DNA of 64,000 nt from an uncultured Clostridia bacterium. Its GTDB lineage: Bacteria > Bacillota > Clostridia > TANB77 > CAG-508. Every line of letters begins with the position of its first letter. Position 1 is the first letter of the stretch. The stretch covers positions 46,509 to 110,508 of the forward strand of contig CANRNW010000001.1 in assembly GCA_947632145.1 (NCBI GenBank). Reading direction: 5' to 3'. Positions 1-64,000 of the stretch are shown here, piece by piece. The notes below the pieces were generated by a model. That model was not told the origin of the DNA. It did no database searches and saw nothing but the letters and a program-made list of their open reading frames with translations. The position numbers and the translations under genes are program-made.

Positions 1-793
1 AACACAATTATTACTTAAAAATATATTAACAAAGGTATGCCAAAGATATAATGCAGGTAGACCAAGAGTTGTAGTTGGAGTTCCATCAGGAATTACTGAA
101 GTAGAAGAAAGAGCAGTAGAAGAATCAGTTTTACAAGCAGGGGCTAGAGAGGTTTATTTAATAGACGAGCCAATGGCAGCTGCTATCGGAGCTAGCTTAG
201 ATGTTGCAGAACCAACAGGAAATATAATAGTTGATATTGGTGGAGGAACTACAGAAGTTGCTGTAATATCATTAGGAGGAATAGTAATTAGTCACTCATT
301 AAGAGTAGCTGGAGATGAATTAGATGAGGCTATTGTTAACTATATAAAAAAAGAGATGAATTTAGCAATAGGAGAAACAACAGCAGAAGAAATAAAAATG
401 GAAATAGGATGTGCATCACCTCTTGTTACAGAAGAAAGTATGGAAATAAGAGGTAGAGATTTAACTACTGGATTACCAAAAAACGTAACAATAACTTCAA
501 CCCAAATAGAAGAGGCTATGAAAGATCCAATTTCAGAAATTATAGATGTAGTAAAATCAACATTAGAGAAAACACCACCAGAACTAGCATCAGATATAGT
601 AGAAAAAGGAATATTCTTAGCAGGTGGTGGAGCCTTAATTAAAAATTTAGATAAATTACTTAGCCAAAAAACAAATATGCCAGTATTTGTTGCAGAAGAT
701 CCATTAGATTGTGTAGTTAAAGGAACAGGAAAAACATTAGAAGATTTAGAAAGATTAAAATCTGTTTTAATAAATGCCAGAAAACATAGATAG
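1..793 (+). CDS. mreB: Rod shape-determining protein MreB (5' partial; reading frame begins at nt 2)
   Basis: The translation ([23 protein letters not shown]...[10 protein letters not shown]...) matches an actin-like MreB. Conserved mreBCD order follows. Confidence 0.9.
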
Positions 794-811
794 AACTTAA
801 GGAGAATTTTT

Positions 812-1615
812 ATGATAAATAGAGATAAAAAATCGGGCATTGTAGGAATAATAATAACTGTTATCATTTTAATAGTACTAGTATCAGTTACCAATAATTC
901 AGTATTCATTGAAGGCTTTGCAAATAAAATTGTAATGCCTATTCAAAATGGATTAGTATATTTAAAAAATAAGATAACAGGAAATAAACAATTCTTTTCA
1001 GACATACAAAATTTAAAATCAGAAAATGAACAATTAAAACAAGAAAATAAAGAATTAGAAGAAAGACTAAGAGAGTTAGAAATAGTAAGATCAGAAAACG
1101 AAATGCTAAAAGAATACGCAAATTTAACTGAAAAATACTCAGAATATAGCACAATACCAGCATATATAATAAACAAAAATATAAGTAATTTTAGTGATAA
1201 TATAGTAATAAATGTAGGAAGTAAAGATGGCGTTCAACCTAATATGGCTGTAATTTCAGAAAAGGGCTTAGTAGGATATATTATATCTACAACAGATACA
1301 ACATCAAAAGTACAAACAATAGTAGATGTTTCAACAAATGTTAGTGCTTCACTTACAACAACAAAAGATAGTATAATTTGCAAAGGAATATTAGACAGTT
1401 CTACAACAGTAAAGGCAACATATATTCCTGTAGATGCAAATTTGGAGGTCGGAGATAAGGTTGAAACCTCTGGAATGGGTGGAATATACCCTAGAGGAAT
1501 TACAATAGGAACAATAAAAGAAATAATAAATACAAAAAACATATTAGATAGATATGCAATCATAGAAACAGCAGTGGATTTTTCAAAAATAGATACAGTT
1601 TTAGTAATAAAATAA
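812..1615 (+). CDS. mreC: Rod shape-determining protein MreC
   Basis: N-terminal TM helix, then a coiled-coil (ENEQLKQENKELEERLRELE) and a beta-rich C-terminal domain. Located directly after mreB. Confidence 0.85.
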   Translation: MINRDKKSGIVGIIITVIILIVLVSVTNNSVFIEGFANKIVMPIQNGLVYLKNKITGNKQFFSDIQNLKSENEQLKQENKELEERLRELEIVRSENEMLKEYANLTEKYSEYSTIPAYIINKNISNFSDNIVINVGSKDGVQPNMAVISEKGLVGYIISTTDTTSKVQTIVDVSTNVSASLTTTKDSIICKGILDSSTTVKATYIPVDANLEVGDKVETSGMGGIYPRGITIGTIKEIINTKNILDRYAIIETAVDFSKIDTVLVIK

Positions 1616-1630
1616 TGATAGGAGGAGAAT

Positions 1631-2161
1631 ATGAAAAAAGTACTAATATATATTGGAATATTTATAACATTTATTATCATATATCTCCTACAGTCAAATC
1701 TTTTTGTATGGTTTAATATAGCAGGAATTATGCCAAATTTATTTATAATTCTAGTACTATTTTGTGGGTTATTTACAGGAAAGAAATCTGGACTAATATG
1801 TGGATTCATAATAGGAATACTACTAGATTTATTTTTAGAAACAAAAGTATTGATTGAACCAATAATGCTTGGAATAGTTGGCTTTGTGAGTGGAATCCTA
1901 TCTAAAATTTTTTCGAAAGAAAATAGATTTAATATAATGATAATGGTAATTGCATTAACATTTGCTTATGAAACAAGTGTATATGTATTAAAAATATTAT
2001 TAAATGGAATAGAGCTAGAATTATTGCCATTCATAAAGATAATATTTGTAGAATGTTTCTTTAACGCAATGCTTACAATAATAATATATCCAATATTCCA
2101 ATACTTTGGATTAAAAATAGAAGATAAAATCTTGGGGAATAAAATGCTAAGATATTTTTAG
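1631..2161 (+). CDS. mreD: Rod shape-determining protein MreD
   Basis: Small polytopic membrane protein (176 aa) directly after mreC. RBS GGAGGAG upstream. Confidence 0.75.
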   Translation: MKKVLIYIGIFITFIIIYLLQSNLFVWFNIAGIMPNLFIILVLFCGLFTGKKSGLICGFIIGILLDLFLETKVLIEPIMLGIVGFVSGILSKIFSKENRFNIMIMVIALTFAYETSVYVLKILLNGIELELLPFIKIIFVECFFNAMLTIIIYPIFQYFGLKIEDKILGNKMLRYF

Positions 2162-2184
2162 TAGTATTTATATGAGAGAAGTGG

Positions 2185-4278
2185 TTGCAAGCAGGAGGTG
2201 ACAAACAAGTGATAGAACCTGAAAAAAACAAATTAAGATATAATATTTTAAATTTATTGATATACATTATTGGAATTGTACTTATATTGAGACTATTTGA
2301 TTTTCAAATAATTCACGGAGAAGAATATAGACAATTATCAAACAATAGATTAACAAGAGAAATAAAAGTTAATCCAGCAAGAGGAAATATTTTAGATAGA
2401 ACTGGAAATGTGCTTGTTGGCAATACTATGGGATTTGAACTACAATTATATAAAAGTAAAATAGAAATAGAAGAACTTAACAATACAATACTAAAAATAA
2501 TAAATATAATAGAAAAAAACGGAGATACATATACAGATACATTTCCAATAAAGATGAGCCCATCTATTGAATATACATATACAGGAGATGAACTTGCAAA
2601 TTGGAAAAAAACAAACAAAATAGGAGACGATGTAGGAGCCGAGGAGGCTATATATATATTCAAAGATAAATATAAGATAAATAGTGATAATATAGAAGAT
2701 ATAAGAAAAATAATATCAATTAGGTATAGAATACAAACAGAAAATTATAGCAGTACAAATCCAATAATAATATCAAAAAATGTTAGCAGACAAACCTTCT
2801 TAGAAATAGATGAAAGAAGAAATGAACTACCAGGAGTAGATATAGTAACACAATCAGTAAGAGACTATAGAAATGGTAAATTAGCATCACACATAATAGG
2901 TTATATGGGAAGAATAAGCGAAGAAGAATATAACGCAAGACCAGATTATGGAATGAATGATTATATAGGAAAACTTGGAATAGAATATATTTGCGAAGAC
3001 TATTTAAGAGGAAAATCTGGAACAAAGCAAGTAGATATGGATGTAAATGGTATGGCAGTTGCAGAGTACGATACAAAAGAAGCAATACAAGGTTCCAATG
3101 TAGTATTAACAATAGATGCAAACTTACAGAAAGTTACAGAAGATGCATTAGCAAAAAATTTGGAAAAAATGCGAAATGGTAGTTTTGGTGAAGTATGTAA
3201 TGCTACAAGAGGAGCGGTAGTTGTTACAAATGTTAAAACTGGTGAAATCCTTGCCATGGTTAGTTTACCAGACTATGAACCACAGTTATTCTTAAATGGA
3301 ATAAGTGAGGCAAAATGGTCAGAATATAGAGAAAACAATGCATTATACAATGTTGCAGCACAAGGAAGTTATGCTCCAGGTTCAACATTTAAAATGGTTA
3401 CAGCAATAGCTGGTCTAGAAACTGGAAATATTACAAGAAACGAACTAATAAATGATATAGGGGTATATCCTTATGGACATCATCCAGAATGTTGGTATAG
3501 AGCAGGACACGGACCTATAAATGTTACAAATGCAATAAAACAATCTTGTAATTACTTTTTCTATGAAGTTGGGTATAGAATGGGAATAGAACCACTAGAG
3601 ACTTATGCAAGATATTTTGGATTAGGAGAGAAAACAGGTGCAGAAGTAATAGATGAAACTTCTGGAACATTAGCAGGAAAAACATATTATGACAAAATAG
3701 GACAAACGTGGTATTTAGGAAATACATTATCAGCAGTAATTGGTCAAGCAGAAAATTCATTTTCTCCATTGCAAATGGCAAAATACATAAGTATACTTAC
3801 AAATGGAGGAAAAAATATAGATTTAACACTTATAAAAACAATAATAAACCAAGACGGCACTGAAGTTCCAAAAGAAGAAATAAATAATTATATAGATCAA
3901 AAAATTGGTAGAACAAGATCAACTAAAGAAGATTTAAACATAGATCCAGAAAACTTAAAAACTGTATTAGAAGGAATGAAATCTGTTGCAAATGACCCTG
4001 GAGGAACAGCTTATAACACATTTAAAAATTTTGAAATAGAAATAGGAGGAAAAACAGGTTCAGCAGAAGCTGGTGATAAATCTAATGGATGGTTTGTCGG
4101 TTTTGCACCATTTGATGAGCCAGAAATAGCAATAGTAGTATTCGTAGAAGGTGGAGAACATGGATCTTATACAGCAGAAGTTGCAAAAGATGTAATATCT
4201 GAATATTTTGGAATGAACCAAGCAAAAGTAGTAGAAGATAATACAATATCTAGCTACAAACAGACAATAAACATGTAG
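2185..4278 (+). CDS. mrdA: Penicillin-binding protein 2 (class B transpeptidase)
   Basis: N-terminal TM, PBP dimerisation region, and transpeptidase motifs STFK, SCN and KTGS. Follows mreBCD. The true start may lie slightly downstream of the listed ORF start. Confidence 0.85.
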   Translation: MQAGGDKQVIEPEKNKLRYNILNLLIYIIGIVLILRLFDFQIIHGEEYRQLSNNRLTREIKVNPARGNILDRTGNVLVGNTMGFELQLYKSKIEIEELNNTILKIINIIEKNGDTYTDTFPIKMSPSIEYTYTGDELANWKKTNKIGDDVGAEEAIYIFKDKYKINSDNIEDIRKIISIRYRIQTENYSSTNPIIISKNVSRQTFLEIDERRNELPGVDIVTQSVRDYRNGKLASHIIGYMGRISEEEYNARPDYGMNDYIGKLGIEYICEDYLRGKSGTKQVDMDVNGMAVAEYDTKEAIQGSNVVLTIDANLQKVTEDALAKNLEKMRNGSFGEVCNATRGAVVVTNVKTGEILAMVSLPDYEPQLFLNGISEAKWSEYRENNALYNVAAQGSYAPGSTFKMVTAIAGLETGNITRNELINDIGVYPYGHHPECWYRAGHGPINVTNAIKQSCNYFFYEVGYRMGIEPLETYARYFGLGEKTGAEVIDETSGTLAGKTYYDKIGQTWYLGNTLSAVIGQAENSFSPLQMAKYISILTNGGKNIDLTLIKTIINQDGTEVPKEEINNYIDQKIGRTRSTKEDLNIDPENLKTVLEGMKSVANDPGGTAYNTFKNFEIEIGGKTGSAEAGDKSNGWFVGFAPFDEPEIAIVVFVEGGEHGSYTAEVAKDVISEYFGMNQAKVVEDNTISSYKQTINM

Positions 4279-4376
4279 GGGCGCATGATTGCACCCGAGC
4301 AAATCACAAAAAAACGTAGGGGCGCATGATTGTACCCGAGCAATCACAAAAACTGTAGGGGCGCATGATTGCGCCC
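4275..4376. repeat. Three tandem ~40-bp units, each with the GC-rich hairpin GTAGGGGCGCATGATTGCGCCC (7-bp stem GGGCGCA / TGCGCCC). The first unit overlaps the mrdA stop codon.
   Basis: Direct reading: units start at 4275, 4316 and 4355. Units 1 and 2 have a degenerate 3' arm (gcaccc / gtaccc). The same hairpin recurs at 15644-15736. Confidence 0.75.
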
Positions 4377-4398
4377 AAACAAAAAAGGAGGAATTAAA

Positions 4399-5004
4399 AT
4401 GGAAAACTGTATTGCCATAAATTTAAAACAAGGAGAAATAATTATTAAAATAGCAGAACAAGTTAGTTATGAAGAAATGATAGAATGTTTAAAAGAAAAA
4501 GTTGCACAATTAAGCAAAATGTATAAAGAAGAAAAAAATCCAATATTTGTAACAGGAAGAGTATTAACAACAAAAGAAATGGAAGACATAAAAAACATAA
4601 TAAAAGAAGAAATAGATGTAGAAATTAAGTTTGATAGTCCTAAAGAAATGGGACTTTCAGAAATAAAAAAAGTATATGAAAGAGATACAGAGAATTCAAA
4701 TACAAAATATTATAGAGGTTCATTAAGATGTGGACAAAAAATGGAATATGAAGGAAGTATAGTAATTATAGGAGATATAAACGGCGGAGCAGAAGTAATT
4801 GCAGGAGAAAATATAATAGTTTTAGGAGCATTAAGAGGACTAGCTCACGCAGGAGCAAAAGGAAATAAAAAAGCCATAATTGCAACAACATCAATAGATG
4901 CACCACAAATAAGAATAGCAAACTTAGTAAAAGAAGTAGTAGAAGTAGCACCAAAGAAACATACATACATATATGTAAAAGACAACGAAATTGTAATAGA
5001 ATAA
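4399..5004 (+). CDS. minC: Septum site-determining protein MinC
   Basis: C-terminal beta-helix domain (IIGDINGGAEVIAGENIIVLGALRGLAHAGAKGNKKAIIAT). RBS AAAGGAGG at 4385. The upstream part of the listed ORF (from 4369) overlaps the repeat. Confidence 0.8.
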   Translation: MENCIAINLKQGEIIIKIAEQVSYEEMIECLKEKVAQLSKMYKEEKNPIFVTGRVLTTKEMEDIKNIIKEEIDVEIKFDSPKEMGLSEIKKVYERDTENSNTKYYRGSLRCGQKMEYEGSIVIIGDINGGAEVIAGENIIVLGALRGLAHAGAKGNKKAIIATTSIDAPQIRIANLVKEVVEVAPKKHTYIYVKDNEIVIE

Positions 5005-5007
5005 TCC

Positions 5008-5040
5008 CCCTCAGTCACCTATCGTGACTGAGGATTTTAT
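5008..5040 (+). terminator. Rho-independent terminator after minC
   Basis: CCTCAGTCAC...GTGACTGAGG hairpin followed by ATTTTAT. Confidence 0.6.
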
Positions 5041-5149
5041 CCTACCAACAGCATAATCAATGTGATAAAAAGCCAAGTATCATCGACACCTTCTTCATAT
5101 AAAAAGAAAATTAAAGTAATAAGTAACATATTATCCGAACTTAAATTTA

Positions 5150-5587
5150 TCATTTATCATCACCATTAGATTTAGTAAACATATCCATCACTCTAGAAAT
5201 ATTTAAAAATTGAATATATTGGTCAATTTTATTCTTTTTATTATCTTTCAAGTATGGTTTTAAAGAAATAAGCAATTTAGATCTAGGATCATCTTTAGAA
5301 TTCATTTTATCCATAATATTCTTAAATTTCATAATAGTTTCAAAATCGATATTATAACTTGAATTAGATGAATTATTAGTTGAATCATCTTTTGCAGTAT
5401 CTGAGGTATTATTTTTATTCAACATAGAAACTAAATTGTTAATAGCTTCTGGAGAAATTCCGCTATTTTTATTAGAATCAGTATTAGAATTAGAAGAATT
5501 CATATTAGAAATAATGTTTTGAAACTCATCTGGAATATTACCATTATTCATTATAGATTTAATTTTATCAAAAGCGTTATCCTCCAT
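5150..5587 (-). CDS. Hypothetical Asn/Ser-rich low-complexity protein
   Basis: 145-aa ORF with good coding look, but no recognisable domain. Confidence 0.45.
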   Translation of the reverse strand: MEDNAFDKIKSIMNNGNIPDEFQNIISNMNSSNSNTDSNKNSGISPEAINNLVSMLNKNNTSDTAKDDSTNNSSNSSYNIDFETIMKFKNIMDKMNSKDDPRSKLLISLKPYLKDNKKNKIDQYIQFLNISRVMDMFTKSNGDDK

Positions 5588-5995
5588 AAGTCTTACCTCC
5601 CTATGTACTTTTTTCCACCATTACCTAATGGAGCCAAATCACATGTTTTTCATTTTCTTTAAAATGTCTTCCTTACTATTATTTTTCAATATTTCATTAG
5701 CTTTGGCTATACCATTTTGTAATTCCTTTTGATCCATTTTGGACAATATTTCCATAAGTTTATTCATATCAGAATTATTCATAAGCCTTCCCTTTCCTTT
5801 CTTCCCTAGTAATATAATTTATGTACTATATACTATAATATGATAAAAAAACTAATTGGTTACAATTTATAAAAATGTAATAGAAATTTAATATTTTCGA
5901 TTTCATAATTCGACAAAATACTACTTCCGTAAATTAAAAATTAGGTAAAAATAGGAAAAAATACAAAAAAACACCTATAATAAGCCCTATAAGTA

Positions 5996-6024
5996 TTGAC
6001 TTATTCAAAAAAAAATGGCATAAT
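5996..6024 (+). promoter_or_regulatory. Candidate sigma-A promoter for the surface-protein operon
   Basis: TTGACT, a 17-nt spacer, then CATAAT. RBS GGGAGGT at 6077 and ATG at 6091 lie downstream. Confidence 0.4.
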
Positions 6025-6090
6025 ATAATTATGTATATATAATTATGGTAACTAAATTTGAATTATGTATATAAGTGGGAGGTAAAATAT

Positions 6091-9000
6091 ATGCTAACAA
6101 AAATTTGTAAAAACAAGAAAACACAGAGGATATTAGCAATTTTGCTGATAATTACAATGACACTTGTAAATATCTTATTTTTGGGGAAGAATTTAATAGC
6201 GTATGCATTCGAAACGGATTTAGAGTCACAAAATGAAAACACACAATCAAACAATGTAAAATTTGATGCATATTTTAACGACAACGGAGGTAAAAATGTA
6301 CACTCTGCTATTTTTGATGCAACAAGTAATAATTCGATAATAAACTTACACCTTGCAGTAAAAGATGCAGGCTACCTAAAAGAAGCATATATTGATTTTA
6401 GAGATGAACAAAATTCAACTGATACGAATTATGATATAATTTCAGATTTGGATGATACAACACTAATCCAAAATGTTAATAAAGAATTAAAAACAATAGC
6501 ACTAAACTTTGTGGATTATGGAACAGATGCAGTAATTCAAATACCAGTAAGAACAGTAATTCCAAATTTGATGGACATAAATAAACTAAAACAAAAAACT
6601 AATGTAACACTTAGAGGAATATATGTAGATAGACTTGGAACTGAAATGGACATATTAAAAACAATAACTTTAAGTTTAGGTTGGAACATAGAAACAGAGT
6701 TAAACCTAGAACAATCAGTTGTAAAATATATTCCATACACAAACAATGAACAATCAGGAATTTTATTACAAATGCAAGTTACAGAAAAACAAAATAAAGA
6801 AGATTTTGTTTTACCAGTAAAATCTTCTGAAATAAAAATAGAAGTACCAAAAATTGCAGATGTTTTACCAGAAAATGCAATAGTAATTGCAGATCAAACT
6901 TTAGCAACAAATGGAGACAAAATCGAATTTACTGAAAATAATTGGAACTATGATAAAGAAAATGGAACAATTTCAATTAAATCAGAAATGTATCAAGAAG
7001 AAGGAAAAGTATGGGCAGGAACAGGAGCTGATACATACTTAATCACATATATATATCCAAATGCAACAATAGACGAGGAACAAACAATTACATCTAACAT
7101 AGAAGCAAAAATGGAAAACTTTAGTGCAGAAGGAGTAGTAGAGAAATCAGCAACATTAAATGAAGAAATAATATTAAATGAAGAAATAGGAAGCATAGTT
7201 ACATACAGTGTAAAAGCAAATCAAGAAGAAATGTCAAAAGGAAGAATGTATGCAAACTGTAATTCAGATATAAAAAATTATGATACAGCTTATGAATTAA
7301 CAATTAAAGCAAATGTATCAAACTACGAAACAGTAGAAAAATTAGCATTTGAAATACCAACAGACACTTTCTTAAAAGGAGAAAAAGAATATTCAATACC
7401 AAATACATATTCTAATCAAATAACAATAAGCAAAGCAAATATGCAAAAAGTACTAGGAGAAGATGGATTTGTTAAAATGTCTGATGGAACAGGTACATAT
7501 ATAATAAATTCAGAAACTGAAGATGTAGATGGAAACTACATAATCAATTTAGACGAGCAAATATCAAATATTATGATAGAAACATCAAAACCAATAGCAG
7601 ACGAAATATTTAAAATAGATGTAAGCAAAATTATATCTAAAGATTTAATATATCCAAAAGCACAATTAAAAGAATTCGATACTTTAAAAGTAAATGTTTA
7701 TGCAAATAGCGATGTTATATCTGACACAATTGCTTTAACAGAAACAAGCACAAATGCAAAATTAGAAATGAGTAATGTAGACCTAGTTTCATCAACAGAA
7801 AATAAAGATGTAAACTTCAAAATAATTTTAAACAATAGCAGTGAAAATTCAGATTTATATAAAAATGCAGTATTTGAAATAGCTCTACCAAAATACATAG
7901 AAGATATATATGGAATGGCAAATATATTATATTCAAGTGGATTAGAGATAGACAAAATAGAAAAAGTAAGCACAGAAAATGGAATAGTATTAAAAATAAT
8001 AACAAAAGGTGCAGAAAACTTATTCAGTGATGGAGTACTTACAAATGGTGCAGTTATAACAATAGATGCTACATTAAAAATAGGAGAATTAGAAGAAAAT
8101 GTATCAGATAAAGTAATATTTACATATACAAACGAAAATGCTATTGCCTATGAAAATGAAGGAAAAGAAGAAATTGATGTAAACTTTATTGCAAGACCAA
8201 AAACAGAAACACAAAATGATCAACCAGAAGTAGTAACTAATCCAAACTTAACAGCTGATTTAGATGAAAAAGCAACATTAGAGGCAAATACAAAGATAAT
8301 CTATCAAGAAGAAGAAATAGACTCAACAGATTCAGTAATGGAAAAACAAGAAGTAATATATATAACAACAATAAAAAATACAAGTACAGTTGATGCTACA
8401 AATGTTCAACTAGTTACAAATATACAAAATGGAAAAATATTAAATACAAATATGAAAATATTAGATGAAACTGGAAGTATATTAACTACACAAGACCATA
8501 CAGTAAATGAAGAAAATGTAACTACATTCACAGCTAACTGGGAAAAAATACCAGCAGGAGGAAGCGGAGTATTAGAATATATTGTTATTCCAAAAGATGT
8601 AAAAGAAATAAAAACAAGCGAAAATCTATCAACTAGAAATGACCAATATATAAAATATGATGATGAAGGTAATTCAACAGTTATTACTTACGAAGAATAT
8701 ATTGAGTACTTAAAGTTAAAAAATACAGTAGAAGTAACAGGACAAAACTTAGATGAAAAAATAGAACATGAAGTAAAGAATATTATAAATGAAACTGATA
8801 TAGTAGTCGAATTGTCAGAAGATAGCCAAGCAATTTTCTTAAATGATTATGAAGTTCAAATGAATTTGGTTGTAAGCAATGTATCAGAAGAAGACATAAA
8901 TGATGTTGTTATAACACAAGTTATACCAGAGGGGTTAGAGTTTGTGCCATTAAAAGGGCAAGAAGATATAAAATATAATGAAAATACTAGAACTATAACT

Positions 9001-10644
9001 ATAAATGTAGATAAAATTGAAGCTAATAGCCATTTTATAGAAGTTATAAATGTAAAAACAAATTTACCAGAAACAGTTGGAAATATGCAAATAGCAAATA
9101 GGGCAAAAGTTAGTGTAGAAGGAAAAGGAACTTGGTATTCAAATACAACAACATTAAATGTAATTGCCCCAGTATTAAGTGTAAATTTAAATTCAAATAT
9201 AACAAATGGATCATATGTAAAAGAAGGACAAAATATTGAAATAACAGGAATAGCAAAAAATACAGGTGGAACGATATCAAGGAATACAATACTTTCAATA
9301 AATTTACCAGATGGCTTTGAAGTAACAGATGCAACTTATACACTAGATAGTGGAGAAACACAAGAATTAACAACAATATATGGAAATGAATATCAGTTAA
9401 CTACTTCATTAGACATGGGAGAAAAAATTGCATTTAAAATAGTAGGAACGGCAACTGTTCAAAATGGTTTGGCTGAAGAAGAAATAAATATCAAAGCTAC
9501 AATTGAAGATGAAAAGAGAGCTCCAGTATCATCAAATGTGTTAACATATAAAATAGAAAAAGTTATAGATGATCCAGACAATCCAGATGACCAAAATCCA
9601 GATAATCCAACAGTAAAAACATATAGAATATCTGGTAAAGCTTGGTTAGATGAAAACAAAGATGGAAAATTAGATGAAAATGAAAAACTATTAGAAGGAA
9701 TAAATGCATTATTGATAGATTCAAAAACTGGAGTTATAGTTACAGATAGAACAAATGGAACGATTAAAGAAACAAAAACTTCAAGCAAAGGTGAATATAC
9801 TTTTTCAAATTTACTTCCTGGTTCATACATAGTAATATTTGAATATGACTCTAGCTTATACAACATAACAGAATACAATAAATCAGGAGTAACAGAAGAT
9901 TTATCTTCAAAAGCAATACAAACAAATGTAAATAGAGATGGAGTTACAAAGATAGCAGGAGCAACAAATACAATTACAATTTTAGACTCAAGTATTGCAA
10001 ATATAAATATAGGATTAGTGGAAAATCCAAAATTTGATTTAAGTTTAAAAATGGAATTATCTAAAGCTACAATAGTAAATTCATCTGGAACAAAAGAGTA
10101 TACATTCAATAATGCTAAATTGGGAAAAATAGATATACCAGGTAAATATTTAAGTTCAACAACTGCAACAATAGAATATAAAATAACAATAAAAAATGAA
10201 GGAGCAGTTGAAGGAATTGCTAAAAAAATAGTAGATTATCTACCAAGTGATTTAAACTTTGATGAAATACAAAACCCTGGTTGGTATAAAGATAAAGATG
10301 GTAATATCTATAACAATACTTTAACAAATACAATAATAAAACCAGGAGAAACACAAGAATTAAAACTAATACTAACAAAGAAGATGACAGGTGAAAATAC
10401 AGGAACAATAACAAATAGAGCAGAAATATATGAAGATTATAATGAACTTGGACTTAAAGATTATAATTCTAGCACTGGAAATAAGGCACAAGGAGAAAAC
10501 GATTTAGACTATGCAAACTTAATAATAACAGTTAAAACAGGACAAGTTGCAGTGTATATAACAATTACATTTATAAGTATAGCAATAATAGCACTAGGTG
10601 TTTACGAAATAAATAAAAGAGTATTGAAGGGAGGGATAAACTAA
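6091..10644 (+). CDS. Giant cell-surface protein (about 1517 aa) with Cna-B/SdrD-B-like and DUF11 repeat domains and a C-terminal TM anchor
   Basis: N-terminal signal/TM. SdrD-B-like segment GKAWLDENKDGKLDENEKLLEGINALLID...GEYTFSNLLPGSYIVIF. DUF11-like segment TATIEYKITIKNEGAVEG. C-terminus VKTGQ + hydrophobic helix + KRVLKGG. The listed ORF start at 6058 lies upstream of the RBS-supported ATG at 6091. Confidence 0.8.
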   Translation: MLTKICKNKKTQRILAILLIITMTLVNILFLGKNLIAYAFETDLESQNENTQSNNVKFDAYFNDNGGKNVHSAIFDATSNNSIINLHLAVKDAGYLKEAYIDFRDEQNSTDTNYDIISDLDDTTLIQNVNKELKTIALNFVDYGTDAVIQIPVRTVIPNLMDINKLKQKTNVTLRGIYVDRLGTEMDILKTITLSLGWNIETELNLEQSVVKYIPYTNNEQSGILLQMQVTEKQNKEDFVLPVKSSEIKIEVPKIADVLPENAIVIADQTLATNGDKIEFTENNWNYDKENGTISIKSEMYQEEGKVWAGTGADTYLITYIYPNATIDEEQTITSNIEAKMENFSAEGVVEKSATLNEEIILNEEIGSIVTYSVKANQEEMSKGRMYANCNSDIKNYDTAYELTIKANVSNYETVEKLAFEIPTDTFLKGEKEYSIPNTYSNQITISKANMQKVLGEDGFVKMSDGTGTYIINSETEDVDGNYIINLDEQISNIMIETSKPIADEIFKIDVSKIISKDLIYPKAQLKEFDTLKVNVYANSDVISDTIALTETSTNAKLEMSNVDLVSSTENKDVNFKIILNNSSENSDLYKNAVFEIALPKYIEDIYGMANILYSSGLEIDKIEKVSTENGIVLKIITKGAENLFSDGVLTNGAVITIDATLKIGELEENVSDKVIFTYTNENAIAYENEGKEEIDVNFIARPKTETQNDQPEVVTNPNLTADLDEKATLEANTKIIYQEEEIDSTDSVMEKQEVIYITTIKNTSTVDATNVQLVTNIQNGKILNTNMKILDETGSILTTQDHTVNEENVTTFTANWEKIPAGGSGVLEYIVIPKDVKEIKTSENLSTRNDQYIKYDDEGNSTVITYEEYIEYLKLKNTVEVTGQNLDEKIEHEVKNIINETDIVVELSEDSQAIFLNDYEVQMNLVVSNVSEEDINDVVITQVIPEGLEFVPLKGQEDIKYNENTRTITINVDKIEANSHFIEVINVKTNLPETVGNMQIANRAKVSVEGKGTWYSNTTTLNVIAPVLSVNLNSNITNGSYVKEGQNIEITGIAKNTGGTISRNTILSINLPDGFEVTDATYTLDSGETQELTTIYGNEYQLTTSLDMGEKIAFKIVGTATVQNGLAEEEINIKATIEDEKRAPVSSNVLTYKIEKVIDDPDNPDDQNPDNPTVKTYRISGKAWLDENKDGKLDENEKLLEGINALLIDSKTGVIVTDRTNGTIKETKTSSKGEYTFSNLLPGSYIVIFEYDSSLYNITEYNKSGVTEDLSSKAIQTNVNRDGVTKIAGATNTITILDSSIANINIGLVENPKFDLSLKMELSKATIVNSSGTKEYTFNNAKLGKIDIPGKYLSSTTATIEYKITIKNEGAVEGIAKKIVDYLPSDLNFDEIQNPGWYKDKDGNIYNNTLTNTIIKPGETQELKLILTKKMTGENTGTITNRAEIYEDYNELGLKDYNSSTGNKAQGENDLDYANLIITVKTGQVAVYITITFISIAIIALGVYEINKRVLKGGIN

Positions 10645-33050: not shown

Positions 33051-34259
33051 TTGAAGAAGTTAAAATGTTTATACGTAATTCTATTTATATGTGTTTTTAT
33101 TATGCAACCAATTTGTTTTGCATTTTCTCCATCTAGCCTACCTTTGCATAATGGAATAGATGTTAGTATTTGGCAAGGAGAAATAGATTACAAACAAGTA
33201 AAAGCAAATGGTATAGAGGTTGTTTACATACGTTCAAGTGAGGGATCATCTTATGTTGATCCATATTATTTAAGAAACTACAATAATGCAAAAGAAAATG
33301 GATTACAAGTAGGATTCTATCATTTTTTAACAGCTACAACAGTAGAAGAAGCAATTGCTCAAGCCGATTTTTTTGTGGCTTTAGTTGGTGGGCTAGAACC
33401 AAATTGTAGATTGGCGATGGATTTTGAACAGTTTGATGGATTAAGTATAGAGCAAATAAATGAAATTTCATTAGCGTTTTTAAGAAGAGTAGAAGAGAGA
33501 AGCGGAAAAGAGGTAGTAATATATAGTGATGCAGATAATGCAAGAAATACATTTGGAGAGGAATTAGCTGAAAAATACCCAATATGGGTTGCTGATTATG
33601 ACGTGGAGACACCAGAAAGTAATGACAAATGGGAAACTTGGGTAGGTTTTCAATACTCAGATTTAGGTAGAATAGATGGAATAGATGAAAATGTTGATTT
33701 AGATTATTTTACTCAAGATATATTTTTAAGTGATACTACGAAAATTCCAGAACCTGAGACTCCTCCACCAACTCCAAATGATACAGAATCGATAATCATA
33801 AAAAGAGGTGATACATTATCTGAACTTGCGATAGAATATGGCACCACTGTAGATAGATTAGTTGAGTTAAATAATATCGCTAATCCGAACTTAATATTTG
33901 CTGGGAGTACATTACTTGTTCCAATAAATGATGGAAAAAAACAATCTGTAACATATACTGTAAAAAAAGGAGATACGTTAAGTAGTATTGCAAAAAAGTA
34001 CGGAATTACAGTTTCACAAATAGTAAATATAAATAATATTAAGCATCCAAATTTAATATATGTAGGTCAGGTACTCACAATACCTACGGAAACTAATATA
34101 AATGATATAGGTCATATATTATATAAAGTAAGAAGAGGAAATACTTTATACCAAATAGCAAGAATGTATAATACATCAATAGCTCAAATTGTAAGATTAA
34201 ATAGAATCGCAAATCCAAATTTGATTTATGCAGGACAAATACTAAGAATAAATAATTAA
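33051..34259 (+). CDS. Secreted GH25 muramidase with four C-terminal LysM repeats
   Basis: Signal peptide. [15 protein letters not shown]25 motif. Four LysM repeats ([29 protein letters not shown]...). Confidence 0.85.
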
Positions 34260-34413
34260 AACCTTGTCTCCCTTATTGTAGAAAACGATGCCGATATCGT
34301 TCCAATTAAGATTATCCAAATCCCACAAAATATAAAATTCCGTAAGAAAAAACTTGTAATTTATTGTAGTTTTATGATATAGTATATTTATCTTTTTATG
34401 GAGGTAATTTCTT

Positions 34414-35910
34414 ATGAGTAAAGGGAGAAGATATGATGGTCCAAAACTAAACTTAAAAAAAGTTTTTGGAGTTTTAATAGCATTTATAGTAGTAATTATG
34501 GTGATAACATCAATTGTAAAATTAGTAAAAAATCATCATCAAGTAGATCAAATTATGGGTACTGCATACTTTCCAGCATTAGAAAATAATAAATGGGGAG
34601 TAATTGATAATAAAGGAAATATAGTAATACAACCATCTTATGATGAAATGATAACAGTTCCAAACAGTCAAAAGGGTATATTTATATGTACTTATGATTT
34701 TGATGGTAGTACATATAAAACAAAAGTTATAAATGAAAAAAACGAGCAATTATTTTCAGAATATGAGCAAGTAGAAGCAATAGATAATTATGATTCAAAT
34801 TCTAATACTTGGTATGAAGATAATGTTTTAAGAGTAAAACAAAATGGAAAATATGGCTTAATAAATTTTAAAGGAGAGAAAATATTAGATATAGTATATG
34901 ATGATATTTATTCTTTAAAAGGAGTAAAAAATAGCTTAATTATAAAAAAAGATGGAAATACAGGAATTTGCAACAATTATGGATCAATAATTGCAGATAC
35001 AATATATAAAGATGTTTTAGCAATAAGCAATACAAATGAAAATGGCTATATTATAGTTACATCAGAAAATAAATATGGAATAATAGAGATAGATAAGAGT
35101 ATAAAAATTGAACCAGTATATGAAAGCATAAAATATATCGGAAGCAAAGACTACTATGCAGTAAAAATAGATGGAAAAATGCATTTATTTGACAATACTA
35201 CTAAAACAGTAGGGGATGCAACTTATGATTCAATAGAACATATAAATGGAGAAAACATAATTGTAAAAATAAAAGATGGTTATGGAATTGTAGATAAGGC
35301 TGGAAACAAAAAAGTTGATGCTAATTATGAATATTTGGAATATGCATTTTCAAATTATTATATAGCTAAAAAATCTGGTAAATACGGTATTATAGATGTA
35401 AATGGAACAGAAATTGTAGAATGTAAATACAAAGATATAATAGCTAATAAATCTGGAGAATTTGTTAGAGCAGATTTAGATGATGTAGAAAGTGTACTTT
35501 TAGATGGAACTTTACAAGAAAGGGTAAAAGGAACAATTAGCGAAATAAATGAAGAAAAAGGTTATATAAAAGTTAGAGTTGATCAAGATTATAAATATTA
35601 TAACTTCAAACTAGAAGAAAAACAAAATAAAGATATACTTACATCAAACACATTATTTTTAATCAAGCAAAACGGAAAGTATGGATATGTAAATAAAGAA
35701 GGAAAAATTATTGTAGAATGTAATTTTGATGATGCAAAAGAACAAAATTTATATGGTTATTGTGCAGTTCAAAAAGATGGAAAATGGGGAAGCATAAATA
35801 GTAATGGAGCAATTGTTCAAGATACAAATGTTGATTTATCTAATAATATGTATATTGATTTTATTGGTAATTGGCATTTGAATATTACTGGAGATTATTA
35901 TACAAAATAA
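34414..35910 (+). CDS. WG-repeat (KWG) containing membrane-anchored protein
   Basis: N-terminal TM. Multiple KWGVID / KYGLINF / KYGIID / KYGYVNKEGKIIV repeats. Confidence 0.65.
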   Translation: MSKGRRYDGPKLNLKKVFGVLIAFIVVIMVITSIVKLVKNHHQVDQIMGTAYFPALENNKWGVIDNKGNIVIQPSYDEMITVPNSQKGIFICTYDFDGSTYKTKVINEKNEQLFSEYEQVEAIDNYDSNSNTWYEDNVLRVKQNGKYGLINFKGEKILDIVYDDIYSLKGVKNSLIIKKDGNTGICNNYGSIIADTIYKDVLAISNTNENGYIIVTSENKYGIIEIDKSIKIEPVYESIKYIGSKDYYAVKIDGKMHLFDNTTKTVGDATYDSIEHINGENIIVKIKDGYGIVDKAGNKKVDANYEYLEYAFSNYYIAKKSGKYGIIDVNGTEIVECKYKDIIANKSGEFVRADLDDVESVLLDGTLQERVKGTISEINEEKGYIKVRVDQDYKYYNFKLEEKQNKDILTSNTLFLIKQNGKYGYVNKEGKIIVECNFDDAKEQNLYGYCAVQKDGKWGSINSNGAIVQDTNVDLSNNMYIDFIGNWHLNITGDYYTK

Positions 35911-35953
35911 TAATTTTAGTGACAGAAATATTATTAAGTTATAGGGGGTACAA

Positions 35954-37618
35954 ATGAAAACATCAAAAATAACAAAAAAAGATGTTATTTTAATGGTAAT
36001 AATTACATTAGTATATGCAATAGTGTCTTTTATAAATCTTGGAAGCAATACTAATCCACAAACTTTCTGGAAAACAGAAAATGTAGGAGATTCTATAACA
36101 TTTAAAATAGAACAAGGAGATACAAATGTTACAAAAATAAGATACTACACCGGAGTTGATTTTGGAGATTATAGTTTATATGTTTCTTATAATGGAGAAA
36201 ATTATTCTGATCCTTTAACAATAGAAACTGAAAAAGTTTTTGCTTGGAATGATTTCAACTTAACAGGAAATTTTGAATACATAAAAATTGTAGGAGAAAA
36301 ACAAGGTATATATTTAGGCGAAATTGCAGTATATGATGATGAAGGAAATATTTTAAAATTAACACCAATAAGTGAAAATTCTAATTTAGTTTTAGATGAA
36401 CAAAATACTGTACCAGAAGAAATCAGTTATTTAAATTCAACATATTTCGATGAGATATATTTTGCAAGAACTGCATATGAACATCAACATAATTTACCTA
36501 TATATGAATGGACACATCCACCTTTAGGAAAACTTTTAATGGCAGTTCCAATGTTATTTATGGGAATGACACCATTTGCATATAGACTAATGGGTAATAT
36601 TGCAGGAATTTTAATGATACCAACAATATACATTTTTGCAAAAATGTTATTTAAAGAAAGCAAATACGGAGTGCTTGCAGCGATTATAATGGCAGCTGAT
36701 GGAATGCATTTTGTACAAACTAGACTTGGAACAGCAGATGGATTTTTAGTTCTATTTATAATCTTAGAATACTTATTTATGTATAAATATATAATAAGTG
36801 AAGACAAAACTTTACGAAAGAAATTATTATATTTATTTTTCTCTGGATTATTTATGGGACTTGCAATAGCTACGAAGTGGTCAGGAGTATTTGCAGGAAT
36901 TGGATTAGCATTAGTATTTTTTGTAAATATAGCAATAAATATATTTGTTAAAAAGAAAAAATGGAATAAAGAAGATACTATAACTATTCTTTCTTGCTTT
37001 GGATTTTTTGTTTTTGTACCAATAGTAATATATTTACTATCATACATACCATATTATATAGTGGAAAATGCATATATTAAGGATTTAAAAACTTTTATAG
37101 AATGGCAACAACAAATGTATAATTATCATCACAATTTAGTTGCAACACATCCATATTCTTCAATGTGGTATACTTGGCCTATAACAAAACAATCTATATT
37201 GTATTGGGTAGGAACAACTTCTAATGGTGCAATTACGAGAATAGCTTTACTTGGCAACCCAGCAATATGGTGGTTTAGTATTCCTTGTATAATATATACA
37301 GTTATTGCTACAATTAAAACAAGAGATTTTAAATATTTATTTATACTAATACCAATATTTAGTATGATGGCATCTTATGTAGGAATAAGTAGAATAATGT
37401 TTTTATACCACTATTTCCCAATATTACCATTTGTAATGCTTACAATAGTTGCTTTTGCTAAATGGATATGTGATAAAACAAAATCAGATGTATTCATTTA
37501 CATATTTGTGGCAGTTATAGTTATAGTATTCATAAGATTTTATCCAATATATTCAGGATTTCCAACTTCTGCAGAGTATATTAAGGAGTTACAATGGCTA
37601 AAAACTTGGATATGGTAA
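35954..37618 (+). CDS. Phospholipid-carrier-dependent glycosyltransferase (PMT/GT39-like) with an N-terminal extracytoplasmic beta-domain
   Basis: YEWTHPPLGKLLMAVPM PMT_2-like motif, followed by about 8 TM helices. Confidence 0.6.
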   Translation: MKTSKITKKDVILMVIITLVYAIVSFINLGSNTNPQTFWKTENVGDSITFKIEQGDTNVTKIRYYTGVDFGDYSLYVSYNGENYSDPLTIETEKVFAWNDFNLTGNFEYIKIVGEKQGIYLGEIAVYDDEGNILKLTPISENSNLVLDEQNTVPEEISYLNSTYFDEIYFARTAYEHQHNLPIYEWTHPPLGKLLMAVPMLFMGMTPFAYRLMGNIAGILMIPTIYIFAKMLFKESKYGVLAAIIMAADGMHFVQTRLGTADGFLVLFIILEYLFMYKYIISEDKTLRKKLLYLFFSGLFMGLAIATKWSGVFAGIGLALVFFVNIAINIFVKKKKWNKEDTITILSCFGFFVFVPIVIYLLSYIPYYIVENAYIKDLKTFIEWQQQMYNYHHNLVATHPYSSMWYTWPITKQSILYWVGTTSNGAITRIALLGNPAIWWFSIPCIIYTVIATIKTRDFKYLFILIPIFSMMASYVGISRIMFLYHYFPILPFVMLTIVAFAKWICDKTKSDVFIYIFVAVIVIVFIRFYPIYSGFPTSAEYIKELQWLKTWIW

Positions 37619-37710
37619 AATTATCCTAAGGTCAATTGTTATTTTAAATCAAAAATGCCTAGAACTATACTAATTCTTTTTCTAATTTATGAATTTGTAG
37701 AGGAGATTAA

Positions 37711-38079
37711 ATGAAAATTTTTTGCGGTACAGATATTATAGAAATAGATAGAATAAAAAGCTCTATTGAAGATAGAGGAACTTTATTTTTAAATAAAATT
37801 TATACTCAAGCTGAAATTGAATATTGTGAAGGTAGAAAGAATGCTAAATATCAGCATTATGCTGGACGATTTGCTGCAAAAGAAGCAATATTTAAAGCAA
37901 TATCTGAGACTTTAGAAGATAAATATGAAATAACTTGGTCAGATGTAGAAATAGTAAATGACAAATTTGGCAAACCAAAAGTGCATTTTCTAAATAAAAA
38001 ATTTAATGTGCAATGCGAAATATCTATATCTCATTGTAAAAGTTATGCTACAGCAACAGCAATTATAGTAGATGATTAA
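37711..38079 (+). CDS. acpS: Holo-[acyl-carrier-protein] synthase
   Basis: MKIFCGTDIIEIDRI...GRFAAKEAIFKA 4'-phosphopantetheinyl transferase pattern. 122 aa. Confidence 0.85.
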   Translation: MKIFCGTDIIEIDRIKSSIEDRGTLFLNKIYTQAEIEYCEGRKNAKYQHYAGRFAAKEAIFKAISETLEDKYEITWSDVEIVNDKFGKPKVHFLNKKFNVQCEISISHCKSYATATAIIVDD

Positions 38080-38151
38080 GCTTTAAAATGTCAAAATTTG
38101 TCGATGAAAAAGTGTTGACAAGGTGTAAAGAATATAATATAAATTAACTGA

Positions 38152-38182
38152 GGGGCAGAAATTTTTTATTCTGCCTTTTTCT
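38152..38182 (+). terminator. Rho-independent terminator after acpS
   Basis: GGCAGAA...TTCTGCC hairpin followed by TTTTTC. Confidence 0.55.
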
Positions 38183-38282
38183 ATTTTCTTTTTTTGATTG
38201 TGCCTATTATATCAATTAATTAAATTCAATGGCAAATCTGCCAAAAAAATTTCCAATGAAGTAAAATAAATTAAAGAAAGAA

Positions 38283-39146
38283 GTGATGTATATCGAATTA
38301 TTAAACCCCAAAAATGATTATGTATTTAAAAGAATATTTGGACACAGAGGTAATGAAGAGATAACAAAGCAAATGTTGCAAACTATAATAGCATGTCAAA
38401 TAAAAGATATAAAATTATATGAAAGTAAAATATTAGAAAAAGATCTATTAGATGATAAACTAGGAATAGTAGATATATATGTAAAACTAAATGAAAATGT
38501 AAATGTAGATATTGAAATGCAAGTAGCTAAAGAAAGCAATATAGAAAAAAGAATGTTATATTATTGGAGTAAATTGTATACAAAAGAACTAAAAGCAGGA
38601 GAAGATTATAGTAAATTGCATAAAACCATAGCAATATTGATGGCAAATTTCAAAATTAGTGAACTAAAAGAAATACCTAAATTTTGTACAAAATGGCAAA
38701 TAAAAGAAGAAGAATACACATCTGTCATATTGACAGATGCACTAGAAATATATATAATAGAAATACCAAAAATAAGAGAAGATAAAGGAGTAGCAAGAAA
38801 AGAACTAAAAGAATGGCTAACATTTTTGGAAAATCCAGAAAAAGTGGAGATGATAGGAATGAGCACTGAAAATAAAGAAGCAATAATAAAAGCAAAAAAG
38901 GTATTAGAAGAAATAAGTGCAGATGAACATGAAAGATATTTAGCTCATTTAAGAGAAAAATATATAAGAGATTCAAAATCAATAGAAAAGTACGGATACG
39001 ATAATGGATATGGTAATGGATACGATAATGGATTGGATGATGGATTGAAACAAGTAGCAAAGAAAATGTTAGAGCAAAAATTTACTATGGAGCAAATTAT
39101 ATCTGTAACAGGCTTAACAAAAGAGGAAATAGAAAAATTAAAATAA
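38283..39146 (+). CDS. Rpn/YhgA-like recombination-promoting nuclease (PD-(D/E)xK putative transposase, TIGR01784-like)
   Basis: The N-terminal region (YVFKRIFG...DIYVKLNENVNVDIEMQV) matches the Rpn family. Confidence 0.65.
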   Translation: MMYIELLNPKNDYVFKRIFGHRGNEEITKQMLQTIIACQIKDIKLYESKILEKDLLDDKLGIVDIYVKLNENVNVDIEMQVAKESNIEKRMLYYWSKLYTKELKAGEDYSKLHKTIAILMANFKISELKEIPKFCTKWQIKEEEYTSVILTDALEIYIIEIPKIREDKGVARKELKEWLTFLENPEKVEMIGMSTENKEAIIKAKKVLEEISADEHERYLAHLREKYIRDSKSIEKYGYDNGYGNGYDNGLDDGLKQVAKKMLEQKFTMEQIISVTGLTKEEIEKLK

Positions 39147-39407
39147 TTAATATATTAAAACTGTGCGATGAAACACACACCTTAAATGTTAAAAAAATTT
39201 AACATATTAAGGTGTATTTTTTATTGTGATGTTTCCATATTTTGCCATGTATACACAAAAACTAACCATACTTAAAAACCTACTATGCTTACACCTACAA
39301 GGTTTACAATCAAAAATTTGTTCTAAAAATATTGAATTTAAAAATTTTATAGTATAAAATGTAAGAAAAATTGATATACTATAAAATTTGTTTTTAATAG
39401 GTGTTTT

Positions 39408-39824
39408 ATGAGTAAATTATTTGATCAATATAAAAGTTTAAAAGAGAAAGATGAAGGTAAAATATATTTATTTAAAAGTGGAATATTCTATATAGCATTA
39501 GACAAAGATGCGGAATTTTTATCGAATGCGGTAGGATTTAAACTTACACCTTTAAATGAAAACATAAAAAAATGTGGATTTCCAATAAGTAGAATCGATT
39601 ATTATAAAAAAATATTTGATATAGGAAATATAAATTACGAGTTAATAGATATGAATCCTATTATAGTAGATGCAAAAAATTTAAAGGAAAATAAAGATTT
39701 GAATTTTATGATAAATAAACTACAAAATATAGATTTTAATGACATTACATATAAACAAGCATATGAAACATTAGAAGATTTAAGCAACAGGGCAAAACAA
39801 ATTACTTTAAATTGTATGGAATAA
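39408..39824 (+). CDS. Standalone MutS domain I (mismatch-binding domain)-like protein, 138 aa
   Basis: FDQYKSLKEKDEGKIYLFKSGIFYIALDKDAEFLSNAVGFKLT aligns with the MutS N-terminus ([43 protein letters not shown]). It ends after 138 aa. Confidence 0.45.
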   Translation: MSKLFDQYKSLKEKDEGKIYLFKSGIFYIALDKDAEFLSNAVGFKLTPLNENIKKCGFPISRIDYYKKIFDIGNINYELIDMNPIIVDAKNLKENKDLNFMINKLQNIDFNDITYKQAYETLEDLSNRAKQITLNCME

Positions 39825-39865
39825 TAAGACCATAATAAAATAAAAAAAGAAAGGATGAATTACAA

Positions 39866-40597
39866 ATGAAACTAAGAAAAACATTAACAGTACTAATACT
39901 TATAATAATGTTTTGTGTATTATTACAAGGTTCAGTACAAGCAGCATTACAAAGTGTACCAAAAGGAACAACAAAACGCGATACTGCAACAAATTGGGTA
40001 ATCAATGTAAGAAAAATGGAAAATGCAGGAGGAGGAATGGGACTAAAAGAAACAACAAATGAAACATCAGGACTTGCAGAAAGCCAAAGCAATAATATAG
40101 ATGTGCATTTATTAAAAAGTACAGAATATGGAGCGATAGTATTACTTGGAGCATCAGATTATGGGAAACAGGGAACAAGTATAGATGCAAGAAGAATGGA
40201 TCAAGGAGCAACAACAGGAAATGATGTACAAGCAAGTACAACAGGAAACAAGTATGGAATATATGAATTAGGATATGAAAACATGCAGGCGGACACTAAA
40301 AATGCATATTATGAATGGGTAGCAGGAGGACTATCTACATTTTTACCTAATATAGCACCAAGATATGTAGATATATATACAACAGATAAAGTAGGAAAAC
40401 CAGGTGATGCAACAATAGAAGGAAGTGTAGACTTCTCTAATTGGCATACAAGCTCTCCTCTCAGCAATTGGGTTACGTCTAGTAACCCTGGCTTCAACCG
40501 TGGCTACGTGAACTACGGTGTCTTCTCTCGCAGCTTCAGTACTGCTAGTAGTAGTTACGGTGCTCGTGCGTCTGTCGTTTGTGGTGTCGGACTTTAA
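39866..40597 (+). CDS. DGR target protein: secreted protein with a C-terminal variable region (FGE/C-type-lectin-like VR end)
   Basis: Signal peptide. The 3' roughly 140 nt is near-identical to the downstream TR except at TR adenines. The C-terminus ...ARASVVCGVGL is typical of DGR VR ends. Confidence 0.8.
   Translation: MKLRKTLTVLILIIMFCVLLQGSVQAALQSVPKGTTKRDTATNWVINVRKMENAGGGMGLKETTNETSGLAESQSNNIDVHLLKSTEYGAIVLLGASDYGKQGTSIDARRMDQGATTGNDVQASTTGNKYGIYELGYENMQADTKNAYYEWVAGGLSTFLPNIAPRYVDIYTTDKVGKPGDATIEGSVDFSNWHTSSPLSNWVTSSNPGFNRGYVNYGVFSRSFSTASSSYGARASVVCGVGL
40455..40597 (+). repeat. DGR variable repeat (VR)
   Basis: About 143 nt aligned to the TR with 12 mismatches, all at positions where the TR has A. 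Confidence 0.85.
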
Positions 40598-40659
40598 TGA
40601 TGTACTGATTTTTGTTCTTTGATGTAGGGCGAAAATTTCATATAGGGATTATGCTGTGG

Positions 40660-40803
40660 CACTCCTAACAGCAATTGGGTTACGTCTAGTAACCCTGGCT
40701 TCAACCGTGGAAACGTGAACAACGGTGTCTTCTATCGCAACAACAATACTGCTAGTAATAGTAACGGTGCTCGTGCGTCTGTCGTTTGTGGTGTCGGACT
40801 TTT
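40660..40803 (+). repeat. DGR template repeat (TR), non-coding, rich in AAC triplets
   Basis: See the VR entry. The listed ORF 40725-41345 runs through it spuriously. Confidence 0.85.
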
Positions 40804-40985
40804 ATATGGCAAAATATATAAAATATATTTTAAATCAGAGGGGTAGAACTTTACGGAGGCTACCGTGTATTACATATAAAAGAAGCATAATTCCTTCCTT
40901 AATTGGTAAAACAAAAAAACTTAATGCAGTGCAAGTAGAAATTTTTGAAAGTGATGCATTAAATAAAATTTTAAAGAGGAAATAT

Positions 40986-41345
40986 ATGCCAAAAGTAGAT
41001 AATAGGTTAGTTACCTATGAAAAAATTACAATGCTTATATATTATTCTAAAAACTTGCTAAATAAATATCCTAAAACAGAAAGATTTGATTTATGTACAG
41101 ATATAAAACAAATTTTATATAAATGTTTAAGAAATACAACATTTGCGTGGAAAGAGTATTCAAACAAAGAAAAATTGAAATATTTAAAAGAAGTAGATGT
41201 AGATTTGGTAATGTTAAAAAGTTTAGTTAGAATATCATATAATTTTCAGTATATATCACAGAAAAATTATATGACATGGAATGAACATATTAGTGAAATT
41301 GGAAAACTAATTGGAGGATGGATTAAAACTTGCCAAAGCGCATAG
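40986..41345 (+). CDS. avd: DGR accessory variability determinant (Avd)
   Basis: About 119-aa helical basic protein between TR and RT (MPKVDNRLVTYEKITMLIYYSKNLLNKYPKTERFDL...). RBS AGAGGA upstream. Confidence 0.7.
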   Translation: MPKVDNRLVTYEKITMLIYYSKNLLNKYPKTERFDLCTDIKQILYKCLRNTTFAWKEYSNKEKLKYLKEVDVDLVMLKSLVRISYNFQYISQKNYMTWNEHISEIGKLIGGWIKTCQSA

Positions 41346-42355
41346 ATAACATATTTCGTCCTAAATTAAAATTCAAGAATATGTTAGAAGCATATAAACG
41401 TGCTTCAGATAAGAAACATTACAATAAAGAAGTAATTATTTATGAAATGGATTTAGCATCAAATTTAGTAAAAGTGTTAAAAGAGTTGTATAGTAGAACA
41501 TATAAAACAAGTGAGTATCGTTCGTTTACTGTTTATGAACCAAAAGAAAGAATAATAAGAGCATTGCCATTTAAAGATAGAATAGTACAGCAATGGTATG
41601 TTGAGGAATTTATAAAGCCAATATTTTTACCTAAATTTATATCCGATTCGTATGCCTGTATTCCTTCAAGAGGAGTACATCAAGCTGTACATAAATTGAG
41701 ACAATATACTTATAATATGAGCAAAAAAAATAAAGATTTTTATTTCTTAAAATGTGATATAGCTAAATTTTTTAATAGTATAGATAAAGACATTTTATAC
41801 ACAATAATTAAAAGATATGTTAAAGATAAATATTTTTTAGAATATACAAGATTGTTAATATATAGTGATGAAGGACTTGCTGGAATTCCAATTGGTAATT
41901 ATACATCACAATATTTTGCAAATATATATTTAAATACATTTGACCACTATGTGAAAGAAGTTTTAAAAGTAAAATATTATGTTAGATATATGGATGATTT
42001 TGCTTTTATTTTAAATTCTAAAGAAGAATGCAAAGAAGTTCTAGAAAAAGTAAGGATTTTTTTAGAAGAAAAACTTAAACTTAAGCTAAATAAAAAAACG
42101 AATTACTTTAAGGGAAAGCAAGGAATAAACTTTTGTGGTTATAGAATATTTGCAACACATATTTTGTTAAAACAATCTAATAAAAAGAAAATGTATAAGA
42201 AATTAAAAAATTGGAACAAAGCATATGATAAAAAGCAATTAGAATTGAAAGAAACATTTACAAAGTTAGCATCTTGGGAAGGACATGCAAAAAATGCAGA
42301 TACATTTTATTTAAGAAAAAAAGTAAGAAAAATGTGCAACTGGTTATATGAATAA
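41330..42355 (+). CDS. DGR reverse transcriptase
   Basis: RT motifs (IRALPFKDRIVQQ, YVRYMDDFAFIL). TTG start overlapping the avd end. Confidence 0.85.
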   Translation: MPKRIDNIFRPKLKFKNMLEAYKRASDKKHYNKEVIIYEMDLASNLVKVLKELYSRTYKTSEYRSFTVYEPKERIIRALPFKDRIVQQWYVEEFIKPIFLPKFISDSYACIPSRGVHQAVHKLRQYTYNMSKKNKDFYFLKCDIAKFFNSIDKDILYTIIKRYVKDKYFLEYTRLLIYSDEGLAGIPIGNYTSQYFANIYLNTFDHYVKEVLKVKYYVRYMDDFAFILNSKEECKEVLEKVRIFLEEKLKLKLNKKTNYFKGKQGINFCGYRIFATHILLKQSNKKKMYKKLKNWNKAYDKKQLELKETFTKLASWEGHAKNADTFYLRKKVRKMCNWLYE

Positions 42356-42378
42356 AATCCTAACAAAAGGAGAAAAGA

Positions 42379-45300
42379 ATGAAACAAAATGTTAGAAATT
42401 TAAAACAACAAAAAATATATAGAAGAAGGAGAACCGCTCTTATCGTACTATTAGTAGCGTTAATAGCTCTAATAGTGGCAATATATGCAACAAATAGTAC
42501 ACTTAAAACAACTGCAGAGGTAGGAAATAATATAGATATAAAAGGGCGTAGTATAGATATATCTAATGTAATAAGTGCTGAACCGAATCCACCAGTAGTT
42601 GGAGCAGGAATGATACCAATAAAATGGGATGACGGAATCGAAATGTGGGTAATAACAACTGCAAACGATAAAGAGTGGTATGACTATTCTAAAGGCAAAT
42701 GGGCAAATGTAATGCTAAGTGATGGTTATTATAAATCTGAACTAGAAGTAGGAATAGCAAACGACCAATTGGTATCAAATTCAGTAGGAGTAAGCGTTTC
42801 AGATGATAAATTAGGTACAATATTTACATGGATACCAAGACTTACATATTTAGAGGAAAGAGTAGAATATTTAAAAGGAAATAGTATATTAGAATATCAA
42901 TGGACAACAGAGAGCTGTTTTAATTTAGAAAAATATGGAGCAAATAAATTAGACTTAGCATTTTTAGGAATATGGATAGGACAAACAGAATATAAAGATA
43001 TAGCCGAAGTAGAAACAAAAAATTCAGAAATGAATGAAGAAGAAAATGAGCAAGGTTTAATTACAAATGAAATGGTTTCAACCTTAACTGCAAGCGATAA
43101 AACAGCAGTACAAAAACTATACGACAAAACTATAGATGGAGCAGACTTAAGCAAACTTCATGAAATTATACAAAATCCAGAAGAAATACAAAATAGACAA
43201 ACAATTAAAATAGTAAACACAAATAATAGAATACCATTAGTTGGAACACATGAAATAAAAGAAGATTATATAATAGTAAAAGAAAAATATGCAGAAAATA
43301 CATTTTTATATAGTTTTAATAAAAATGGAGAATTACCAACAGGGGCAGGATATGTAATAGATGATAAAGAAACAAATTATACTTTCTATTTAGTAGATAA
43401 CATAGGAAATATAAGAAGATACAAAATGAGCTATGGTAGTGGAAAACCAGACATAACAAAATTTAATCCAAGCAATACATTTTATGTGTTATATGATGAA
43501 GAAGGAAATGAAAACAGTGTAATACCAGTAGGAGAAAAATTAACTAATGAACAACAGGAACAATGGTATAATTATAAAGATTCAAAATGGGCAAATATAG
43601 TAGTAAGAGATAACGGATGTGAAAACTATTATGTATGGATACCAAGATATATGTATAGAATAACTGACACTGAAAATCAAAGAGTGGAAGTAAAGTTTGT
43701 AGACTTAAGTAATGTATGTACAGATGAAGAAAAAGAAATAGATTTAAATAATACAGATTTTAAACTACCAGAAGCATTTACATGGGAAGACCCAGAAAAT
43801 CCAAGCGAAAAGATACAATTAACAGGATTTTGGGCAGGAAAATATAAATTACAAGATAGAGAGGAATATGAACCAGAAATAAGTGGTGGAGCTGGAGTAA
43901 TCAGAGTAAACAATATATTATCACATTATGGAGAAGGATATAAATATGAAATGTACCTAATACAAGATGGAAAAAGAGTAATACAAGATGGAGAAAATCT
44001 AGTAGAGGGAACAGATCCAATAAATTTAGAGGGAAACTATACATTTAAAGGTATAGAACCTGGATATTATACAGTTAACATAGCAGTAAAAGATAGTGAT
44101 GGAAATTATATAAAATCAATAGCAAAGGAAGTTTTAGTAAGAGAATCTTCAGATCCAGAAAAACCAGACTTAACAGGATTTAATCCAAACTTAACATACT
44201 ATGTAACATATGATGATGAAGGATATGAGCAAAGTAATATTCCACTAAATGATGAACAACCAGCAGATTGGTATGATTATGATGCTTCAAAATGGGCAAA
44301 CATAGTAGTAAGAGAAAATGGATGCGAGAACTACTATGTTTGGATACCAAGATATGAATATACTTTAGACACATCACATGAAAAAACGAATATACAATTT
44401 ATAAAAGTAGATGAATTTGCACAACCAGGATTTGTATTACCAGAAGCATTTACATGGGAAGACCCAGAAGACCCAGACAAAAAAATACAATTACCAGGAT
44501 TTTGGGCAAGTAAATACAAATTAAGAGATGATACAGTATATAACTTATCAGTATCAGTAACATCAGGAGAAACAAGTATAAAAGTTAGTGGATTTATACC
44601 TAAAACAGAGAAAGTTCCAACAAATTATGAAGTTAGTTTAATACAAGCTGGAAAAGTAATAGAAACAAGAAAGATAGAAAATACAACAGATGCAAGTTGT
44701 TTATTTGAACAATTAAAACCTGGAGAAACTTATGGAATAAATGTAATAGCTTTAGATGAAGCAGACAAAATGATATCAGGATATTCAACAGAAGTAACTT
44801 TAGTAAAAATAGAAATAGATTTATCTAAATTTAATCCAAATACTACTTTCTATGTAACATACGATGAAGAAGGAAATGAAAATAGTTTAATTCCAATAGG
44901 AGAACCTATACCAGACAATTGGAGCGACTATGCAAACCAAAAATGGGCAAATATAGTTGTAAGAGATAATGGATGCGAGAACTATTATGTATGGATACCA
45001 AGATATGAGTATGTAATAAATGAAGGAGAGCAAAAAGCAAAAGTAGTGTTTACAAATAAGGATGAGGCAACACCTGGTTATATAATACCAGAAGCATTTA
45101 CTTGGGAAGATCCAGAAAACCCAGATGAAAAGATACAACTTCCAGGATTCTGGGCAGGAAAATATAAATTACAAGATAGAGAAGAATATGAGCCAGAAAT
45201 AAGTGGTGGAGCTGGAGTAATTAGAATAAATAATATATTGGCACATTATGGAGCAAATAATAAATATGAAATATATTTAATTCAAGAAGGAATAAGAATT

Positions 45301-46566
45301 AAAAACACTGCTAGTAGTCCAATACCATTAACTGATAATATTCATACAATTGGAGATTTAGAAGAAGGAACATACTCAGTAAATATAGTAGTAAGAGATA
45401 AAGATGGAAATTATATAAGATCAATAGCAAAAGAAGTATATGTAAGAAAAGAAGCAACGCCAGAAAAGCCAGACTTAACAGGATTTAATGAAAACTTAAC
45501 ATTCTATGTAACATATAACGCACTAGGACAAGAAGAAAGTTATATTCCAATAAAGGATGAAGCACCATCAAATTGGTATAATTACAATGCAAGCCAATGG
45601 GCAAACATAGTGGTAAGAGAAAATGGACATGAAAACTATTATGTATGGATACCAAGATATGAATATGCTTTAGATACAGCACATGAAAAAACAGATATAC
45701 AATTTATAGATAAAAATGTAGTTGAAGCAGATGATGGATATACAATACCAGAAGCATTTACTTGGGAAGATCCAACTGATTCAAGTCAAAAGATACAGTT
45801 AGCAGGATTTTGGGCAAATAAATATAAGCTAAGAGATGGAGCAGATTCAACAGCATTTAGACTAGATGCATCAATAACAACAAGTGGAAATAAAATAAAA
45901 GTAAGCAATATTGTAGCATCTGATAGTACAATACAAAATTATACAGTATATCTAATAAAAGCTGGACAAATACAACAAACACAGCAATTACCACTAGGAG
46001 GAGATTATACATTTACAGTAGGTAGCGAAGGAACATATTCAGTAGAAATAGTACAACATAGCACAACAGCAGGAATAGTAGCAGGGGTTGCAAAAGAAGT
46101 TGTAGTAAAAGAATTAGATCCACCAGATGTAACAGGATTTAGAGTAGATACAACATATATAGTAACATATACTAGCGATGGAACAGAAAATCGTACAAAA
46201 TTAGCAGATGTGTTAGAAGCAGGAGCAGTATTAAATGATGACCAAACATTAAAAACAGGAAAAATAGACAAAAGTAAAGTAAATGGATGGTATGATTATG
46301 CAGAACAAAAATGGGCAAACATAGTAACAGTAAATCAATTAGAAGATGGTAGTGTTGTAGAAAACTATTTCGTATGGATTCCAAGATATGAATATGTTTT
46401 AGGAAATATATCTCAGCAGAGAATAGCTGTTAAATTCCTAAGAAAAGATGAAATGGCAGATATAGGCTATACAATACCAGAAAGTTTTACATGGAAGAAA
46501 GATGATGGAACAGTAGAACAGCTATCAGGTTTCTGGGCAAGTAAGTATAAGTTAAGACAACAATAA
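42379..46566 (+). CDS. Membrane-anchored 1395-aa protein built from six ~125-aa tandem repeats (WANIVVRxNGCENYYVWIPRYEY ... PEAFTWEDPE ... GFWAxKYKL) alternating with Ig-like modules
   Basis: Read from the translation and from near-identical DNA repeats (e.g. 43840-43930 vs 45150-45240). No family recognised. Confidence 0.6.
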   Translation: MKQNVRNLKQQKIYRRRRTALIVLLVALIALIVAIYATNSTLKTTAEVGNNIDIKGRSIDISNVISAEPNPPVVGAGMIPIKWDDGIEMWVITTANDKEWYDYSKGKWANVMLSDGYYKSELEVGIANDQLVSNSVGVSVSDDKLGTIFTWIPRLTYLEERVEYLKGNSILEYQWTTESCFNLEKYGANKLDLAFLGIWIGQTEYKDIAEVETKNSEMNEEENEQGLITNEMVSTLTASDKTAVQKLYDKTIDGADLSKLHEIIQNPEEIQNRQTIKIVNTNNRIPLVGTHEIKEDYIIVKEKYAENTFLYSFNKNGELPTGAGYVIDDKETNYTFYLVDNIGNIRRYKMSYGSGKPDITKFNPSNTFYVLYDEEGNENSVIPVGEKLTNEQQEQWYNYKDSKWANIVVRDNGCENYYVWIPRYMYRITDTENQRVEVKFVDLSNVCTDEEKEIDLNNTDFKLPEAFTWEDPENPSEKIQLTGFWAGKYKLQDREEYEPEISGGAGVIRVNNILSHYGEGYKYEMYLIQDGKRVIQDGENLVEGTDPINLEGNYTFKGIEPGYYTVNIAVKDSDGNYIKSIAKEVLVRESSDPEKPDLTGFNPNLTYYVTYDDEGYEQSNIPLNDEQPADWYDYDASKWANIVVRENGCENYYVWIPRYEYTLDTSHEKTNIQFIKVDEFAQPGFVLPEAFTWEDPEDPDKKIQLPGFWASKYKLRDDTVYNLSVSVTSGETSIKVSGFIPKTEKVPTNYEVSLIQAGKVIETRKIENTTDASCLFEQLKPGETYGINVIALDEADKMISGYSTEVTLVKIEIDLSKFNPNTTFYVTYDEEGNENSLIPIGEPIPDNWSDYANQKWANIVVRDNGCENYYVWIPRYEYVINEGEQKAKVVFTNKDEATPGYIIPEAFTWEDPENPDEKIQLPGFWAGKYKLQDREEYEPEISGGAGVIRINNILAHYGANNKYEIYLIQEGIRIKNTASSPIPLTDNIHTIGDLEEGTYSVNIVVRDKDGNYIRSIAKEVYVRKEATPEKPDLTGFNENLTFYVTYNALGQEESYIPIKDEAPSNWYNYNASQWANIVVRENGHENYYVWIPRYEYALDTAHEKTDIQFIDKNVVEADDGYTIPEAFTWEDPTDSSQKIQLAGFWANKYKLRDGADSTAFRLDASITTSGNKIKVSNIVASDSTIQNYTVYLIKAGQIQQTQQLPLGGDYTFTVGSEGTYSVEIVQHSTTAGIVAGVAKEVVVKELDPPDVTGFRVDTTYIVTYTSDGTENRTKLADVLEAGAVLNDDQTLKTGKIDKSKVNGWYDYAEQKWANIVTVNQLEDGSVVENYFVWIPRYEYVLGNISQQRIAVKFLRKDEMADIGYTIPESFTWKKDDGTVEQLSGFWASKYKLRQQ

Positions 46567-46572
46567 ATATAA

Positions 46573-46610
46573 ATGTATGGGGCATAATCGTATGCCCCAT
46601 ACATTTTGTT
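46573..46610 (+). terminator. Rho-independent terminator
   Basis: Perfect palindrome ATGTATGGGGCATA-ATCG-TATGCCCCATACAT followed by TTTGTT. Confidence 0.65.
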
Positions 46611-46688
46611 AATATATTGCAAAAATACAACAAATGATATATCATTGTAGGGTGCCAAAAAGAGTGCACACTAAATTGGAGGTAATAT

Positions 46689-47462
46689 ATGAGAGTGTTT
46701 GATTCACATGCTCATTTTGATGATGAAAAGTTTGATTTAGATAGAGATGATTTGATACAAGAAATTCATAAAAATGGAGTAGAAAGAATTATTAGTGCTG
46801 GATATAGTTTAGAAGGTTCAAAAAAAGCTATTGAATTAGCTAATAAGTATGATTTTTTTTATGCAACTTGTGGTATTTCACCTAATGATATAGATGGGAT
46901 GAAATTAGATGATTTGCGAAAGATTTATAATTTAGCAAAAGAAAATGAAAAAGTAGTTGCTATTGGAGAAATTGGGCTAGATTATTATTGGAATAAAGAG
47001 AATAAGGAAAAACAGAAAAGTTTTTTTATAAAGCAAATAGAAATTGCGAATGAATTAAATTTACCCATAGTAATCCACACAAGAGAAGCTGTAATGGACA
47101 CAATAGATATTTTAAAGCACCAAATAAACTGTAAAAAATATGGTGTATTTCATTGTTGCCCTTTAAATATAGAGTTAGTAAAGGAAGCATTAAAACTTGG
47201 TTTTTATATATCAATGGCAGGACCTATTACTTTCAAAAATTCTAAAAATGCAGAAGAAATAATAAATTATGTTCCATTAGATAAAATTTTAATTGAAACA
47301 GACTCACCATACTTAGCACCAGAGCCTGTTAGAGGAACAAGAAATAATTCAAGTAATTTAAAATATATTGCACAAAAAATTGCAAATGTAAAGCAAATGA
47401 ATGTCGAAGATATTGAAAATGCAACATATAATAATACTTGCAAAATATTCGAAATAAAATAA
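46689..47462 (+). CDS. tatD: TatD family metal-dependent DNase/hydrolase
   Basis: MRVFDSHAHFDDEKF ... IGEIGLDYYW ... ETDSPYLAP. Confidence 0.9.
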   Translation: MRVFDSHAHFDDEKFDLDRDDLIQEIHKNGVERIISAGYSLEGSKKAIELANKYDFFYATCGISPNDIDGMKLDDLRKIYNLAKENEKVVAIGEIGLDYYWNKENKEKQKSFFIKQIEIANELNLPIVIHTREAVMDTIDILKHQINCKKYGVFHCCPLNIELVKEALKLGFYISMAGPITFKNSKNAEEIINYVPLDKILIETDSPYLAPEPVRGTRNNSSNLKYIAQKIANVKQMNVEDIENATYNNTCKIFEIK

Positions 47463-47484
47463 TAGCGTCTTTTATAGACGCATA

Positions 47485-49020
47485 TTATCTTTCATCATTT
47501 GGATTAGAATATTCATTATCTCTAAAAATATTTAAACTTTGTTTTGGAAATTGTTCTGCTAATACTTTATTTAAATTCTGGAATAAAGTATTAACTAGCA
47601 TTTGCTTACTTGCCATTGAATATGGATTAGATATATTTTTTTTATAAAAATATATACTATCTCCAAGAGCTAAATTCAAAGGAATAATAGTTTCTCTGCT
47701 GGCAATTTTTGCAAGTTTTTGCTGTTCCTTTTTTTCTTTACAATCAGTCTCTAATTGTTTAATCGTTTCAATAATTTCTGATGATTCACAAATACGACTA
47801 GAAGTGGTTAAACTTAAAATTCTTTCATTTGCTAAAGCAGTATTTATAAAACCATCAATTTTATTATCAGGAATTGCAGTATTAGAATTTTCAATTAGTA
47901 AAAGACCACAATTTCCAGCACTAGCAAAATATTTATTATTAGATTTTTTGTTATTAGAAATACTATCGTTAGTACCTTCATCTTTTATTTGAGAAATTAG
48001 TTTTGAGTATAATTCATTTATATTCTCATCTGTTTGATTATGACCAATAATATCGTTTGAAAGTTTTAAATGTGTTAAATCAAATAATCTAACAGATATT
48101 GGTTCATGTTTACTTTCAGCCAATAAAGGTATAACATAGTTATCAAAAAAATTTTTAGATACTTCTCCAGTTAAAGGATCTGTTATCAAAAATTTAAAAA
48201 GCTCATTAACTTTATTAGTTTTATTTATTGATGAATTATCATTATTTATTATATAATTATGAATTTGACTTGCAATTTCAGGATCAATATCTAACTTACT
48301 TTCAAATGCTGATTCAGGCATAATTGATTTTAATCTTTCTACATATGATACCATATTATCGTTTGTTTTTTCTAAATTATGAATAACAACATCTAATAAA
48401 CTATTTTTTAATATTCCATAATACTCTATTGGTAATGAAGTTGATTCTATTCTATAATAAGAAAAATAGTTAGTTAGTCCTTTATAAATTGAGTCAGATA
48501 GCATTTCTTCAGGTGTTTTAAATTTATTTTTATTATTTAATTTCTTTTTACGATTTACGTTTAATTCAGTATGTGCGTATAGTTCATCAAATGTTGGATA
48601 TACAGAAGAATCCATAGAGCTAGTTGTTATAGTTAATCCATATACATCTTCACTATGCTCTTTTAGTGCAGTATCTATATATTGAAAAGCGGAATCCATA
48701 TCTCTTTTATACACATTTGGAGTTAAAAATCCAAATTCATCTCCAGCAATTCTTACAATCATTGTATCTTCAGGTAAAGTTTCTTTTATCAATCGAATAG
48801 ATTCAAATATTGCTTTATCTCCAATTTCAAAAGAATGTGTTTTATTTAATTGATTAAGTTTATTAAAATCTCCAAATGTAAAACAAAATAGTTGATCATC
48901 TGAAAAATCTTGATACATACTATAAAGAATACTATTAAAATATTGTCTAGAAAAAACACCTAGATTTTTAAGTTTTGTATCATATACAAAATCATTTAAA
49001 TAATTTTTCGCTGATTCCAT
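47485..49020 (-). CDS. Degenerate GGDEF-domain protein (signature AGDEF), possibly two tandem degenerate GGDEF-like domains
   Basis: FCFTFGDFNKLNQLNKTHSFEIGDKAIFESI...IVRIAGDEFGFL resembles the DLDxFKxxND...RxGGDEF core with substitutions. Confidence 0.55.
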   Translation of the reverse strand: MESAKNYLNDFVYDTKLKNLGVFSRQYFNSILYSMYQDFSDDQLFCFTFGDFNKLNQLNKTHSFEIGDKAIFESIRLIKETLPEDTMIVRIAGDEFGFLTPNVYKRDMDSAFQYIDTALKEHSEDVYGLTITTSSMDSSVYPTFDELYAHTELNVNRKKKLNNKNKFKTPEEMLSDSIYKGLTNYFSYYRIESTSLPIEYYGILKNSLLDVVIHNLEKTNDNMVSYVERLKSIMPESAFESKLDIDPEIASQIHNYIINNDNSSINKTNKVNELFKFLITDPLTGEVSKNFFDNYVIPLLAESKHEPISVRLFDLTHLKLSNDIIGHNQTDENINELYSKLISQIKDEGTNDSISNNKKSNNKYFASAGNCGLLLIENSNTAIPDNKIDGFINTALANERILSLTTSSRICESSEIIETIKQLETDCKEKKEQQKLAKIASRETIIPLNLALGDSIYFYKKNISNPYSMASKQMLVNTLFQNLNKVLAEQFPKQSLNIFRDNEYSNPNDER

Positions 49021-49051
49021 AATTACTCCTTTGGCATTTTCATTATATATC

Positions 49052-49939
49052 CTATTTTAAGTTTTTAATTGCTTCAATTCTATCTTCTATTGATGGATGG
49101 GTAGAAAATAGGCTACTTGATTTCTTTTTCTTATCTTTTAGAGGGCATACAATATACATATGTGCAGTAGATGAATTTGCAACTTCTAATTCATCAGGGT
49201 CTGAATCTAATTTTGTAAGTGCAGAAATTAGTCCATCTGGATTTCGTGTAAATTCAATGGCTGTAGCATCTGCTAAATATTCTCTTCTTCTAGATATTGC
49301 AAGTTGCATTAGTTTTCCAAAAAGAGGAGCAAATATAAGCAAAATGAAACCTATTATCATAAGAATACCATTTGCTTTACTATCATCATTATCTTTTCTA
49401 CTAGCACGAAAAGTCCATCTAGAAAACATATCTGACAACATAACAATTAGACCAAGCATTACAGTAACAACTGCAGATAATCTTATATCATAATTTTTTA
49501 TATGAGACATTTCATGAGCAATTACACCCTCTAGTTCATAATAATTTAATTTTTCTAAAAGACCGGTTGTCACACATATTACAGAATGCTCTGGATTTCT
49601 TCCTGTTGCAAAAGCATTTGGTTGAGAATCTTCTACAACATATAATTTTGGTCTACTTTCAAGACCACTAGATATCATAAGAGTATCTAATATATTAACT
49701 AACTTTTGATCTTCTTCGTGTGTTGCAGGTCTAGCTTTACTCATAGATAAAATTATTTTGTCTGAGTTATAGTAAGTAATATATGCTGATAAAACTGAAA
49801 AGATAAGTGCAATTATAATAGATGATGTACCTAATTCAAAAGCCATACAAACAAAATATATAATCAATGTTACCATTAAAATAAAACCAGAAATTACAAT
49901 ACCACTTTTTATTTTATTATTTTTTATATCTTCGTACAT
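49052..49939 (-). CDS. htpX: Zinc metalloprotease HtpX (M48)
   Basis: HEMSHIKNYD HExxH motif. TM helices. 295 aa. Confidence 0.85.
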   Translation of the reverse strand: MYEDIKNNKIKSGIVISGFILMVTLIIYFVCMAFELGTSSIIIALIFSVLSAYITYYNSDKIILSMSKARPATHEEDQKLVNILDTLMISSGLESRPKLYVVEDSQPNAFATGRNPEHSVICVTTGLLEKLNYYELEGVIAHEMSHIKNYDIRLSAVVTVMLGLIVMLSDMFSRWTFRASRKDNDDSKANGILMIIGFILLIFAPLFGKLMQLAISRRREYLADATAIEFTRNPDGLISALTKLDSDPDELEVANSSTAHMYIVCPLKDKKKKSSSLFSTHPSIEDRIEAIKNLK

Positions 49940-50004
49940 AAATTATTCCTTTCATAAAGATAAAGGATAGATATAATATAGATTATAAACTATCCTTTAT
50001 TTTC

Positions 50005-50559
50005 TTAGTTATTAAAGTCTATTTTTACATTTTTTCTAGCTTCATCACTATCTACTTTGAACATTTCTTCTGGTTTAAAACTAAATATAGCAGCAATAAT
50101 ATTTGTAGGAATTACTTGTAATTTTGTATTGTATCTTGTTACTGTGTCATTGTAGAATTGACGAGATGCAGCTATTTTATTTTCTGTAGCTCTTAATTCT
50201 TCTTGTAGTTCAGAAAAGCTTTGATTAGCTTTTAAATCTGGATAATTTTCAGAAACAGCCATTATTGTTTTTAATGCTCCAGAAAGTTGATTATCTAAGT
50301 CAGATTTTTCAGCAACTGTTGATGCATTAGCCCAAGATGTTCTTAAAGCTGTAACTTTTTCTAGAACATCACTTTCATGTTTCATATATCCTTTTACAGT
50401 ATCAACTAAATTAGGAATTAAGTCAAATCTTCTTTGAAGTTGTACGTCCATTTGAGCAAATGAATTTTTTACTCTTTGTCTTAATGTAACTAAACTATTA
50501 TAAATAGCAATAATAAATAAAATTAAGACAATAACGATTGCAAGTATAACGTATCCCAT
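50005..50559 (-). CDS. lemA: LemA family protein
   Basis: N-terminal TM plus LemA pattern (NSLVTLRQRVKNSFAQMDVQLQRRFDLIPNLV). Confidence 0.8.
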   Translation of the reverse strand: MGYVILAIVIVLILFIIAIYNSLVTLRQRVKNSFAQMDVQLQRRFDLIPNLVDTVKGYMKHESDVLEKVTALRTSWANASTVAEKSDLDNQLSGALKTIMAVSENYPDLKANQSFSELQEELRATENKIAASRQFYNDTVTRYNTKLQVIPTNIIAAIFSFKPEEMFKVDSDEARKNVKIDFNN

Positions 50560-50696
50560 ATTTTTTTCCTCCTTATAAATTATAATTGAAGTATATCATA
50601 AAAAATATACTATTGCAACAAATTTTTAATGTATATTTGCAATTGACTAATGTAGAAATAATTTATATAATAGTTAAAATAAAGGAGGAGATTGTT

Positions 50697-53600
50697 ATGG
50701 GGCTTAGGTTAATATACGGTAGAGCAGGAAGCGGAAAAAGTAAATATTGCTTTGACCAAATAAAAGAAAATATAAATAGCAATAGCCCAATATATATCAT
50801 AACTCCTGAGCAATTTTCTTTTACAGCAGAGCAAAAACTATTAGAAACAATAAGCATGTGTAAGGATCATCATTCACATTGTTCCGTAATAAATGCCGAA
50901 GTAATAACTTTTAATCGTATGGCAGATAGAATATTTAATGAGGTTGGAGGAGTGAATAATACACACATAAGCAAAGCGGGAAAGTCTATGCTTATTTCTA
51001 GTATTTTAAAAAAACAAAAGAAAAATTTAAAGTTTTTAGGCAATACAGATGAATTTACAGATGTTATATTAAGAACTTTTAAAGATTTTAAAAAACATAA
51101 TGTAACTTTAGATTTCTTAGAAGAAACTATGAAAGTTATAGATAATAAATATTTAGAGTCAAAGTTAAATGATATAAATTTAATATATACTTTATATGAG
51201 GAAAAATTAGAAAACAGATATATAGATGATGATGATGTACTAACAATTTTATCAGAAAAATTAGAAAAAAGTGAAATGTTTAAAAATTCTATAATATATA
51301 TAGATGAATTTGCAGGATTTACTAAACAAGAATATATGTTAATAACGGAACTATTAAAGGTAGCAAATCAAATAAATATAACAGTTTGTACAGACACATT
51401 AGAAGAGCCACAATTCATAGATACAGATATATTTTATTCAAATAAAGTAACAGCAAAACGTTTGATAGAATGTGCAAAAAATGCAAATGTAAAAATATTA
51501 GAACCAATAAAATTAGAAGGTTCTAATAGATTTAAAAGTGAAGAATTAAAGCATTTAGAAGAAAATTTATATAACATAAATTATAAAAAATATAGTAAAG
51601 ATAATAACGATATAACCTTGTTTTTAGCAACAAATTCATATTCAGAAATAGAGTATGTTGCACAAAATATAATAAAATTAGTAAGAAACGAAAAGTTAAG
51701 ATATAGAGATATATCAATTATAACAAAGGATATAAATACATATTCTTCGTTAATAAAAGCTATTTTTCAGAAGTATAATATACCAGTTTTCATTGATGAT
51801 GAAAAAGATTTAGGTCAAAATGTGCTAATTAAATATATTTTATCAATATTAGATATTTTTTCTAATAATTGGTCTTATGAAAGTATGTTTAATTATATAA
51901 AAACAGGATTTTTAGAGTTAGAAAAAGATGATATTTTTGAATTAGAAAACTATTGTATAAAGTACGGAATCAAAGGTAAAAAATGGTATGAAGATGATTT
52001 TAAATATGGTGAAGAAGAACAAATAAAAAAATTAAATGAAATAAGACTAAAGATTGTAACACCACTAATTGAATTAAAAAATAGTATTAGTAAAAGTAAA
52101 ACTGTTAAACAAATTAGTCAAGAGTTGTATTTATTTTTAGTAAAAAATAAAGTATTTGAAACTTTAAACAAAAAAATAGATTATTTGCAAACAATCAATG
52201 AAATAGACATGGCAAATGAATATACTTCAAGTGTAAATTTAGTTATAAATTTACTAGATGAAATTGTTTCATTATTTCAAGATGAAATAATTTCTTTTGA
52301 AAATTATAGAGATTTATTAAAAATAGGATTTTCTTCTAGCAGTTTAAAAAATATACCAGCAACTTTAGATCAAGTAATAGTGGGAGATATAGATAGATCA
52401 AGGAGTCATAAAGTAAGAGCAATTTTTATAATAGGATTAAATGATCGGAGTATTTCCAAGTGCAAATAAGGATGAGGGATTTTTAAATGATGAAGATAGA
52501 GAGTTTTTAAAACAAAATGGTATGGAAATAGCAAAAACTACCAAGGAGCAATTATATGAAGACCAATTTAATATATACAAAGCTTTTACCACAGCAGAAG
52601 AAAAGCTGTTTTTATCATATCCCTCAACAGATAGGGAATCTAAAGCATTAAGACCATCAATGATAATTTCTAAAATTAAAAAAATCAATCCAAAATTAGT
52701 TCTTAAGAGTGATGTTGTTTCAAGAACTTCAGAGATAATTACTGCATCAAATACTTTTGAAGAATTATTAACTAACATTAGAGCATATAATGATGGAGAA
52801 GAAATTGATGATATATGGTTTAATGTATATAATTTATATAAACAAAATAACGATTGGAAAGAGAAGTTAGATACTTCATTGATGGGATTAGGTTATACAA
52901 ATAAGGCTCAAAATTTAAGAGAAGAATACATAGAAAAAATGTATGGAGATACTTTAAAAACAAGTGTTTCTAGATTGGAACAATACAAAAGATGTCCATT
53001 TTCATTTTATTTAAAATATGGATTAAATTTATCTGAAAAAGATAGTGGAAAAATTCAGTCAATAGATACAGGTTCATTTATGCATGAGGTAATTGATGAA
53101 TTTTTTGATACAATTAAACAAAGAGAAGTTAATATAAAAACATTAGAAAAAGAAGATATTAGGCAAATAGTAAATAAAATAATTGAAGAAAAATTAAATT
53201 TAAAGAAAAATTATATATTTACAAGTACGCCCAAATTTATAGCATTAACCAACAAGTTAAAAAAAGTAGTATTGGAATCTATAGAATATATTGTTTATCA
53301 GTTATCTGTGAGCAGTTTTGAGATTTTAGGTAATGAAATATCTTTTTCAAACGATGGAGAATATCCAGCAATAACTTTAGATTTAGATGATGGCAGAAAG
53401 GTAGAAATAACAGGTAAGATAGATAGAGTAGATATTGCTAAAATGAGTGATGGAAAATATATAAGAATAATAGATTACAAATCTTCTGTAAAAAATATTG
53501 AGTTAAATCAAGTACTTGCAGGTTTACAAATACAGTTGCTTACATATATGGATGCAATTACTAAAATAGAAGATGTACTTCCTGCAGGAATTTTGTATTT

Positions 53601-54051
53601 TAATTTGTTAGAACCTGTTATTAAAAAGAGTAAAAGCTTTTCAGATGAAGATATAGAAGAAGAAATAAAAAAACAATTTAAAATGAAGGGATTAGTTTTA
53701 GCCGATATAAATGTTATAAAATTGATGGATAATAAATTAGAAACAGGTTATTCAAATATTTTGCCAGTATATGTGGGAAAAGATGGAATAAGTCCAAGTA
53801 GGTCAAGTATTGCCACAAAAGAAGAATTTTATAAAATGCAAAAATATATGAATAGACTAATCAAGCAAATTTCCAAGGAAATTTTAAGTGGAAATATTGA
53901 AATTAAACCATACTATGATGCAAAGTATAAAAAAACTCCATGTGAGTATTGTGCATATAAACCAATTTGTAAATTCAATACAAACCAAAATGAGTATGAA
54001 TATATAGGCAATTTATCTAAAGATGAGTGCATGGAGAAGATGGAGGGGTAA
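50697..54051 (+). CDS. addB: ATP-dependent helicase/deoxyribonuclease subunit B (AddB/RexB), split by a +1 discontinuity at CGG-A (52446-52449)
   Basis: Walker A GRAGSGKS at the N-terminus. The first ORF ends ...IIGLNDRSISKCK* at 52469. Omitting C52446 gives ...IIGLNDGVFPSANKDEGFL..., continuing into the 52441-54051 ORF, which carries the nuclease/Fe-S cysteines (CPFSF...CEYCAYKPIC). Confidence 0.85.
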
Positions 54052-54053
54052 AT

Positions 54054-64000: not shown

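Follow-up and report, generated by a model that had tools for sequence, protein, structure and literature searches.

The locus described here, which lies within a 64-kb stretch of DNA from an uncultured Clostridia bacterium (termed here the window; all features given below are on its + strand), is very probably a complete, chromosomal diversity-generating retroelement (DGR) of the type that carries a MutS-like (MSL) accessory gene. To our knowledge, prokaryotes have no natural system of targeted protein hypermutation other than DGRs. Because thousands of them have already been catalogued, one additional DGR is not news; this element is a clean further example of a well-known device, one that rewrites the binding surface of a secreted lectin-like protein.

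A first-pass annotation of this DNA had proposed a complete element at 39866-42355, and each of the components that it named--a target gene ending in a variable repeat (VR), a template repeat (TR), avd and a reverse transcriptase (RT)--can be identified and is borne out by an independent test. The element nevertheless reaches further upstream, to the MSL gene at 39408-39824. Nor is the order 'canonical', as had been stated: it is MSL-target/VR-TR-avd-RT, which is that of an Architecture D cassette (see below), rather than the target-avd-TR-RT order of the BPP-1 DGR. The setting is chromosomal, as indicated by the genes nearby (rpoB/rpoC, acpS, tatD and addB), and a search of viral contigs returned no matches to the element.

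The repeat pair and the reverse transcriptase

The VR (40452-40595) and the TR (40659-40802) constitute an ungapped direct repeat of 144 nt at an offset of 207 nt, in which the VR forms, in frame, the final 48 codons of the target ORF (39866-40597) and the TR is intergenic. All 13 of the differences between the two copies occur at TR adenines (A to T at 7 positions, A to C at 3 and A to G at 3), and there are no differences at other bases anywhere in the 144 nt; with 34 adenines among the 144 sites, the corresponding hypergeometric P is 8.8e-10. When the TR is read in the frame of the VR, codon positions 1-2 hold 32 of its 34 adenines and 12 of the 13 differences, and 9 AAC and 3 AAT codons are found. 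The homology stops at 40595/40802, after which the next bases are A40596 in the VR, where it belongs to the TAA stop codon, and T40803 in the TR.

Realignment and tabulation bear out the earlier statement that the mismatches are confined to TR adenines; the description of the TR as AAC-rich is likewise borne out by the codon count, and the TR and VR peptides that were quoted agree exactly with the codon table. The figure of 12 mismatches given at that time is right for a shorter span starting at 40455, the thirteenth being at 40454/40661. The VR itself had been placed at 40455-40597, which is indeed the in-frame 3' end of a 243-aa ORF but which includes A40596, a base outside the repeat. No further TR copy and no second VR occur within the window.

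A direct repeat could, of course, also arise if the 3' end of a gene were duplicated, tandem-like, in the ordinary way and the copies then diverged by normal mutation or gene conversion, with an unrelated RT adjoining them. The bare existence of the repeat, and nothing more, fits this explanation, whereas the substitution pattern refutes it: all 13 differences fall on sites where one copy has A, which amount to 24% of the total, and the chance of this is 9e-10. Moreover, conserved and covarying RNA helices enclose the repeat on both sides, and of the 14 related loci with a VR/TR pair most show the A-biased pattern again. Thirteen related loci show it (L001, L002, L009, L014, L015, L030, L036, L041, L042, L043, L046, L047 and L048), with L043 having no more than 10 of its 20 mismatches at A; L044 also has a VR/TR pair, of whose 14 mismatches merely 7 are at A. 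An origin by simple duplication is accordingly a negligible prospect.

The RT gene (41330-42355; 341 aa, with a TTG start and a 16-nt overlap with avd) encodes IGNYTSQ at residues 188-194 and, in agreement with the active site noted earlier, YMDD at residues 220-223; its RVT_1 score is 73 bits. The IGxxxSQ motif, where other RTs have QGxxxSP, is a diagnostic signature of the DGR clade. In a PDB search the RT matches 8ub7 (BPP-1 bRT by sequence, 328 aa) with an E-value of 3.3e-55 across residues 2-328, as compared with about 1e-19 at best for group II and retron-type RTs, and it is 37.5% identical to BPP-1 brt (E 1e-38, covering 96% of the query). Shared with bRT are K29, F66, R74, I76 and the I-G...Q of IGxxxSQ--residues reported to contact the template or dNTP--as well as the catalytic Asp residues. 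Together the closest matches and the IGxxxSQ and YMDD motifs support, at the sequence level, assignment of this RT to the DGR clade. The gene that precedes it, avd (40986-41345; 119 aa, pI 9.4), was earlier noted as an Avd-like ORF following the TR, and its product passes the cutoff of the NCBIfam DGR-Avd equivalog NF033474 (DivGenRetAVD; 91.4 bits versus 80) and that of Pfam bAvd, PF22296 (85 bits versus 40); a single-sequence PDB search with Avd returned no match.

An RT of group II intron or retron type had been named at the outset as counter-evidence to a DGR, and a defence-type RT (DRT/Abi) may be considered along with these, the repeat then being incidental. Such an RT would account for weak NCBIfam similarities to group II, Drt3a, retron St85 and Drt2 proteins, but similarities of this kind are expected for any bacterial RT, and all are far below the curated cutoffs: 122 versus 300 bits for group II (TIGR04416), 64.5 versus 200 for Drt3a, 64 versus 235 for retron St85 (NF038233) and 46 versus 390 for Drt2. 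The best PDB and phage matches, by contrast, are bRT and brt over the full length, and an Avd equivalog lies immediately upstream. Neither a group II nor a retron RNA family was detected in an Rfam scan of 39000-43000 (E<=1), in which the RT-14 RNA was the sole match, and the RNA adjacent to the RT carries a TR homologous to a coding VR, which speaks against a retron. That the RT is of one of these other types is consequently improbable in the extreme.

Structured RNA around the template repeat

The DNA flanking and following the TR specifies a series of predicted RNA helices that the first-pass annotation had not noted. Their 49 proposed pairs are 96.3% paired in 12 related elements (a small sample for covariation), and sliding the partners lowers this to 40-53%; compensatory change is seen in 19 pairs, as against 3-7 in the slid controls. 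The first of these helices, termed here the stop duplex, joins a 5' strand, AGGGAUUAUGCU (40644-40655), which ends 3 nt ahead of the TR, to a 3' strand, AGCAUAAUUCCU (40884-40895). It comprises 12 bp in all 8 of the loci tested, with compensatory changes, and is 99% paired in the 12-sequence alignment; its counterpart in BPP-1 is the avd:Sp 'cPRT Stop' duplex (bioRxiv 10.1101/2023.10.23.563531). A 3-bp helix suggested by RNAalifold, GGA (40796-98) with UCC (40892-94), was dropped, since the stop duplex, which is supported in all loci, uses the same UCC.

The second helix is a TR:spacer duplex of 10 bp between a template strand, CUUUUAUAUG (40799-40808), and a primer strand, CAUAUAAAAG (40873-40882), which lies 1 nt ahead of the 3' strand of the stop duplex; it is 98% paired, with compensatory change in 4 pairs, and resembles BPP-1's TR:Sp template:primer duplex. 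The block of VR/TR homology (40659-40802) therefore sits between the stop duplex (to 40655) and the primer duplex (from 40799). By analogy, cDNA would probably start just 5' of the template strand, at about 40798, and the invariant G40882/A40883, modelled after Sp A56 of BPP-1, is the inferred position of priming.

Four further elements are proposed within the spacer. An AU-rich hairpin directly 3' of the TR (40813-40829) is less well supported, with 85% of cells paired and 2 of 6 pairs compensatory. A stem-loop at 40842-40864, which is 9 bp long with a single bulged base and is capped by a UACG (UNCG) tetraloop, with compensatory change in 5 of its 9 pairs, fits the description of the Avd-binding stem-loops located just downstream of the TR. 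The segment at 40897-40920, which consists of a 2-bp stem-loop, CC-UUAAUU-GG (40897-40906), and an A-rich single strand (40907-40920), corresponds by position only to the stop stem-loop, A-minor adenosines and 'thumb ring' of BPP-1; because its sequence is invariant in the 12 loci, it offers no testable covariation. Finally, a long stem-loop with an internal loop (40921-40962; 10 pairs, 6 of them compensatory, 98% paired) occupies the position of the bRT-binding element of BPP-1.

Part of this RNA is matched by an Rfam family, RF02921 (RT-14 RNA), whose model aligns end to end with 40828-40963, apart from its outer 5' stem, which is absent here. The score of 47.8 bits (E 1.6e-5) is slightly under the gathering score of 48.1, and the same element occurs right after the TR at L014, L015 and L036 with scores of 54.6-58.2 bits, above gathering. 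The stop and primer duplexes reach beyond the RT-14 model. Weinberg et al. 2017 connected RT-10 alone with a DGR and gave RT-14 no assignment (PMC5737381), and a literature search found no paper that brings RT-14 together with a DGR; the present locus links this orphan motif to the spacer RNA of a DGR.

Viewed from the perspective of BPP-1, these elements suggest the following series of events. A transcript spanning approximately 40644-40962 would fold such that the 12-bp stop duplex and the 10-bp template:primer duplex join the ends of the TR, and the stem-loops of the spacer would be bound by Avd and the RT. The RT would then use the RNA itself as primer beside the 3' end of the TR (at about 40798), copy toward the TR 5' end while misincorporating opposite adenines, and halt at the stop duplex. 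The mutagenised cDNA would take the place of the VR (40452-40595) and thereby recode as many as 20 codons that contain adenine, for the most part AAC or AAT, within what is presumed to be the ligand-binding face of the C-terminal part of the target.

The target protein, its giant partner and the MSL gene

The target gene (39866-40597) encodes a variable protein of 243 aa, with the VR at its 3' end, that begins with a Sec-type signal peptide (approximately residues 1-26, ...SVQA|AL). In the modelled structure the mature protein of 217 residues consists entirely of one C-type-lectin-fold domain, with no additional domains, which agrees with the earlier suggestion that the VR lies on a C-terminal fold of ligand-binding type. 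Structurally, the model is best matched by two DGR variable proteins, TaqVP (5vf4) and TvpA (2y3c), to which the target has an identity of only 17-18% and relative to which it is smaller and lacks extra domains. It matches no family in Pfam-A or NCBIfam, FGE-sulfatase and DUF1566 of Pfam included. The exact protein was found on one contig only, and contig look-ups with the exact sequence of the target (P0001), and with that of a paralog on the same contig (P0071), returned nothing.

Downstream of the RT is a conserved partner gene (42379-46566) for a protein of 1395 aa, with a membrane anchor at the N-terminus and five repeats of about 220 aa, each composed of a beta domain of about 125 aa plus an FN3 domain. 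The gene for this giant FN3-repeat surface protein is linked to the target gene across related loci and stands outside the retroelement machinery. The two-gene module is present in multiple copies in these bacteria: one MAG has at least 7 such loci, only 1 of which includes a DGR. The targets define a family of minimal lectin-fold proteins, secreted and without exception paired with a giant surface protein, and this pairing hints at the purpose of diversification in these uncultured gut bacteria.

Upstream of the target, the MSL gene (39408-39824) encodes a protein of 138 aa and pI 5.6, residues 4-67 of which resemble the mismatch-binding domain I of MutS (Pfam MutS_I, 40.9 bits versus a cutoff of 20.6). 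Within the GxFYE motif the Phe, by which MutS wedges into mismatches, is kept (F27) and the Glu is replaced (I29). A single-sequence PDB search gave no match, but a profile built from 6 homologs matched MutS chains only, the best of these being Taq MutS (1ewq; E 0.002). Among related loci the MSL gene occurs with 8 of 14 that have an RT versus 2 of 34 that lack one (Fisher p 2.7e-4), and its position and strand vary relative to the cassette. MSL proteins are a known class of DGR accessory protein (PMC5758913), described as small MutS-like proteins of 112-283 aa with a mean pI of 7.2 +/- 1.7 that occur in avd-containing, HRDC-less cassettes; the MSL-containing DGRs, a Legionella DGR among them, make up what Wu et al. 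2018 term 'Architecture D'. The protein encoded here belongs to this family, its length being within that range and its gene lying alongside avd, with no HRDC; its pI differs from the Architecture D mean. It may possibly handle the mismatched cDNA:VR heteroduplex.

A broader and rather doubtful proposal is that the variable lectin protein serves as an exchangeable, diversified binding subunit of the giant FN3-repeat protein, that one DGR may service or seed several paralogous targets, and that the MSL may act on an A-mismatched cDNA:VR heteroduplex so as to fix the new sequence. If either the subunit or the MSL reading is true, DGR biology would gain a new layer, mechanistic or functional.

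Target-site signals, activity and comparison with BPP-1

The first-pass annotation had suggested that an IMH and a hairpin lie near 40598-40660, and these were not confirmed. The VR is identical to the TR up to the end of the homology, with differing flanks only; within the repeat itself no IMH/IMH* asymmetry can be seen. The VR-TR spacer contains a weak, imperfect hairpin (TTTTGTTC...GGGCGAAAA, 40608-40639), which may possibly be a counterpart of the BPP-1 target-site hairpin; its DNA fold of -3.9 kcal/mol is not significant (z -1.16). DNA folds of 40556-40665, of 40590-40662 and of 7 relatives likewise revealed no significant hairpin (z -1.4 to +1.1), and the relatives have in common only a 4-bp GCCC/GGGC stem, which here is GTTC/GGGC. 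In a promoter scan of 39150-42450, consensus sites were fewer than in shuffles.

These weak signals, and the departure from the stem of the relatives in particular, are what would be expected of a relic, that is, of a DGR whose parts can still be recognised but which has lost retrohoming (for example, through degenerate target-site signals) and whose VR is frozen. Decayed relatives do exist, inasmuch as L007 has a fragmented RT and both L043 and L044 have many non-A mismatches; in addition, a pattern search for other VR variants (80 nt of VR/TR, with N at each TR adenine) yielded 0 matches in metagenome and viral contigs. Against this, the ORFs of the RT, of Avd and of the MSL are intact, the catalytic and template-contacting residues are kept, the RNA helices are all intact, and the VR and TR have none of the non-A differences that the decayed relatives show. 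A relic is on balance unlikely. Its intact parts and the lack of any non-A mismatch suggest that the element is still active, as the first-pass annotation had expected; and because all of its ORFs are intact and no non-A differences separate VR from TR, the last homing event would be recent.

The element belongs to a lineage that occurs in uncultured gut Clostridia and that pairs the target gene with that of a giant FN3-repeat surface protein, and it differs from the BPP-1 DGR in several respects. The BPP-1 DGR is phage-borne and this one chromosomal; the target is a secreted, single-domain protein here and a tail-fibre tip there; an MSL gene is present that BPP-1 does not have; and neither a recognisable IMH/IMH* pair nor the GC-rich 8-bp hairpin of BPP-1 is found. 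As a result of the target-TR-avd-RT gene order, the spacer RNA lies between the TR and avd, whereas in BPP-1 (mtd-avd-TR-brt) it separates the TR from the RT, and it matches Rfam RT-14, whereas the BPP-1 motif is RT-10. In common with BPP-1, the element has A-specific transfer from TR to VR, an Avd and an RT of the same clade, and a C-type-lectin-fold target with a C-terminal VR. Moreover, the RNA elements follow one another just as in the BPP-1 cryo-EM structure: an upstream stop strand, the TR, an Avd-binding stem-loop with a UNCG loop, the primer strand, the second stop strand, a short stem-loop, an A-rich single strand and a long RT-binding stem-loop. That this arrangement can be matched, element by element, in a distant, low-GC Clostridia lineage favours a conserved mechanism of priming and stopping.

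An adenine-specific repeat pair

The locus is a diversity-generating retroelement (DGR), for which every testable hallmark apart from target-site signals was found and whose activity itself is predicted from the sequence. A single long direct repeat, offset by exactly 207 nt, is present in the region, and a base-by-base alignment of its copies--the variable repeat (VR; 40452-40595) and the template repeat (TR; 40659-40802)--is collinear and gap-free over 144 nt. The copies differ at 13 positions (seven A>T, three A>C and three A>G changes), at each of which the TR base is A; because the TR has only 34 adenines in 144 sites, the hypergeometric probability of such confinement is 8.8e-10. This bears out the adenine-only divergence claimed by a first-pass annotation made from the sequence alone, whose count of 12 mismatches is correct for a span starting at 40455, but the full repeat adds one at 40454/40661. 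The peptides that it gave for both repeats were reproduced exactly.

Homology ends at 40595/40802, and the very next base is the first flank difference (a TAA stop in the VR, TTA in the TR); the VR forms the final 48 codons of ORF 39866-40597. Read in this frame, the TR contains nine AAC and three AAT codons, and both its adenines (32 of 34) and the VR/TR changes (12 of 13) fall at codon positions 1 or 2. There is no further TR copy elsewhere in the 64-kb window. The interval 40452-40802 is also a sharp composition island, the repeats having about 50% GC in a window of 28% GC and beside a target gene whose remainder has 34%.

Reverse transcriptase and accessory proteins

The gene for the accessory variability determinant (avd; 40986-41345) encodes a basic protein (pI 9.4) that scores 85 bits against Pfam bAvd (cutoff 40) and 91.4 bits against the NCBI DGR-Avd equivalog NF033474 (cutoff 80), so that an ORF initially termed Avd-like passes an equivalog cutoff. 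The reverse transcriptase (RT) gene (41330-42355) begins at a TTG, overlaps avd by 16 nt and is classified by Pfam as generic RVT_1. Its closest solved structure, by far, is PDB 8ub7 (E 3.3e-55, residues 2-328), a 328-aa chain with the sequence of bRT, the RT of the prototype DGR of Bordetella phage BPP-1; among GenBank phages it matches BPP-1 brt (37.5% identity across 96% of the protein, E 1e-38). Assignment to a group II intron or retron clade, which the first-pass annotation had named as evidence against a DGR, is disfavored by how far behind the next PDB matches--group II intron and retron-type RTs--fall (E about 1e-19). NCBIfam scores as a group II RT/maturase, Drt3a, retron St85 or Drt2 likewise lie far under the curated cutoffs. 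The RT retains K29, F66, R74, I76, the I-G...Q of IGNYTSQ (188-194) and, as first proposed for its active site, YMDD (220-223); the BPP-1 cryo-EM study reports these residues as touching the metal, the incoming dNTP or the base being templated (bioRxiv 10.1101/2023.10.23.563531).

The cassette of target/VR, TR, avd and RT described at first is present, but a gene for a 138-aa MutS-like accessory protein (MSL; 39408-39824), on the same strand as the target gene and 41 nt upstream of it, had been missed. The N-terminal half of MSL matches Pfam MutS_I (40.9 bits, cutoff 20.6), and a six-homolog profile retrieves only MutS chains from the PDB (Taq MutS, E 0.002), with ...LFKSGxFYxxxDxDA... aligned to the GDFYE mismatch-binding motif of MutS. 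Among MSL homologs the motif Phe (F27 here) is invariant, and the Glu position is occupied by I, V or N. MSL proteins are a known DGR accessory class that defines 'Architecture D', occurring always with avd and never with HRDC (Wu et al. 2018, PMC5758913). Of 48 related loci (GTDB genomes, 40; metagenomes, eight), the 14 with an RT include eight that carry MSL, versus two of the 34 lacking an RT (Fisher p 2.7e-4); those two are truncated contigs. The gene order, earlier called canonical, is more precisely MSL-target/VR-TR-avd-RT, since that of BPP-1 is target-avd-TR-RT. In related loci the TR invariably comes straight after the VR, and the positions of avd-RT and of MSL shift (for example, MSL-avd-RT-target-TR in L009 and avd-RT-MSL-target-TR in L015).

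Target family, related loci and activity

The 243-aa target carries a Sec-type signal peptide and matches nothing in Pfam or NCBIfam; at least 290 homologs were found, none with a Pfam domain. In an AlphaFold model (67-sequence alignment; pLDDT 87.8, pTM 0.82) the entire mature protein is predicted to be a single lectin-fold domain that ends in the VR. C-terminal positions that face TR adenines are hypervariable among the homologs, whose scaffold positions keep the pattern W..GF.RG..G.F....ARA.VV.G.G[LF]. Downstream lies a partner gene (42379-46566) encoding 1395 aa with an N-terminal membrane anchor and five repeats of about 220 aa, one of which was modeled (pLDDT 89) as a beta domain of about 125 aa plus an FN3 domain. 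A partner homolog follows the target gene in 40 of the 48 loci, the other eight having little or no sequence downstream. A lectin-fold target family that lacks Pfam-A and NCBIfam matches and has a giant FN3 surface protein as its partner is mildly new. A target paralog (P0071; 254 aa, 45% identity), apparently on the same 142,947-bp NCBI contig outside the window, has a C-terminus that does not resemble the TR-encoded peptide.

The surroundings are chromosomal (rpoB and rpoC at 17048-24104, acpS, tatD, addB, cell-wall and surface proteins), and IMG/VR viral contigs contain neither the VR/TR pattern nor the RNA motif. A PD-(D/E)XK 'transposase' (PF12784, E 9e-47; 38283-39146, + strand) lies a short way upstream of the cassette; it has homologs beside related loci L002, L015, L020, L030 and L038 and could mark a recombination-prone or mobile neighborhood. 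Surface and secreted proteins are numerous in the region; among them are two adjoining giant ORFs (1528 and 1644 aa; 6058-15578, + strand) with SdrD_B, DUF11 or CarboxypepD_reg domains and a papain-like protease with lectin-like and dockerin domains (56012-58021, + strand).

Nearly all of the related loci belong to uncultured gut Clostridia and Clostridium MAGs, with human (including Hadza), rabbit and mouse as hosts, the nearest locus being L001 (identity 99% for avd, 91% for RT and 67% for target). Of the 14 RT-bearing loci, 13 carry a VR/TR pair, the exception being L007; L044, truncated before the RT, has one as well. The mismatches are A-biased in most pairs (e.g., 18/18, 16/16, 13/13 and 20/22). 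L007 is an example of DGR decay within the lineage: its RT (3993-4699) lies in three frameshifted fragments and avd is undetected, with the MSL, target and partner genes remaining. L043, L044 and L048 (oriented with the target gene on the + strand) carry an additional partial target C-terminus (residues ~170-243) between target gene and TR, have 10/20, 7/14 and 15/19 mismatches at A, respectively, and may be decaying or rearranged elements. In L045 (1370-1720 of contig WFLX011461970.1) the target ORF continues into unmutated Asn-rich TR-like sequence and then spacer RNA, with no separate VR, a layout suggestive of deletion by VR-TR recombination; the database proteins P0041 and P0083 represent read-throughs of the same type. 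The rabbit-gut MAG CANRED01 has at least seven paralogous target/partner loci (L005, L006, L008, L010, L012, L013 and L015) and a sole RT-avd-TR cassette, in L015, whose TR also matches the 3' end of the L005 target gene (13/18 mismatches at A); this suggests that L005 is a second, remote or former, target.

In BPP-1 the VR is marked as recipient by an IMH unlike the IMH* of the TR and by a GC-rich hairpin. Here the VR and the TR remain identical right to where homology ends, and the spacer (40596-40658), where the first-pass annotation had pointed to a possible IMH or hairpin, folds weakly (-3.9 kcal/mol, z -1.16). Relatives' spacers share at most a 4-bp GCCC/GGGC stem (GTTC/GGGC in the window), and part of the flank sequence is conserved (GGACTTTAAT.ATGT.CTG). 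Pattern searches of metagenome and IMG/VR viral contigs yielded no other VR variants, and the exact target protein is known on just one NCBI contig. Intact ORFs, intact RNA helices and zero non-A VR/TR differences nevertheless argue for recent activity, as opposed to the fragmented RT of L007 and the many non-A mismatches of L043 and L044.

The RNA around the TR compared with that of BPP-1

The first-pass annotation missed the DGR RNA around the TR. Between TR and avd, 40828-40963 matches Rfam RT-14 (RF02921; 47.8 bits, E 1.6e-5) at 0.3 bits below the gathering threshold, and in three related loci the homologous element, immediately 3' of the TR, scores above it (54.6-58.2 bits). RT-1 to RT-19 were found near RT genes, and only RT-10, the BPP-1 TR-RT spacer, was tied to a DGR, the others being left open (Weinberg et al. 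2017, PMC5737381); the link of RT-14 to DGR spacer RNA is mildly new.

An explicit structure, tested on a TR-region alignment of 8 and then 12 related elements, spans 40644-40962: a 12-bp stop duplex pairing 40644-40655, just upstream of the TR, with 40884-40895; a 10-bp primer duplex pairing the TR 3' end (40799-40808) with 40873-40882; an AU hairpin at 40813-40829; a stem-loop of 9 bp (40842-40864) that has a single bulge and is capped by a UACG tetraloop; a stem-loop of 2 bp (40897-40906) with an A-rich single strand after it; and a long stem-loop (40921-40962). Over the 12 sequences, 96.3% of cells are paired versus 40-53% after the 3' partners have been shifted by 1-3 columns, and 19 pairs show compensatory change versus 3-7 in these controls. 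The VR/TR homology block begins 4 nt past the stop duplex and ends 4 nt inside the primer duplex; such limits would be expected if cDNA synthesis began beside the primer duplex and halted ahead of the stop duplex. By analogy with BPP-1, the priming nucleotide is probably G40882 or A40883, and the first template base would be about 40798.

The elements occur in exactly the same order as in the BPP-1 RNP structure: the upstream strand of the 'cPRT Stop', the TR, an Avd-binding stem-loop with a UNCG loop, the primer strand, 1-2 nt, the stop strand, a short stem-loop, adenosines, a single-stranded 'thumb ring' and an RT-binding stem-loop (bioRxiv 10.1101/2023.10.23.563531). The locus is an addition to a known class of DGRs; it is mildly new that every RNA element of BPP-1 could be mapped onto a distant Clostridia DGR.
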